Made by a program: the position numbers and the translations under genes
Part shown: in pieces, positions 1 through 64,000 of the stretch
Layout: each line of letters begins with the position of its first letter
How positions within the stretch are numbered: position 1 is the stretch's first letter
Assembly: GCA_963790475.1 (NCBI GenBank)
Contig: CAWBOS010000012.1
Coordinates: 736,001 to 800,000, forward strand
Direction: 5' to 3'
Length of the DNA: 64,000 nucleotides
Source: an uncultured delta proteobacterium
GTDB taxonomy: Bacteria > Desulfobacterota > RBG-13-43-22
The notes under the pieces: generated by a model
What the model was told of the DNA's origin: nothing
Database searches by the model: none
The model's input: only the letters and a program-made list of their open reading frames with translations

Positions 1-1116
1 CTGGCCATTGACCGGGAAAAAAGTCAGCTGCGGGTCCTCTCCCTGGAAACCGGAGAAGAATTCTTTCTCCCCTATGACCGGCTTGTTTTGGCCATAGGAG
101 CCCGTTCCCGAAAACTGGGAGTTGCAGGGGAAGAATCCCAAAATATCTTCACCCTGAAGGAAATGGCGGACGGCCTTCGAATCCGAAGTTTTATAGATCA
201 AAATAATCCCCGGAAGGCGGTGATTGTCGGGGCTGGTTATATTTCTTTAGAAGTGGCGGAGGCCTTACGGGAACGTGGGATCGAGACCACTCTCCTCTAT
301 CGGGGGAAATTTCCTTACAGCGGGTTGGAACCGGAGCTGGGACCGATCATCGTCAAAGAATTGGAGGCCCACGGTGTGCGTTATGTCGGGGAAATCCAGC
401 CGCGGTTTTTTGAAACCGAGGGGACTGCAGCCCGTCAACTGGTAACCGATCAGGGGGACTTTCCTGCCGATCTTTTTTTCGTCGGGGTTGGGATAGTCCC
501 TAATATCGAGATAGCCCGGGAGGCGGGAATCATCGTTGGAAAATCCGGAGGAATTCAGGTCAACTCTCTGATGCAGACCAGTGATCCCAATATCTGGGCG
601 GCCGGTGACTGTTGTGAGAAACTCCATTTGGTGACCGGTCAACCCCATCTGGCCCCCTTGGGAGATGTGGCCAACAAGGAGGGGAGGGTGGCTGGTGAAA
701 ACGCCGTTGGAGGCCAGGCCGAATTTCATGGAATCGTTGGGGCGGCCTGTGTGAAGGTTTTCGACCTGGAAATCGGCATGGCCGGGATCAGTGAAGCCCA
801 GGCTAAAAAGATAGGTTTCCCGGTTATAACTCAGGTGGTGGAAGCTTCTTCCCGGGTAGAATTTTTTCCTGGGGCCAAACCGACTTTATTGAAGATCGTA
901 GCCGATCAGTCGTCGGGCCGCCTCCTGGGCGGCAATTGGATCGGAGGGGACGGAGAGGCCCGTAAAATAAATGTCCTGGCCGTTGCCCTCTATCAGGGAA
1001 TGACTCTGGAGGCCATCTCCCGATTAGACCTGGCTTATTCCCCTCCTTTCAGCCCGGTCTGGGATCCCTTTTTGATTGCGGCCAATCTTCTTAAAAGAAA
1101 AGTTGCTGTTAAGTAG
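1..1116 (+). CDS. FAD-dependent pyridine nucleotide-disulfide oxidoreductase (CoA-disulfide reductase/NADH oxidase family), 5' end outside window
   Basis: Frame open from base 1. Motifs VIVGAGYIS (NAD binding), TSDPNIWAAGD (FAD) and C-terminal LDLAYSPPFSPVWDP dimerisation motif. Confidence 0.9.
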   Translation: MAIDREKSQLRVLSLETGEEFFLPYDRLVLAIGARSRKLGVAGEESQNIFTLKEMADGLRIRSFIDQNNPRKAVIVGAGYISLEVAEALRERGIETTLLYRGKFPYSGLEPELGPIIVKELEAHGVRYVGEIQPRFFETEGTAARQLVTDQGDFPADLFFVGVGIVPNIEIAREAGIIVGKSGGIQVNSLMQTSDPNIWAAGDCCEKLHLVTGQPHLAPLGDVANKEGRVAGENAVGGQAEFHGIVGAACVKVFDLEIGMAGISEAQAKKIGFPVITQVVEASSRVEFFPGAKPTLLKIVADQSSGRLLGGNWIGGDGEARKINVLAVALYQGMTLEAISRLDLAYSPPFSPVWDPFLIAANLLKRKVAVK

Positions 1117-1334
1117 GGGCAAGATTCGAGAAGGTGATGGTTCTGTAACCCAAAGTTAAATGTTAGGGATTCGGAGTCGGGAGTCGTAAGATGGCAAAAT
1201 TCTACTTTCAAATCCGACCTAATTACTCCCAACTGCCAGAGCCTGTTACCTAACTTTCCCCTTTTTCTCTTTACTTTACCGGTGAGGACGCGTATATTCC
1301 GACAAAACATTACCTTATGCTATAAAAGGACCTT

Positions 1335-3182
1335 ATGAAATCAAAAGCTCCCCAGCGTATTATTTTAATAGAACCTCACTCTCCGGCCGAACATGTTTTC
1401 AGCCGGGCGCGAATCCCCCGCCTGGGGACTATCCTCCTGGGTACTATGCTTCGGAACCAGGGGTACGAGGCCCGGGTCATAATCGAAGAGACCTCAGGAG
1501 AGGTTACCGGGGAAGACTTGCGCTGGGCCGATATGGTCGGCATTTCCTCGATCACCAGTACTATACCCCGTGCCTTCTCTCTTGGGGATCAGGCCAAGGG
1601 CTTGGGAAAAAGAGTTGTCTTTGGAGGCCCCCATGTCACCTTTTTGCCGGATGAGGCCCTGCCCCATGGTGATTTCGTGGTCCGTGGGGAAGGAGAAGAA
1701 ACTCTGACTGAACTCGTGAATGTCCTTCAGGGCCAAAATTCGCTGGATGGTATTTCGGGTCTCTCTTACTGGGAAGACGGTCGAACAAAGCATAACCCCG
1801 ATCGTCCCCTCCTTCAAAACTTGAATACCTTGCCTATCCCGGATTTTTCCCTGATCAAAGGCTGGAATTCACGTCAATCGGTGGTTCCGGTGGCCACTTC
1901 CAGGGGTTGTCCCTTTGCCTGTAAATTTTGTTCAGTGGTTACCATGTTCGGCCGGGGATATCGATTCCGGTCCAATGATCTGATCATGGAAGAGGTCCGG
2001 GTTAATGCCGGACAAGCCAACCATCTTTTCTTCTGTGATGATAATTTTGCCGCCAATCCCACCAGGGCCAAGGATCTTCTTCGGCGTATGAAAGAAGATA
2101 ACTTCCGGACCGGCTGGAGCACCCAGGTTCGGGCCGAATCGGCCTTTGATACCGAATTCCTGGAACTTCTCCGCGAGACCAACTGCTGGGGGGTTTATAT
2201 CGGTTTCGAAAGCGCCAGTGATCAGGTCCTGAAGGGCTATCGAAAAAAACAGGACCAGGACGGCATGGCCCGGGCCATATCGGCCTTCCATCGTCACGGG
2301 ATTCATATCCATGGGATGTTTATGGTCGGGGCCGACGAAGACACCCCGGAAACCATCCGGGAGACGATCCGCTTTTCCATCAAAAACCGGGTGGATTCGG
2401 CTCAATTTATGATGCTGACCCCTCTTCCGGGGACCGAAACTTTTGAGGCCCTGGAGCGGGAAAACCGGCTCCTGACCCGCAACTGGGAGCTCTTTGACGG
2501 GTCGCATGTGGTTTACCGGCCCCGTCTGATGACTGAAGAAGAATTACAAAAGGCCGCTTACCAGGCCCTGATTTCTTTTTATTCCTGGAAGGCCATTTTT
2601 AAACGACTGGTCAAGATGGACATTTATTATAGTTACCTCCGGTTTTACGGAAGAAGACTTCTTAAAAGGGCCAAGGACCGAATGGATAATCATCGTCGTT
2701 GGCTGTCGGACAATTTTCTGGACCAGGTCCAGAAACAATTCGGGCCCATCTGGGAATTCCGGGGGGTTCGCAAGGTAGCCCTTATTCCGGGGAATGCTAC
2801 TGAGGCCTATCAGAAATTTATCGCCGGCTTTTTAACCCGCCTGGGGGTTGAAGTTATTCAGGGTAATGAAAGGTCGGAGTTTTTGCAGCCTTTAAAAGAA
2901 AAGGTGGATCTGGTGGTGGTGCCTTTTCTTAATTACATTCAGGAAGAAAAGAAACGTCTTTCTCCGGCCTGGGAACAGCTTATCGCCGGCATCAAAGAAA
3001 AACTTCCCGAAGGCCTGACCCCGATCAAACTGCCCATTGATCTCAGAGGAGAGTCCCTTTACCGGTCCTGTGTACGCTTCGGCCTGCTATTTTCCACCAA
3101 TACCAACAAGATTCGCCGCGCCTACCGGAAGGCCTACCAACAACTCAACCCTCTCTTGCAGCCGGAGAGGGTTCGTTCTTAA
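1335..3182 (+). CDS. B12-binding domain radical SAM protein with C-terminal extension
   Basis: N-terminal cobalamin-binding segment (VVFGGPHVTF...RGEGE), CxxxCxxC in TSRGCPFACKFC, FCDDNF and IGFES motifs, about 150 extra C-terminal residues. Confidence 0.9.
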   Translation: MKSKAPQRIILIEPHSPAEHVFSRARIPRLGTILLGTMLRNQGYEARVIIEETSGEVTGEDLRWADMVGISSITSTIPRAFSLGDQAKGLGKRVVFGGPHVTFLPDEALPHGDFVVRGEGEETLTELVNVLQGQNSLDGISGLSYWEDGRTKHNPDRPLLQNLNTLPIPDFSLIKGWNSRQSVVPVATSRGCPFACKFCSVVTMFGRGYRFRSNDLIMEEVRVNAGQANHLFFCDDNFAANPTRAKDLLRRMKEDNFRTGWSTQVRAESAFDTEFLELLRETNCWGVYIGFESASDQVLKGYRKKQDQDGMARAISAFHRHGIHIHGMFMVGADEDTPETIRETIRFSIKNRVDSAQFMMLTPLPGTETFEALERENRLLTRNWELFDGSHVVYRPRLMTEEELQKAAYQALISFYSWKAIFKRLVKMDIYYSYLRFYGRRLLKRAKDRMDNHRRWLSDNFLDQVQKQFGPIWEFRGVRKVALIPGNATEAYQKFIAGFLTRLGVEVIQGNERSEFLQPLKEKVDLVVVPFLNYIQEEKKRLSPAWEQLIAGIKEKLPEGLTPIKLPIDLRGESLYRSCVRFGLLFSTNTNKIRRAYRKAYQQLNPLLQPERVRS

Positions 3183-3678
3183 TATGGAAACAGATTTTAT
3201 GCTTTGGTAAAAATTGCCGTTGTCTCCTTTTGGCTGGAGATAGAGATCATGGCCTTCGCCCGATTTAAACCCTCGTAGATTTTTCTGGCCGATTATTCTT
3301 GGTCTGTTAGATGATATAGACCTTTGCCGAGGATATTCTCTTATTCATCATCAGATCATCCGACTTCTCGACCTGGAACGGAATCGAATCCATAAACAAA
3401 TTCGATTGTTCCAGCAAGCTCCTTCAACGCATTGCCGAGATCCCTTCGTACTCTTGGCTCCAGATGAAATCCATAACCGAACAACAGTCCCTGATTCTCT
3501 TTTGACTCAAAGATTATCATCGGGAAAAATTTCTTGAATAAAAAAAAAGGCAAGACTATTATATCATAGTTATAATTATAATAATTTTGTCCCAACTTTT
3601 TTAAGTGGACTCGAGGTTATCCCAGGATTTGAACAATAGGTTTTCATGAGCTGATGATTGCATTAAGGGAGGGTTTTT

Positions 3679-4497
3679 ATGAGACTGAAAGGCAAAATCG
3701 CCATTGTGACTGGCGGCGGCGGCGGGTTGGGTGAAGGGATTTGCCTCTGTTTGGCGCAGGAAGGTGCTGACGTGGTGGTCAGTGACATTGACAAGCAGCT
3801 GGCCGATGCCGTGGCTGCGAAAGTTCGGGAGAAAGGTTCCAAATCTCTGGCTATCAAGACGGACGTCAGCCGGGAAGAAGAGGTCAAAAATCTGGTGGAT
3901 CAAACAGTCAAAGAAATGGGTGATGTTGATATCCTGGTGTGCTGCGCCGGGGTCTCCGGGTTTTCAAACCGGGAAGCCACCAGCATCCTTATCGAAGAAT
4001 TGCCCGTGGAGCAATGGGAAGAGACCTTCGCCATTAATATGAGGGGGGTGTTTTTGTGCAACCGTACCGTGGCCCCTATCTTTCGAAAAAAGAATAAGGG
4101 CCGGATCGTCAACATCGCCTCAATTGCCGGAAGAAAGGGGTCTGAAATGCTCCCGGCCTATAGCGCAAGCAAGGCCGCCGTCATCTCTTTTACCCAAAGT
4201 ATGGCCCTGCAGATGGCACCGCATCACGTTAATGTGAACGCGGTCTGCCCCGGTATCATCTATACGCCCATGTGGGAAAGAGGTGCTCAGGTAATAGCCA
4301 AAGCCCATCCGATGTTCGCGGGTACCGGTATCAATCCCAAAGAGGCCCTGGATTTGATGGTCCAGACCTCGATCCCTTTTAAAACGTATCAGACTCCGGA
4401 GGATATCGGGAAGGCAGTAGTTTTTCTGGCCTCGGAGGAGGCTAAAGAAATTACCGGGCAGGCTCTGAATGTTTGCGGGGGAATGTACTTTAGTTGA
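3679..4497 (+). CDS. Short-chain dehydrogenase/reductase (possible acetoin/butanediol dehydrogenase)
   Basis: TGGGGGLG, YSASK and NAVCPG motifs; RBS GGAGG. Substrate inferred from the aco context only. Confidence 0.9.
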   Translation: MRLKGKIAIVTGGGGGLGEGICLCLAQEGADVVVSDIDKQLADAVAAKVREKGSKSLAIKTDVSREEEVKNLVDQTVKEMGDVDILVCCAGVSGFSNREATSILIEELPVEQWEETFAINMRGVFLCNRTVAPIFRKKNKGRIVNIASIAGRKGSEMLPAYSASKAAVISFTQSMALQMAPHHVNVNAVCPGIIYTPMWERGAQVIAKAHPMFAGTGINPKEALDLMVQTSIPFKTYQTPEDIGKAVVFLASEEAKEITGQALNVCGGMYFS

Positions 4498-4515
4498 TAT
4501 GGTGATTAGCGTTAA

Positions 4516-5538
4516 ATGTTACAAAACCATAAAGGTGATTCATTGGTTAAATCCGTAGGTATCATAGCCAATCCCGCTTCTGGCCGCGACATCCGACGGT
4601 TGGTGGCTCACGGGTCGGTCTTTGATAACCAGGAGAAAATCAACATCATTCGGAGGGTTCTTTTGGCCCTGGATGAGGTTGGGATAGAGCAGGTTTTTAT
4701 GATGCCTGATTTTGCCGGTCTGGGAATCAGGGCCCTGGAAGACCTTGACTTGTCCCTCCAGGCATCAGTGCTGGATATGGAGGCCCAGGGGACCCAGAAC
4801 GATTCGTCCAGAGCGGCTGCACTTATGAAGGGGAAAGGGGTGGGCTGCCTGATCACTCTGGGGGGAGACGGCACAAATCGGGTAGTGGCCAAGGCCTGCG
4901 GCGACATCCCCCTTGTTCCCATTTCCTGTGGGACCAACAATGTATTCCCTTTCCTGGTGGAAGGCACTGTGGCCGGTCTGGCGGCGGGGTTGGTGGCCGG
5001 GGGGCAGGTAAAGATGACGGACGTCTGTTTCCGCGCGCCCATCTTGGAGATCCTGCGAAACGGGGAACCGGAGGATGTGGCGCTGGTTGATGTAGTAATT
5101 ACCGACGACCTTTTTACCGGGGTTCGTGCCGTCTGGGATGTGGATCGGGTGAAAGAAATATTTCTGGCGCGGTCCCGGCCATCGGCCATCGGATTTTCAT
5201 CCCTCGGAGGGTATGTTTGTCCCCTGCCCCTTCAGAGCGGTCTTGGCCTTCACCTGGTTCTGGGACCAGGTAAAAAGCGGGTCAAATCTCCCATCGCCCC
5301 CGGGCATATTTGTTGGGTCTCCATCGCTTCCTATCGAAAATTCGAGGGAAAAGAGGAAATACCCATTCTAGAAAGTGCGGCAATGATCGCCCTTGATGGT
5401 GAGCGGGAGATAGGCATACGGAGGGGTGAGAAATGGTCGGTGAGGATTAATTCCGTAGGCCCATGGGTGGTGGATATTGAAAAGGCGGTGGACCTCGGGT
5501 GCGGATGTGGTCTGTTTCACGAGGAAGTGAATCCATAA
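4516..5538 (+). CDS. acoX: AcoX-like ATP-NAD kinase family protein
   Basis: GIIANPASGRDIRRLVA, LGGDGTNR and GTNNVFP motifs; lies directly upstream of E1 alpha/beta. Real start may be a few codons downstream. Confidence 0.85.
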   Translation: MLQNHKGDSLVKSVGIIANPASGRDIRRLVAHGSVFDNQEKINIIRRVLLALDEVGIEQVFMMPDFAGLGIRALEDLDLSLQASVLDMEAQGTQNDSSRAAALMKGKGVGCLITLGGDGTNRVVAKACGDIPLVPISCGTNNVFPFLVEGTVAGLAAGLVAGGQVKMTDVCFRAPILEILRNGEPEDVALVDVVITDDLFTGVRAVWDVDRVKEIFLARSRPSAIGFSSLGGYVCPLPLQSGLGLHLVLGPGKKRVKSPIAPGHICWVSIASYRKFEGKEEIPILESAAMIALDGEREIGIRRGEKWSVRINSVGPWVVDIEKAVDLGCGCGLFHEEVNP

Positions 5539-5589
5539 TCAGAATTAAAAAACGTCAAAAGGTTTTTAATGAGATAAAGGAGGTATGAC

Positions 5590-6571
5590 ATGGCTCTGAC
5601 GAAGGAAAATTTAGTGACTCTTTACATCAATCTGGTGCGGACCAGGGCCTTTGACCGGGCTTTTGTCCGGAGACTGGGCGAAGGTAAGCTGCTGGGCTTT
5701 TTCCACCTGGCGGATGGCGGAGAAGCCCCTGGTGTGGGCGCCTGTAGTTTTTTGCGTCCGGATGATTATTTATGGCCCCATATCAGAGGACACGGTCTGC
5801 CCCACATGATTAGCAAGGGGGTTGACCCAAAATATTATATGGCTGAACATTGCGGCAAGGACACAGGCCTGTGCCGGGGGATGTCCACCTTTCATGGTGT
5901 AGCCCCCGAGTATGGCATTATGGGATTTGCCGGAACCATCGGTTCCGGGTTCCCGGTCACGGTGGGTTATGGCCTGGCGGCGAAAAAAAACGGCCGCGGC
6001 CAAATTGTCATGAGCTGTTTCGGTGACGGAACCTCCAACCGGGGGACCTTTCATGAATGCGCCTTAATGGTGAATAACTGGAAGCTCCCTGTTGTTTTTC
6101 TTTGCGAGAACAATGGACTGGGTATGTTTGTTCCTGTGAAAGACTCCCATCCGGTGGCGGATATCGCCTCACTGGCCCAGGGTTACGGGATGCCCGGTGT
6201 AGTGGTTGACGGGCAGGACGTCATTGCCGTGGCCGAAGCGGTTCAGGTGGCTGTGGAAAGGGCTCGCCAGGGCAAGGGAGCCTCAATGATCGAAGCTAAA
6301 TGCGAACGTTTTGGCCCACACGCCGTCGGAATCCCCGATTATAGCGGGGCGGAAGTTCGCTCGGCAGGAGGAAATCAATTATCTGCGCGAAAATCGGGAT
6401 CCGGTCAAGATCTGTCGGGTCAAGTTATTGGATCAAGCGGTGCTCACCGAAGAGGACGTGCGCCGCATCCAGGCCGAGGCGGATGCCGAGGTCGCAGCGG
6501 CGGAAAAGTTTGTTGAGGAGAGTCCGATCCCGGACCCTTCCTTATTTGAAGAATTACTCTATGCGCGCTAA
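5590..6571 (+). CDS. acoA: TPP-dependent dehydrogenase E1 alpha subunit (acetoin/2-oxoacid), frameshifted near 6364
   Basis: FGDG...ENN TPP motif in ORF 5590..6516. The natural C-terminus (QEEINYLRENRDPV...EESPIPDP) lies in ORF 6311..6571, restored by removing one base. Confidence 0.85.
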
Positions 6572-6582
6572 GGAGGTAAATA

Positions 6583-7548
6583 ATGGCTCAAAAATTTTAT
6601 GTTCAGGCATTGGCTGAAGCTTTGGCCGAAGAGATGCAGCAGGACGAAAAGGTCTTTGTGGTCGGCGAGAGTGTGCGCGCGGGATCTTTTGGTATTACGA
6701 GTGGACTGGTTAAGAGGTTTGGTGCCGATCGTGTGCTGGACACTCCCATTTCCGAAACAGGAGTGGCCGGGGCGGGAATCGGGGCAGCCCTTTGCGGTTA
6801 TCGCCCGGTGGTAGATTTAATGTTCGCCGATTTTATGTTTGTGGCCGGAGACGAATTATTTCTCAAAGCCCCCCAATGGCGGTTTCTCCATGGGGGCAAA
6901 GTGGACATGCCGGTGACCTTCCTGGGCGCGGTCGGCGGGGGAAATAAGCTGGCCAATGAACACTCCAAGACACCTCTTTCCCCTCTTTTACACTTTCCTG
7001 GGATTAAGGTTGTCTTTCCTTCTACGCCCTATGACGCCAAAGGTCTTTTAAAAACAGCCATACGGGACAATAATCCGGTATTTTTCTTCTGGCATAAGGC
7101 CTTGCTGATGTCTGCCGGAGAAGTCCCCGATGGCGAGTACACGATTCCTCTGGGAGTGGCCGATGTCAAGAGGGAGGGGTCAGATGTGACCCTTGTTGCA
7201 TCCGGGATGATGACCCACTATGCCTTGCAGGTTGCCGCGGAACTGGAAGGGAAGATCAGTGTCGAGGTGATTGACCCGAGATCCTTTGAACCTCTGGACC
7301 TGGCGACTATCTTGAAATCCGTGGAAAAAACCGGCCGGCTGGTCATCGCCGACGAAGATACCGAACGATGCGGGTTTGCCGCTGAGCTGGGCTTCCAGGT
7401 TATGGAAAAGGCCTTTGATTTACTGGACGCCCCGATAAAACGGGTCTGTTCCCCCAACTACCCGATTCCCGGCGGTTACATGGAGGCGTTTTATCTGCCC
7501 AACCCTGAGAAAATTTCTGCCGCCATCAAAGGGGTAGTGGGGGGATAA
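6583..7548 (+). CDS. acoB: TPP-dependent dehydrogenase E1 beta subunit
   Basis: RVLDTPISE, PSTPYDAKGLLKTAIRDNNPV and EVIDPRS motifs; RBS AGGAGG. Confidence 0.9.
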   Translation: MAQKFYVQALAEALAEEMQQDEKVFVVGESVRAGSFGITSGLVKRFGADRVLDTPISETGVAGAGIGAALCGYRPVVDLMFADFMFVAGDELFLKAPQWRFLHGGKVDMPVTFLGAVGGGNKLANEHSKTPLSPLLHFPGIKVVFPSTPYDAKGLLKTAIRDNNPVFFFWHKALLMSAGEVPDGEYTIPLGVADVKREGSDVTLVASGMMTHYALQVAAELEGKISVEVIDPRSFEPLDLATILKSVEKTGRLVIADEDTERCGFAAELGFQVMEKAFDLLDAPIKRVCSPNYPIPGGYMEAFYLPNPEKISAAIKGVVGG

Positions 7549-7736
7549 ACAAACGAATTAGAAACAGGGTTAAGCGCAAAGCGCAAGGCGCACGGTTCAG
7601 GGTGCATGGTGTAGGGTTTAAGGTCGAAGGTTTAGGGTAATAAAACTTTATACCTTATACTCTAGATCCTAGACTTGATATCGTACCCCTTTGACCTTTT
7701 ACCGGTTATTAGTTTGACAAGGAGATATATAGAGAA

Positions 7737-8993
7737 ATGACAACTCAAGTCGTGATGCCCAAATTGGCCATGGCCATGAGTCAGGGGAAAATCGTTGAAT
7801 GGAAGGTTAAGGAAGGAGACCGTGTTGAAAAGGGTCAGGTCATCATGGTTATCGAGACGGAAAAGGTGACCTATGACATCGAGGCCTCGGTATCGGGGTA
7901 CTTCCACATTGTGACCAGGCTTGATGAAACCGTGCCGGTTAACCATGTCGTGGCCTGGATTGCCACCTCGGAAGAAGAACTGATCTCTCTTCAGGCTGAA
8001 TCTCCAGCACCGGCGGCAGGTGAGGAGAAATCTGGGCCAGTCGAAAAGGCTCCTACCTCCCAGCCACCGATTCAGCACCCTCCGGAAGGCAGGGTTAAAA
8101 TTTCCCCGGCCGCGAAAAAGATTGCCGAGGATCACAGTATTAATTGGAGCGTATTGATCGGAACCGGGCCGGGGGGACGTATTGTCAGAGAAGATATCGA
8201 AAAGGCCATCGAAGCCGCCAGAAAAGAACCGGCCGCGGTACCTGCCGAATGGGGCGGAGAAGTGATTGACGGCAAAAGGGTCAAACAGGCCCTTCCTTTA
8301 AAGGGTATGCGGGCGGCGATCGCCGAACACATGATTCGGAGCCTCCATACTGCGGCCCAACTGACCACGACCTGTGATATAGATATGTCGGAACTGATTC
8401 GCATCCGCAATTCATTTATGGCCAAAGAAGAAGAGATCGGGGTGAGGATTTCTTTTACCGATCTGCTGGTTTTCATCCTGTCCAGGGTTTTGAAAGAGCA
8501 GCCTCGGATGAACTCAAGCCTGATCGATAACCGGGTCATTTTATGGGAGGATATAAACATTGGCGTGGCCGTGGCGGTTGAACTGAGTGAGATGGAAACC
8601 GGATTGATCGTGCCCGTGACCCGCAATACGGACCAAAAATCCCTGCTGACTATTAGTAGAGAGATCAAGGCCCTGACCAAAAGGGCCAGGGCCATGCAGC
8701 TTCTTCCGGATGATTTGGGAGGAGGGACCTTTACCATCACCAATTTCGGAGTCTTCGGTGTCGGCTATTCGATCACAACCCCCGTCATCAATCAGCCCGA
8801 AGCGGCGATCCTCGGAACCGGGGCGGTAGTAGACCGGGCGGTGGTCAGGGAGGGCCAGATTGTCGTCCGTCCAATCATGCCCTTAAGCCTCACTTTTGAC
8901 CATCGACTTTTGGACGGTGCGCCCATCGGCAAATTTTTTAAACGGCTCCAGGAACTGCTGGAAAACCCGAATCTTTTGCTATTAGGAGAATAA
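7737..8993 (+). CDS. acoC: Dihydrolipoamide acyltransferase E2
   Basis: Lipoyl domain ETEKV, E3-binding GTGPGGRI, catalytic FDHRLLDG. Confidence 0.9.
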   Translation: MTTQVVMPKLAMAMSQGKIVEWKVKEGDRVEKGQVIMVIETEKVTYDIEASVSGYFHIVTRLDETVPVNHVVAWIATSEEELISLQAESPAPAAGEEKSGPVEKAPTSQPPIQHPPEGRVKISPAAKKIAEDHSINWSVLIGTGPGGRIVREDIEKAIEAARKEPAAVPAEWGGEVIDGKRVKQALPLKGMRAAIAEHMIRSLHTAAQLTTTCDIDMSELIRIRNSFMAKEEEIGVRISFTDLLVFILSRVLKEQPRMNSSLIDNRVILWEDINIGVAVAVELSEMETGLIVPVTRNTDQKSLLTISREIKALTKRARAMQLLPDDLGGGTFTITNFGVFGVGYSITTPVINQPEAAILGTGAVVDRAVVREGQIVVRPIMPLSLTFDHRLLDGAPIGKFFKRLQELLENPNLLLLGE

Positions 8994-8994
8994 C

Positions 8995-10356
8995 ATGTAC
9001 GATGTCCTGATTCTCGGCGGCGGCCCCGGCGGATATGCCGCCGCCATCCGCGCTTCTCAGTTGAAGGGGAAGGTCGCTTTGGTGGAAAGCACAGGACTTG
9101 GCGGAACCTGTGTGAACAGGGGTTGCATCCCCAGCAAGGTATGGTTGCGCTCAGCCTATCTCAAATACTGGATTGAGCATTCCGAAGAATTCGGCCTCAT
9201 GACTACTCTACAGGGTTGGGACCTGGGAGCCATCGTCCAAAGGAAAAATGGAGTTGCTCACGACATCAGGGAAGGCATGAGAGCGCTCCTCAAGAAAAAC
9301 GGTGTTGATCTGGTCAGCGGACAGGGCATTTTGAAGAATACCAAGGTGGTTTCCGTCGACGGGAAATCCTATGAGTCTAAAAAGATCATCATCGCCACCG
9401 GGAGTTCTCCTGCCGTCCCTAATGTTCCGGGGCTCGTCGACCTGGCTTTGACCGCGGAGCAGGTATTCGATCTTGAGGAGCTGCCGGCGTCGGTTTTGAT
9501 TCTGGGCGGTGGCCCGATAGAGGTGGAAACGGCTGCCATTTTCGCCGCCTTCGGCACCAAAACCACCTTGGCTGTCCCGGAGCGACGAATCCTACCCAAG
9601 GAAGACAACGGAACGAGCCAGCGTTTGACCCAGGTTTTGAAAGACCAGGGTATTGAAATCATCAGGGGCATTGTGGCGGATGAAATCCTTAAATCCGAAG
9701 GTGAGGCCAGTGCCAGGTTCGGTGAGAAATGGGTGAAGGCGGCCCGAATTGTTGTCGGTGGACGTAAACCCAGCACCGCGGGGTTGGGTTTGGAAAGCCA
9801 GGGTCTTAAACTGAACGACGATGGGTCCGTCAAAGTGAATGATAAACTTGAAACATCTATACCTGGGGTCTATGCCATCGGGGACGTTACCGGTGGTTGG
9901 ATGCTCAGCCATGCGGCCAGCACCATGGGGGTGATTGCCGCCGAAAACGCTATGGGTGGTGAGGCCATCTTTCGTTCTCATCTCGTGCCGCGGGGGCTGT
10001 GGACCAACCCGGAGATGGCCGCTGTGGGAATCAGCGAGGAAGAGGCTGGAAAGCAGGGGCTCGACATCAACGTCGGTTATTTCCCTTATCCGGTCAATGG
10101 GATGGCCATGTTGAGTGGACAGGCCGACGGCGCCGTCAAGATCATTTCCGAGGCCCAATATGGGCAAATATTGGGTGTACACATTGTAGGGGCCGGCGCA
10201 ACCGAGCTCATCGGCGAGGCGGTCATGGCCCTGCAGTTGGAATGCACCGTGGACGAACTGGCCCATTCCATCCGAATGCATCCCACCTTTTCAGAATGCC
10301 TGATGGATGCGGCCCGGGATGCGGCCTCCTGGGCGCTATATTTGCCGCCTCGCTAA
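8995..10356 (+). CDS. lpdA: Dihydrolipoamide dehydrogenase E3
   Basis: GGGPGGY, GGTCVNRGCIPSK redox disulfide, HPTFSE. Confidence 0.95.
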   Translation: MYDVLILGGGPGGYAAAIRASQLKGKVALVESTGLGGTCVNRGCIPSKVWLRSAYLKYWIEHSEEFGLMTTLQGWDLGAIVQRKNGVAHDIREGMRALLKKNGVDLVSGQGILKNTKVVSVDGKSYESKKIIIATGSSPAVPNVPGLVDLALTAEQVFDLEELPASVLILGGGPIEVETAAIFAAFGTKTTLAVPERRILPKEDNGTSQRLTQVLKDQGIEIIRGIVADEILKSEGEASARFGEKWVKAARIVVGGRKPSTAGLGLESQGLKLNDDGSVKVNDKLETSIPGVYAIGDVTGGWMLSHAASTMGVIAAENAMGGEAIFRSHLVPRGLWTNPEMAAVGISEEEAGKQGLDINVGYFPYPVNGMAMLSGQADGAVKIISEAQYGQILGVHIVGAGATELIGEAVMALQLECTVDELAHSIRMHPTFSECLMDAARDAASWALYLPPR

Positions 10357-10671
10357 ATCTGACCAGTTCGCGAGAATCTCATCTTTTTTCACCAAGGCGA
10401 AAACCGGAGTCCGGGAGTAGAATTCAAGTGGTTCTATTCCGCCGGAGAAGGGACCGGGACTTATCAGGCCTCGGCCGGTTGTTGGAACTTATTACGGGTC
10501 CATCCGTTGAAAATTTGTATAAAGACAAGTTAGATTCATTTTCAGAATATCAGAGCAAGAGAGGATTTCGATGAGGACACAAGCTTCACCTTTCGGGATC
10601 CTTTCCTAAAAGAATTATCCCTATGGGGAGCCTGATCACGGTGTCAACCGTTCAAAGCGCGATTTGTTTCC

Positions 10672-10965
10672 TTAAGGCTCGTGAAAAATAGGGGGGCCTA
10701 ATTCCTTTAAAGAGAAATTATTCAGGATACGATGACCGTCATAATCTAATACCCGGAAATCATCCTGCTGATGAAGGTCGCCCATAACTACATTAAAATG
10801 GTTGCCATACTTTTCTTTGACCTGGCCTTCCGACACTTCGTAGGCAATGAACTTTTTGAATCCCTTGGTGTCCAATTTCTGGATGAATTGCGGATTGGTT
10901 AAAGAATCGTACGAAGTCAGGATAATAATGGGACCCGTTCCGGTAAAAAAAATTCCAGCTTTCAT
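10672..10965 (-). CDS. Small conserved-looking cytoplasmic hypothetical protein
   Basis: 97 aa ORF with RBS AAAGGAGG and protein-like composition. Confidence 0.7.
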   Translation of the reverse strand: MKAGIFFTGTGPIIILTSYDSLTNPQFIQKLDTKGFKKFIAYEVSEGQVKEKYGNHFNVVMGDLHQQDDFRVLDYDGHRILNNFSLKELGPPIFHEP

Positions 10966-11198
10966 GTACGTCCTCCTTTCAGCTAATGACGCAAGGTTCC
11001 AAGGTTCGGTTAAATGAAAGTAGCCCCTAGAACATTTTTATATATCCTTATACTACAAAACGGAGAAAAAAGCAATTTGATTGTTATACTTCTGTGCGGA
11101 TAACTAATTAATATTTAATATTAAAAAATGCAATAGTTCAATCCCCGTCTTTTAATGGGTGATCCTTAACTATCTAACTTTATAAGGGAGGGTGGATA

Positions 11199-12248
11199 AT
11201 GGAAACTGGAAATGAGGTGCAGCCGGTTGTGGATGTCAAGGGTAAGGTGATAATTCAAATCGGCTTCGTGGTCCGTGATGCGGTGAAAATGGCCAAACGG
11301 TATTCAGAAATCTTTGGTGTCGGCCCCTGGAACTTCATAGAAGGCAAGGCCAGGGATTTCATCTTGCATGGTAAAACCCTGAGGAATTCAGACTGTGGTC
11401 TCCGGATAGCCCTGGCTGATCTGGGCAAGCTGCAGATAGAGCTTATCCAACCGTTATACGGACCGAGCACCCACATGTCATTCTTAAAGGAACAGGGGGA
11501 AGGAATCCACCATGTAAGTTTCGGGGCGGTAGAAGACCACGATCAGATCGTCTCCAGTCTAACCGCCAGAGGCATAGACATCGAGATGCAGGGTCTGATA
11601 GGAGAGGTCCCAACCTTCACCTACCTGGCCACCCAACAGGCGCTGGGTACCATACTGGAAGTGGTCAACCCCAGCTCCCGGCCCACTGGTCCCCTCCGTC
11701 CCTGGGGGACTTATCAACACCCGGGTGAAGGCGCAATCAATATCAGGGGAAAAGAAATCAAGCAACTGGGGATCGTAGTAAGGGATGCAGAAGAAACAGC
11801 CAGAAACTACTGGGAAATTTTAGGAGTCGGCCCCTGGATGCTCCTCGATTTTAAACCACCCCACCTGACGGATGCCACTCTGCACGGCATTACCCTGCAT
11901 GATTATATGAATCTTCATACCAGGGCAGCCATCGCTCACCTGGGGGACCTGCAGATTGAACTGCTGCAGCCGGTTAAGGGACCAAGCACCTATATGGATT
12001 TCTTAAAAACCAGAGGTCAGGGGATTCATCATCTGAGTTTTGCCCAAATAGAAGACCATGATGATATGATCTCAGGATTCAACAGGATGGGCATTGAGAC
12101 AGAATCCTCCGGTCTCCTCGGCGGCGCCATTACCTTTACCTATCTGGCTACCCAAAAGGACCTGGGGACGATCTTTGAAGCCTTGAAAATCGATTCCAGC
12201 AAAAGAAATGCACTGACCGCCTATGGGACCTATCCGCCAGCCGAGTGA
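11199..12248 (+). CDS. Tandem two-domain VOC/glyoxalase (methylmalonyl-CoA epimerase-like) protein
   Basis: Two similar halves (QIGFVVRD...IELIQP...GIHHVSF and QLGIVVRD...IELLQP...GIHHLSF); RBS GGAGG. Confidence 0.85.
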   Translation: METGNEVQPVVDVKGKVIIQIGFVVRDAVKMAKRYSEIFGVGPWNFIEGKARDFILHGKTLRNSDCGLRIALADLGKLQIELIQPLYGPSTHMSFLKEQGEGIHHVSFGAVEDHDQIVSSLTARGIDIEMQGLIGEVPTFTYLATQQALGTILEVVNPSSRPTGPLRPWGTYQHPGEGAINIRGKEIKQLGIVVRDAEETARNYWEILGVGPWMLLDFKPPHLTDATLHGITLHDYMNLHTRAAIAHLGDLQIELLQPVKGPSTYMDFLKTRGQGIHHLSFAQIEDHDDMISGFNRMGIETESSGLLGGAITFTYLATQKDLGTIFEALKIDSSKRNALTAYGTYPPAE

Positions 12249-12393
12249 AAGAATGGCAGATGTTTTTATTTACCGGAAGAGTCGCGGATCATCTGCCGAC
12301 CCAGGTCAAGAGGATTGAAATGACGGGTTGGAGATCCACCTATTGAGGGAGACTTTGAAAGGGGCTTGGTATCTTAACAGGAACCAGAACTGT

Positions 12394-14349
12394 TCAAGAA
12401 TGATTTGGGGCCGATAGATCCGTCCGCAACGTAGGCATTCCCGATTCGACCAGCTTTAGTTTGGGTTCTTGCTCGATGACCGCATAGAGCTCGTGTATGA
12501 CGCGGTCGTCGATCTCTGCCGCATTCTGCAGCGCAACCGGAAAGTGTACCGTCACCTCAATCCCTGAGGCGGTGAAGTGAAGACTTGTCTTTGGCATTAC
12601 TTCAATGGCGTGGATTGAACTAAGTGTCTGTTCCATATGGCGCATTTGCCGTTCTATCTCCGGGCGATGGTCCTTTAATGCAGTATCCATCGCGGTTGCG
12701 ATCCGTTCTTGAATCATACGGTAATCGCTCTCGGGCGAAAACTTGAGGCTGACCTCATGCCAGGCGAAGCTGGCACCCGGGATTTGTTTGAAGATACCGG
12801 AGGTGGGCTGAAACACAACGGAGTTCGCAAAAGCCACCACCCGGCCGCTGGGTTGGGCATCCGTTCCGCCGCTCCCGAGTTCGAGCAGATGGAGTCGGAC
12901 GAGTCCTATGTCGACTACTTCTCCGGTTACACCCGAAATCTGCACCCGGTCTCCAACTCGAATTCCGTATTTCCCGATCAGGAAGAAATAGCCGGCGATT
13001 GACAAGATCACGCTCTGCATCGCCACTGCTACTCCGGCGGTGAGGAGACCCGCGAAGGTGGCTACGGATCCCAATTCGGTAGTGAAGGTGAAGGCGATGA
13101 TCGCGCCGACCGCGATCCAGATCATAATTTTCCCCATTAAGATGAATTGATAACGGCGGCGGGTCTCATGTATATAATACAAGATGGCCCTGCGCCAGGC
13201 CTCTCCGGCCGCGAAAACCAGGGCAATGATGATGATCAGAACAGCCAGCCGCACCAGAAAGCTTCGCATCTTATCGCTGTATTCTTTGTGCACAGCGTTA
13301 CGCCAGTTTTCGAGTGTCCGTTTATAAAGATTGAGCAAGATGCCTTGTTTATTGAGCGGCAAAAGCCCGGCTGAGCTCTGCTTGAACTGAGCCGTGAGCG
13401 TATCCAGTTGGTTTTTCTGTTGCGTGAGGGCAACGGGATCCTGGGATGGCGGCTGGCTTGCGAGCTGATCTCCGCTCTGGATAAAACGTCTGAGGTTAGC
13501 CAACAGAGGTTCTCGTAATTTTTTTGCCACTTGCATGAGTTGATCGGTGGATCGGATCTGTTGGTCAAGTGTGTGTTTTTTGCCCGATAACTGCAGCAGG
13601 TCGGCGATGAGCCCCCATATCCCGGAGGGTTGTTGTGGGTTCGTGGATGGGGATGTTCTTCCAGAAATCCTTCCGGTAGCATTTTGCTCGGGAGAAGTGC
13701 CCTCCACAGCGCTCAGGACGTCAGGGACCAGACGCGCCAGCTCTTCGATCTGGGCCCGCAATCCGGCGGCCCCCAGGTCATGAGCGCTGGTTTCCGCGGT
13801 GAACTGAAGGATGTTATGCAGGGCATCGCGACGAGCCTGGCGAAAGGCCAGCTCGCTTTGTGTCTCCGCGATTAGAGACTGCAGAGCAGAGCGCTTTTTC
13901 TGCGGAGCGGTCTCCAGTTGTTTTTGAAGCGATTGCAGTTCGTTTTGCGTGCGCTCAACCTGTTGATCGGCATTGGCTACTGCCTGGATCAATCGTTGAT
14001 TTTGTGAAAGCGTATTCGCCTGATCCGGTGTCTGGTTGGCCTTGGGCTGTTTGGATTCGCTCTGTTCTTCCTGACGTGCGAAGTCAAAGGCCAGCCGCAC
14101 GATCTGTCTGGAAATACGGCGATTATCTTCCTGAAAAGTAACATCGCCCGGCCCGTTGGCAATCTGCTGCTCGACCACCGTTCCCCGATACCAGTTGATC
14201 GTTTCCGTCAAATAGGTAAGGATGTCGGGGGCCCTGGAGGCACTTTCGGGCGGATTTTGTGAGAAAGTCAGACCGCTACCCAGACAGGCGCCGAGAACAG
14301 TTAAGATACTGACGATCCTTCGGACGGTCCGTTGACGCGTGAAAGTCAT
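12394..14349 (-). CDS. MscS-family mechanosensitive channel with large periplasmic coiled-coil region
   Basis: N-terminal signal, Gln-rich helical region, three TM segments, IRVGDRVQI...GEVVDIG MscS motif. Confidence 0.85.
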   Translation of the reverse strand: MTFTRQRTVRRIVSILTVLGACLGSGLTFSQNPPESASRAPDILTYLTETINWYRGTVVEQQIANGPGDVTFQEDNRRISRQIVRLAFDFARQEEQSESKQPKANQTPDQANTLSQNQRLIQAVANADQQVERTQNELQSLQKQLETAPQKKRSALQSLIAETQSELAFRQARRDALHNILQFTAETSAHDLGAAGLRAQIEELARLVPDVLSAVEGTSPEQNATGRISGRTSPSTNPQQPSGIWGLIADLLQLSGKKHTLDQQIRSTDQLMQVAKKLREPLLANLRRFIQSGDQLASQPPSQDPVALTQQKNQLDTLTAQFKQSSAGLLPLNKQGILLNLYKRTLENWRNAVHKEYSDKMRSFLVRLAVLIIIIALVFAAGEAWRRAILYYIHETRRRYQFILMGKIMIWIAVGAIIAFTFTTELGSVATFAGLLTAGVAVAMQSVILSIAGYFFLIGKYGIRVGDRVQISGVTGEVVDIGLVRLHLLELGSGGTDAQPSGRVVAFANSVVFQPTSGIFKQIPGASFAWHEVSLKFSPESDYRMIQERIATAMDTALKDHRPEIERQMRHMEQTLSSIHAIEVMPKTSLHFTASGIEVTVHFPVALQNAAEIDDRVIHELYAVIEQEPKLKLVESGMPTLRTDLSAPNHS

Positions 14350-14812
14350 AAAGCACTCGAAGAGTCTTCAAGATTTTGGTTTTTAAGACTTAAGGCAGAG
14401 GGACTACAGGAAGCCCTTAAGAACCTGCCGGTAAAACGCGGGCTTTTTCACCCGAGATTCCCCTTCTCCCAGGGCACCGTAAGACTGCTATCAAATCTTG
14501 TATTTAATTCTATCATAAATTTAAGACCCTTGGGAAGAAATAGGGTGTACTCTGTATTTTCAGGGAAGAAACACATTATTTTATGTTGAAATGTCCTCAG
14601 TAGCGGCGGTGGGAAGAGAGGTCTGTTCAAAATTCGAGTCTTGAAACGGGAATGCTCCCCCTTCCAGCCATTCGAACACCGTCCGGAGATGTGCTCCGGG
14701 CTACCTTCCAACCGATTCCTCCAGCTTTCGCTGCCCACGTAGACGTACAGCCGCCTGAATGCGGGATTCGGGTTGGTTGTCGGCTGGTGAGACTTGAGTG
14801 TGGGGGAGCTAA

Positions 14813-15115
14813 CAGGCGCGGCCTGGCCGAGCGTACCCGTTGGGAGCTAATTTCGATGGGTCCGGGACGAACTTCTCATTATTCTCGGAGAAGGCAACGG
14901 CCGTGGAGCTGATCCTGTTTAAAAACAGGGAGGATCACCTGCCAGCCAAGGTCATACCGTTCACGGCGCGTCACGGGTATAGCTGGCACGTCTATCTGCC
15001 CGGAGTCGGTCCCCGGCAGCTTTATGCCTTCAGGGTACACGGCCCGTTTGAGCCTGAGAAGGGTTTCCGTTTCAACGGCGCCAAAACGCTCATCGATCCC
15101 TATGCCAGGGCCATA
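14813..15115 (+). pseudogene. glgX: Fragment of glycogen debranching enzyme GlgX (N-terminal CBM48 region only)
   Basis: Translates PGRAYPLGANFDGSGTNFSLFSE...WHVYLPGVGPRQLYAFRVHGP...LIDPYARAI. Bounded upstream by a TAA at 14810 and downstream by unrelated sequence. Confidence 0.85.
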
Positions 15116-15454
15116 GTGTCTCCCGATCTTGCAAGAGAATTCTGGCAGAAGCGTACCAAAGTATCGAACTTTTTAAAACACGCGGATCGTGACGCAAAAT
15201 TTCACATCTCACTTGAAGAAGTAGATACTGTAGACCTATTGATACTGGCGCTTGGCTCATACGATGATCTCTTGAAGGATGACCTTGGGGCCGAAGGAAT
15301 CGTTTTTTGGCTTTACTATTGTGTTGATTCGGGAATAAAAGAAGTATTGCCCCCAAAGCTTCAAGCTATTGCAGCAGAACTGAAAGAACTTGATTGTGAA
15401 GGCAGGCTTAATTTGTGTTCAAAACTATTACACAAGGTGAATGAAAGGGCCTGA
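15116..15454 (+). pseudogene. 3' part of an unrelated AT-richer hypothetical gene fused in frame to the glgX fragment
   Basis: Abrupt compositional change after DPYARAI; contains SNFLKHADRD; followed by an attC-like site. Confidence 0.55.
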
Positions 15455-15494
15455 TCCATTTCGCAGCATAATTCATATCATTTGAGATACGGAA

Positions 15495-15551
15495 TGATGC
15501 CACGGCTTGCAGCGGATCGCATACCGCTCCCGCTGAAGCCTATATTAGAGC
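15495..15551 (+). repeat. Degenerate attC-like recombination site
   Basis: GGCTT-G-CAGCGG...CCGCTG-AAGCC imperfect hairpin with one extra base in the left arm, ending in ATTAGAG (GTTRRRY-like). Abuts the 3' end of the molybdoenzyme gene. Confidence 0.5.
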
Positions 15552-15557
15552 CGTCGG

Positions 15558-16414
15558 TGTTATCTACTGCGCTCTTCCTTCCAGGGATCGGCTGAATTGC
15601 TGTAACCATTACTCTCCCAGTATCCCGGCTCATCTTTGGCTGTAAATTTAATTTCTTCCAGCCACTTGGCGCTTTTGTAAAAGTAGCGGTCGGGTACAAG
15701 TGACCGCACAGGGCCTCCGTCCTCCTTCGGAATCTTCTGACCAAAGAAACTATGGGCGAGAATAACATTTTCCTTGCCTGCCTCTGTTATGGGGATGTTG
15801 GTGGTATAACCGGCGGCGGCCTTAAAGATAACAAAATTGGCCTCTTTCCTTAGTTTAGCCAGATGCATTATGGTGCTCAGGCGGACCCCGCTCCACCGGG
15901 AATCCAACAGAGTCCAGCCCGTAACGCAATGCACATCACAGGTTAATTGAACCTGCTCAAGTGCCAGCAGATCCTTGTAAGAAAGGACTAGTGATTTTTC
16001 CACCTCACCTTTCACCTGGAGCGTAAAGTTGTCCGCCGTGGCCGTTCCGGGACTACCGCCCATATTAAGAATCTTTTTTATCGCATCCTGACCCGGGGGG
16101 ATACGCAGCTTGCCGTCTGGCCTGGTTTGGGCGGCAAGGGCCTGTTGTTCAAAATCAAAGAGTTTCACAAAAGTCCCCGGCAGACCAATACTGACCATCG
16201 TGTCGCCTGCTGCTGCCAGGAAGGTGCGTCGGGAGATATGGGTGTTTTTTCTCATGGCTCTCATTCCTAACCTTTATTTGTATTCAATCTAATTACTCCA
16301 GCCAGGCTTTTCAAGATGGGAAGGTAGGCTTCTATGGGAGTAAATGAGACGAGGGCATGGTTACAGGGGATGAGGTGATCCCGATTTTCCTTTTGACGAA
16401 GTCCTCGGGAACCG
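15558..16414 (-). repeat. ~860 bp inverted repeat (gene plus ~150 bp upstream) shared with 58489..59343
   Basis: Direct comparison: proteins differ at about 21 of 234 residues by manual count; the upstream regions also align. Confidence 0.95.
15560..16264 (-). CDS. Tat-exported molybdopterin-dependent oxidoreductase (sulfite oxidase/MsrP-like), copy 1
   Basis: SRRTFL Tat motif, DVHCVTGW Mo-ligand motif, [19 protein letters not shown] motif changed to DGGP. Confidence 0.9.
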   Translation of the reverse strand: MRAMRKNTHISRRTFLAAAGDTMVSIGLPGTFVKLFDFEQQALAAQTRPDGKLRIPPGQDAIKKILNMGGSPGTATADNFTLQVKGEVEKSLVLSYKDLLALEQVQLTCDVHCVTGWTLLDSRWSGVRLSTIMHLAKLRKEANFVIFKAAAGYTTNIPITEAGKENVILAHSFFGQKIPKEDGGPVRSLVPDRYFYKSAKWLEEIKFTAKDEPGYWESNGYSNSADPWKEERSR

Positions 16415-16516
16415 TTACTATTGAAAACGTACTATTGAATCCAGCCGATAGGGGGATTCCCCCCTACAATAACTCGAGGTCTGGGGTCACGTCCAAGTCA
16501 TTCAAGGGAGAAAAAA

Positions 16517-17698
16517 TTGAACAAAGAAGAAAAGCGCATCATCACCTTGACCACAGCCTCTCATGCCCTGGTCCATCTTTTCGAAGGTGTCCTCCCCCCC
16601 TTGATCCCTCTGCTCATGCTGGAGTTCGGCACTGATTATTTCCATATGGGGCTGGTGGTGACGGTATTCTCTTATGCCTTCGGTATCGGCTCGTTACCGG
16701 CCGGCTATCTGGCGGATAAAATCGGTCCCAGACGTTTAATCACGCTCTTCCTTTTCGGGGCAGGTATCCTGGCCATGGGAGTTTGGTCGATGAATTCCCT
16801 GGTCAACTATGGCCTTCTCATGGGGGGAATCGGTTTTTTTTGCAGCACCTATCACCCGGCCTCGAACACCCTCATCTCCCTGGGCATCCGGGAGAAAGGG
16901 AGGGCCTTCGGCATCCATGGAATTGCCGGAAGTTTGGGGGTCGCCGCGGTCCCGGTGCTCTCCGCCTGGATCGGGTCCGCCTTGGGTTGGAGGATGCCCC
17001 ATGTCCTGTATGGGATTTTCGGAATTCTTGTCGGGTTCTATTCTCTTACCATTCCCACTCGACCGGAAGTCAGGCAAGAGGGAGCCGCTCCATTGGAAAG
17101 CGACGCCTCCTTGATCTTTTCCTATTTTAATCTAATCATCTTTTTTCTCTCGGCCATGGCCCTGGGGTTGACTTACAAAGGCATCATGACCTTCCTTCCG
17201 GCCTATATGGGAGAAAGTATTCATTTCGGGGGACTCCAACTGGGCAAGGTGGCCCTGGGGGGGACAGTAGCCACCATCGCCCTCCTGTCCGGTGCCCTGG
17301 GCCAATATGTTGCCGGACGAGGTGTGGATCGTTTTCAGGCCGAACGGCTCTATCTCGGGGCGATCCTCCTGGGAACGGTCTTTGTAATTCTGATGGCTGT
17401 TTCCGAAAACCTGATCTTGGTATTGTCAGCCGTTATGTACGCATTTTTCTATTTTGCCACCCAGCCCATCCAGAATTACCTGTTGTCAACCTACCTCCCA
17501 AAGAACCGGCATGGCCTGGGATATGGCATTCATTTTTGCATCACTTTCGGGATCGGATCGACCGCGGCTGCGGCCTCCGGCTATCTCGCGGATCACTATG
17601 GGCTGCGTTCGGTCTTTTATGCCATGGCCGTTTGTTTCCTTTTTTCCGCTGCTATGGCCTTCGCCCTGTTTATCCGGGTGAATAGAAGGCAGCATTAG
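16517..17698 (+). CDS. MFS transporter (Fsr-like)
   Basis: About 12 hydrophobic segments, GYLADKIGPRR motif A, YHP motif. Confidence 0.9.
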   Translation: MNKEEKRIITLTTASHALVHLFEGVLPPLIPLLMLEFGTDYFHMGLVVTVFSYAFGIGSLPAGYLADKIGPRRLITLFLFGAGILAMGVWSMNSLVNYGLLMGGIGFFCSTYHPASNTLISLGIREKGRAFGIHGIAGSLGVAAVPVLSAWIGSALGWRMPHVLYGIFGILVGFYSLTIPTRPEVRQEGAAPLESDASLIFSYFNLIIFFLSAMALGLTYKGIMTFLPAYMGESIHFGGLQLGKVALGGTVATIALLSGALGQYVAGRGVDRFQAERLYLGAILLGTVFVILMAVSENLILVLSAVMYAFFYFATQPIQNYLLSTYLPKNRHGLGYGIHFCITFGIGSTAAAASGYLADHYGLRSVFYAMAVCFLFSAAMAFALFIRVNRRQH

Positions 17699-17732
17699 AT
17701 AGGAAAATCACAATGAAAAATAGGAGAGGGTT

Positions 17733-18272
17733 ATGAAAATGGGAATAGGACTGTTCATTGGAGTTTTAATTATTCTCCTGGGCTTGGGAATCATCGTCAA
17801 TGTCATTTTCCACATTCACATTCCGATATTTAAAATTCTTTTCGGATTGGTTCTCATATTCATAGGCCTGAAAATCATCTTTGGCAGTTGGATTTCTTTC
17901 CCCTCTGGTCAGGGGAAATCGGGCAATGCGATATTTCAAGAAGGGACTTACCGAGGCCTTCCCCGAGATTCAAAAGAGTATAATGCCGTATTCGGGAAGG
18001 CAGTGGTTGATCTGCGAGGTATTGAACTTAAGGATAAAATTACTCGAATAAAGATCAGTGCCGTTTTTGGCGGCGCGGAGGTCCTTTTAAGTGAAGCAAC
18101 ACCGGTGCGCATTAAGGCCGATGCGGTTTTTGGCGGTGTCCATTTACCGGAGAATATCTCCGGTGGGTTTGGAACCTCCACCTATCAGAGCAAAAAATTC
18201 GATGAAAGCCAGAATTATTTGGTTATTGAAGGGACCAGTGTGTTTGGCGGGATTGTGATCCGTTATCAATAA
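17733..18272 (+). CDS. LiaF-like membrane protein (cell-envelope stress domain)
   Basis: Two N-terminal TM helices followed by repeated AVFG(G) beta motifs. Confidence 0.7.
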   Translation: MKMGIGLFIGVLIILLGLGIIVNVIFHIHIPIFKILFGLVLIFIGLKIIFGSWISFPSGQGKSGNAIFQEGTYRGLPRDSKEYNAVFGKAVVDLRGIELKDKITRIKISAVFGGAEVLLSEATPVRIKADAVFGGVHLPENISGGFGTSTYQSKKFDESQNYLVIEGTSVFGGIVIRYQ

Positions 18273-18375
18273 AACCTGACAGAAAGGAACCGGGTTAACC
18301 GTTTTTATCTACCGATTTTATTTTTGGCAACGGGGAGTTTTTTAAATCATTCTTGGCCAGGATTAACCGGCCTTA

Positions 18376-18606
18376 TCAGTCTCCTGTTCGGGTCAAGGCC
18401 AGGGCTTCGCGCAGAATTTTGAGACTTTCCATGGCCGCTTCTTCATCGATTTTATGTAAGGCAAAACCGGCATGGACGATGACATAATCCCCCACTTTGG
18501 CCTCATCCAACAGAAGGAGACTGACCTTCCTGATGACCCCATCGACATCGATGATGCCGAGTCCCTCTTTAATTTCCACAATCTTTGACGGTATGGCCAG
18601 ACACAT
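18376..18606 (-). CDS. hypC: Hydrogenase maturation chaperone HypC
   Basis: MCLAIP N-terminus and VGDYVIVHAGFA. Confidence 0.95.
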   Translation of the reverse strand: MCLAIPSKIVEIKEGLGIIDVDGVIRKVSLLLLDEAKVGDYVIVHAGFALHKIDEEAAMESLKILREALALTRTGD

Positions 18607-19099
18607 AATCAGTACTCCTAAGGTGGTAAGGCGCTCCCAGGCGGGTAATTTCCGTCAGGACCCTTTCGATCATCGAATCCACTTTTGTCTGGATTAGAGG
18701 CGTAAGTTCGGTACTGAGCGTTTCAATGTCCTGGGGCTCCACGCCTAAAATGACCGTTTGAGGAACTTTATCAAGGGCCTGGCACAATGTCAAGGCTTCC
18801 AGAAAGTCCACTTGATGGAGGGAGTTTTTAGCCCTGATTCGAGCCGGTATCTCCTCCCCTTCCAATCGAATAAATGTACCGGGGCGGCATTTATTTCTGA
18901 CGATATCGATGACGATGAGATAATCCGCCTCGGATAGGAACCCTAGTAGATTCATTCCCAGCACACCCCCATCGATAATTGAGACGTTGTCTGAAAAGGC
19001 ATAGAGGTCCTGTATTCTTTCAATAACCCGCACCCCGAATCCCTCATCCCTGAAAAGGATATTACCGATGCCTAAGATCACGATCAAGGGTGAATCCAT
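18569..19099 (-). CDS. HyaD/HybD-family hydrogenase maturation protease
   Basis: ILGIGNILFRDEGFG, IDGG and SLHQ motifs. Start set at ATG 19099 (RBS AAGGA) rather than 19204. Confidence 0.9.
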   Translation of the reverse strand: MDSPLIVILGIGNILFRDEGFGVRVIERIQDLYAFSDNVSIIDGGVLGMNLLGFLSEADYLIVIDIVRNKCRPGTFIRLEGEEIPARIRAKNSLHQVDFLEALTLCQALDKVPQTVILGVEPQDIETLSTELTPLIQTKVDSMIERVLTEITRLGAPYHLRSTDYVSGHTVKDCGN

Positions 19100-19120
19100 T
19101 AGTCCTTGCTTTGAATGAAA

Positions 19121-19146
19121 GGAGCGGGTTTCAAACCCGCCCCTAC
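19121..19146 (-). repeat. GTAG-type REP palindrome
   Basis: Minus strand reads GTAGGGGCGGGTTTGAAACCCGCTCC. Confidence 0.6.
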
Positions 19147-19200
19147 AAAACCCCATCAGATTTGATGAATATGCATTATTGACAAACCCGTAAGAAGTCG

Positions 19201-19476
19201 TCACCCCTGATAGCTCGCTCCAGGAAAGTTCTTTCGAAGATAATGGACCAGTTTGTCTGCTTCTGGAGGTTGGGTAAAAGTCTTATGCTCGCACTGTTTA
19301 GAAAAAATGCTCACGCTCCAACTCTTCTTGTGGACATCCAGTCCCACGTAAATCGATTGACCCGAAAAATCCAATTTGTTAATCTGTACCACGGCAAGTC
19401 TCCTTTCGGTTTGTTTTTTTACCCTAAAAAAAGTATATCCGAAAGCTTCGAGACTTGCCTTTCTTTTTCAATCATA
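19201..19476 (-). mobile_element. IS110-family remnant: left end plus the first 63 codons of the transposase
   Basis: IYVGLDVHKKSWSV is the first-Asp motif of DEDD transposases. An upstream inverted repeat GGCAAGTCTC/GAGACTTGCC covers the RBS. Truncated. Confidence 0.75.
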
Positions 19477-19479
19477 AGG

Positions 19480-19558
19480 TCCGGTGAAAACCGGTCCCGC
19501 CTAGGCGGGATGGATTCCGGCTGGAGTCTATCCGCACTTAATGCAGGACCGGAATGAC
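19480..19558. repeat. REP-like palindromic element (GTCA..CCGG....CCGGAATGAC family), interrupted by the IS remnant
   Basis: TCCGGTGAAAACCGG...TGGATTCCGG...CCGGAATGAC; related copies at 62065 and 63180. Confidence 0.6.
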
Positions 19559-19616
19559 AAAAATGAGCATTCGGTGATTTTTCGCCGAACTCTGAACTCC
19601 GAACTTTCTTTTCTTC

Positions 19617-21257
19617 TTAAAGTGCCTTGACCTTGTATACCTGGTTGGAGTCGGGGTCAATGACATGAATCCCGCAGGCGATGCAAGGGTCAAAGGAATG
19701 GACGGTCCGAAGTATCTCCAGGGGCTGTTTTGGATCGGCCACCGGCGTTCCGATCAGGGCCTCTTCCACCGGTCCCATCTTGCCCTTTTCATCCCTCGGG
19801 CAGAGGTTCCAGGTGGAGGGAACCACCATCTGGTAGTTTTCGATCTTCTTATCCTTGATCTTGATCCAGTGACCCAAGGCACCCCTGGCCACATCATTCA
19901 AACCGCAACCGATGGCCGTGCCCTCGGGCATCTCCCAGTGCTCATAGGTCTTGATATCCCCCCCTTTGATATGGCCGATCAGGTCGTTGATCCAGCCTTC
20001 CATGGCATTCCCGATAACCACGGTCTCCAGGCCCCTGGCCGCTGTTCGGCCCAGGGTGGAAAAAAGGGCCTCCACCGGAACTCCCAGCTTTTTCAAGGTG
20101 TCATCCACGAGGGCATTGATCCCTTTATTCCCCCTGGCATAAGCGACCAGCACTCTGGCCAGAGGTCCCACTTCACAGGGTTCTCCGTCATACCGCGGGG
20201 ATTTGAACCACGAATATTTGCCCTCCGGTCTATAATCCCCGTGCTGGGGTCTGGTTTCCCCTTCCCAGGGGTGCTTTGGGGATCCTGCTTCGTACCAGGA
20301 GTGGGCTACGTGTTCGGTCACCTTTGCTTGATCCGCCATCTTTATACCCTTCAGGTCCCTTTTCATGATCACCCCCCGGGGCAGGAAAAGGTCTTCGGGT
20401 TCCTTGTCTCCCAGAGGTAAATCACCCCAGGCCAGAAAATTGGTAGTCCCGCCGATGGCCCCCCAATCTTTATAAAAGGAAGCGACGGCCAGGAGATCGG
20501 GGATATAGACGTCTTTGATAAATTCCTGGGTTTCCTTCCAAACGTAAAAGAACTCGGTGATACGTTCAGGATTCAGGTCGGCCACGCAGGTAATACCGCC
20601 CACGACCAGAGATTGGAGATGGGGGTTCTTTCCGCCGAATATGGCGTGCATCCTGGCTGCCTTGGCCTGGAGGCGAAGGGCTTCGATATAATGGGCCGCA
20701 GCCATCAGGTTGGCCTCGGGGGGAAGTTTATAGGCCGGATGCCCCCAGTAGGCATTGTTAAAGGGGCCGAGTTGACCGCTGTCGACAAAGGTTTGGAGTC
20801 GTTGCTGCACGTTCTTGAAATAGGCCGTACCGCCGGGTGCGTTGGAGACGTTATCCGAAAGGACGGCGGTTTTGACCGGGTCTGCTTTCAAGGCGCTGAC
20901 GATGTCCACCCAATCCAAGGCATGGAGATGATAGAAATGGACCAGATGATCCTGCTGGAACTGGGCCCCGTGCAGAAGATTCCTCAGGATGCGTGCATTG
21001 TCCGGAATCCTGACTTTTACCGCATTTTCAACTGCCCTCACCGAGGACAGAGCATGGGTGTAAGTTCAAACCCCGCAGGCGCGCTGTGTAAAGTGATGGG
21101 CATCCCGGGGATCCCGGCCCTGCAAAATAATTTCGATACCCCTGAACATGGTGCCTGAACTCCAGGCATTAACCACCTTGCCCCCAGCCACCTCCACCTC
21201 GATCTTGAGGTGGCCTTCTATCCTGGTAATCGGATCAATCGTTATTTTCGTACCCAT
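19617..21257 (-). CDS. Periplasmic group 1 [NiFe]-hydrogenase large subunit, 546 aa, with in-frame TGA at codon 64 (candidate selenocysteine)
   Basis: ORFs 21066..21257 and 19617..21041 share one frame. Read-through gives DPITRIEGH...TQRACGV(TGA)TYTHALSS...HSFDPCIACGIH plus a cleavable tail. Confidence 0.9.
21032..21050 (-). promoter_or_regulatory. Candidate bacterial SECIS hairpin
   Basis: mRNA CUGUCCUC-GGU-GAGGGCAG forms an 8 bp stem (one G-U pair) with a G-first apical loop. The stem begins 15 nt after the UGA. Confidence 0.7.
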
Positions 21258-21323
21258 AGGATCTCCTTAAATTCTTTTCTAAAGTTCTAAGATAAAAACA
21301 ATGTCATCCGCCATGGCTGGAGA

Positions 21324-22268
21324 CTAACTCTTTATATTCTCTCTGTAAAAGGGCGTCATCTCATCCCAAAAATTGGGTTCGCTGCAGCCGATGCAGGGAT
21401 GTCCGGCCTGAATAGGCCAACTGGTGCCTCCATGGAACTTGACCGTCGGGCAATTATTATAAGTTTCAGGACCTTTACAGCCCATCTTGTAGAGGCAATA
21501 ACCCATGCGGGCCTCGATTGAACCGAATTCAAGAACAAAATTATTGGCTTCAAAATAGGATCTTCGCGGGCACTGGTCATGAATCGTGTTGCCGTAGGCA
21601 AAGAGAGGACGCCCCAGGTCGTCCAGGGCCGGAAGTTTGCCCAGAAGGAGATAATTGACCACGGTCCCTACCAGATTGACCGGGTTGGGGGGACAACCCG
21701 AGATATTGACCGGCTTTATCCCCAGGGCCTCTCCGACACTTTTGTACCCGCCGGGGTTGGGCTTGGCTGCCTGAATGCCTCCGAAACAGGCACAGGTACC
21801 CATGCAGACCACGGCCAGGGCCTGGGGGCAGACTTCCCGGGCGATTTCCAGGAAGGGCCGGCCGGCAATTTTTCCGTAAGCCCCGTCATACTTGGTGGCG
21901 ATGGCGCCATCAACAATGCAAATGAATTGCCCTTTGTATTTTTTAACTGCGGCCTTCAGATTTTCTTCAGCCTGATGCCCTGCTGCGGCCATGATCGTTT
22001 CGTGGTATTCTATGTCGAGAATATCCAGAACCAGGTCGGCAACCCAGGGATACATGGATCTCAAGAGGGCCTCCGTACAGCCGGTACACACCCCGAAGGA
22101 GAGCCAGATCACCGGAGGCCGCTGTTTGGGCGCGGCGAAGACCTCGGCCACTTTCGGGACGAACGATGACGAGAGCCCCAGGGTGGCGGTAAGAAGGGTA
22201 CAGAACTTCATGAAGTCTCTCCTCGAGACTCCTTTTTGCTCCAGTCGTTTATAGAAATCCTTTTCCAT
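21324..22268 (-). CDS. Periplasmic [NiFe]-hydrogenase small subunit (Tat signal)
   Basis: SRRDFMKFC Tat motif, CTGC, GCPPNP, HDQC..CLYKMGC and WPIQAGHPC (Pro indicates a [3Fe-4S] medial cluster). Start at ATG 22268 after GGAGG. Confidence 0.95.
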   Translation of the reverse strand: MEKDFYKRLEQKGVSRRDFMKFCTLLTATLGLSSSFVPKVAEVFAAPKQRPPVIWLSFGVCTGCTEALLRSMYPWVADLVLDILDIEYHETIMAAAGHQAEENLKAAVKKYKGQFICIVDGAIATKYDGAYGKIAGRPFLEIAREVCPQALAVVCMGTCACFGGIQAAKPNPGGYKSVGEALGIKPVNISGCPPNPVNLVGTVVNYLLLGKLPALDDLGRPLFAYGNTIHDQCPRRSYFEANNFVLEFGSIEARMGYCLYKMGCKGPETYNNCPTVKFHGGTSWPIQAGHPCIGCSEPNFWDEMTPFYRENIKS

Positions 22269-22287
22269 TGTCACCTCCTGAAAACAA

Positions 22288-23100
22288 TTATTCTTTTGGT
22301 CCAATTGGTATCATTCCTCTCTTTTCAATGATCTCCTTCCCTTTGTCCGACAGGGCGAAGTCAATGAAGGCCTTGGCCGCTCCCGCCGGTTTCCCCTTGG
22401 TGACAAAGGAAAATTCTTGAAAATAAGGATACCCTTTGTCCTTCGGGGAAAGACCATTGACTTTGACCGTCTTGACTCCTCCTGCTTTTCCTATGGCCCC
22501 CTGGGTAACGAAAGAAATGGCCGCGGGAAAACGTTTGACTACTTCCAAGGCCATGGTGGAAAGATTAGTCATGATGTCATAATGGGTCTCTTTTCGTTTC
22601 ATGGCCAGATGTCCGAAATTCTCGTAGGCGGCGGTGTTTTTCCCGGGAACGACCAGAACAATCATCTCCTCCGGCCGGCCTAATTGTTTCCAGTTGGTGA
22701 TTTTTTTGCCGAAGATATTCCGGAGTTGTTCTTCAGATAGATTAGCCAGCCGATTCCTGGCGTTGACAATAATCGCCAAAGGGTCTTTGCCGAAGAGCGT
22801 CTCCACAAATCCGCCCTCCTTAAGGGGGTATGTCCCCCCCCGGGCTATACTGGAGATGTCGCTCTGTCCGGACATGAGACGGTTCACCGCGACGGAAGAA
22901 GAGGACACATACAACTCCACATCAATCCCCGTGGCTTTGGTAAAAAGCTCAAGCCTTTCCTTTTCAAAGGCTTCGTAAACCTGGGAAGAGCAACTGTACC
23001 TCAATTTTTCTTGGGCCTGGACGGCCGGAGTCAGGAGCATGATCCAAGAAACCAGGATGGAGGCCACAACCGTTACAACCAATGCCAATCTTCTTATCAT
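22288..23100 (-). CDS. Periplasmic binding protein (PstS/PBP2-like fold), first gene of the hydrogenase operon
   Basis: Signal peptide; DPLAIIVN, QLRNIFGKKITNWKQLG and AKAFIDFALS resemble the phosphate-binding protein family. No ABC permease nearby. Confidence 0.8.
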   Translation of the reverse strand: MIRRLALVVTVVASILVSWIMLLTPAVQAQEKLRYSCSSQVYEAFEKERLELFTKATGIDVELYVSSSSVAVNRLMSGQSDISSIARGGTYPLKEGGFVETLFGKDPLAIIVNARNRLANLSEEQLRNIFGKKITNWKQLGRPEEMIVLVVPGKNTAAYENFGHLAMKRKETHYDIMTNLSTMALEVVKRFPAAISFVTQGAIGKAGGVKTVKVNGLSPKDKGYPYFQEFSFVTKGKPAGAAKAFIDFALSDKGKEIIEKRGMIPIGPKE

Positions 23101-23828
23101 GATTCCTCCTGTTTAATAATGGTCAAAAGGCCTGATAAAGGTGAATCGCCGCGACCCCAGCGGGAGGTCCCCTAAGACACAATCCTTCAAATAATAGGGG
23201 GGTTCCCTGAGCATGAAACATACGGGTGAAATTTTTGGAATTTTTTGTTAGGTCTTTATTGTCCGGACAAAAGGAGTTCATCTGCCTGGGAGGGACTTTG
23301 GTTAAATAAATGTTTCCCGACACATTCGGATTAAGAAATCGACCCAAGGGATGGATTCCTCTTTCATAGAAGTGATCCGAAAAAGGGGGAAAATGACTCT
23401 TTTCCGGACCTTTTATTACCAATTATTCCTTTGGCCGGCCAAATAGCTATTTCGGAGCGACGGCCTTTGTATTTAAGGCAAAAAATTGTCAAGCAGGGAT
23501 TGTTTGCTTATATTCACTTCAGCCGGCATCATATCCGACAGATTTCTTCCAAAACAACAAAAAGTGAACTTCACAAATTACATTTGATAAGATAAAGAGA
23601 TTGGACTGCAACCAATAGGTTTAAGTTTGCCTATGTATAAATCGGAAGGAATAAGGTGTCAAGTGAAAAAAATTACGACCTTCAATTGCAAGGGGCGAGA
23701 GGCTTAAGGGTCGAGCCAGAGAAAGCTTATTGTAAAAACAAAAAAAGGATATTCGTGCAGAGGGGCTTAATCATTTCTGCACGAACATCCCTTTTTGCTT
23801 CTCGGACTTACAACTTCCCCGGCTTGGC

Positions 23829-24719
23829 CTACCAGATTTCCGTCTCCAGTCGGGATAAGATCCAACGGAGCTGCTTCTCACTCAGCTCACCCACATGCTC
23901 CTTAATCCAAAGCAGGTCTCCGGAAATGATAGCGGCCTTGGCCTCATTGGAGATCCGATAATCTCCCAGGGCAAAGGACCCCTGCTGCATCAAATCAGTC
24001 CAGAAACCCCGGTCTTCCCCTGCCCTCTCCAGGACCTGGGCCACCTCCCGTTTCTCAATCACTGTGGCCTCCGTCTCCATCAGAGACAGAATCGAACGAA
24101 ATTGCTTTTCGCTCAGATGATCGAGGTTTTCATTAATCCATTGGAACTCCCCGCCGACAATCGCGTTCTTGGCCTCCATGGAAATCTGGCCGTTTCCCAG
24201 ATTCTCGAAACCGCTCAATACATCCTGTCTGAAGACTTTATCCATTGTCGCCCGATCCGGGAGGGATGGCGTTTCCCTTTTTGAAGGGGTCTCCTTGAGC
24301 ATTGGACCATATCTTTCTTTCAAAGCACCCTGGACCGAATCGACGAATTCGTTCTTGGTAAAGGGTTTGGAAAGATAGTCAAAAACTCCGATTTTCATAG
24401 CCCCGACGGCCGAGGGCACACTCCCATACCCGGTGATGATGATTACCGGGAGTTCCGGATTTTTTCCTTTGGCCCTTTTGACCACTTCCATACCATCGAT
24501 ATCCGGAAGCCGCAGATCGGCTACCAGCAAGTCGTAGGGTTTTTGGCCGAAATAATCCAAGGCCCCCTGGCCGGTAGTGGCGTAGTCGACGGTATAACCC
24601 TCTTTGGTTAGAATTTTCTCCAGTCCTTTCCCGAGGGTCATTTCATCATCCACCAATAAAATCTTAGGGGGAGGATTCGATCCTTTATAATCTGTAGAAA
24701 CACTCATATTTCCTCTCAT
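23829..24719 (-). CDS. Response regulator with receiver domain and duplicated unknown C-terminal module
   Basis: ILLVDDE, ADLRLP, IITGY and LSKPF receiver motifs; two copies of EAKxAIxxGxxxWI...LSEKQxRxILS. Confidence 0.85.
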   Translation of the reverse strand: MRGNMSVSTDYKGSNPPPKILLVDDEMTLGKGLEKILTKEGYTVDYATTGQGALDYFGQKPYDLLVADLRLPDIDGMEVVKRAKGKNPELPVIIITGYGSVPSAVGAMKIGVFDYLSKPFTKNEFVDSVQGALKERYGPMLKETPSKRETPSLPDRATMDKVFRQDVLSGFENLGNGQISMEAKNAIVGGEFQWINENLDHLSEKQFRSILSLMETEATVIEKREVAQVLERAGEDRGFWTDLMQQGSFALGDYRISNEAKAAIISGDLLWIKEHVGELSEKQLRWILSRLETEIW

Positions 24720-24798
24720 GGTCTTTCTCCTTTCTTATATAAATCAATGAAGTTATCGTAAACAAGGTTTGTATATTAACGCTTCATAATTTAGTATA

Positions 24799-24814
24799 AG
24801 CAAAAGACATTCCA
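24799..24814 (-). promoter_or_regulatory. Sigma-54 promoter candidate
   Basis: Minus strand TGGAAT-GTCTT-TTGCT (GG-N10-GC), about 80 bp upstream of the response regulator. Confidence 0.6.
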
Positions 24815-24915
24815 AAGAAGACAAATCCTTAAAATAATTTCACTTACATAACAGGCTATAATCATTAAATATTTTCATTTGAAGGAAAAGAGGCTAGCCC
24901 GGTCGGAAAGAGAAA

Positions 24916-25001
24916 TGTAAGACCAGTCGTACAGTAAAAAAGAAAGAATAAAAAATTTCTGATGGAAATCCTATGGTTGATTGAGTAAGACTCCCCTTAC
25001 A
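24916..25001. promoter_or_regulatory. Two candidate enhancer (bEBP) binding sites
   Basis: TGTAAGACCAGTCGTACA (24916-24933) and AGTAAGACTCCCCTTACA (24984-25001) resemble each other and lie 100-190 bp upstream of the sigma-54 site. Confidence 0.4.
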
Positions 25002-25023
25002 GGTTTGTTCCGGTCTTGTATAG

Positions 25024-25790
25024 TCAACGGATCGTTTTTGAACCCTTGGCTTTCAAACCGTATCGTTTGATGAGGGAATGAAAATAGGGCCTTTGCATAC
25101 CGACCCTCAGGGCCGCCTGAGTTATATTCCCCTGGCAGGCCTCAAGGGCCTTAACGAGAAACATCTTTTCAACCACCTCGTAGGTTTCCTTAATTAGGTG
25201 CTGCTTGAAGTCCCTCAGTTCCTCGGTGGTTTCAGGGACCCGATCGGCTTTCGTACCTCCCCGCAGCCTTGTTGAAAACATGGGAAACACATTTTCCAGG
25301 GTTCTTCCTTCGGCCAGGATGACCAGGCGTTCGACGATGTTTTTGAGCTCACGAACATTCCCCGGCCAATCATATTGGGCCAGGGCTTCCAGGGCCTCAA
25401 CACTGAACCCTTCAACCTTCTTCCCCGTCTTTCGGCAAAAAAGCTTTAAGAAGAAATAAGCCAGCCGGGGGATATCGTCCCTTCGTTCCCGCAGAGGGGG
25501 AATGAAGATCGGAAATACGTTCAGCCGGTAATAAAGATCTTCCCTGAATTGGCCCTTTTCCACCAGCGTCTTAAGATCCCGATTGGTGGCTGATATGATC
25601 CGGACATCGCTTTTTTTGATCCGGCTTCCGCCGACGGGTTTGTATTCCTGTGCCCCTGCAGAATGGCCTCGAGGCCTGCCTGACCATTAGGGCAGATGTC
25701 GACCAAATGCCCTTTGTTACTGAGGGACAAACGGCAGCCTTCACGAATGGAACGTTCGTCGTCGATGACCAGGATATTAAGAGGGTTCAC
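25024..25790 (-). pseudogene. NtrC-family sigma-54 response regulator with large internal deletion
   Basis: Receiver start (ILVIDDERSI) is joined out of frame to QEYKPVGGS...ISATNRDL...FREDLYYRLNV...WPGNVREL plus a Fis HTH. Walker A, GAFTGA and Walker B are missing. Confidence 0.85.
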
Positions 25791-26311
25791 CTTGTCGGTC
25801 CTCAGAAGAGGGGTTTACTTCTCCGGCCTGGACCGGCAGAGTAATGGAAAAGTGCGTCCCGCTTCCGGGCAGGCTGGAAACCTCGATCTGCCCTTGATGA
25901 TTTTGGATAATGCCGAAACTGACCGATAACAGAGGCCGCTCCCTGAAAAAATCCAGAAGCTCCTGAATGACGAAAACTCCCGGGGTACTGGATGCGGGGA
26001 TTCTTTTCAATGTCGCGGATCAGGATCACCTTATTTAATTTACACAGATCGGTAATAATGGTTTCGCTGGAGACCTGCCCTTTGGAAAGATACCGCTCGC
26101 TGAGACCGTGAGCGGCAAAAAGATCCATTTCATGGGATTCAAGATTGAGGATGCGGATAAGGGCGCCCCTGGCCTGAAGGAGCTCGGTAGACTTCTTGAC
26201 CACCAGGGACAAAACTTCATCGACCTTGGTGCTGGAGTGCACGGATCGGCTGATGTCTCTGAAGGTCCGATAAAAGACCTCGAAAATGTTGGAGGAGGCT
26301 TTCACTTTCAA
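25777..26311 (-). pseudogene. GAF-domain sensor histidine kinase with large internal deletion
   Basis: GAF start (AAHGLSERYLSKG...NPRIQYP) is joined to the HATPase tail (LSVSFGIIQNHQGQIEVSS..GSGTHFSITLP). HisKA is absent. Confidence 0.75.
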
Positions 26312-26342
26312 CTGACCCTCCTTTATCCCTTTTTTAAAGAAC

Positions 26343-27204
26343 CTAATGGCGACCCAAGGAGAGCTGCCTAGGATATCGATGATTGTTTCAGCCTGATTCA
26401 TGGTATAAAAATGGAAATAGCGGATACCCTGTCTGATCAGGTCGGCGCACTGCTCAATGGCAAATTCCCGGCCATAAGCCCGGCATCTTCCGGGGAAGCC
26501 TTTTCCATGCGGGCAACCAGTGAATCGGGGATGGTGGCACCGCACTTCCGGCAGAATTCGCGGTTCTCTTAATATCGAGATCGGCATAATACCAGGGATA
26601 ATAGGTATGGGATGCCGATCTTCTCCGCCCGCTCCAGAAAATCATAGTAAAAATGATTGTCGAAAAACATCTGGGTAATTGCGAAATGGGCCCCGCTGTC
26701 AATCTTTCTTTTGGTGAATAACAGGTCCTTTTCCAGGCTTGATGCTTCGATATGACCTTCAGGATAACAGGCGACGCCTATCGAAAAGGCCGGTATGTTG
26801 CCGTCAGATCTACCAAGTCTTTAGCACAGGTCAAACAATCATCAGGAAAATCGGTCTCGCTGGTCCCTTGCGGAAAGTCTCCTCTGAGGGCCAGCACATT
26901 TTCAATGCCCCGGTGTCGGTAATGGTCAAGGATGGTTTTCAAATCCCCATTGCTCTGGCCGATGCAGGTCAGGTGGGGCATGGCGGTGAACGGAGTCTCT
27001 TCTTGGATGCGTTCGACCAGGCCGGCGGTATTCTTCCTGGTGCTTCCCCCGGCCCCATAGGTCACCGACACAAAATCGGGTTCGAGGGCCTCCAGTTTCT
27101 TGATCACGGGGAGTAATCTGTTTTCTCCGGACGGGTCCTTCGGGAGGGAAGAATTCAAAGGAAACACTCTTCCCTTGATTCTTGATGATCTCGTGTATCT
27201 TCAT
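26343..27204 (-). pseudogene. metF: Methylenetetrahydrofolate reductase, multiply frameshifted (3' end approximate)
   Basis: SFEFFPP, FVSVTYGAGG, PHLTC, LALRGD, ITQMFFDN and HFYTMN motifs are spread over several frames. Confidence 0.85.
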
Positions 27205-27252
27205 GAAAATACACTTCCGTCAAAGGAGGGATAAGACGGGCAAATCTCTCAG

Positions 27253-27397
27253 AGAGAGCAGTTGAAAAACATTCCCTTTTGCCCGATCTCAGCGTCAGAC
27301 TCAAATTTTACTCCTCGAAATAGCTTCATGTATTTCTGCGGTTAAAATTCTCGTCTTCCATGACCTTGAACAAATTGAACGTTTTTCAAAGCTCTCT
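27253..27397. repeat. ~145 bp MITE-like dispersed element with terminal inverted repeats
   Basis: AGAGAGCAGTTGAAAAAC ... GTTTTTCAAAGCTCTCT; its right end recurs at 62171..62213. Confidence 0.65.
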
Positions 27398-27449
27398 CAA
27401 GACAGTTATGAGGTCCTCGACCTGACAGTGGATAGTCAGGCAATTTTTC

Positions 27450-27485
27450 CTCTGTCCTCTCTCCAGGTTTGGAGAGAGGACAGAG
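27450..27485. terminator. Perfect 16 bp hairpin just downstream of hoxH (terminator or mRNA-stabilising stem)
   Basis: CTCTGTCCTCTCTCCA-ggtt-TGGAGAGAGGACAGAG; no clear U-tract on the minus strand. Confidence 0.55.
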
Positions 27486-27499
27486 TTGTGAGGGAGGGT

Positions 27500-28919
27500 T
27501 TAACGTTCAACGTGATCGATCAGAGTACCATCCTCCTCCCTTAGCTCGATAATCATCGGCATGGCCCCAATGGCATGGGTGGAGCAGGAAAAACAGGGAT
27601 CATAGGCCCGGATGGCCGCTTCCACCCGGTTCAACATGCCCTCGGTCAATTTCTTCCCATCCACAAAGGACTTGGCCACCATTTCCACGGATTTATTGAT
27701 GGCCCAATTGTTATGCCCGGTAGCGACAATCAGATTGACCTTGGTCAACATCCCGTTTTTGTCGGTTTTATAATGATGGAACAGGGTCCCCCGAGGGGCC
27801 TCTAAACATCCCACCCCTTCACCGGTCAGACTATTCGATTCCGTCACCAGATTCGTGGAAAGGACCTCCGGGTCCATGAGGATTTCTTTGGCTCGTTCTA
27901 TGGCATAAAGGTCTTCAATCAGGCGGGCGTAGTGATACCATAAGGTGCCCTCTACCGGTTTACCTCCCCCCAGGGCCTTAAAATTTCCGAATTCCTCATT
28001 GGCCAGAGGGGTATTGATTTTTTCAGCCACATTCAGCCGGCCCAAAGGTCCGACCCGGTAGGTGCCCTCAGGATAGCCCATCTTGCGGTAATAAGGGAAT
28101 TTCAGATAGGACCAATCTTCCACATGCTCGGCAATAACCTCCAGATAATTTTGGGGATCGAATTCCTCCAGCGTTTTCCCGGTCTTGTCCGTTAAACGAA
28201 TCCGGCCGTCGTACAACTGCAATCCCCCCTGTTCGTCTACCATCCCCATGTAGCCTGACGAAAAAACCGCATATTTATCCACCAAATCCCGGTTGGCCTC
28301 AAACCAACCTTTAGCCACGGTTAAGGCGAGTCTTAATCGTCTCCATCACCTCATCAATCCGGCTCAAAAGATCGTCACAATCTTCGGCGGAAAGAGGGGC
28401 ATTAACCCCCCCGGGAATGGAATGAATGGGATGAACCCGTTTCCCGCCCAGTTTTCGGATAATTTCCTGACCGAAAGCCCTGGACTGGACCGCCTTCAAG
28501 GCCAATTCCGGATTGGCCTGGATGACCCCCACCACATTTCGAATGGCCGGGTCGGCATCGAACCCCAGCAGCATATCCGGACCGGCCAACTCAAAGAAAT
28601 GCATGGAGTGGGATTGAATAAACTGCCCCATATGCATCAATTCCCGAAGGAGCTGGGCCGTTCGGGGAGGGGTCACCCCGACGATCCGGTCACAGGCCTT
28701 GGCCGAGGCCAGATGATGGCTGACCGGACAAATTCCACATATCCGTGGCGTTATTTGAAGCATTTCAAAAAAGGGACGCCCTTCGGTGAATTTCTCAAAC
28801 CCCCGAAATTCATTGACATGCATAAAGGCGTTTTCCACTTTCCCTTTGGCGCCCATATTAATGGTTACTTTGGCGTGACCCTCTATCCTGGTTACGGGTT
28901 CTATCGTGATTTTCTGCAT
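27500..28919 (-). CDS. hoxH: Cytoplasmic group 3 [NiFe]-hydrogenase large subunit, frameshift near 28330
   Basis: EPVTRIEGH and RICGICPVSH (L1) in 28311..28919; EAPRG and AYDPCFSCSTH (L2) in 27500..28318. Confidence 0.9.
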
Positions 28920-29029
28920 TTTAAATTCTCCTCATCTTGGACCCATGTACTTGCCTTAGATTATACTTAAAATTAAACACGATTCTCAGGTATTGTCAAA
29001 TATCCTCTATCGATAGACCTCTCCCCCGA

Positions 29030-29569
29030 TTAGTCGTACTTCAATACCTGGTCTTTCAAGACCGGGATACGACCTTCCAATAACTCACTGATCACAAAAT
29101 GGATGGCGTCCGCCGACGGAGGACAGCCGGGCAAATACACATCCACTTTGACCACCTGATCCAAGGGGCGGGCAAAGATCGGTTTGGCCAGTTCCTCCGA
29201 CCGGGGGATAAGACCATCCACCGTGCTCTCGGTCTCCACATAGGCCCTTCGCAGGGCATCTTCCATGTTGACTTGGTTCCTCATTAAAGGGACACCCCCC
29301 AGAACCGAGCAATCACCCAACGAGACCAGGATCTGACAGCGTTCCCGCATGACCCTGGCCACCTCCAGATGGGCCGTGTTGTTGACCGTGCCGGTCAGAA
29401 TTCCGACCGTTACGCCATCTCTCGGCGGGTGTTTCAAGTCGGTAATCGGGCTTGAAGTAATTTCAATTTTATCCAAAAGCTGGACCAGCCTCTCGTCCAT
29501 ATCCAATAAGGACATATGACATCCGGCACAAGCGGCCAGCCAATCTGTTGCAATTTTTATCTTCGCCAT
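29030..29569 (-). CDS. hoxY: Group 3 hydrogenase small subunit (single proximal cluster)
   Basis: WLAACAGCHMS, LGDC and LPGCPP motifs; about 180 aa. Confidence 0.9.
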   Translation of the reverse strand: MAKIKIATDWLAACAGCHMSLLDMDERLVQLLDKIEITSSPITDLKHPPRDGVTVGILTGTVNNTAHLEVARVMRERCQILVSLGDCSVLGGVPLMRNQVNMEDALRRAYVETESTVDGLIPRSEELAKPIFARPLDQVVKVDVYLPGCPPSADAIHFVISELLEGRIPVLKDQVLKYD

Positions 29570-29589
29570 AGATCTTTCTCCTCCCATTC

Positions 29590-31310
29590 CTACATTCGGG
29601 CGGCCAGTTGGGTTAATACTTCATTTTCAGGAATCAAACCCTCCGGCAGCGGCACGGCTTGTCCTGACGGCCACTTTTTTGCCTTCCAGGTTATAAAGCG
29701 AACCTTCATGTTCATACCAAAGCAAGGCCGGAAATACGACATCGGCAACCTCGGTGATCGGGCTGTGATAGCTGGCATGGACCGCCAAAAATTTTGCCTC
29801 CCGGGCCTGTTTGATTTTCTCTTCCGATAACGTGGTGTCTTCCAGGAGAAGATAGACCGCTTCCATCTGGCTGGGGGCAAAGTTCGCCCGAAGACCTAAG
29901 GCCTTGGCATGGAATCCGTTGCTTTCCGGAAACAAGGGAATAAAATGGGCCTTTCTTTGCAAGGCGGCCAATTTTTCGGCTTGCTCGGGCGGTGTTTCCT
30001 CACCATACAGTACAACCGGCGAGGCACTGTCCTGGCAAAATTTGACGGCCTTGCCCATTTCATTGAGGGCAAAAGTCTTATGGGCAAACCGCCTCATCTC
30101 GTTGTTGTTGTCGGAAACCAGGACCAATCGAGCGCCTTTCATACAGGCCCGTTTGATATGATAGCCGATGACCGGATGATCGGACGAGCGGATCAGCCCC
30201 GGTGACCAAAATGGTATCGGCGGAAAGCAAATCATTCAAAGAGCCTCCCAGGGGCAGTTTAAATCTGGCCAGGGTCAGTTCCAGGACACCCACATTGGCA
30301 CCGATCTTTCCCAGGAATACGGCTACAAATTCACTCAGGGTCAGGTTAAGGGTCCGGCAAGTCGTCCAGGCCCCGACCTTTTTACTTGGACTTTTTTTGA
30401 AGGCCTGAGCAACGGTATCCAAGGCCTCCTCCCAGGAGACCGGCACCATCCGACCATCTTTTCGAAGAAGCGGGGTTTCTATACGTCTTCGCTCTTCCTT
30501 GAATGGTTGAAATCGGCCCTTGGTGCAAAGGACGCCGTTATTATGCTCTTCCCATTCCCCTTCCACCCGCAACACCCTTCCGGCCCGGGTGATAATTTCC
30601 GAACCGCAGCCCACGCTGCAGAACATGCAGACAGTTTTGGTTCTCTCCACCTGGGTTTCACGTCCGGCATAAGCGCTCTTGCGGTCGATCAAGGCCCCGG
30701 TGGGACAAATTTGCAGACAGGTACCGCAACTGATACAGGTGGACTCCCCGAAGGGAACCCCACCATCGGCACAAATCACGGTCTTGGCCCCCCGAAATTT
30801 AACCCCCAGGGTGTTATTGGCTGCCAATTCACTGCAGGCCCTTATGCAGCGACGGCAGAGTATGCAGCGGTTATGATCCATAATAAAATGTTCCCGGGTG
30901 CCGTCCACCGGTTTGGCTTGACCTGGATTCGGATAAACCCAATGATCCAGACCGTATCGATAGGCCAGGGCCTGCAGTTCGCAGTCCCCGCTCCTTTCAC
31001 AAAAGGGGCAATAGTGGTTTCCTTCCGAGAAAAGCATTTCCAGAATGAATTTACGTTCCTCAACCACCTTGGGGGATTCAGTCTCCACCCTCATGCCTTC
31101 AGTGACCGGGAAGGTGCAGGCCGGTTGAAGACCCCTTTGCCTCTCGATTTCAACCACACAAATGCGGCAGGCCCCGAGGGGGGTAACAGCCGGATGATGG
31201 CACAGGCTGGGTATATCAATCCCAGCCCCCTTAGCCGCCTCCATGACGGTCTGTCCGGCCCTGGCCCGAATGTGATGTCCGTTGATTCTTATATTCACAA
31301 CCTTATCCAT
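29590..31310 (-). CDS. NuoG/HoxU/HydA-like FeS subunit with a degenerate molybdopterin-oxidoreductase domain; frameshifts near 30185 and 29662
   Basis: [2Fe-2S] motif, HxCxxC..C, two CxxCxxCxxxC motifs and CMFCSVGC..LC. Continues through ORFs 29627..30235 and 29590..29880. No H-cluster motifs. Confidence 0.85.
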
Positions 31311-31359
31311 TAGACAAACCTCCTTCTTAGAGATCCGAAAAACCTATCAGATCTGTTCC

Positions 31360-34300
31360 TCATGCGGATTGCACTTTCATCTCCTGAGTCGGAGTCTGGA
31401 GACCCATCGACTTTAACCATTCCAAATCACATCGCAGACAACGTTTGCACTCCTCACGAGCTGAATGTTCATCGAAACCGGCTTCCACCTCATCAAAACA
31501 ATGAATACTCTTTTCCTCGGGAAGGCGTCTGACCGCCGGCCGTTTGGCCTCGGCATACTCCTCCATGGAATAAAGTTGTGGAATTTCTCGCTCGGTGGGC
31601 ACAAACCGGACTCTTTCCAAGGGTTGCCCTTTGAGATAGGCATCTACGGTTATGGCCACCTTGTTTCCTTGATCGACGGCTTCGATGACCGTAGCCGGTC
31701 CTAAGGTCACATCACCGGCGGCAAAAACGCCTTCTCGCGTAGTCATCAAATTTGCACTTACGGCTATGGTGGTATCCGGTTTCACTTCGATTTTAGTATC
31801 TTTCTGGAGACCTTCCAGATCCGAAGCCTGTCCGATGGCGGCGATGAAAAGGTCGGCATCCAGGATGAATTCAGGAACTTCAAATTCCGTGGCTTCAATC
31901 GGTATGGGACGCCGGCGGCCTCCGGCATCAAACTCGCCGAGCCGCTGCAAATGGCATTCTACGCCGGTCACCTGATCCGGACCCAGAATTCCCACCGGGT
32001 TGGTCAAGAAGTGGAATTGAATGCCTTCACGGAAGGCCTCTTCAATTTCCTCTTTCCAGGCCGGCATATCCTGCCGGGTGCGTCGGTAAAGGATATGGAC
32101 CCTTCTGGCCCCCAGACGCAGGGCGGTTCGGGCGGCATCGATGGCCACGGCACCGCCGCCGACGACGGCCACACTCTTTCCTTTGACCTCGGGGGCTTTG
32201 CCTAAGGCCACGTTTTTCAGGAACTCGACCCCCTGATAGACTCCGGGAAGGTCTTCGCCGGGGATGCCCAAACGACGTCCTTTATGGGCGCCGATGGCCA
32301 GGATAACGGCACTTATAGCCGTCCCGGTCCAGCAATCCGTCAATGGTGAAGTCTTTTCCCATTTCTTGTCCCAGTTTGATTTCCACACCGGCCCGCTTGA
32401 TGGCTTCGATTTCCAGATTCAGGATATTTCGCGGCAAACGATATTCCGGAATCCCAACCGCCATCATGCCGCCGGCCACCGGCAGCTTATCCAAGACGGT
32501 CACCGGATAGCCCCGTTGGGCCAGTCTGAGGGCAGCGGTCAAACCGGCCGGACCGGCCCCGATAACGGCCACCTTTTCCTTTTTAGGACCCTCAATCTTG
32601 GCCGGAGTCCAGGGTTTTTCCATTTCATGATCGGCCATGAGCCTCTTGGCCTGGCGGATGGCCACCGGTTCGTCAATATCCCCGCGCCGGCATTTCTGCT
32701 CGCAAAACGCAGGACAAACCCGGCCGCAGATCAAGGCGAAGGGGTTCTTCTCCCGATGGACCTCCAGACCTTCGGCGTATTGACCCTGAGCAATCAAGGT
32801 AATAAACGAGGGGACATCCACTTCGGCCGGACAGGCATTGGTACAACGGGCCCGCACCAGGCTCTTGCAGGCTCCTGCCGGACACTCCCCGTCAAGGATA
32901 TGGGATAAAAATTCGGCTTCAAAATATTTCAAGGCCGACATGACCGGACCGGGGGTCAATTGCCCCAAGGCGCACAGGGATCCCGTTTCCATCCCTTTGG
33001 CGATGGTCTTGATGGTGTCCAGATCTTCCAGTCTTCCCTGGCCTTCGGTGATGCGGGTCAGGATTTCCAGCATCCGTTTCCCGCCGACCCGGCAGGGAAT
33101 GCATTTTCCGCAGGATTCGGCCTGAGCGAATTTTAAAAAGAATTTGGAAAATTCCACCATGCAGGTGTCTTCATCCACTACAATCATACCGCCGGACCCC
33201 ATGACCGCGCCCACTTCCTGCAGGGAATCGAAATCGACTTCCACATTGAGGTGTTGCGGAGGGATGCACCCCCCCAGGGGACCTCCGGTTTGGACGGCCT
33301 TGAAGCGCTTGTCTTTGAGAATCCCCCCGCCGATATCAAAGATGATTTCACCCAGGGTGATCCCCATGGGCACCTCAACCAGACCGGTGTTATTCACCTT
33401 TCCGGTTAAGGCAAAGATGGCCGTGCCGGGACTTCGTTTGGTGCCGATGTTATTGAACCAATTGGACCCGTTGGTAATAATCTGAGGAACATTGGCGTAA
33501 CTTTTAACATTATTCAGGTTGGTCGGCTTCCCCCACAGACCGGAGGCGGCCGGAAAGGGGGGACGGGGCCGCGGCTCACCGCGGCGGCCTTCAATAGAGG
33601 CCAGCAGGGCCGTTTCCTCTCCGCAGACAAAGGCCCCTGCCCCTTCCTTGATATGCAGATGAAATGAGAAATCGGTGTTCAGAATATTATCTCCCAGCAA
33701 GCCATACTCTTCCGCCTGGGCAATAGCCACATTGAGTCGTTTAATGGCTAACGGGTATTCGGCCCGACAATAGATGTATCCTTCGCTGGCCCCAATGGCA
33801 TACCCGCAGATGGTCATGCCTTCGATCAAACTGTGGGGGTCGCCTTCCAGCAGGGATCGGTCCATAAAGGCCCCGGGGTCCCCTTCATCGGCATTGCAGA
33901 CCACGTACTTGATATCTCCCGGGGCCCTATAGGTAAATTCCCATTTGGTACCGGTGGAAAACCCGGCCCCTCCACGTCCTCTCAATCCGGAACGTTTTAC
34001 CTCTTGGATCACTTCCTCCTGGGTCATATCAAATAAGGCCTTGGACAGACCTTCATATCCGCCTTGAACAATGTATTCGTCAATCTTCTCCGGATCGATG
34101 ATTCCGCAGTTCCGCAGGGTAATCCGGACTTGTTTGCTGTAAAAGGGAATATCCTGATACCGGGGAAGTTCCTTGTAGGTATCAGGGGTTTTATAGGTTA
34201 AACGGCCGACTACCCTTCCTTTGACCAGGGTTTCTTCGACAATCGTCTGGACGTCCCTGGGCTGTACCTGACAATAAAAAATCCCTTCAGGGTAGATGAC

Positions 34301-34480
34301 CATGATCGGTCCCATAGCACAAAAGCCGCGACATCCGGTCGGTACAACACGGACCTCCTTCTCCAATCCACGGCGGGCAATCTCTTTGCCTAATCCGGAG
34401 ATGACCTCTTGGGAATCCGAGGCCGTGCACCCCGTCCCGCCGCACACGAGAACGTTGGCCCGATAAAAAGGTTCAGCCAT
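31360..34480 (-). CDS. NuoF/HydB-like FMN-NADH subunit fused to a GltD/NfnB-like FAD-NAD(P)H domain; frameshift near 32312
   Basis: CGGTGC, SGLRGRGGAGF, NADEGDPGAFMDR, ESCGKCIPCR, then CTNACP..CGRVCPAFCEQKCRR, GAGPAG, GGGAVAIDAAR..YRR, FAAGD and CLRC. Confidence 0.88.
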
Positions 34481-34532
34481 GTCTGCCTCCTACAATATGC
34501 TTAATGTTATTGGTTTCAAATTCCAAATCCGA

Positions 34533-34913
34533 TCAGGTTTTTTGGGCTTCCATTCGACTGACCGCCCATTCCGAAATCACCTGACCTCGAACCAGATGTT
34601 CCTCAATTAAACGGGGCACCTTTTCCTGAGTGATATTCCCGTATCGAACCCTGGATTTTCCCGCTTGTTCTATATCCACCAGGGGTTCTTTGGCACACAT
34701 CCCCACACAACCCACCGTTTCCACATGGGCTTCAATCTTTCGTGTATCCAGTTCCTTTAAAACGGCCTGCATAACCTCCCTGGCTCCGGCAGCAATGCCA
34801 CAGGTCCCCATGCCGATAATAATCCGGGTCCCGGTCTTAACACGGGATAAAAGATCTTTCCTGGCCTCTTCACGGATCTTTTTTAATTCTTCGATGCTTT
34901 TTAATTTTGTCAT
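34533..34913 (-). CDS. Thioredoxin-like [2Fe-2S] ferredoxin subunit (HndB/HydD-like)
   Basis: GMGTCGIAAGA and GCVGMCAKEP motifs. Confidence 0.85.
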   Translation of the reverse strand: MTKLKSIEELKKIREEARKDLLSRVKTGTRIIIGMGTCGIAAGAREVMQAVLKELDTRKIEAHVETVGCVGMCAKEPLVDIEQAGKSRVRYGNITQEKVPRLIEEHLVRGQVISEWAVSRMEAQKT

Positions 34914-34953
34914 TGATTCCCTCCTGTTTCCTCTGCCGATCGCTTATTCCTTT

Positions 34954-35523
34954 TTAGGCCGTCGCCCTCATCGCTGCGGCCTTAGAAAACAAATCGTTTT
35001 CACCTTTATTCAAAAAATCAAGCAGCCAATTCCGCACTTTGGGGTGAGTGATGGGTATGTCTACTAATTCCTTCCGAATATCAGAGGATTCCAGTCGGAA
35101 TTCCTCCTGGTCGACCTTATGGATATAGAGCCAATCTATTTTATTTTCCGCAAAAAGCACGGTCATAAGGACCGATGGTATATTCCCCAAGGGAGCTCGA
35201 TCGATATGGCTATGACGAAAGGTGGCTTGAATCGTTGTCCCGGTCCCCGGATGGGAATGGATTTCCAGATTCCCGTCACATTGGCGGCAGGCCTCCAGCA
35301 ACAAGGGAAGCCCCAGGCCTATATGCCGGGTTGTACGGGTGGTATAAAAAGGATCCAGAACCCTGGCAATCTGCTCTTCGGACATGCCCCGCCCATTATC
35401 ACTGATTTCCATGACCAATAAGTCCGCTCTTAAATCCTCATGGATTTTTATTTCAATCTTGGACGCACCGGCTTCAATTGAATTTTGAACCATGTCGAGC
35501 AGATGTAGAGAGAGTTCTATCAA
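34954..35523 (-). CDS. Stand-alone HATPase_c (histidine kinase-like) protein
   Basis: ELSLHLLDMVQNSIEAGA, DNGRGM, DPFYTTR..GLGL and HIDRAPLG motifs. Confidence 0.85.
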   Translation of the reverse strand: MIELSLHLLDMVQNSIEAGASKIEIKIHEDLRADLLVMEISDNGRGMSEEQIARVLDPFYTTRTTRHIGLGLPLLLEACRQCDGNLEIHSHPGTGTTIQATFRHSHIDRAPLGNIPSVLMTVLFAENKIDWLYIHKVDQEEFRLESSDIRKELVDIPITHPKVRNWLLDFLNKGENDLFSKAAAMRATA

Positions 35524-35528
35524 GGTCT

Positions 35529-35996
35529 TTAGGTCTCCTTTAAGATCTGGGCCATTTTTTCAGGGACTAAACGGCCCACCACCTTGTTGTCCACCACCGC
35601 CACCGGGGCCAGCCCGCAAGCCCCCAGACAGTAGACGACTTCAAAGGTATACTTATAGTCCGGGGAAGTTTCTCCAGCCTGAATCCCCAATTGATTTTGA
35701 ATCGTATCGGTGATCTTTCCCGCCCCGCGCACATGGCAGGCGGTCCCGTCGCATTGCCGGATAATGTGTTTACCCCGTCGCGTCAGATAAAATTGGGAGT
35801 AAAAAGTAGCTACCCCATAGATCTGACTTAAGGGGATACCCGTTTTCTCAGATATCCAGTTGAGTGCCTCAGGCGGAAGATAACCGTAAATATCCTGGGC
35901 TTTCTGTAAAATCGGGATTAAAGTCCCGGTCTGCCCGTTATACTCCTCGATTATTTTATTGAGAGGTTCTAATTCGATGGTTTCCGATTGGGTCAT
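35529..35996 (-). CDS. NuoE/HydC/HoxE-like [2Fe-2S] subunit
   Basis: YGVATFYSQF, CDGTACHV and CLGACGLAP motifs. Confidence 0.92.
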   Translation of the reverse strand: MTQSETIELEPLNKIIEEYNGQTGTLIPILQKAQDIYGYLPPEALNWISEKTGIPLSQIYGVATFYSQFYLTRRGKHIIRQCDGTACHVRGAGKITDTIQNQLGIQAGETSPDYKYTFEVVYCLGACGLAPVAVVDNKVVGRLVPEKMAQILKET

Positions 35997-36011
35997 TTTT
36001 CCCTCCTATTA

Positions 36012-36824
36012 TTAATAATCCCGGCCAATCATTTCTTTTGGCCACTCCACCACAACCTGCCGTCCTTCCTGACCTTGGAAAGCCAGGATCATTTCTTTGA
36101 TCTCCGGATGGGCCATCCTGAAAAGCGTTCGATCTTGGATCTCGTTCAGCCGATGGGCATCTCCGTTGACGATAAGACACCATTCCTTTAATTGAGGCCA
36201 CTCCAGGAAGCCCTTTCGCGGATCAAAATAAGGGGTAACCTCCAGAGCGCTGACCTCCAGGGTCGCCGGGATCAGACCAAGATTGGATAATAAACTGTAG
36301 GATGGACGGTCTACATGGGCCGGGATGGCCATCCCCCCCAGTGAGGCAACCTGCCCGACAATTTCTTCCAAGGTCATATCCGCTGATTGGGCCAGCAAGC
36401 GCTCTTCAGTCCAAAGCCATTCTCCGGCGGCATTGACCACATACTGCGGCCCGAACAAGTCCTCTTTGTTGGCCATAGGGGGCATTTTTTCAAAAATCTT
36501 TTCTTGCCAGGCCTTACAGGGCTCAACGGAATCAAACAGACAAAGGAGGTGGACTTCCTCCTTAGACTGCAGTTCCATTCCCGGCAAAACATGTATATTG
36601 GTGCCCACAGCCGCCTCCATGACCGCTTCCGCATTATGACAGGCATTATGATCGGTAATGGCTATCAGATTTAAACCTTTTCTTTCTGCCTGCCACAAGA
36701 TCAAGGAAGGTATCATCTCTATTTCCGCGCATCCCGACAGTACGGTATGAATATGTAAATCCGCCTTAAAAAGTTTCAACCGATCCGGATTAAACGGGGT
36801 GCTTTTCTGTTCCTTATTCACCAT
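36012..36824 (-). CDS. PHP-domain phosphoesterase
   Basis: DLHIHT, ITDHN, PAHVDR and DAH motifs. Confidence 0.88.
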   Translation of the reverse strand: MVNKEQKSTPFNPDRLKLFKADLHIHTVLSGCAEIEMIPSLILWQAERKGLNLIAITDHNACHNAEAVMEAAVGTNIHVLPGMELQSKEEVHLLCLFDSVEPCKAWQEKIFEKMPPMANKEDLFGPQYVVNAAGEWLWTEERLLAQSADMTLEEIVGQVASLGGMAIPAHVDRPSYSLLSNLGLIPATLEVSALEVTPYFDPRKGFLEWPQLKEWCLIVNGDAHRLNEIQDRTLFRMAHPEIKEMILAFQGQEGRQVVVEWPKEMIGRDY

Positions 36825-37158
36825 TGATCCCCAGAAGGTTAAGTTGCCCGACAATGGAAAAGGTATTATTAGGAGTAAGCAGCAATATCACCTTTTCTTT
36901 TTCCGCCTGGGCGATGGTCTCTGGGGCTGGCCGGTTTCCTTCAGTTATGATGACACCGGCCAGATTTAACAGACTGGCTACCGCTACCACATTGACATGA
37001 GACTGAAGGGTAACCCAGAGGAAATCCTTTTTCGCTCCCCGCATGGCACAACTGAGGAGGTCCGAAGCATATCCACCCGCCACCGGACGATTCACCGATT
37101 CGATGGAAGTAACCGCCTCCAATTTTAATTGTTCAATGACCGATGGTAGACCAATCAT
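36814..37158 (-). CDS. DRTGG-domain protein
   Basis: GGYASDLLS, WVTLQSHVNVVAVA and IITEG motifs. Start placed at ATG 37158. Confidence 0.8.
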   Translation of the reverse strand: MIGLPSVIEQLKLEAVTSIESVNRPVAGGYASDLLSCAMRGAKKDFLWVTLQSHVNVVAVASLLNLAGVIITEGNRPAPETIAQAEKEKVILLLTPNNTFSIVGQLNLLGINGE

Positions 37159-37211
37159 AGTAGTTTCGGATGAACCCCTCCTTTTATTGACCTTTTCAAA
37201 ACTGTTAAAGT

Positions 37212-37227
37212 AGCAAGGTCTGTGCCA
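37212..37227 (-). promoter_or_regulatory. Sigma-54 promoter
   Basis: Minus strand TGGCAC-AGACC-TTGCT is a consensus -24/-12 site about 55 bp upstream of the DRTGG gene. Confidence 0.8.
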
Positions 37228-37360
37228 GAAAAAAGAGGGGAGACCATGAAACCTTCCCAAGGCAAATGGACCCTTACCGGCTGTAATTATTAAACTAAAC
37301 AAATGGGAAAGGAATTGGGGAAAGGCGACTCGCTTTATTTTTTAAGCCTGAGGTCGATTA

Positions 37361-37381
37361 TTTTTTACAGGTTGTAAAAAA
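37361..37381. promoter_or_regulatory. Palindrome, candidate activator site
   Basis: TTTTTTACA-GGT-TGTAAAAAA, about 140 bp upstream of the sigma-54 promoter. Confidence 0.35.
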
Positions 37382-37590
37382 AACTGGCAGCTATTTTAAG
37401 AAAAACAATTTCAAACCGTTTCCGAATTCCCGCTCTTAAAAATTGGAGGGTATTGGATTTCAGTTACTGAATTCGAAGTAGGAATAACCAATTTTTGCCC
37501 TGAATTCCGAACTGAGTACTTCGGTGGGTAAACCTCTTTGAGAAGAAGATTGTGCAATCAAAAAAATGCTTTTTTTGAGTTGGCAGCCCA

Positions 37591-38490
37591 TCAAAGGGAA
37601 ATCCCGATATCCAATTGGGTTCCTATGCCAAGATTCGATTCAATGGTGAATGAATCGGCACACTTCTTTATATTGGCCAAGCCCATTCCCGCCCCGAAAC
37701 CCAACTCCTGGATCCAGGCAGGGGCCGTTGAATATCCGGGAGACATGGCCTGTTCCACATCGGGGATACCAGGACCGCGATCGGTTACCGTCATCCGAAT
37801 CAATTCAGGTTCAATTTCAACATTCAAATCTCCACCGGCATCGGTATGAATTATGAGATTCATTTCGGCCTCATAGGCACAAATGGCCACTCGGCGCAGT
37901 ATTTGGGGTGGGATCCCCAGTTGCTCCATGGACTTTTTAATCTTGCTGGAGGCACTTCCCCCGCTCTTAAAATCCTTCTCCTTGATGTGGTATCTTAGAA
38001 TCAGACTGGTCTGGTCGGAAACAATATCTTCTCTAAAAATAATTTGGGGGCTTCGTTTGAGTTCTTTATCATTCTCGTTTAAGCTGATGGCTTCCAACAA
38101 TCCCCTGGTGATATCACTGCCGGTTAATATTCCTGTTAAGGCTCCTCGTTCATTAACAACTAAGAGTCGACCGACATGAAATTGGGAAAATTTTCTGACA
38201 GCCTCGATAATGGAGGCCTTTTCCATGACGGTAATCAACTGCTTGGTCATTCTCTGACTAACGGGTACGTCGAGCTCCCCGGCCTCCAAGGCCTTGATCA
38301 GATCCTCGATAGAAACAATCCCGATCAGGTGACCGTTATCCAGCACCGGGGTGCCGGATATCCGATTGATCCTTAATATTTCCTTTAATTGCCTGATGGT
38401 CGTTTCCGGTGTGACAGTGATGATGTTCTTCCTCATCACATGTTCAATCGGCAAATTATAAATGAGTTCTTGTTTTTTGGTAAATTCCAA
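37591..38490 (-). CDS. CBS-pair fused to RsbT/RsbW-like Ser/Thr kinase
   Basis: Two CBS repeats, then YEAEMN, DRGPGIPD..AMSPGYSTA and GFGAGMGL. Confidence 0.88.
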   Translation of the reverse strand: MEFTKKQELIYNLPIEHVMRKNIITVTPETTIRQLKEILRINRISGTPVLDNGHLIGIVSIEDLIKALEAGELDVPVSQRMTKQLITVMEKASIIEAVRKFSQFHVGRLLVVNERGALTGILTGSDITRGLLEAISLNENDKELKRSPQIIFREDIVSDQTSLILRYHIKEKDFKSGGSASSKIKKSMEQLGIPPQILRRVAICAYEAEMNLIIHTDAGGDLNVEIEPELIRMTVTDRGPGIPDVEQAMSPGYSTAPAWIQELGFGAGMGLANIKKCADSFTIESNLGIGTQLDIGISL

Positions 38491-38717
38491 TGGGAAATAT
38501 CCTTACTTTGATTATAAAAAAGAAGGGCCACAAAAAATGAAAAAGATTCAAAGGGGGCATCGACCGGGTTAGTCCTGTGTAATGAGTTATGAGTTCGGAG
38601 CTTAATCTATTACTCCGAACTCCGTACTCCGAACTTTATACCCGAGTTACAACACCTTCTGATCCGTCTCCATGCATCAGGGAGTCCCTCTGAAAATGAA
38701 CATTTTTATAGAAAAAA

Positions 38718-39074
38718 TCAACGTCGCGTTAAAGGAACGGAGGCCATGCCTGCTTGATAAAGGCGTCCGCAAGATTCGAACATTCCGAAATTCGTCCTGA
38801 CGAGAGGAATGCCCAGCTCTTCGGCCAACTGGATGGTTTCCGGGTCGGGGACCTTCCCCCGTACAAAAAGAACAGCGGTGACATAGGCCATTTCCGCTGT
38901 CCTGATGGCTTGAATGTTTTTTAAACCGGTAAGGAGCATGGAGCCGGGAGGCAGGTAGGCCAGGGCGTCACTCATTAAATCCATGGCCCCGCAATATTTA
39001 ACCTCCATGTCCATATCGCTTCCCCGGGTCAGAATGGTTCCTTGTACGATTTCAACAACTTCTTTTAGTTTCAC
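38718..39074 (-). CDS. DRTGG-domain protein
   Basis: DLMSD, LLTGL, IRTAEM, FVRGK and CGRLY motifs. Confidence 0.8.
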   Translation of the reverse strand: MKLKEVVEIVQGTILTRGSDMDMEVKYCGAMDLMSDALAYLPPGSMLLTGLKNIQAIRTAEMAYVTAVLFVRGKVPDPETIQLAEELGIPLVRTNFGMFESCGRLYQAGMASVPLTRR

Positions 39075-39148
39075 AGCCTTGAATCCTCGGATAATTTATT
39101 TTTTTATGGTGCTTATTTTATCTCATAACCCTTAAAAAGAAAATTTAA

Positions 39149-39643
39149 TTATTTTCCCTGGCCGATCTCCTTGATCAGCCAATCACAAGCTCGGGGAATG
39201 GCCTCTTTCACCTCAGGACAAAGACCGGGGCGTACGGTATCCGGAACTTCCTTGGCCTGAACCACAAGTATCCGAATATCCACACCGGTTAAGCCCTCCA
39301 GTTCATGCAATTGAATAATCGAAGGGAACTGATGAGAGGGCCTTCCGTTCATTTTTCCATCGGGCAATTGGTCAAGATTGATTTCGAAGAGTTCCCCCGC
39401 TTTTCGATCAGGTTGAGAAATGGCATCCAAGACATAGATACATTTCGGCTTGACAGGGGCCAGGATGAGATCAAAAAGAAAATCTTTGATACCCGTTCCC
39501 ATATCCACGGCCAGAACATTCTCCGGCAATGAGACATTCTTTTCCAGGTAATCAATGACAGCCGGACCAAACCCATCGTCACCGAAAAGGATATTACCAC
39601 ACCCTAAGATTAAAATCGGATTCCTAAGGATATCCTGAATCAT
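39149..39643 (-). CDS. Hydrogenase maturation protease (FrhD/HoxW-like)
   Basis: LGCGNILFGDDGFG, DMGTG and SHQFP motifs. Confidence 0.88.
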   Translation of the reverse strand: MIQDILRNPILILGCGNILFGDDGFGPAVIDYLEKNVSLPENVLAVDMGTGIKDFLFDLILAPVKPKCIYVLDAISQPDRKAGELFEINLDQLPDGKMNGRPSHQFPSIIQLHELEGLTGVDIRILVVQAKEVPDTVRPGLCPEVKEAIPRACDWLIKEIGQGK

Positions 39644-39702
39644 TTCTGTCTCCTGTAATATGTTTTACCGAATAGCGGCTTAAATTGTTAATGAAAAATT
39701 AA

Positions 39703-39718
39703 TGCAAAAAAAATGCCT
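39703..39718 (-). promoter_or_regulatory. Sigma-54 promoter candidate
   Basis: Minus strand AGGCAT-TTTTT-TTGCA (GG-N10-GC), 60 bp upstream of the protease gene. Confidence 0.55.
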
Positions 39719-39894
39719 GAATAAAATAGGGAAAAAGGTCCTATTAAAAATGCTGACTTTAACTTCTGAAGATGATATATAACTATAATCTAAGGTTCCG
39801 GAGGAAAACAATGGATAAAAAATTTTCGCCGCAATCCTTTGACCCTTTTGTTCGGCAAATTAAGGGCAATCTGAGCATCTTAGGGGGGACTGCA

Positions 39895-40479
39895 ATGAAG
39901 AAACTTTTTATTTTTGGTTCGATCTTAATTTTGGCGCTGACCATGACCGGATGCGGCTATAACACCATCCAAACCAACGAAGAAGCAGTCAAAGCCGCTT
40001 GGGGAGACGTGGAGGCGGCTTATCAAAGGAGAAACGATCTGATCCCCAATTTAGTCGAAGTGGTCAAGGGCTATGCCAAGCACGAGAAGGAGACCCTCAC
40101 CGCAGTTACCGAGGCACGGGCTAAAGTGGGTTCAATCCAAATCAACAAGAATATGTTGGAAGATCCTAATGCCTTCGGCCAATTCCAGGCTGCCCAAGGG
40201 GCCATGAGCAGTGCCCTGTCCAGGTTGATGGTGGTGGTGGAACGATATCCCGATCTCAAAGCCAACCAGAATTTCCAAGACCTTCAACATCAACTGGAAG
40301 GCACGGAAAACAGGATTAATGTGGCCCGGGTAAGATACAACAAGGCCGTTGAAATCTTTAACGGTTCGATCAGGACCTTTCCCAACAGCCTAACCAATAA
40401 ATTTTTATTGGGGTTAAAGCTTAAGGAACCTTTTAAAGCCGAAGCCGGGGCGGAAAAGGCTCCGCAGGTTAAATTTTAA
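39895..40479 (+). CDS. lemA: LemA family protein
   Basis: [29 protein letters not shown] and LEGTENRI motifs. Start placed at ATG 39895. Confidence 0.95.
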
Positions 40480-40512
40480 AACCTCCCGAAAGGATTCGAG
40501 GGATCGGGTCAT

Positions 40513-40569
40513 GTAGGACAGGCGCCCTCGCCTGTCATTAAAAATCACAGCCGGGGGCGGCTGTGCTAC
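40513..40569. repeat. Inverted pair of GTAG-type REP palindromes (REPIN-like)
   Basis: GTAGGACAGGCGCCCTCGCCTGTC...CACAGCCGGGGGCGGCTGTGCTAC. Confidence 0.6.
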
Positions 40570-40622
40570 CTACCAGGAATTCGCGTATCCTTATTTTCGT
40601 TTTGAAATAGAATGGTTAAAGA

Positions 40623-41498
40623 ATGAAAAAAATCGCTCTATTTTTCTCTTTTTTCCTTTTCTTCCTTCCCTCAATAGTCCAGGCCCTGGCGGTACCGGCG
40701 CTTCAGGGTCATGTCAACGATTATGCCGGGATGATTTCCCAGACGCTCCGAGATCGCCTGGAAGGAGAACTAAAGGCTTTCGAACAATCCGATTCCACTC
40801 AATTGGTTCTTCTTACCGTTCCCAGTCTGGAAGGGGAACCGATAGAATCCTTCAGTATCAAAGTCGGGGAAACCTGGAAGATTGGGCAAAAAAACAAGGA
40901 CAACGGGATCATTGTGGTCGTGGCCAAGCAGGAACGGAAGATAAGGATCGAGGTCGGCCGCGGCTTGGAAGGCCGTTTGACGGACTTACTGGCCGGGAGG
41001 ATAGTGGACTTGGTTATTACCCCCAGGTTCAAAAGAGGGGATTTTGACGGCGGATTCCAGGCCGGGATTTCCGCCTTAATTGATGCCACCCGAGGTGAAT
41101 TCAAGGCCGATGAAGGACAAGGGGCAAGAAGAGGTAAAAGGGCCCCGTCTTTCTTTACTCTTCTTATTATCGGATTTGTTGCCCTGTTATTTATTGGAAG
41201 CCTTTCCCGTATTATTGGTGGTATTGCCGGGGCCGTAGGTTTGCCGGCCTTGATTCATCTGGGTCTTTTCCCCTTAGGAATTGTAGGATTGATCCTTGCC
41301 GCCCTGGCCGGTTTGGGAATAGGCCTGTTTCTTCCCTCCCTTTTTTCCGGTACGGGGGTGGGAAGGGGAGGTGGCTTTTGGACCGGAGGCGGATTTTTCC
41401 CTCCCGGCGGTGGTGGCTGGGGCGGCGGGGACTCGGGAGGAGGTTTCGGCGGTGGAGGAGGGGACTTCGGCGGCGGTGGCGCGTCGGGGGACTGGTAA
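40623..41498 (+). CDS. TPM-domain (YgcG-like) membrane protein with Gly-rich tail
   Basis: VNDYAG, WKIGQKNKDNG, RIEVGRGLEG and FGGGGASGDW motifs. Confidence 0.9.
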   Translation: MKKIALFFSFFLFFLPSIVQALAVPALQGHVNDYAGMISQTLRDRLEGELKAFEQSDSTQLVLLTVPSLEGEPIESFSIKVGETWKIGQKNKDNGIIVVVAKQERKIRIEVGRGLEGRLTDLLAGRIVDLVITPRFKRGDFDGGFQAGISALIDATRGEFKADEGQGARRGKRAPSFFTLLIIGFVALLFIGSLSRIIGGIAGAVGLPALIHLGLFPLGIVGLILAALAGLGIGLFLPSLFSGTGVGRGGGFWTGGGFFPPGGGGWGGGDSGGGFGGGGGDFGGGGASGDW

Positions 41499-41566
41499 AA
41501 TCAATTGCGGATTTCGGATTGCGGCATTTAGATACCGGTATCCGTATAGCCTTTTTAAATAAAGGG

Positions 41567-41759
41567 TTTCACCGCAGAGCCGCAGAGGACGCAAAGAAGA
41601 TAATTTGTGTTTGCCGGTGAGAGGCCGGCAAACACAAAACTTCGCTACCCTGCGGGTAATTATTTGGGCGGAGGCCAGAGTTGGTTTGCTCAATCCCGCC
41701 TCTCACGGGATTGAGCAAAAAAAAATTCTCTCTGCGCTCTCTGCGACTCCGCGGTGAAA
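41567..41759. repeat. Nested-palindrome intergenic element (MITE-like)
   Basis: Outer TTTCACCGC..GCGGTGAAA encloses hairpins TTTGTGTTTGCCGG/CCGGCAAACACAAA and TTGCTCAATCCC/GGGATTGAGCAA. Confidence 0.7.
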
Positions 41760-41815
41760 AACATTTTCTCTTAAAACCAACTTGATGCGGAAAAATAATT
41801 TAATCGGTTGAAACT

Positions 41816-42445
41816 ATGAAAGCAGCCATATTTTTCACCTCAGAAGAAAAGGAACGGATCAAGACCACAACTCATTCGGTGGAATCCCGAACCGATGGAG
41901 AGGTCGCGGTCATGGTGGTGGACCAAAGCGATCGGTACCCGGATGCCGAAATCCTGGGGGGAATCATTTTTGGAGGCCTCCTTTCCTTGGTGGTCTCGGA
42001 TTTATTCTTTGATGACTCCCTTTTTTATTTCATTCCCTTAAGTTTTATCCTCTTTTTCCCTTTTCGATGGATCGGGGCCACGTTCCCTTGGCTGAAACTG
42101 TTATTTGTCGGACCTCACAGGAAAAAGGAAGCCGTTCGCCGAAGGGCCGTTCAGGCCTTTTATGAAAAAGGACTTTATAAAACGAGATTTCATACCGGCG
42201 TCTTGATTTTCCTTTCCTTGCTGGAACACAAAGTATGGATCCTGGCCGACGCGGGCATTTATGAAAAGATGACCCAGGAAACCTTAAATCGATTTTCCCA
42301 AGAAGTCTCCTTGGGGGTCAAAGAGGGCCGGGCTTGTGAGTCCTTGTGCCAAGCCATAGAAGGAATAGGCCGATTGTTGACCGAACACTTCCCCTTCACT
42401 CCTGGATATATCGATGAATTGCCGGATGAAGTGATGACTGAATAG
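41816..42445 (+). CDS. TPM-domain membrane protein (LemA operon partner)
   Basis: ESRTDGEV, TGVLIFLSLLEHKVWILAD.GI and ELPD motifs. Confidence 0.85.
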   Translation: MKAAIFFTSEEKERIKTTTHSVESRTDGEVAVMVVDQSDRYPDAEILGGIIFGGLLSLVVSDLFFDDSLFYFIPLSFILFFPFRWIGATFPWLKLLFVGPHRKKEAVRRRAVQAFYEKGLYKTRFHTGVLIFLSLLEHKVWILADAGIYEKMTQETLNRFSQEVSLGVKEGRACESLCQAIEGIGRLLTEHFPFTPGYIDELPDEVMTE

Positions 42446-42460
42446 AACTATGGAGGACCT

Positions 42461-42877
42461 ATGGATTATCTTAAGATGACCGCTCCCTGCGGGATTGACT
42501 GTTTTAATTGTCCGATGTATCTGGCCAAAGACAATCAGGATCTGCGAACGAAGATCTCTCAGAACATGGGGATTCCTGAAGACAAGGCGGTTTGTCAGGG
42601 ATGCCGTTCCGAAAAAGGGACCATTGCCTTTCAGAACATGACGGAACCCTGCAGTGTTTATCGATGTATAGAAAATAAAGATCTTGATTTTTGCGGTGAC
42701 TGCACTGACTTCCCCTGTGATCATCTCCATCCCTATTCCGATATGGCCTCGCAAAGACCTCATAACACCAAGGTGTTCAATTTGTGTCTGATCAAAAAAA
42801 TGGGGGTGGAATCCTGGGGAAAGACCAAAGCCAAAGAAGTAAGGGACACTTATCTTAAGGGGAAATTTAAGTTGTAA
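42461..42877 (+). CDS. Cys-rich DUF3795-like protein
   Basis: APCGIDCFNC, CQGC and FCGDCTDFPC motifs; RBS GGAGG. Confidence 0.8.
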   Translation: MDYLKMTAPCGIDCFNCPMYLAKDNQDLRTKISQNMGIPEDKAVCQGCRSEKGTIAFQNMTEPCSVYRCIENKDLDFCGDCTDFPCDHLHPYSDMASQRPHNTKVFNLCLIKKMGVESWGKTKAKEVRDTYLKGKFKL

Positions 42878-42974
42878 TCCAAACAATTGGGAATAGACCG
42901 AAAGGTCACCCCTGAACAGATAGAAAAGGTGTCCAAAAATGAAATGCTCTCGAGCTCAAAAATAATCATTTCTT

Positions 42975-43167
42975 ACATAATCCGGTGTACATCGGCGATA
43001 CCGCCAGCGATGAAACCGCAGCTAAACTGTCCGGCATGGGCTTCATCCATGCTGCCTGGGGTTTCGGTCGGCAGGTCAACGAATCAACAACCGTCCACTC
43101 GTTCAGCGAGTTGCTCGGCTATTTAAGCCCTGCGGCCACAACAGAAGCTGACTACAGGCGGCCTTAA
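42975..43167 (+). pseudogene. C-terminal fragment of a HAD-family hydrolase
   Basis: YIGDTASD..AA...GMGFIHAAWGFG is HAD motif IV; no N-terminal DxD motif. Confidence 0.6.
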
Positions 43168-44189
43168 AAAAACTCCCGCAACTCCGTACACAACAGCTCC
43201 GGCTTCCTATAATCAAGGGACTCGCCGTGGATCTTCTCAAAATAACTGACGTCGCTGGCGCCGACTGGCGGCAATAACCTCCGGGTCACCATCCTGGCGT
43301 TCACCCGGAAAGAATCATCCTCCGGATATTTACCGGAATACAATCCAAGATTGAAACTCAGGTGATTGAATTCCTGAAAGTAACCAAAGACCTTGATCAA
43401 TCCTCGGACGAAATCTCTAATATCCCGGTCCGAAAGACCGACAAGCGAGGTCTTGCTCCTAAAAATGCTCGAAATATCCGTGACCCCTAAGGGCGCATAG
43501 CTCGCCAGCCAAGTCGTCCGGCCAAGGGCACTGATATATCGATGGCCGAGACTCTTCTCCGTGTCAATCAAGTCCTCCCAATAGTTTTTTCCAAAACGCT
43601 TCTGATAGCGTCTGCACCCCTGAATCATGGCCCCCTGGTAATGGGTGGGAAATTCACCGGCCAGAATTTGCAGGTGAGGGTGGATGATACTTCCTCCGGA
43701 CATGGGGAAATAATTCCAGTTGATGGAAAAAAACCGAACGGCCGGATCCGCCTCAACCACCCGGCGCAGAAAGAGGCAGGCAGCGGAAAAAGCGTTAAAA
43801 AGGATATCTTCAGTGAAATCGTTCAGGGGCACGTAATGCTGTTTGGTGAAAACGACCACGGCACAATGCCGGTCAAAAGGGATCCGGTTTGGGAATACGC
43901 AAACCTCCCCCAATCGCAGCTTCCCCTCTTGAATAAAATCTTCGGTGAATCGGGGGGTGACCTTCTCCAGGGCCTCAGGGCAAAAGGGGCAAACCGCTTT
44001 TCCCCCTTTCTCCAGCATCTCTTCCAAAGGCCAGGGAGGAAATTTTGTTATCGGAAGATCGAGGACCCGTGCGGTCCTCTTGGTCAGTGGATCCCAACGC
44101 GTTTCTACTGTGAGAATCATCTCCTTAAAATTATCGGCAGGATTCAAAATTTTCGTCTGCTGAATCCGTTTTTTAAAGGTTATTCCCAA
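43164..44189 (-). CDS. Galactose-1-phosphate uridylyltransferase-like (GalT/HIT) protein
   Basis: RWDPLT, CPFCP, FPNRIPF and GGSIIHPHLQ motifs. TTG start at 44189 after AAAGGAG. Confidence 0.8.
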   Translation of the reverse strand: MGITFKKRIQQTKILNPADNFKEMILTVETRWDPLTKRTARVLDLPITKFPPWPLEEMLEKGGKAVCPFCPEALEKVTPRFTEDFIQEGKLRLGEVCVFPNRIPFDRHCAVVVFTKQHYVPLNDFTEDILFNAFSAACLFLRRVVEADPAVRFFSINWNYFPMSGGSIIHPHLQILAGEFPTHYQGAMIQGCRRYQKRFGKNYWEDLIDTEKSLGHRYISALGRTTWLASYAPLGVTDISSIFRSKTSLVGLSDRDIRDFVRGLIKVFGYFQEFNHLSFNLGLYSGKYPEDDSFRVNARMVTRRLLPPVGASDVSYFEKIHGESLDYRKPELLCTELREFF

Positions 44190-44227
44190 CGGCTTGTCTC
44201 CTTTCTGATGAATTCCAATTCGCAAAA

Positions 44228-44256
44228 AATTTAACAGGGTCAGCGAAGGGTGTCAA
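44228..44256 (-). promoter_or_regulatory. Sigma-70 promoter candidate
   Basis: TTGACA-N17-TAAATT with extended TG, upstream of the GalT-like gene. Confidence 0.55.
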
Positions 44257-44481
44257 GGGCGAAGAAAACGCCAGCAGATGAAGAAAAAATGCAGATATCG
44301 GGATGCCTCCGGCAACGACATTATGCCCAAAGGCGAATTCGTTCGGTGGGTTAAGGAAATTCAAAGGGAAAGAAACCGGTCCAAATCCCCGAAAAGAATC
44401 AGGCCGAAGACCAGGCGTTTATCAATTTGTAAAATTAACTTGAGATAGAATTCGGAAAGGAGAGGAGAGTCAAAAAAGATT

Positions 44482-45375
44482 TTAGAATGGTATTCCGGAT
44501 TCTGGATTCTGAATTCTGGTTTCAGCAAAAAGTTCCCAGGCCCTAAAAGAGCTCCGGACCAGGGGCGCCGAGGCCACCGCAACGAATCCCATCTCCCTTC
44601 CCAGGCGGTCGTATTCCTTAAATTCGTCCGGATGAATATACTGGACCACCGGATGATGCTGAGGGGAAGGCTGGAGGTATTGGCCGATGGTCAGGAGATC
44701 GCAACCGGCCTGCCTCAAGTCTTTCATGGCTTCCAAAAGCTCCTCTTGGGTCTCCCCCAGACCGACCATGAACCCCGATTTGGTGATGATCCGCGGATCA
44801 AATTCCTTTATTTTCCGGAATAGCCCTAAGGATCGTCGATAATCGGCCAGAGGTCTTACTTCGGAGTAAAGGCGATAAATTGTTTCCATATTGTGGTTGA
44901 TCACATCGGGATGGGCATCCACCACCATCTGCATTGCTTCCGGGGACCCCTGAAAATCCGGGATCAGGACCTCCACCGTGATCTCCCTAATTCTTTCTTT
45001 TAACCCGGTTACTACTTTCGCAAAATGGATTGCCCCGCCATCCGGTAAATCGTCCCTGGTCACCGAGGTAATGACCACATGCCGGAGCCCCATTTGCTTT
45101 ACCGCTTCAGCCAGATTTGCCGGCTCATCCTCGTCCACAGGAAGGGGAAACCCTTTTTTCACCGCGCAGAAGGTACAGTTCCTGGTGCAGACGTCACCCA
45201 GGATTAGGAAGGTAGCCGTTCTTTTGGAAAAGCATTCCCCCTGATTGGGACAGAGGGCGCTTTCGCAGATTGTGTGGAGATGCAGATTACCGATCAACCC
45301 TTCCATTTCAGTCATGGTTTTGAAATCGGGGATATTCTTTTTAAACCAGTGTGGAAGCCTTCCTCGCATAATCAC
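44482..45375 (-). CDS. lipA: Lipoyl synthase
   Basis: CESALCPNQGEC, CTRNCTFC, GQYLQPS and VRSSF motifs. Confidence 0.95.
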   Translation of the reverse strand: MIMRGRLPHWFKKNIPDFKTMTEMEGLIGNLHLHTICESALCPNQGECFSKRTATFLILGDVCTRNCTFCAVKKGFPLPVDEDEPANLAEAVKQMGLRHVVITSVTRDDLPDGGAIHFAKVVTGLKERIREITVEVLIPDFQGSPEAMQMVVDAHPDVINHNMETIYRLYSEVRPLADYRRSLGLFRKIKEFDPRIITKSGFMVGLGETQEELLEAMKDLRQAGCDLLTIGQYLQPSPQHHPVVQYIHPDEFKEYDRLGREMGFVAVASAPLVRSSFRAWELFAETRIQNPESGIPF

Positions 45376-46040
45376 TGCCTCAATTGATCAATGGAACCCT
45401 GCTTCATGGTCATGGAAAAGACTTGGGAAAAATGGACAATAAAGTGATTAATAACTTCCTCCATAGAAGAGGCCCTCTCTCTGAACCTGGCCATGGAAGT
45501 CACCCCCCTGCCTACAATACCGCAAGGGGTAATAATGGAAAAGGAATTGAGATCGGTATTCACGTTAAGAGCCAGACCATGCATGGTGATCCATTTGTGG
45601 ACGGCCACCCCGATGGCGCATATCTTATCTTCGCCCACCCAGACCCCAACGTGTTTCTGATCTCTTTCCCCGACAATAGAAAAGTCGGCCAGTGTTTTAA
45701 TGACCGTCTCCTGGAGCTCATCGATATACCGATGGATATCTTTACCCCGTTTTCGCAGATCGACAATCGGATAGACAACGAGCTGGCCCGGACCGTGATA
45801 GGTAATATCACCCCCCCGATCGGTAAAAAAGAGAGGAATCCCTTTATGGGCCAGTTCATCCCTCTCCACGAGGAGATTTCTCAGTTTTCCCGATTTACCC
45901 AGAGTCAGGGTCGGCGGATGTTCCAGCAGAAGCAAGGTGTCTTCCTCCTGTCCCGCCGCCTTCTCGGCCAAGATCCGTTTCTGGAGATCATAGGCCTCCC
46001 CATATTCGATCAAACCAACTTTATAGTACGCACACTTCAT
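45372..46040 (-). CDS. lipB: Lipoyl(octanoyl) transferase
   Basis: LLEHPP, RGGDITYHGPGQLV, KICAIG and PCG motifs. Confidence 0.95.
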   Translation of the reverse strand: MKCAYYKVGLIEYGEAYDLQKRILAEKAAGQEEDTLLLLEHPPTLTLGKSGKLRNLLVERDELAHKGIPLFFTDRGGDITYHGPGQLVVYPIVDLRKRGKDIHRYIDELQETVIKTLADFSIVGERDQKHVGVWVGEDKICAIGVAVHKWITMHGLALNVNTDLNSFSIITPCGIVGRGVTSMARFRERASSMEEVINHFIVHFSQVFSMTMKQGSIDQLRQ

Positions 46041-46431
46041 AATTTTTGATTTTTTTTACTCTTCTGCCCTCTGTCCCATTTTTTCCCTTATAATCCTTTT
46101 CAAAATCCTGGCCCCTGTTTTTACCGGTGAGGGTTGCCCTCAGTGAGTCTGCGCCGGTTGATTTTGAGCTTATGATGATATTAGCAAAAAAAAGCAGGAA
46201 AGGAAACGGAATGTAAAATGGGATGGCATTAATTATCAGATCAGTATGGAGTAGACAAGTTTCCCCGAAGTTTCCGACACCAGGGCATGTCTAGGATACC
46301 GCCGCAAATTTGCATCAATGGAATCTCTTAAAATTAGCGATTGGGGGTGAAATCAATAAACATTTCCTCCAGTATTCCAACAGATGGAGAGAGAACCAGG
46401 AATCCAAAGTTTTTTTTAACGAAGTCCGTTT

Positions 46432-47154
46432 TTATTTTTTTGTCGCTTTGGCCACCTCATCGATCAGAACCATGGCCTCCGGGTTTTTCACCTCCCGCCG
46501 GATGAAGATATCGGTCGGACTAGCTTGCTTGTTGTAAAAGGCGGCATTCAGGCCGTCGCGAACGACAACGACGCTCCCCTCCAGAGAAATTCCGCCGTAA
46601 AGTCCTTTGGAGCGCGAAAAACTGATCAGGTCGGCGCTGAGATTGGAGGTGGCCACTGCCGCCCCCACCCCGACCGGGCCGACGGCCACGCCCAAATCCA
46701 CCCCCAGTTTAAGGCTGTTGGATAAAAAGGAGGAAATCCCCCTATCAGTCATAACCAGAATAGCCATTTCGGAAGCCGCAGCTCCAATCTGGAGCCCAAA
46801 GCTGGCCCCGCCGACTGCATAGAAGGCCGGTCCGATCCAGGTCCCGGTCTTCGGATCATCCACCAGAAGCAGGCCATTGCCCCCCGAACCCCCAAAGATA
46901 AAGCCCGCTTTGAACAGTTCCGGGATAAGAAAGACCGCCTTGGCCCGTTTGATAAGATCTCCAAAGGCTTCCAGGTTGCGGTCGGACATGAAACTTTCCA
47001 TCATTAGCTTGGCCTTGACCACCAGTTGAGAGGCTTCCTGCTTGTCATCGGCCAGGGCCGGGGACGTCAAAAAGGTTATATTTACAAAGTTCAAAACGAT
47101 TATGGCCATAAAAAAGGCCTTTCCCAATCTCTTACACTGATTTTTCCCCTTCAT
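46432..47154 (-). CDS. SYLF/YSC84 lipid-binding domain protein, exported
   Basis: KAGFIFGGSGGNG, SFGLQIG and SRSKGLYGGISLEG motifs. Start placed at ATG 47154. Confidence 0.88.
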   Translation of the reverse strand: MKGKNQCKRLGKAFFMAIIVLNFVNITFLTSPALADDKQEASQLVVKAKLMMESFMSDRNLEAFGDLIKRAKAVFLIPELFKAGFIFGGSGGNGLLLVDDPKTGTWIGPAFYAVGGASFGLQIGAAASEMAILVMTDRGISSFLSNSLKLGVDLGVAVGPVGVGAAVATSNLSADLISFSRSKGLYGGISLEGSVVVVRDGLNAAFYNKQASPTDIFIRREVKNPEAMVLIDEVAKATKK

Positions 47155-47185
47155 GATCTCCTCCTTTTTTTTAAGCAGTCCTACC

Positions 47186-47347
47186 CTAATATCTTCTTTC
47201 CTCATGCTCATGTCGTTCTTCATGCCTTTCCCGGTCTCTATCCCCCCTATGACCTTCTCTTCCATGTTCTTCAACAGGTATAAAACATCCCCCCAGGAAT
47301 ACCGTCATGATTACCAATATCATCCCCGACATGATGATTCTTTTCAT
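47186..47347 (-). CDS. Small lipoprotein with His/Glu/Arg-rich tail
   Basis: MKR + hydrophobic stretch + LGGC lipobox, then EEHGREGHRGDRDRERHEERHEHEERRY; RBS GGAGG. Confidence 0.65.
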   Translation of the reverse strand: MKRIIMSGMILVIMTVFLGGCFIPVEEHGREGHRGDRDRERHEERHEHEERRY

Positions 47348-47631
47348 TTCTCTACCTCCCCCGCCTAAACGAGCAGTTGTCAAAAGTTTTTTCCATAATA
47401 TAAGGGAGATGTTTCTTAAAAACTATAGGGTAAAACATGTATTTTATTAAAATAAAGCCGGTATTTTAGACCAATTTTGGAATCTTCTTCTTCCCCGGTT
47501 TTTTCTCCTTGCCCCCTCCTTGGGCTTGTCTTATATTCTTCTCATTCAAAGAGAATCCTTGTCAAATTAACCATGAGGTTCGAGAACCTTTCCCTTTCTT
47601 TTTAACTAACTAAGAAGATTGAGGTTAACAG

Positions 47632-48848
47632 ATGACCACCAGAAGGATAGCTCGAATCGAAGATTACGAGCAGTATATCGGCGCCGAAGCGATGGACCGG
47701 ATTGAAAAGAAGGCCTCCAGGCATAAGGATCTTCATGTGGTCCACATTAATTCCACCTATTACGGCGGCGGAGTGGCCAGGCTTCTTGGATCGATGACCC
47801 TCCTCATGAACAACATCGGGATCAAAACCGGGTGGAGGGTTATTCAAGGGGCACCTGACTTTTTTAGCATTACCAAAAAGATGCATAACGCGCTCCAAGG
47901 AGGCCCGATCAATCTGAGTAAGCGCAAGAAGGAGATATATCGGGAGGTGATCCGGGAAAACGTCTGCCGGAATCACCTTGACAACCATAATATGGTTATC
48001 GTCCATGATCCGCAACCACTCCCTATGGTCGAGCACTATAAGAAGGTCGGCCCCTGGATCTGGCGGTGTCATGCCGATCTCAGCAAACCCAATAAAGAGC
48101 TCTGGAAATACCTCGTTCCTTTTGTAGAAAAATATGATGCGGTCATTCCCAGTCTAAAGGAGTACGAACAACACCTCAAGGTGCCCCAACTCTTTTTTCT
48201 TCCGGCCATTGATCCCTTTTCGATCCTGAATGCGGAGATGGGACCGGAGGAAGTGAGGGAACGTTTGGAGCATTACCGGATTCCCACCGATTGGCCGCTT
48301 GTGGTGCAGATTTCCCGATTCGACACCTGGAAAGATCCGAAAGGGGTCATCGAGGCTTATAAAATCGCCCGCAAAGAGGTAAACTGCACGCTGGTGCTGC
48401 TCGGGAATGTGGCTACCGATGACCCTGAAGGCGCCGAGATCTATCATTCACTCCTTGACCGGCGCGAGGAACGTATTATTATCCTAAGCCATCAGGACAC
48501 GGCTCTGGTGAATGCGTTACAAAGGACCGCTATCGTAGTGCTGCAAAAATCCATTCGGGAGGGTTTTGGTCTCACGGTAGCTGAGGCCATGTGGAAGGGA
48601 ACACCGGTAATTGGCGGCAAAGTGGGCGGAATCCGGTATCAAATCCAAGACGGAGAGAATGGGTTTCTGGTTTCTTCGATTGAAGAAGCGGCAAAAAGAA
48701 TCGTGCAGCTGGTGAAGGATAAAGGGTTAAATAAACGAATGGGTAAAAAGGCTAAGGAGAGTGTGACTAAACATTTTTTGTTAACCCGCTATCTTGAACC
48801 CTCGATCTGTTTAGCTCCTTCGAGACCATATACCGTCTCCGGAAATGA
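47632..48848 (+). CDS. treT: Trehalose synthase TreT-like GT4 glycosyltransferase (frameshift in last ~15 codons)
   Basis: NSTYYGGGVA, HDPQP, WRCH, QISRFDTWKD and EGFGLTVAEAMWK motifs. Natural tail LDLFSSFE lies in another frame. Confidence 0.85.
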
Positions 48849-50108
48849 AAAATTCTGCTAATAATTCAGTAAAGAAATCAGGATTGATTCCTAAGGGTTC
48901 TTCATCTTCTTCGTATCCGGGACCGCTTTCAGGGATTGGTGCACCAAGGCCCAAGAGCTTTCTCAATTCAGGATTGACCTCCCAGGCATAACCGGGGCTC
49001 CACTGAACCTGTCCCGTAGACAGCGTCCTGGCCAGCCGGATTAGACCGTTTTGGCTGATTTCCAGCCCAAAGGCGCGTCCCAGATTGTCCAGAATCTTCA
49101 GGGAATCCATGGCGGTGAAATAACCCATATACCCAAAGAGTGAAGTGGCATCTTCCCGGATAAGTTGCTTTCTCAAGATCGGCCCCAGTTCGGTCCAGCT
49201 TTTTATGAACTGTTCCCGAACCAGGTCGCGTTCCGGGGACTTGTGGTCTAAAGCATTCACAAAGCCGTACCGCATTTCCAGCAGCGTCTTCAGCAAGGCG
49301 TGTCTTTCCTCTCCGGTCAAGGGCCTCCCAACCAAAGAAAGCAACTCCTGGACTAAAAAAAAGTCCCAGGTTTCCCAGGTATTGATAAACCCTTCCTTTT
49401 CCGCTTCGGTCAGAAGCTCGGGAGCATTACCGGGTTCAATTCCCTGAGGAACATCCAAGTCTAACAGGATTTCCGCCTCCATGGCTTTAGGACCGACCTT
49501 TACCGGACCTGGTCTGAGGGACTTCAATCCCATTTTTAATTTTTCCTGCTGCTCCGATTTAACAAAAAAGGGGAGCAATTGGGTAACCTCATTTATCGGA
49601 GGGGTCAGATCGATCATCACCTGACCCAGAGGGGGATGTACATATTTTTCAATTAATTTCCAGATGATCTTAGCTACCGTCATCTTTTCATGTCGCTGAT
49701 TATAGAAGTTGGAATCCTGCGCTTTGAATCGCAAGCGCCAAATCTCCTGTTCCAGATAGGGCTTCAGTCGGATTTCACAACTCCTTCCCAGGCCACAGGC
49801 TGAAGACAGCGAGCACCCAGTACAAAGCCGGCTCGCACCTTGATCTTATTTATAAGCAGAATCGAAGAACTCTCCGGCCTGACCCTGGGGTCGGAAAGCT
49901 CAAGGCGAACACAGCGGTTGCTTTGATCCAGCAGAACGGCTTTCCGGCCCGGCTGGGTATAAACCTGAGTCAACAAGACCGAACGAATCAAAAGGTAACC
50001 GAGGGAAACCGGCAGAGCGATGGTTTTGGGTTCGGCCCGGGCGCTGAAACCCCATCCGATAGTCAATAAACCCAGAACCAACATCAGGGGCAGGCGTTTC
50101 ATATTCAT
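48811..50108 (-). pseudogene. Exported hypothetical protein, frameshifted (~49770) and probably 3'-truncated
   Basis: Signal-peptide ORF 49764..50108 is continued by ORF 48811..49734, which runs into the end of treT. Confidence 0.55.
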
Positions 50109-50159
50109 CTTTAATATCGGCCAAAGATCTACATCAACCTTAGAAACTTCCAGAAAGAG

Positions 50160-50483
50160 GTGGAAAGCACGGTTCCTAACGGCTGCCTAAAACTCCTGTT
50201 CAAGGATTTGCAGGTCTATGATCGACGTTCAGCCGAAGAGAAAAGCCTCTTTCATAGACTCTACCTGGGGTTGGTCAGGGGCCTCCCCAAACTCCTCGAA
50301 AACAGAGTCCGTGGAGAGGCAGCTACCGAGGCCGCTATCTCAGGACCCGTCGGGAACCCCAATATCAGCACCTGGCAGATCATTGCCAATCTGATCCGGA
50401 ATGCCTTCATCAAATCCATCCTTCCAGGATTTGATGAAGAAGTGGGCCGGTCCCAAAGCAGTCCGGCACACTCGCAACAGTAA
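50160..50483 (+). pseudogene. C-terminal fragment of a DUF748-like protein
   Basis: ISGPVGNPNISTWQII.NLIRNAFIKSILPGF tail without an N-terminal part. Confidence 0.55.
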
Positions 50484-50627
50484 CGCTTCAAAACTCGTTG
50501 CCAGGCGTTTTTCAAAGGTCTCAGGATCGCGATGCGGGCACGATCTTTTTAAGCGTTTCTCCACTCTCCTGCCCGGAGGGGCGGATCTCTTACGCCTTTT
50601 GAACTTCGATCCGGTGTGGAGGTCCGG

Positions 50628-50810
50628 CTAATCCTTGGGTGGCGGTGGTACCTTGGCCCCTTTTTTACGGGCCTCCGAGAGTCCGATGGCCACAGCCTGT
50701 CTTCTGCTGGTCACCTTTTTTCCGCTTCGGCCACTCTTCAATGTTCCTTCTTCAAACTCTTCCATAACTTCTTTGACAATCTCCTGCGCTTTCTTCCCAT
50801 ATCGGGCCAT
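50628..50810 (-). CDS. Small basic DUF6496-like protein
   Basis: GTLKSGRSGKKVTSRRQAVAIGLSEARKKG; RBS AGGAGG. Confidence 0.8.
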   Translation of the reverse strand: MARYGKKAQEIVKEVMEEFEEGTLKSGRSGKKVTSRRQAVAIGLSEARKKGAKVPPPPKD

Positions 50811-50903
50811 TTGATCCTCCTTTCCATTGCCCTATTTTAAACCTCGGGCTGCCTTAACACCATAACCAGGCTGAAGACGAAAAGCAGCCAACACCTCTCT
50901 ATT

Positions 50904-51290
50904 TTAATCCTTAGGTTCCTTAAAACGAGAGATCGCTTTTTTATAGGCGTTTTCCACTTCCTGAACCGCTGCGTTCATATCGGATTTTGCCTTTTCCCAC
51001 CCATGGGCGGTCGCACCCTTTACTTTCCCCCATTCCTTTTTAGCGTTTTTTTGTTTCTTGTGCAGTTCGGTCATCTCCTTATTAAACTCCTTTTTGACTT
51101 CTCCTTTTAACTCGGCAGCCTTTCCTTTCAGCTCATCGATCTTCTGGTCCAAGTCCTTAAGTTTTTCTTGCACCTCTTTCTTGTAGCCTTCTTTTTCTTC
51201 CTTTTGTGCGTCGCTCCAGGCACTCGAAAACCCTCCCAGAACAAAAGCGATGGTGATGATTGAGACCAAACCTAAGTTGCGGACTTTCAT
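50904..51290 (-). CDS. Exported Lys/Glu-rich coiled-coil stress-type protein
   Basis: Signal peptide plus amphipathic helices (..GWEKAKSDMNAA..); RBS AGGAGG. Confidence 0.7.
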   Translation of the reverse strand: MKVRNLGLVSIITIAFVLGGFSSAWSDAQKEEKEGYKKEVQEKLKDLDQKIDELKGKAAELKGEVKKEFNKEMTELHKKQKNAKKEWGKVKGATAHGWEKAKSDMNAAVQEVENAYKKAISRFKEPKD

Positions 51291-51399
51291 GTTGTTACCT
51301 CCTTTTTAATGGTAGTTTGAAAGGGCGGTCAAGGCCCTATTTCAACTTCGTAAAGCCGGTGTCCGTTAAGCCGACCAACTGGGACAGGTCCTCTCCACT

Positions 51400-52783
51400 T
51401 TAAAGCCAGGGGGCAAGAAGGCGAGAAAAGAACTCCTTGATCCTTTCCAGAATCGGTCTCTGCGACCATTTCTCGCCTGTCACCTCGTCCGATGCCGACA
51501 ATGTCCTGCTCGAACATTTCTTCCATCTTGTCGGCGAATTCCTTTCCGATCACAATGACATTGATCTCGTTGTTGTAAAGGAAGCTCTGCAGGTCTATGT
51601 TGGTGGATCCTACCGTGGACCATACCCCATCGATGACCGCAGTCTTGGCATGAACCATTCGGCCATGCAACTCGAAAAGCTTTACCCCCGACTCAAGAAG
51701 ATCGCTGTAAAAGGAGCGGCCGGCATAGAGGGCGAGATTCGAATCGCTGGAGCCGGGAAGGACGATCCTCACAGCGACCCCTCGTTTTGCCGCTTCGGCG
51801 ATGGCCTTCCTGGTCTGATGGTCCGGCACAAAATAGGGCGTTGTAAGATCGATTAAATTCCGGGCGTTTTTGATGGCCGCCACGTACATAACATAAGTAA
51901 GGCGATGAGTCTCTCCCGGGAAGCTCGGTATTACCTGGACGAGCTCTTTTCCCTGAGCATTCAGGGGGGGAAAATAGTTTCTGTCGGCCAGAGAAGGCCC
52001 CTTTTGGTGACCCCAGGCTTGAATGAAAGACTTCTGCAGTTCCGCTACGGCAGGTCCTTCGATCTGAATATGGGTGTCCCGCCAGCTTTCCTTAGAATGG
52101 CCCGATTCGCCGCTCAGGGAAGAGAAACTGCCGTAATAGACGCTGCTGATATTCACTCCCCCCGTAAAGCCAATCTTTCCGTCTATGACGACCACCTTGC
52201 GGTGGTCCCGCCGGGTGGTGAGAACCTTCTTCCGTACCTTCAAGGGGTTTATGGGATTGAACTCAAGAACATTCACGCCGGCATCACGCAGGTGCTGAAA
52301 GAAGGCTGACGGCGTGCTGATCGAACCCACCGCGTCATAGAGGAGGTTTACCTGCACCCCCTCCGCCTGTTTCCTCATCAGCAGGTCGGCAAATTTCCGA
52401 CCGACCTCGTCGTCGCTGAAAATGAAAGTCTCGAAATTGATATGATCCTTCGCGCCTTTGATAGTTTTGAACATGGCCTCGTAGGTGGCCGGCCCATCGA
52501 TGAGGAGAGTGACCTTGTTTCCTGCCGTCAGCGGGTGACCGCCGACGGATTCCATGAGGGCGACCGTCTTTTTGATCAGCTCTTCGGCGTTCGCACCCTG
52601 CTGTTCCCGGGAAAGCACCGTCTGCGCCCGCGATCCGGTCAGCTTTCCCTTCGGTCCAACTATTTCAGGGGGAGTGAGAGGTGTACTTTCCGTCACCGAG
52701 GTAACATTGGGAAGTGAGGCGGCACATCCTCCCAGAAAGAATAGGCACAGGGACCCAAAAAGTGCGAGTATGGTATGCCGCAT
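51400..52783 (-). CDS. cls: Cardiolipin synthase (PLD family, lipoprotein-type), frameshift near 51497
   Basis: Two HKD motifs (HRKVVVID, HAKTAVID) and an LGGC lipobox. True tail (EKWSQRPILERIKE..WL) is in a shifted frame. Confidence 0.88.
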
Positions 52784-53083
52784 TTCTGCATCCTTTATCA
52801 ACAGGGAGTCCCCGCTAAAAGAACCGTCCAGGGGAAGGTCATAGATATCCAAACCTTTTGAGATTTAATGGGGTTTAATCCTCCGTGGCCATGTTCTGAT
52901 TGCTGACGGTAGTTTTCCGGAACAGGGCTGATTTAAGGTCGCCCCTATTAAGCCTGACAGGTCTCCTCCGGCCGCTTTCTTTAATTCACGACTTCCGATC
53001 AAAGACACAACCAGAAGCGTTTGGGGGATCACCCTTAATCCTCCCGGAGGCACCTGCCTCCGGAGAAAAAATAATACAGGCCT

Positions 53084-53632
53084 TTACCATAAATAGAAGG
53101 TTAAGCCGGCACTGACGATATAACCATTCGTTTTCAGGTCCTTAACTTTTTGATCGCTAAAGTTCAGGAAGTAGTAACGCAGATCAGCGTTAAAAACCAC
53201 ATTGGGGGCCAACCGGATATCAACCCCGCCCCCTAAGTGAGCGCCAAAGTCATTGGTCCAGGTGCTGCCCTGGCTATCTTCTACTTTAGAATAATACCAG
53301 CCAACCCCACCCAGGAGATATGGGGAAACCGGTGCCCCTGGTATGAGATAGAACAGGGCGGAAACCAAAACCGGGTAACTGGTGATCTTTCTATTGTTTG
53401 GAAAGGTCTCTTCCGGGTGGTAATCCACCAATCCTTCAATGGCCAGGGCCGGAAAAAGCTTCCACCGGGCCTGCAGTCCTCCGTAAAGCTTTCCGTCATT
53501 GGCATCCTCGGCTTTGTACCAGCCCCCTCGAATCCCCAGGCCGAATTTTCCGCCATCATCGGCATGGCTGACTACCGGATACAAAAATAACCCCAAGACC
53601 AAGAACATTAAAATTAACGTCGTTTTTTTCAT
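53084..53632 (-). CDS. Outer-membrane 8-stranded beta-barrel protein
   Basis: Signal peptide, alternating beta strands (SPYLLGGVG, HLGGGVD) and aromatic C-terminus. Confidence 0.8.
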   Translation of the reverse strand: MKKTTLILMFLVLGLFLYPVVSHADDGGKFGLGIRGGWYKAEDANDGKLYGGLQARWKLFPALAIEGLVDYHPEETFPNNRKITSYPVLVSALFYLIPGAPVSPYLLGGVGWYYSKVEDSQGSTWTNDFGAHLGGGVDIRLAPNVVFNADLRYYFLNFSDQKVKDLKTNGYIVSAGLTFYLW

Positions 53633-53859
53633 GTTACCCTCCTTTTTTCAATACTGTCCCTCAAGCCATGGATTTAAATTATCTTCTATGTCGGTAACCT
53701 CCGGCAGACTCCCCGACTAAATATCCACCCAAGGCTCCTAAACCGGCGCCAAGGGCAGCGCCTCCGAGAGTATTTCCTCCTACAATAGTGCTGAACAAAG
53801 CCCCTCCCCACGCGCCTCCTGTCCAAATATCTAACCTTCTCCAAAAAGGTCCAAAAGGA

Positions 53860-54009
53860 TTACAATGGTCTTCGTCCCCGAATGACTCGGATCAGTACTA
53901 CAACGATGGCGATGACCAACAGGATATGAATGAACCCACCAATCGTATAACCACTAATGAATCCCAAAAGCCACAAAATTGGGAGAATCACAAATATGGT
54001 CTAAAGCAC
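53860..54009 (-). pseudogene. lmo0937-family small membrane protein with TAG at codon 3 (not in the ORF track)
   Basis: AGGAGG then GTG CTT TAG ACC... reads ML*TIFVILPILWLLGFISGYTIGGFIHILLVIAIVVVLIRVIRGRRPL. Confidence 0.75.
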
Positions 54010-54728
54010 CGCAGCCTCCTTTCCATCACCCAAAGTGCCTATTTTGTTTAATTCATTCCATGACGCACCATCGAAATAAAACTATCCTCTTTGTACTACA
54101 ATATCTTCATCATGGACCCCATGCCCCATGGGAACTGCGAAATATGAAATAGGATTCAGGGAGTCTAGTGAAAAGCAGTGAAATTAAAACTCTTGAACCC
54201 CCGAACTTTTTTTGAAATTATCGTTGAAAGTGACCTATGAAGTAAATAACGGGATTCCGGTATTTTTTCAGAAAAAATCATGTAGCTTGAAATAGATTTC
54301 CCTTCTTGAAGGCGAAAGACGATCCTTTTTTAGCCGGACCCTGGAAGAATACCGGGTCATTACCCATCGGCCAAGACGGTGAAGCCCCCAAGAAGGAAGG
54401 GTCTGCCAGTTCTTTTCCCCTTGACCGTGTCTTTTTTGTTCCTTATACTCTTCTCATTAAAACAAATCGTTATCAAATGGATGTGAACGCCGGCCCGCTC
54501 TGTCCTGGAAGCGTGGGTTTGATCTGAATATCCCGGGAACGTCCCCTCGACATGCCTTAAGATAAGTGACGGCAGCGATAGTGGCTGTGGCCGCATAGGG
54601 ATGTTCTTGAGGCCGTAGAACCATTCATGAGCACACCACCGGCCATCAAAATGGAGAAGAAGACGTCTATTTGCAGAACTAGCGGGAATTCATACGAGGC
54701 AGCCACTACTTAATGGTGAGGAGCCTTT

Positions 54729-56123
54729 ATGATTCTTGAAATGCATTGTCACACTGCCGAGCACTCCGGCTGCAGCCACGTGAGTGCTGCAATGGTTGCC
54801 CAACGCAATTTTGAGATAGGCTTGCAGGGTACGGTGTTTACTGATCATCATTACCTATGGCCGCCTGAGGAAATTAAGCAACTAAGGAACAAGATCAAAG
54901 CGCCCGACTATTATTTTGTCTTATCCGGTCAGGAGGTGGCTACCCCGGAACTAGGTGATGTTCTCGTCTACGGTGCGGATGCTTCAATCGAAAAAGGGAC
55001 TTCCCTGGAAAATATACGAAAGCATTTTCCCCCCGCGGCAATTATCTGGGCTCATCCCTATCGCCATGAAAATATCCCGGCCCACGACAAGTTATTTCAT
55101 CCCCTTATCGACGGAGTAGAAATATTCAGTTCAAATCATACGGTGGGCGAAAGCAGTCGAGGGCTGCGTGACTGGCATAATCTTAAGTTTACCGCTATTG
55201 CAGGAACCGATACCCATGCCTTAAGTTACGCCGGGCTTTATCCCACTATTTTTGACCATCTTGTCTCTAATATAGCTGATTTGGCTTTTGAAATCAGAGC
55301 GGGTCGCTGCCGTCCTTTTTTTAAAGAGATTCCTCGCGCGGGTTCCAGCAGTACCCAGGTAACGGAAATCACCGTCGGAACCGGCCGCCGCGGCGATATT
55401 CGCGAAAGATACGTCATTAAGAAACACGAAGATTTCAACGCCTGGCAATCCGCCTCCCGGAGGTCAAAAGTAATGGATGAGATCCGCCGCCACGGATTTG
55501 AGAAAGGGAAATTTCGTGTCCCGAAACCGCTGGCCAATGACCGGGAAAGCCTTACGATCATTGAGGAGGGAATCAAGGGCAAAACCCTTTTCGACAAGCT
55601 GGTTGAGTCCGAGCCACAGGAGGCCAGGGAATGTCTCGAAATGGCGGCCGAGTGGCTGGCTCGCCTGCACAACTGCCGGCTGCAAATTGCCCCGCCCGAA
55701 GAATTTTTCTCAGATGAAAAATCTCATCTCCAACGGTATCTCTCGGGTTTTTACGGGACCGGCCATCCTCATGCCCGAAAGGCCCAGGAGATTATGGACC
55801 GGGTCATCGAGGCCGAATTGTCTTTGTACGGCGGACACCCGGACAAGCTGATACAGGGACACGGAGATTACCATCCAAAAAATATTTTTATCGGGCAGGA
55901 TTCTGACGACCCCGTTTCCCGGTTTGTGGCTGCTATTGATTTCGGGAGCTCCTACACTATGCCGCCCGCCTCCGATGTAGGCACATTTCTTGCCCAGTTC
56001 AGAAACCAGCTTTACGGCCGGAAAGAGGTTTATGCCAAAGTCACCGAAAACGTCTTCCTCCAGAAATATCTGAATGAGGCTAAAGATTTGGATGATGATT
56101 TTCTCACCCCTTACTCCCCATAG
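54729..56123 (+). CDS. PHP phosphoesterase fused to an APH/choline-kinase-like phosphotransferase, possibly C-terminally truncated
   Basis: EMHCHT, TDHH, AHPYR and GTDTH motifs, then HGDYHPKNI and IDFG. Ends abruptly. Confidence 0.8.
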   Translation: MILEMHCHTAEHSGCSHVSAAMVAQRNFEIGLQGTVFTDHHYLWPPEEIKQLRNKIKAPDYYFVLSGQEVATPELGDVLVYGADASIEKGTSLENIRKHFPPAAIIWAHPYRHENIPAHDKLFHPLIDGVEIFSSNHTVGESSRGLRDWHNLKFTAIAGTDTHALSYAGLYPTIFDHLVSNIADLAFEIRAGRCRPFFKEIPRAGSSSTQVTEITVGTGRRGDIRERYVIKKHEDFNAWQSASRRSKVMDEIRRHGFEKGKFRVPKPLANDRESLTIIEEGIKGKTLFDKLVESEPQEARECLEMAAEWLARLHNCRLQIAPPEEFFSDEKSHLQRYLSGFYGTGHPHARKAQEIMDRVIEAELSLYGGHPDKLIQGHGDYHPKNIFIGQDSDDPVSRFVAAIDFGSSYTMPPASDVGTFLAQFRNQLYGRKEVYAKVTENVFLQKYLNEAKDLDDDFLTPYSP

Positions 56124-56571
56124 ACAGAAGCGGACACACCATCCATCGGGTTGCCATTCGACAATTTCGTAAGCCACAAAATTAAGAGAATCACAAACAT
56201 GGCCCAAAGTGTGTTCGACTCCTTTCTGACAACCAGAATCCACCTGTCTATAAGGCAAAACTTGAAATAGGGTTATCCACATGTTTTTCACAAGAAATAC
56301 TGTATGCTGGGACCGGTTTCCCATGGACGAGACGAGGGCGACTTGCCTTTCAAACTTTAAAAATGAATCAACTCAAACTCAGTGGCGGCTCTTTGCGCCG
56401 GCAACCGGACCGAGGATGTCTGGCCTAGGGGATAAGGGCATCTTGATTTTTTTTTGACGAAGTATCCGCGAGATGTTACTATAAAAATCGATCATATCGA
56501 ACCATTTGTTCTCTCCGGTCGGGATATGAGAGGTCATAGCGACCAGCCAATCAAGGCATTGGAGGACTGAA

Positions 56572-57297
56572 ATGAATGCCGTATGGATACCCAATACACT
56601 TACCTTGGGAAGTCTCACCTGCGGCTTCGTATCGGTGGTCTATGCGAGCCACAGCTCGTCAGACGGTAGCATCATGGCCGCAGTCCTAATACTGCTGGCA
56701 GCGCTACTCGATGGACTGGACGGAGAGGTAGCCCGCCGGCTTGGCGTAGTAAGCCCCATAGGGAAAGAACTCGACTCTCTTGCGGACTGTGTCACTTTCG
56801 GGGTTGCCCCGGGTTTTCTCGCCTACAAGGCTTACCTGGGCGGTACCAGCCTGGCGCTGGCAGGACACACCATCGACCTGGGAATCCTGATCGCGGCCGT
56901 CTTCCCCGTCTGTGCGGCTTACCGGCTTGGGCGGTTCAATGTCCAGTCTTCACCGGGTTCCTTTAGTGGTCTTCCTTCGACCATCGCCGGAAGCTTGGTG
57001 GCGCTCACTCCACTCACCTTCCATACCACTGCCATCTCTAAGCCGGTTTTTTCCATCGTATTTCTTATTGTGGGATTTCTTATGGTCTCGACGGTAAGCT
57101 ATTCCAAACCTCAGTCCTATATTCTTAAGAATCTACATGGAATTAAAGCTGTAGGATTCATTGCCTTGCTTACCCTCCTTCTGCTCCGGTTCGGGTTCAG
57201 GATCATATTTCTCTTCATCTTTCTTTTCATCGCTATCTATGTGCTTTCAGGACTTCTCGGCTATATCATTAAAACCATCGAAGAGCACCGTTACTGA
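56572..57297 (+). CDS. pssA: CDP-diacylglycerol--serine O-phosphatidyltransferase
   Basis: DGLDGEVARR...GKELDSLAD.VTFGVAP, RLGRFN and FSGLP motifs. Confidence 0.9.
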   Translation: MNAVWIPNTLTLGSLTCGFVSVVYASHSSSDGSIMAAVLILLAALLDGLDGEVARRLGVVSPIGKELDSLADCVTFGVAPGFLAYKAYLGGTSLALAGHTIDLGILIAAVFPVCAAYRLGRFNVQSSPGSFSGLPSTIAGSLVALTPLTFHTTAISKPVFSIVFLIVGFLMVSTVSYSKPQSYILKNLHGIKAVGFIALLTLLLLRFGFRIIFLFIFLFIAIYVLSGLLGYIIKTIEEHRY

Positions 57298-57593
57298 TCC
57301 CGATAATCCGGACGGTACTTCCGGGTAGGCATTCGTTATCTCTGACTGCCGAAACGGAGTATCAATGAAGATCCTGTCGAAGATTATTTTGAGGCCTAAG
57401 GGCCTGAAGACCACCCAGGCCTATTTGGGCAAGATAATTTGGAGCATAGTTTCCTGAGCTCTTTATCTGTGATAAATTTGGAAAAAATCAAGATCGCAAA
57501 GGGTAATCAATAAAAGCTATTTTGCCAAAAAGTATGATATTGCTAATTTTATATTTTCTGGTAGCACAGACACGATATCTCCTATTATGCAAT

Positions 57594-57686
57594 TGGCTAA
57601 TGCGGCGTTGATCCGTGGCCCGCAGCTTGAGGGGGCCGAGGGTCCATTCAAGCAAGTGACATCGGTGTCCAATGGCCTGGTGGTTA
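57594..57686 (-). repeat. attC-like site A (direct repeat of site B)
   Basis: Shares CTAATGCGGCGTTGA.CCGTGGC...AGTGACAT...GTCCAA.GGCCTGG with 58390..58478; forms an imperfect hairpin. Confidence 0.6.
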
Positions 57687-57737
57687 CCGTTGCAGCGGAG
57701 CCGACCGGGACAGGGGCCCGACGGGGCAAGGCCGTTG

Positions 57738-58034
57738 TCATGGCAAGATTTCATCTATTGGCAGTATCTGCTTGCCGTGCCGAATTGTGAGGATTGATAT
57801 TTGTTTTTTTTCAATGCGATAAAGGATGCGGTAATTGCCGTAAATCAGTTCTCTAAATCGATTGTTTCTAATTCCAGGGACAACCCTACCGATTTCAGGA
57901 GAAGATTTTAAACGCGCCACTTTTGAAAATACCGTGTTAATCCATTTTTCTGCCGCGAAGGGTTTGTCTTGGGCTATATATTCGGCGATTTCCGAGGCCC
58001 TGTCAATGGCCAACGGTGACCAAATAATTTTCAT
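57738..58034 (-). CDS. RelE/ParE-family toxin
   Basis: WSPLA...IAEYIAQD..PEIGR..RELIYGNYRILYR..IRHG; overlaps the antitoxin stop by 4 bp. Confidence 0.9.
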   Translation of the reverse strand: MKIIWSPLAIDRASEIAEYIAQDKPFAAEKWINTVFSKVARLKSSPEIGRVVPGIRNNRFRELIYGNYRILYRIEKKQISILTIRHGKQILPIDEILP

Positions 58035-58312
58035 TGTTGGACTCTTTTCAAGACTTTTCTCCTTGCCTCTTCATGAGCAATTCCTTGCCCGTTTTCGAGT
58101 TGATTCAGGGATGCCTGAACATCCGTCAAAAGTTCAAGTTTCTCCTGAATGGCTTCATATTCATGAGCATCCAGCAAAACGGCAACACTTTTTCCATGCT
58201 GGGTAATAATCACAGGTCTCTTTGTGTCATGAACTTGCTTTATGAAATTTGCGATAGCTATCCTTACTTCAGATAACGGTTTTATATCTTGATCAATTTT
58301 AACTCTTTGCAT
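58031..58312 (-). CDS. Phd/YefM-family antitoxin
   Basis: DIKPLSE...RPVIITQHGKSVAVLL..EYE. Start placed at ATG 58312. Confidence 0.9.
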   Translation of the reverse strand: MQRVKIDQDIKPLSEVRIAIANFIKQVHDTKRPVIITQHGKSVAVLLDAHEYEAIQEKLELLTDVQASLNQLENGQGIAHEEARRKVLKRVQQ

Positions 58313-58341
58313 TTTGCACACCTCACATTGTCTATAAATTA

Positions 58342-58376
58342 TGTACATTATAACGTACAATAAAAAGTATTTGCAA
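58342..58376 (-). promoter_or_regulatory. TA promoter with operator palindrome
   Basis: TTGCAA-N18-TATAAT overlapped by the TGTAC-N8-GTACA palindrome. Confidence 0.65.
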
Positions 58377-58389
58377 GGGATTTATTCAG

Positions 58390-58478
58390 GCCTAATGCGG
58401 CGTTGACCCGTGGCACGCCGCTTGCGGGTCGAAGTCTCACACCTACGAGTGACATTGTTGTCCAACGGCCTGGTTGAT
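58390..58478 (-). repeat. attC-like site B
   Basis: Minus strand CATCAAC-CAGGCC-GTTGGAC...GTCAAC-GCCGC-ATTAGGC has the R''/L''/L'/R' layout with an extra base in L''. Confidence 0.65.
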
Positions 58479-58636
58479 GCGCCTGCGGCGGTTCTCAAGA
58501 ACTTCGTCAAAAGGAAAATCGGTATCACCTCATCCCCTTTACCGTGCCTCGTCTCATTTACTCCCATAGAAACTTGCCTTTCCATCTTGAAAAGCCTGGC
58601 TGGAGTAATTAGATTGAATACAAATAAAAGTTAGGA

Positions 58637-59341
58637 ATGAGAGCCATGAAAAAAGACACCCATATCTCCCGACGTACCCTCCTGGCAGCAGCAGGCGGCG
58701 CTATGGTCAGTATCGGTCTGCCGGGGAGTTTTGTGAAACTCTTTGATTTTGAACAACAGGCCCTTGCCGCCCAAACCAGGCCTGACGGAAGGCCCCGTAT
58801 ACCCCCGGGTCAGGAAGCGATAAAAAAGATTCTTAATATGGGCGGTAGTCCTGGAACAGCTACAGTTGACAACTTTACGCTCCATATCAAAGGTGAGGTG
58901 GAAAAAGCACTTGTTCTTTCTTACGAGGACCTGCTGGCACTTGAGCAGGTTCAATTAACCTGTGATGTACATTGCGTTACGGGCTGGACTCTATTGGATT
59001 CCCATTGGAGCGGGGTCCGCCTGAGCACCATAATGCATCTGGCTAAGCTACGGAAAGAGGCCAATTTTGTTATCTTTAAGGCCGCTGCCGGTTATACCAC
59101 CAACATCCCTATAGCAGAGGCCCGCAAGGAAAATGTTATTCTCGCCCATAGTTTCTTTGGCCAGAAGCTTCCGAAGGAGCACGGCGGCCCTGTGCGGGCC
59201 CTGGTGCCCGACCGCTACTTTTACAAAAGCGCCAAGTGGCTGGAAGAAATTAAATTTACAGCCAAAGATGAGCCGGGATACTGGGAGAGTAATGGTTACA
59301 GCAATTCCGCCGATCCCTGGAAGGAAGAGCGCTATAGATAA
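58637..59341 (+). CDS. Tat-exported molybdopterin-dependent oxidoreductase (sulfite oxidase/MsrP-like), copy 2
   Basis: SRRTLL, DVHCVTGW, HGGPVR, YKSAKW and GYWE motifs. Confidence 0.9.
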   Translation: MRAMKKDTHISRRTLLAAAGGAMVSIGLPGSFVKLFDFEQQALAAQTRPDGRPRIPPGQEAIKKILNMGGSPGTATVDNFTLHIKGEVEKALVLSYEDLLALEQVQLTCDVHCVTGWTLLDSHWSGVRLSTIMHLAKLRKEANFVIFKAAAGYTTNIPIAEARKENVILAHSFFGQKLPKEHGGPVRALVPDRYFYKSAKWLEEIKFTAKDEPGYWESNGYSNSADPWKEERYR

Positions 59342-59391
59342 CGCCGAAGGGGCCGTATTTCTGGCTGATTCGCTGCACAGCGTGGTCAGGC
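59335..59391 (-). repeat. Shortened attC-like site between mazF and the molybdoenzyme gene
   Basis: Minus strand GCCTGAC (contains the mazF stop)...GGCGTTATCT (overlaps the molybdoenzyme stop); the right arm appears deleted. Confidence 0.45.
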
Positions 59392-59721
59392 AATGATCTC
59401 GTTCAGTCCTTCAATGACCTGAATCAATTCTTCTTGAGAAGTCTTGCCAATAAGCTTTCCGATTCTTTCAATGGAGAGAGTTCGTATTTGACCGATCTTA
59501 GCCCATGATTGTTTTGGTAGGTTGCCCGATTTCAGTTCAAGTGTCAGAGGGAATCCTGCTTTCTGGGACTGGCTCGTGATAGCGACGGCTATGACAGTTC
59601 CAGATCGCTCGTTAAAGATATCGTGACTTAGGATCAATACTGGGCGGAGGCCAGCCTGCTCTCGACCTCGGGTGGGATTTAGGTCTGCCCATCGAATCTC
59701 GCCTCTTAATATTCCGGCCAT
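59386..59721 (-). CDS. mazF: PemK/MazF-family toxin
   Basis: RGEIRWADLNPTRGREQAGLRPVLILS and QIRTLSIERI motifs. Confidence 0.92.
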   Translation of the reverse strand: MAGILRGEIRWADLNPTRGREQAGLRPVLILSHDIFNERSGTVIAVAITSQSQKAGFPLTLELKSGNLPKQSWAKIGQIRTLSIERIGKLIGKTSQEELIQVIEGLNEIIA

Positions 59722-59948
59722 TGGCTCACATCCTCGGTCATTCCTTCCTCAGCCATTGCCTTTTCAGCTACCCGGTCGAGTTTGGAACATTCAATCGCCA
59801 GTCGGCTTCGTTTGAGTCGCAGTAATTTCTCGCTAACCGCTTCTCGGATGGCCTGGCTGCGGTTTTGAAAAACGTGCCTCTTGACCAGTCGATCCAATTC
59901 GCCAATGAATTCCTCATCCAGTGTAATTGCTATCTTTTCTTTAGCCAT
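59706..59948 (-). CDS. Ribbon-helix-helix (CopG) antitoxin
   Basis: KIAITLDEE..LD.LV...NRSQAIREAV; overlaps the toxin start. Confidence 0.88.
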   Translation of the reverse strand: MAKEKIAITLDEEFIGELDRLVKRHVFQNRSQAIREAVSEKLLRLKRSRLAIECSKLDRVAEKAMAEEGMTEDVSQWPEY

Positions 59949-59969
59949 CTTATTGCCCTCCTATCCATA

Positions 59970-59988
59970 GTATGACATTATATCATAC
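59970..59988. promoter_or_regulatory. TA operator palindrome over a -10 box
   Basis: GTATGA-CATTATA-TCATAC; the minus strand contains TGaTATAAT. Confidence 0.6.
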
Positions 59989-60024
59989 CGTCAACCATAC
60001 AAGCAATCACCATTTTTATTCCAG

Positions 60025-60096
60025 TCGTAAAGACGCGGTTAAGTAGGCAGCAAATCCGCTTCGCTCCTTTGCCGCCCACTTAACTGCTTGTACGGG
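60025..60096 (-). repeat. attC-like site
   Basis: GCAGTTAAGTGGGCGGCAAA...TTTGCTGCCTACTTAACCGC long imperfect hairpin; core sites degenerate. Confidence 0.55.
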
Positions 60097-60250
60097 CTCT
60101 TGTGCCCGACCGCTACTTTTACAAAAGCGCCAAGTGGCTGGAAGAAATTAAATTCACAGCCAAAGATGAGCCGGGATACTGGGAGAGTAATGGTTACAGC
60201 AATTCCGCCGATCCCTGGAAGGAAGAGCGCTATAGATAAAGCCGACGGCT
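60089..60250 (+). pseudogene. Third, 3'-only copy (~50 codons) of the molybdopterin oxidoreductase gene
   Basis: Nearly identical to 59191..59341 ([16 protein letters not shown]...KEERYR stop). Confidence 0.92.
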
Positions 60251-60253
60251 TTA

Positions 60254-60318
60254 TTTATAACACGGAGTTCACCGGGAAGCCCGGCTGTCGGGCGATCCGG
60301 TGGAACGCCTGGTTAGGC
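60254..60318 (-). repeat. Canonical-looking attC site
   Basis: Minus strand GCCTAAC-CAGGC-GTTCCACCGG...CCGGTGAAC-TCCGT-GTTATAA. The upstream gene's TAA lies inside R''. Confidence 0.85.
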
Positions 60319-60570
60319 GGCGGCTTGGGGATTTTCTTTGCCAACAATTTGCCATAGCGCTTCTATGGTATCTGCAGATAAATCGGCACCACAGTCCCAT
60401 TCAACGAAGTATCCCCCGTTGATAACCTTCATGAATTCGGTGGGGTTTTTAAGGGCTTCAAAGGCCTCATACTTCAGATAGGGACTGACATCAAAATTGC
60501 CGATGTGACCGTCGTCTGCGACGATGGACAACACCCAATTAGGTTGTGGTGAAATTCTTACTATTCTCAT
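60313..60570 (-). CDS. DUF2442-domain protein (putative antitoxin)
   Basis: FDVSPYL...F.AL....F..V......VEWDCGADLSADT pattern. Confidence 0.8.
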   Translation of the reverse strand: MRIVRISPQPNWVLSIVADDGHIGNFDVSPYLKYEAFEALKNPTEFMKVINGGYFVEWDCGADLSADTIEALWQIVGKENPQAAA

Positions 60571-60839
60571 TGGTCAAGTCCTTTGATTGGAAAAGGTTTC
60601 TTACCGTTTACCGCTAAGTTCCAGTCGGCAATCAAATCTTCTTGATGAATTTCAATCCAGGCAACGACCAGCTTGTGTTTGTTAGGTGGCAGTTCACCAG
60701 CCAGAAGCGTTCCGTCAAGAATTGAATAGATAGCAACTGCCCCTTGGTAATCGGCATGTATGTGTGGCACATGGTGTTTCTCGATATCTCGAAAGAACAT
60801 CCGGATGAGAATCCCATAAAACATCGAGATGGTCGGCAT
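60567..60839 (-). CDS. DUF4160-domain protein (putative toxin)
   Basis: MPTISMFYGILIRMF, HHVPHIHADY and WIEIHQEDLIADW motifs; 4 bp overlap with partner. Confidence 0.85.
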   Translation of the reverse strand: MPTISMFYGILIRMFFRDIEKHHVPHIHADYQGAVAIYSILDGTLLAGELPPNKHKLVVAWIEIHQEDLIADWNLAVNGKKPFPIKGLDQ

Positions 60840-61203
60840 CTATTCTCCTTTTGATTAATTAAATAAGCCTCTAATCCTCTAACTTTATCATTTTATCCAA
60901 AACAATTCATCAAATATTATCAGGGCTTCTTGAACAATGGATTGAAACGACCTTTCAGGATCGTCTCAATCCTTAGTGGTTAGCTTGCGAACTTGATAAT
61001 TAATCATCCGCCTTTCTCTTCTCCGGAAACTTTTTATCAATGTCCCGACGAATGATTCCTTAATCCCCGCTTTCCCGGGCATGACACGTTTTAGGTATTT
61101 TGTTGCCGTTGTAATAAATGAGCCCTACGCCATCTTGCCTTTGTCTTGATTTCCTCTCTTATTACATAGTACAATTACCCGAAATTTTATAAAAAAGGAA
61201 CAT

Positions 61204-61980
61204 ATGTCAAAAATAAAAATCAGTGCTGAATTGTCGCATATTTGCCCGTTGACGGAGATCGTCCGGCAGGTCAGGGTTCTTGAAGACAAAGGATTTTATC
61301 GGGTCTGGGTCCCGGATACGATTGTATCACCCTGGGAGGCCTGGCTGGCGGCTTCTTTGATCGTCCAAAATACCACCAGGCTGAGAATCGGTCTTGGGGT
61401 GACCAATCCCTATACGCGTCATCCGGTGGTTATGGCCCAGATGGCTTGTACCCTTCAGACCTTGAGCCAGGGGAGATTAACCCTCTCTATCGGCAAAGGG
61501 ATAGCCCGTTTCCTGGAAAAGGCCGGGATAAGACAACATGAAAAGGCGGTTGAGGAATGTGTGACCATTATTCGTCACTTGATCAGCGGTGAGCGATTCA
61601 GCTTGGAAGGGGCGGCTTTTCATCTGGACGCCATCCGGTTAAGGACGGATCCACCGGAAAATAAAATTCCCATTTATCTGGCGGCCATCGGCCCCTCCGG
61701 TTGGGAAAAGGCCGCCCGGTTGGCCGACGGCGTTTCTACGATTTGGGGGGAAAAGATAAACGAGTTTCGTCATCAATACCTGGCAGGGAATCCGCTCCCG
61801 GTGGCGGTGCTGGTCCCCTTCTCTAAAACCAAGCCTGATTTTTTCCCGAATCAGCTTCAATCCGTCGAGATGCTGACAAGACGTGCGGCTGAACTGGAAG
61901 AGGCGGGCTTTGATGAAATCATCATCGCCTATGGGGACATGAAAGATCTGGAATTGGTCCCGAGCAGGTTCGGGGAATAG
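61204..61980 (+). CDS. LLM-class flavin-dependent oxidoreductase
   Basis: TTRLRIGLGVTNPYTRHP, SQGRLTLSIG and IPIYLAAIGP...ADG motifs. Confidence 0.88.
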   Translation: MSKIKISAELSHICPLTEIVRQVRVLEDKGFYRVWVPDTIVSPWEAWLAASLIVQNTTRLRIGLGVTNPYTRHPVVMAQMACTLQTLSQGRLTLSIGKGIARFLEKAGIRQHEKAVEECVTIIRHLISGERFSLEGAAFHLDAIRLRTDPPENKIPIYLAAIGPSGWEKAARLADGVSTIWGEKINEFRHQYLAGNPLPVAVLVPFSKTKPDFFPNQLQSVEMLTRRAAELEEAGFDEIIIAYGDMKDLELVPSRFGE

Positions 61981-62064
61981 CGATTTCAGTGACCGATTAG
62001 CTCTGTTGTTAATCCCGCCCCTTAGTGTAGTGTCTCAATGACAGGTTTACAATAGTCCCGATCT

Positions 62065-62129
62065 GTCATTCCGGCGAAATCAGGAATGCAGGTTGAAAGG
62101 ACTGGATTCCGGATCAAGTCCGGAATGAC
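62065..62129. repeat. REP-like palindromic element
   Basis: GTCATTCCGG...CTGGATTCCGGATCAAGTCCGGAATGAC. Confidence 0.7.
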
Positions 62130-62170
62130 GACCTTGGAAAGCGAATACTGTTACATTACGTTAGCTTGAT

Positions 62171-62213
62171 CGTCTTTCTTGACCTTGAACGAAATTGAAC
62201 GTTTTTCGAAGCC
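62171..62213. repeat. Partial copy of the 27.3 kb MITE-like element
   Basis: CGTCTT...TGACCTTGAAC.AAATTGAACGTTTTTC matches 27352..27390. Confidence 0.65.
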
Positions 62214-62323
62214 TTTGGTTTGTACGATAGAAGGACTTTTTCTGGTCGGTTCATTGATATTTGGCTTTTTCATGTTTATATTAAACAAATACGAATTCTA
62301 ATCGGTCGGAAGAGGGGCAGGGA

Positions 62324-63154
62324 ATGTCAAAAAAAGGAAAATCGGATAAGTTCGAAAACGGAGATTTCAAGATAGTCCAGGAACCCTTTTATCTCCCCCA
62401 GGGAAATGAGATAGCTATTTTTGAGGCGGCTCATAAGAACAAGCTCCCGGTCCTGCTTAATGGACCCACGGGAAGCGGTAAGACCCGGCTGGTCGAACAC
62501 ATGGCCTGGCGCCTGAATCTTCCCCTTTATACAGTGGCCTGCCATGACGACTTGAGCGCCAATGATCTGACCGGACGCTATATCATCAAGGGCGACGAAG
62601 TGGAATGGATAGACGGTCCGCTATTGATGGCCGTTCATGAAGGGGGTCTGGCCTATCTGGACGAAGTGGTGGAGGCCCGGAAGGACGTGACCGTGGTCAT
62701 CCACCCTCTGACCGATCACCGGCGGTGTCTGCCGGTGGAAAAACGGGGTAAAATTTTTCATGCCCCGGATGATTTTATGCTGGTCATCAGCTATAATCCC
62801 AATTACCAGAGCGTTCTCAAGGAATTGAAACCCAGCACCCGGCAGCGTTTCGTCTCCATCAACCTGGGCTGGCCGAGAGAGGATCTGGAAGTGCGCATCG
62901 TCAGCCAGGAGGCCGGGGTGGATGAGGCGACGGCTGAAAAGCTGGTCAAGGCGGCCAACCGGATACGGAATTTGGTCCACCAGGGGCTGGAAGAAGGCGT
63001 TTCCACGCGGGAGCTGGTCTATGCCGGAACCCTGCTCAGAAATGGATTGCCGGCCAGGGATTCCCTTCAGGCCACCATGATCGAACCCCTGACCTATGAC
63101 AGTGATCTGAAGAAAAGCATCGAAGAGGTGCTGAAAAATTATTTCAGTTTTTAA
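62324..63154 (+). CDS. CbbQ/NirQ/NorQ-family MoxR AAA+ ATPase
   Basis: GPTGSGKT, CHDDL, YLDEVVEAR, LKPSTRQRF and STRELVY motifs. Confidence 0.93.
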   Translation: MSKKGKSDKFENGDFKIVQEPFYLPQGNEIAIFEAAHKNKLPVLLNGPTGSGKTRLVEHMAWRLNLPLYTVACHDDLSANDLTGRYIIKGDEVEWIDGPLLMAVHEGGLAYLDEVVEARKDVTVVIHPLTDHRRCLPVEKRGKIFHAPDDFMLVISYNPNYQSVLKELKPSTRQRFVSINLGWPREDLEVRIVSQEAGVDEATAEKLVKAANRIRNLVHQGLEEGVSTRELVYAGTLLRNGLPARDSLQATMIEPLTYDSDLKKSIEEVLKNYFSF

Positions 63155-63179
63155 AACGCTCCAATGAAGACCTTTTATA

Positions 63180-63247
63180 GTCATTCCTGCGAAAGCAGGA
63201 ATCCAGTTATATAATTCTCTCTGGACCCCGGCTTTCGCCGAGGTGAC
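63180..63247. repeat. REP-like palindromic element
   Basis: GTCATTCCTGCGAAAGCAGGAATCCAG...CTGGACCCCGGCTTTCGCCGAGGTGAC. Confidence 0.7.
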
Positions 63248-63293
63248 AGAATTTATATATTCTATTTTTTGGAGTTCAACAATCACGAACATC

Positions 63294-64000
63294 ATGCCCC
63301 AGAACTCTTTAATAGACAGGGAAAAGCCAACGGCCGTCGATGAAGCTCGCGAAGACGAATTGATTGCCCGTTTTGGTGACGCCCTTTCCCCTTTGATCAA
63401 TCGCTTCGGCTACGAAGGGATCGATTCCATTGGCCTGCTGATGGCCCGGCTGAGACAGGCGGACCGCCAGGCGGCCCTGGCCCTGATGGAGAAGAGTCCT
63501 GCCCTTATCGAGGGCCTTCTTCCTTATGGAGAAGAACTGGTCCGGGAGGTTTTTGGTCTGGCCGATCAGTTGATTCCTCTCGGACCTCTTTGTGCCTTCA
63601 GATTTCTGGAGATGAGTCCCCGAATTCTGGAAAAGAGCGACTATGAAACGCTGGTCAAAACAACTGCCCTAATCGGCGAAATCGCCGCTGTCCATGAGGA
63701 TTTGGCGATGTGCCTGATGGGGCATAGTCCGGAGCTCATCGAGTCCGCCGGCTTTGCCGGGCTGGAAAAGTTGGCCCATTTCGGCGCGGCCATCGCCGGT
63801 TCAAGCCGGACCTACGCCTTGAAGACCATTGAAAACAGCCTCTCCATCATCCGACCCCTCCAAGAAATGGGCGGGATTCCCTTAGTCCACGCTGTCTTCA
63901 ACCTGGGGATAAAAATGGCCGCTGAGGATTGGAATTACGCTCTGGAATTTTTTGAAAAAAGCCCGGCCATTGTATCAAAACTCCAAGGCCAGGGAGCAGG
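63294..64000 (+). CDS. Alpha-helical repeat protein, runs off the window (probable NorD/CbbO-like partner)
   Basis: Frame open from ATG 63294 to the window end, with recurring A..L(M/F)E.SP.(I/L)(I/L) motif. Partner role inferred from the adjacent ATPase. Confidence 0.7.
   Translation, partial: MPQNSLIDREKPTAVDEAREDELIARFGDALSPLINRFGYEGIDSIGLLMARLRQADRQAALALMEKSPALIEGLLPYGEELVREVFGLADQLIPLGPLCAFRFLEMSPRILEKSDYETLVKTTALIGEIAAVHEDLAMCLMGHSPELIESAGFAGLEKLAHFGAAIAGSSRTYALKTIENSLSIIRPLQEMGGIPLVHAVFNLGIKMAAEDWNYALEFFEKSPAIVSKLQGQGA

Follow-up and report, generated by a model that had tools for sequence, protein, structure and literature searches.

A group 1b [NiFe]-hydrogenase large subunit with an in-frame UGA, very probably read as selenocysteine, at the second cysteine position of the L1 motif

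Introduction

A hydrogenase large-subunit gene whose frame is interrupted by a single TGA, at a codon where a metal-binding cysteine would be expected, raises the question of whether the stop is an error, ends the protein, or is decoded as an amino acid, and if so as which one. Such a gene lies in the window analysed here, the whole 64,000-nucleotide stretch of DNA from an uncultured delta proteobacterium. To our knowledge, everything known experimentally about selenium in hydrogenases comes from selenocysteine (Sec) as a terminal Ni ligand in the L2 motif, Se at the bridging position has until now been addressed only by an engineered Escherichia coli variant, and no natural Group 1 hydrogenase with a bridging Sec (N-terminal CXXU) has been characterised at the bench. 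A natural Se bridging Ni and Fe, if real, would test the effect of the chalcogen at the other kind of position. A clean Sec/Cys comparison would also be possible, because the clade of this enzyme holds natural pairs at 84% identity, and the Desulfovibrio-type family to which it belongs is structurally the best understood.

The large-subunit gene and codon 64

The large-subunit gene occupies positions 19617–21257 on the minus strand and comprises 546 codons including the UGA, from an ATG at 21257, with a Shine-Dalgarno-like AAGGAG on its 5' side, to a TAA stop at 19617–19619. The sole internal stop in this frame is the TGA at 21068–21066 (feature 21066–21068, minus strand), which is codon 64 and stands in the context QRACGV-UGA-TYTHAL. 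The surrounding L1 motif R-A-C-G-V-U-T-Y-T-H (codons 59–68 in translation; 21054–21083, minus strand) pairs without gaps with RTCGVCTYTH, residues 79–88 of 1H2A_L, and codon 64 thereby falls on the second L1 cysteine, Cys84 of the D. vulgaris Miyazaki F enzyme. We take Cys84 to be a Ni-Fe bridging ligand, and the equivalent residue in the D. gigas enzyme is presumably Cys68. The usual four cysteine ligands (RxCGxC plus DPCxxC) are thus represented by three cysteines and a UGA at the second L1 position, and the N-terminal motif C61-G-V-U64 is of the CXXU type in the naming of Takano et al. 2026. The L2 motif DPCIACGIH (19665–19691, minus strand) has cysteine at both positions, including the one where classical [NiFeSe] enzymes carry Sec. 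The frame broken by one TGA, the position of that TGA on the second L1 cysteine and the all-cysteine L2 motif had all been described in a sequence-only reading of this DNA, and translation and alignment bore them out.

The encoded protein is a complete hydrogenase large subunit. PF00374 spans its whole length (model positions 1–508 of 508, E 1.8e-221), and the nearest solved chain is 1H2A_L (E 1.1e-217). A 15-residue C-terminal extension after His531 (19620–19664, minus strand) lies beyond the residue at which the solved mature chains stop, which aligns with query residue 531, and is presumed from the family to be cut off by the maturation protease. Against five congeners, dN/dS was 0.02–0.10 for codons 1–63 and 0.04–0.09 for codons 65–546. 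Purifying selection therefore acts on both sides of the UGA, and both halves are translated in one frame.

Small subunit, operon and class

Directly 5' of the large-subunit gene lies the gene for the small subunit (21324–22304, minus strand; PF01058, PF14720), which carries the twin-arginine signal SRRDFMKF and whose TTG start as listed may be too far upstream. Its nearest solved chain is 1H2A_S (E 2.4e-113), whereas [NiFeSe] small subunits match at only 1e-52 to 1e-59, and by hand alignment to D. gigas numbering its medial cluster is presumably of the Pro type. A HycI/HynD-like maturation endopeptidase (18569–19204, minus strand; PF01750, E 4.9e-32) and a HypC/HupF-family chaperone (18376–18606, minus strand; PF01455, E 6.1e-28) are encoded downstream. 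No cytochrome b, HybA or HybB gene was found among the operon genes tested, the neighbours being the protease, HypC and unrelated genes.

The structure-match ranking of both subunits and the NCBIfam scores together place the enzyme, at the level of sequence, with the standard periplasmic HynAB-like type, for which we assume the label group 1b, and not with classical HysAB. The large subunit reached 591.7 bits with NF033181, slightly below the cut-off of 600, and 431.7 bits with the HysA model NF045518, far from its cut-off of 780; PDB matches to classical [NiFeSe] chains were partial and far weaker, at about 1e-100. Both subunits are homologous over their full length to the standard Desulfovibrio [NiFe] enzymes (Miyazaki F, 1H2A; D. 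gigas, 1FRV/2FRV; D. fructosovorans, 1FRF), with which they share the Tat signal, the all-cysteine L2, the C-terminal extension, and the protease and HypC genes downstream; unlike them, the gene has UGA at the second L1 cysteine position, followed by a SECIS-type hairpin. The classical HysAB enzymes (Dm. baculatum, 1CC1; D. vulgaris Hildenborough, 2WPN) share the PF00374 superfamily and also contain Sec, but theirs stands first in L2 (DPUxxC) as a terminal Ni ligand, where the present enzyme reads DPCIAC. No L1-Sec sequence examined had a stop in L2. By homology, the enzyme would thus work like the rest of the standard Group 1 family and depart from it at one ligand. The earlier assignment to standard group 1b rather than HysAB stands on these grounds, and the Pfam matches agree with the description of the small subunit, protease and hypC as intact.

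A SECIS-type hairpin downstream of the UGA

RNAfold and comparison with relatives define a hairpin at 21032–21050 (minus strand), separated from the UGA by 15 nt (21065–21051). Its 8-bp stem, recovered by RNAfold, consists of the 5' arm CUGUCCUC (21050–21043) and the 3' arm GAGGGCAG (21039–21032), and closes the apical loop GGU (21042–21040), which begins 23 nt after the UGA; spacing and loop are exactly those given in the earlier description. The fold by itself is not exceptional on one sequence, with z = -1.34 for the 66-nt stretch and equally stable folds in 22 of 200 shuffles. An Rfam scan of the region returned only a chance snoRNA match (E 4.2), and Rfam may lack a suitable bacterial SECIS model. 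We nevertheless consider the hairpin more than chance because TGA recurs at the equivalent codon in many genomes and the synonymous codons of the hairpin are frozen in TGA carriers.

Every one of the 136 distinct Sec-type segments folded to -6 kcal/mol or better within nt 12–41 past the codon, and in 106 of them the loop began 23 nt past the UGA. Either of the first two loop positions held a G in 128/136 Sec-type segments as against 10/49 Cys-type segments; a G so placed is the bacterial SECIS consensus according to Takano et al. 2026 (PMC13582414). From codon +6 to codon +11, 52–54 of the 54 carriers in clade A read CTG TCC TCG GTG AGG GCA, while the codons flanking the hairpin use four to six synonyms. 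Cys-type relatives with identical amino acids (L080 is an example) use other synonyms, and the stem is disrupted. The sister clade B supplies compensatory changes: over its 36 distinct segments, 95.8% of cells were paired and three of the six pairs had changed on both sides, as compared with 26–62% paired and at most one pair with a two-sided change when the 3' partner was shifted by 1–3 nt as a control. Judged from these codon and pairing patterns, the hairpin is under selection at the RNA level. The sequence-only reading had asked whether homologues alternate between TGA and Cys codons with a hairpin conserved only in the former; such alternation was seen, only the TGA carriers keep the codons of the hairpin frozen, and the proposal of a real recoding site is strengthened accordingly.

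Selenocysteine machinery of the genome

Besides tRNA-Sec (selC), the genome has selA, selB and selD, as the search for Sec machinery suggested earlier was meant to establish. The tRNA scored 74.3 bits with the Rfam model (cut-off 47) and was called SeC(tca) by ARAGORN, with an acceptor stem of 8 bp and a discriminator G, features that mark tRNA-Sec and not a Cys acceptor. It is the only UCA-anticodon tRNA among the 50 tRNAs listed by ARAGORN, and the nine other Rfam tRNA-Sec matches, all sub-threshold, are normal tRNAs for Ser, Leu, Trp, Gly or Tyr. The selA of the main contig (C13) is split by frame breaks into four pieces; an intact copy lies on a 3.2-kb alternative contig of 99.1% identity, in an assembly with 9.68% rated contamination and strain-variant contigs. 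All 17 TGA carriers among the best 150 matches listed have SelA, a co-occurrence that is non-discriminating because 371 of the 401 genomes of the phylum have it as well. The selD gene has an in-frame TGA of its own, and a Group 3-like large subunit on contig C12 has an indel-type frame break.

Distribution and Sec/Cys switching

TGA occupies the codon 64 equivalent in nine of the 14 genomes of the genus, the source included and one of the nine being a decayed copy, and, with the best 150 matches listed, in at least 17 of the 401 genomes sampled from the phylum. The order- and class-level scans gave the same 21 genomes as the family-level scan. A degenerate-pattern scan of species-representative genomes found it in 117 of 120 loci among the matches listed, in several phyla; the pattern presupposed TGA at the second L1 cysteine, Thr next to it and an R...E/D context, so that the scan is blind to UXXC forms and other subgroups and its counts are to be read as lower bounds rather than as frequencies.

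The small subunit was adjacent in 78 of 127 Sec-type loci, adjacency being scored solely where the locus extended far enough, and 61 of these 78 had the RRxFxK motif. All clade C loci are among the misses and have two genes between the subunits. The operons of clades B and C contain cytochrome b or Fer4 and NrfD genes, and the N-terminal-Sec Group 1 loci as a whole fall into soluble HynAB-like, cytochrome b-linked and HybOABC-like architectures.

A tree of close relatives, with 113 Cys-type database proteins added, contains about 20 Sec/Cys switches among 173 sequences, which suggests that Sec and Cys are nearly interchangeable at the second L1 position. A first tree, built without rows that had more than two stops, had shown the Sec clades as monophyletic; this view was dropped after the 113 proteins joined the tree, the apparent monophyly having arisen because the Sec forms came from the all-species scan and the Cys forms only from the phylum sample. 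Both trees misplace one locus (L167), owing to a supposedly full-length row that is in fact a second, unrelated hydrogenase on that locus.

Discussion

TGA conservation, purifying selection, the frozen or covarying hairpin and the Sec machinery lead us to conclude that codon 64 is almost certainly read as Sec. The gene product is very probably the large subunit of a group 1b (HynAB-like) hydrogenase exported to the periplasm by the Tat route, UGA-64 being decoded in this way. Three other accounts of the TGA have to be weighed. That TGC or TGT was misread or misassembled as TGA might be entertained for an assembly with frame breaks in selA and in the Group 3-like gene; those faults are indels, not substitutions, the identical TGA occurs in more than 100 independent assemblies, and 21066–21068 is spanned by contigs of four public runs (two DNA runs from separate studies, two metatranscriptomes) with no difference among the rows listed, which leaves error a negligible chance. 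Gaps in the cover of other parts of the stretch in some runs carry no weight. We regard it as highly unlikely that translation simply terminates, giving either a pseudogene or a 63-residue peptide plus a 474-residue product restarting at the GTG at 21041. Gene callers do treat the gene in this manner, and public protein collections hold such genes as N-terminally truncated products of 474–475 residues that start with VRAVEN (seven of the best 120 matches, plus P0008); among the congeners, the copy in G004 is truly decayed and that in G013 has another TGA in place of a Trp codon. Yet the restarted product would be without both L1 metal ligands, the low dN/dS extends 5' of the UGA, the TGA recurs at one codon across several phyla, and the hairpin 3' of it is under selection at the RNA level; moreover, no other Group 1 large subunit was found in the genome, and the partner genes for the small subunit, protease and HypC are intact. 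Since the databases carry the truncated forms, surveys of hydrogenases or selenoproteomes based on called genes miss or misread these enzymes.

The third account accepts recoding and changes the amino acid: a Sec-like UCA tRNA charged by CysRS (tRNA-ReC or selC* type) would insert cysteine, and the enzyme would be a chemically ordinary [NiFe]-hydrogenase. Such tRNAs exist and could read UGA in these motifs as Cys, according to excerpts of Takano et al. 2026 (PMC13582414), frequent Sec/Cys interchange would suit a chemically silent recoding, and unusual Cys-accepting UCA tRNAs might evade ARAGORN and the Rfam model alike. The sequence-only reading had kept this alternative in view, and the tRNA complement speaks against it: the single UCA tRNA among 50 has the 8-bp acceptor stem and G discriminator, the other nine Rfam matches are ordinary tRNAs, and selA, selB and selD complete the set. 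We consider Cys insertion very unlikely, and return to Sec as the residue at position 64.

The idea that this might be a new type of selenium hydrogenase does not hold. Two Group 1 sequences and a single Group 3 sequence with N-terminal CXXU, predicted to bridge Ni and Fe, had already been described from sequence alone in the review by Baltazar et al. 2011 (Eur J Inorg Chem), as cited by Takano et al. 2026 (PMC13582414); the Group 1 sequences, of which just two are said there to have been reported, have the same motif type and the same predicted bridging Sec as the enzyme described here. Evans et al. 2021 (PMC8020662), in the part available, speak of natural replacements of the bridging cysteine as 'purported examples'. 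Two further papers (PMC10779653 and PMC9961374) are silent on Group 1 L1-Sec enzymes, and a 2026 review of prokaryotic selenoproteomes gives hydrogenase large subunits as UxxC only in the sections at hand. The Group 4 [NiFeSe] variants in the accessible text of Takano et al. 2026 (PMC13582414) have CXXU, UXXC or UXXU N-terminal motifs; they are membrane-bound energy-converting complexes, whereas the UGA-64 enzyme is a periplasmic Group 1 uptake-type hydrogenase. What is new is the scale over several phyla, the three Group 1 operon architectures, the double-Sec UXXU forms in Group 1 and the repeated Sec/Cys switches in close relatives.

The nearest experimental counterpart is the engineered E. 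coli Hyd-1 variant C79U, also a Group 1 enzyme, in which Sec occupies the position equivalent to codon 64, Cys79 (Evans et al. 2021, PMC8020662). It retains 13% of native activity according to the same source, which ranks it first among four Sec variants; its apparent KM for H2 is lowered, and at 10% O2 it is nearly inactive. No clear benefit of Se at the bridging site is known, because C79U is below native activity and nearly inactive at that O2 level. C79U is a man-made variant of an O2-tolerant membrane-bound enzyme with UAG-programmed insertion, whereas the UGA-64 gene is natural and has a SECIS-type hairpin.

For the natural enzyme we infer Sec incorporation and bridging of Ni and Fe by the following steps. 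SelB with Sec-tRNA(Sec) would be drawn in by the hairpin 15 nt past the UGA, and Sec would be placed at the second position of the L1 motif (RxCGxU), where, in the folded enzyme, Sec64 would replace the Ni-Fe bridging cysteine (Cys84 in D. vulgaris Miyazaki numbering). Ni and Fe would then be bridged by one selenolate and one thiolate, with two further thiolates as terminal ligands. When the Miyazaki enzyme is oxidised, Ni is displaced and the two L1 cysteines become linked as a disulfide. A possible role of Sec is redox tuning of this L1 pair, in which a selenenyl-sulfide formed instead of the disulfide would be reduced faster, allowing quicker reactivation. Because Sec and Cys replace each other frequently among close relatives, Sec is probably of benefit only under certain conditions, selenium supply or exposure to oxidants being examples, and not essential.

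More broadly, the N-terminal-Sec Group 1 hydrogenases may form a large overlooked class, spread over several phyla with at least three operon architectures, UXXU sites and repeated switching to and from Cys, in which the L1 ligands act as a redox pair and Se serves fast reductive repair; we find the case for and against this proposal evenly balanced. If true, reductive repair by Se at L1 would be a role distinct from that of the classical terminal Sec. Double-selenium UXXU sites were reported for Group 4 only in the literature found, and the source genome also holds a Group 4-like UXXU gene.

The UGA codon lies at a predicted bridging-ligand position of a group 1b hydrogenase

The large-subunit gene is a reading frame of 546 codons on the minus strand (window 19617-21257), which starts with ATG at 21257, is preceded by a Shine-Dalgarno-like AAGGAG, and ends with TAA at 19617-19619. 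Its translation contains a single internal stop, TGA at codon 64 (21068-21066, minus strand), and the match to PF00374 (Ni-dependent hydrogenase large subunit) spans the whole frame (E = 1.8e-221). The surrounding residues, QRACGV-UGA-TYTHAL, place the UGA on the second cysteine of the L1 motif, confirming the single frame with TGA at this cysteine that the sequence-only reading had described. The L2 motif is DPCIACGIH. A small-subunit gene with a twin-arginine signal lies upstream, and genes for a maturation protease and a HypC-family protein lie downstream; no other Group 1 large subunit was found in the genome. The gap between the large-subunit and protease genes is unusually long (~410 nt) and is filled by a 63-codon ORF (19201-19392, minus strand), which matched no Pfam or NCBIfam model and is present in this genome alone among all loci compared.

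The solved structures closest to the large subunit are the enzymes of D. vulgaris Miyazaki F, D. gigas, and D. fructosovorans (E = 1e-217 to 1e-197), and the small subunit matches the same standard periplasmic enzymes at 1e-113 to 1e-95. In contrast, the classical [NiFeSe] enzymes match the large subunit only partially (~1e-100) and the small subunit at 1e-52 to 1e-59, and the NCBIfam HysA model scores 431.7 on the large subunit against a cut-off of 780. Codon 64 aligns without gaps to Cys84 of the Miyazaki enzyme, which, together with Cys549, bridges Ni and Fe. The structure ranking, the low HysA score, and the Cys84 alignment identify the predicted enzyme as standard group 1b except for a single altered ligand, in agreement with the earlier view that it is not of the HysAB type.

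The UGA codon is conserved and very probably read through

Within the genus, orthologues in nine of 14 genomes (the source genome included) carry TGA at codon 64; they are 89-96% identical, and one genome has two copies. Across the phylum, at least 17 of 401 evenly sampled genomes have TGA at the same codon among the best 150 matches listed, and in an eighteenth genome the gene has TGAs at other positions. When one genome of each prokaryote species was searched with a degenerate DNA pattern of the motif with TGA, TGA was at the same codon in 117 of the 120 loci among the matches listed, the remaining three being chance matches. Codon 64 is also spanned by contigs of two DNA runs, from different studies, and of two metatranscriptome runs, and the matches listed show no difference there. 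Comparison with five congeners gives dN/dS values of 0.02-0.10 before the UGA (codons 1-63) and 0.04-0.09 after it (codons 65-546), indicating that both sides of the UGA are translated in one frame. In one congener the locus (L058, G004:C20) has decayed, with numerous stops and frame breaks, and still keeps TGA at codon 64, and in another (L025, G013:C89) a second TGA occurs at the invariant Trp171 codon.

A hairpin distinguishes TGA carriers from their cysteine relatives

Beginning 15 nt after the UGA, the stem CUGUCCUC / GAGGGCAG encloses a GGU loop (21050-21032, minus strand), exactly as read from the sequence earlier. Folded singly, it is unremarkable (z = -1.34), and the case for the hairpin therefore rests on comparison. 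All 136 distinct Sec-type segments (TGA at the second L1 cysteine codon) fold at -6 kcal/mol or below within nt 12-41 after the codon, with the loop starting 23 nt past the UGA in 106. A G at loop position 1 or 2 is found in 128/136 Sec-type segments versus 10/49 segments with a cysteine codon, in which loop positions are scattered; a G at the loop is the bacterial SECIS consensus in the accessible text of Takano et al. 2026 (PMC13582414).

In the window's clade (clade A; 54 distinct carriers, 72-100% protein identity), the stem codons CTG TCC TCG GTG AGG GCA are kept in 52-54 of the 54 carriers, while 4-6 synonyms are in use at flanking four-fold and six-fold codons. Cys-type relatives encode the same amino acids with other synonyms, and the stem is broken (e.g., L080, 84% identity). 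Clade B, another Group 1 clade, has a different 6-bp stem with a 5-nt loop, equally spaced from the UGA; 95.8% of cells pair among its 36 distinct sequences, with two-sided changes in three of six pairs (AU/UA/GC, GC/CG, CG/UA). In controls in which the 3' partner was shifted by 1-3 nt, pairing falls to 26-62%, with two-sided changes in no more than one pair. A conserved, covarying hairpin confined to TGA carriers, proposed as a check by the sequence-only reading, is thus favored by the synonymous sites of clade A, the covariation of clade B, and the broken stems of Cys-type genes.

Codon 64 is most probably decoded as selenocysteine

All of selA, selB, selC, and selD, which were to be sought in the genome, were found. 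The tRNA-Sec reaches 74.3 bits (cut-off 47); its anticodon is UCA, its acceptor stem has 8 bp, and its discriminator base is G. selB is present, and selD (G000:C10:1969676-1970587, plus strand) has its own in-frame TGA, as is common in Sec-using bacteria. Frame breaks divide selA into four pieces on the main contig C13, and the gene is intact on C20, a 3.2-kb alternative version of this region with 99.1% identity. Decoding by SelB at a downstream hairpin is the standard bacterial mechanism, and the data support a model in which SelB acting at this hairpin would decode the UGA as Sec. Recoding as cysteine by a Sec-like tRNA had also been raised. Unusual UCA tRNAs could escape ARAGORN and Rfam, but only one of the 50 tRNAs detected by ARAGORN carries UCA, and it is of the tRNA-Sec type; nine weaker Rfam tRNA-Sec matches are ordinary tRNAs, leaving this alternative with no support. 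We consider it very probable that codon 64 is selenocysteine at the bridging position.

Sec and Cys forms interchange frequently

In a tree of 173 sequences, comprising clade A and 113 full-length Cys-type database proteins (75-84% identity; FastTree, many weak nodes), Sec and Cys forms are interleaved, so that homologues do alternate between TGA and a cysteine codon, as the sequence-only reading had asked. Parsimony, which gives no direction of change, counts at least 20 Sec/Cys changes, and a Cys subclade (84% identity) is the sister group of the Sec subclade of eight members that includes the window gene. Repeated Sec loss seems likelier than gain because gain needs a working hairpin. The frequent switching suggests that any benefit of Sec would depend on conditions.

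In the oxidized Miyazaki enzyme, Ni is displaced in a fraction of sites, with a Cys81-Cys84 disulfide (PMC10498676, accessible portion). A CXXU pair would instead form a selenenyl-sulfide and a UXXU pair (TGA at both L1 cysteine codons) a diselenide. Both should be reduced faster than a disulfide, and faster reduction of the L1 pair would fit a role of Sec in reactivation, not turnover. With Sec engineered at its second N-terminal cysteine, E. coli Hyd-1 (C79U) works at 13% of the native activity; its apparent KM for H2 is lowered, and at 10% O2 almost no activity is left (Evans et al. 2021, PMC8020662, text as available). These data show no such reactivation benefit, although enzyme and assay differ from the natural case.

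Relation to reported selenium hydrogenases

Takano et al. 2026 (PMC13582414) describe CXXU, UXXC, or UXXU in 47 sequences of Group 4. According to their accessible text, N-terminal CXXU had been reported by Baltazar et al. 2011 in three sequences, two of Group 1 and one of Group 3, with Sec predicted to bridge Ni and Fe. The Group 1 CXXU kind was therefore already in print on sequence evidence, and the proposal of a new type of selenium hydrogenase does not hold: the window gene is, by its predicted protein, a further member. In the portions available, Evans et al. 2021 (PMC8020662) call natural replacements of the bridging cysteine "purported examples", and a 2026 review of prokaryotic selenoproteomes gives UxxC as the sole form for hydrogenase large subunits.

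The class, known from sequences alone, is far larger and more varied than the reachable literature says. By record titles among the matches listed, Sec-type carriers belong to Thermodesulfobacteriota/Desulfobacterota, Chloroflexota, Nitrospirota, Methylomirabilota-like bacteria, Spirochaetes, and Nitrospinaceae. The clade A operon runs small subunit, large subunit, protease, without a membrane subunit; in clade B the large-subunit gene is followed by one for a cytochrome b; and clade C, a third Group 1 clade, has genes for a small subunit, an Fer4 protein, an NrfD-like protein, and the large subunit, in the order of E. coli Hyd-2. UXXU occurs in 40 of the 136 distinct Sec-type segments, in clades A and B; the available text of Takano et al. 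2026 (PMC13582414) calls this form previously unrecognized and describes it solely from Group 4, and our searches of the literature on CXXU hydrogenases found no report of it in Group 1. Sec in L2 is absent from all L1-Sec sequences examined. The spread over phyla, the three architectures, the Group 1 UXXU forms, and the Sec/Cys mosaic go beyond the reachable literature. Databases store the Sec forms as truncated proteins of 474-475 residues. At several loci (L141, L167, and L211), a second, Cys-type large subunit of another group (RICGIC...) lies within 8 kb of the Group 1 L1-Sec gene.

Other hydrogenase genes and alternative contigs

Outside the window, a Group 4-like large subunit (G000 C12 ~845100-846460, plus strand; L2 DPCFSC) has TGA at both L1 cysteine codons (RI-U-GI-U-GYIH) and appears to be of the UXXU type in the accessible text of Takano et al. 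2026 (PMC13582414); two groups of N-terminal-Sec hydrogenase would then be encoded in this genome. On the main contig, the gene for a Group 3-like large subunit (PRICGICPVSH; window ~27575-28913, C12:763575-764913, minus strand) is interrupted and reads in two frames, probably through an indel error or strain variation; the alternative contig C5 has it intact, with 476 residues in one frame. The small contigs C2, C3, C5, C7-C9, C14, C16-C18, and C20 are 94-99.8% identical alternatives of large-contig stretches, which accounts for the 9.68% "contamination" figure and for the two states of selA.
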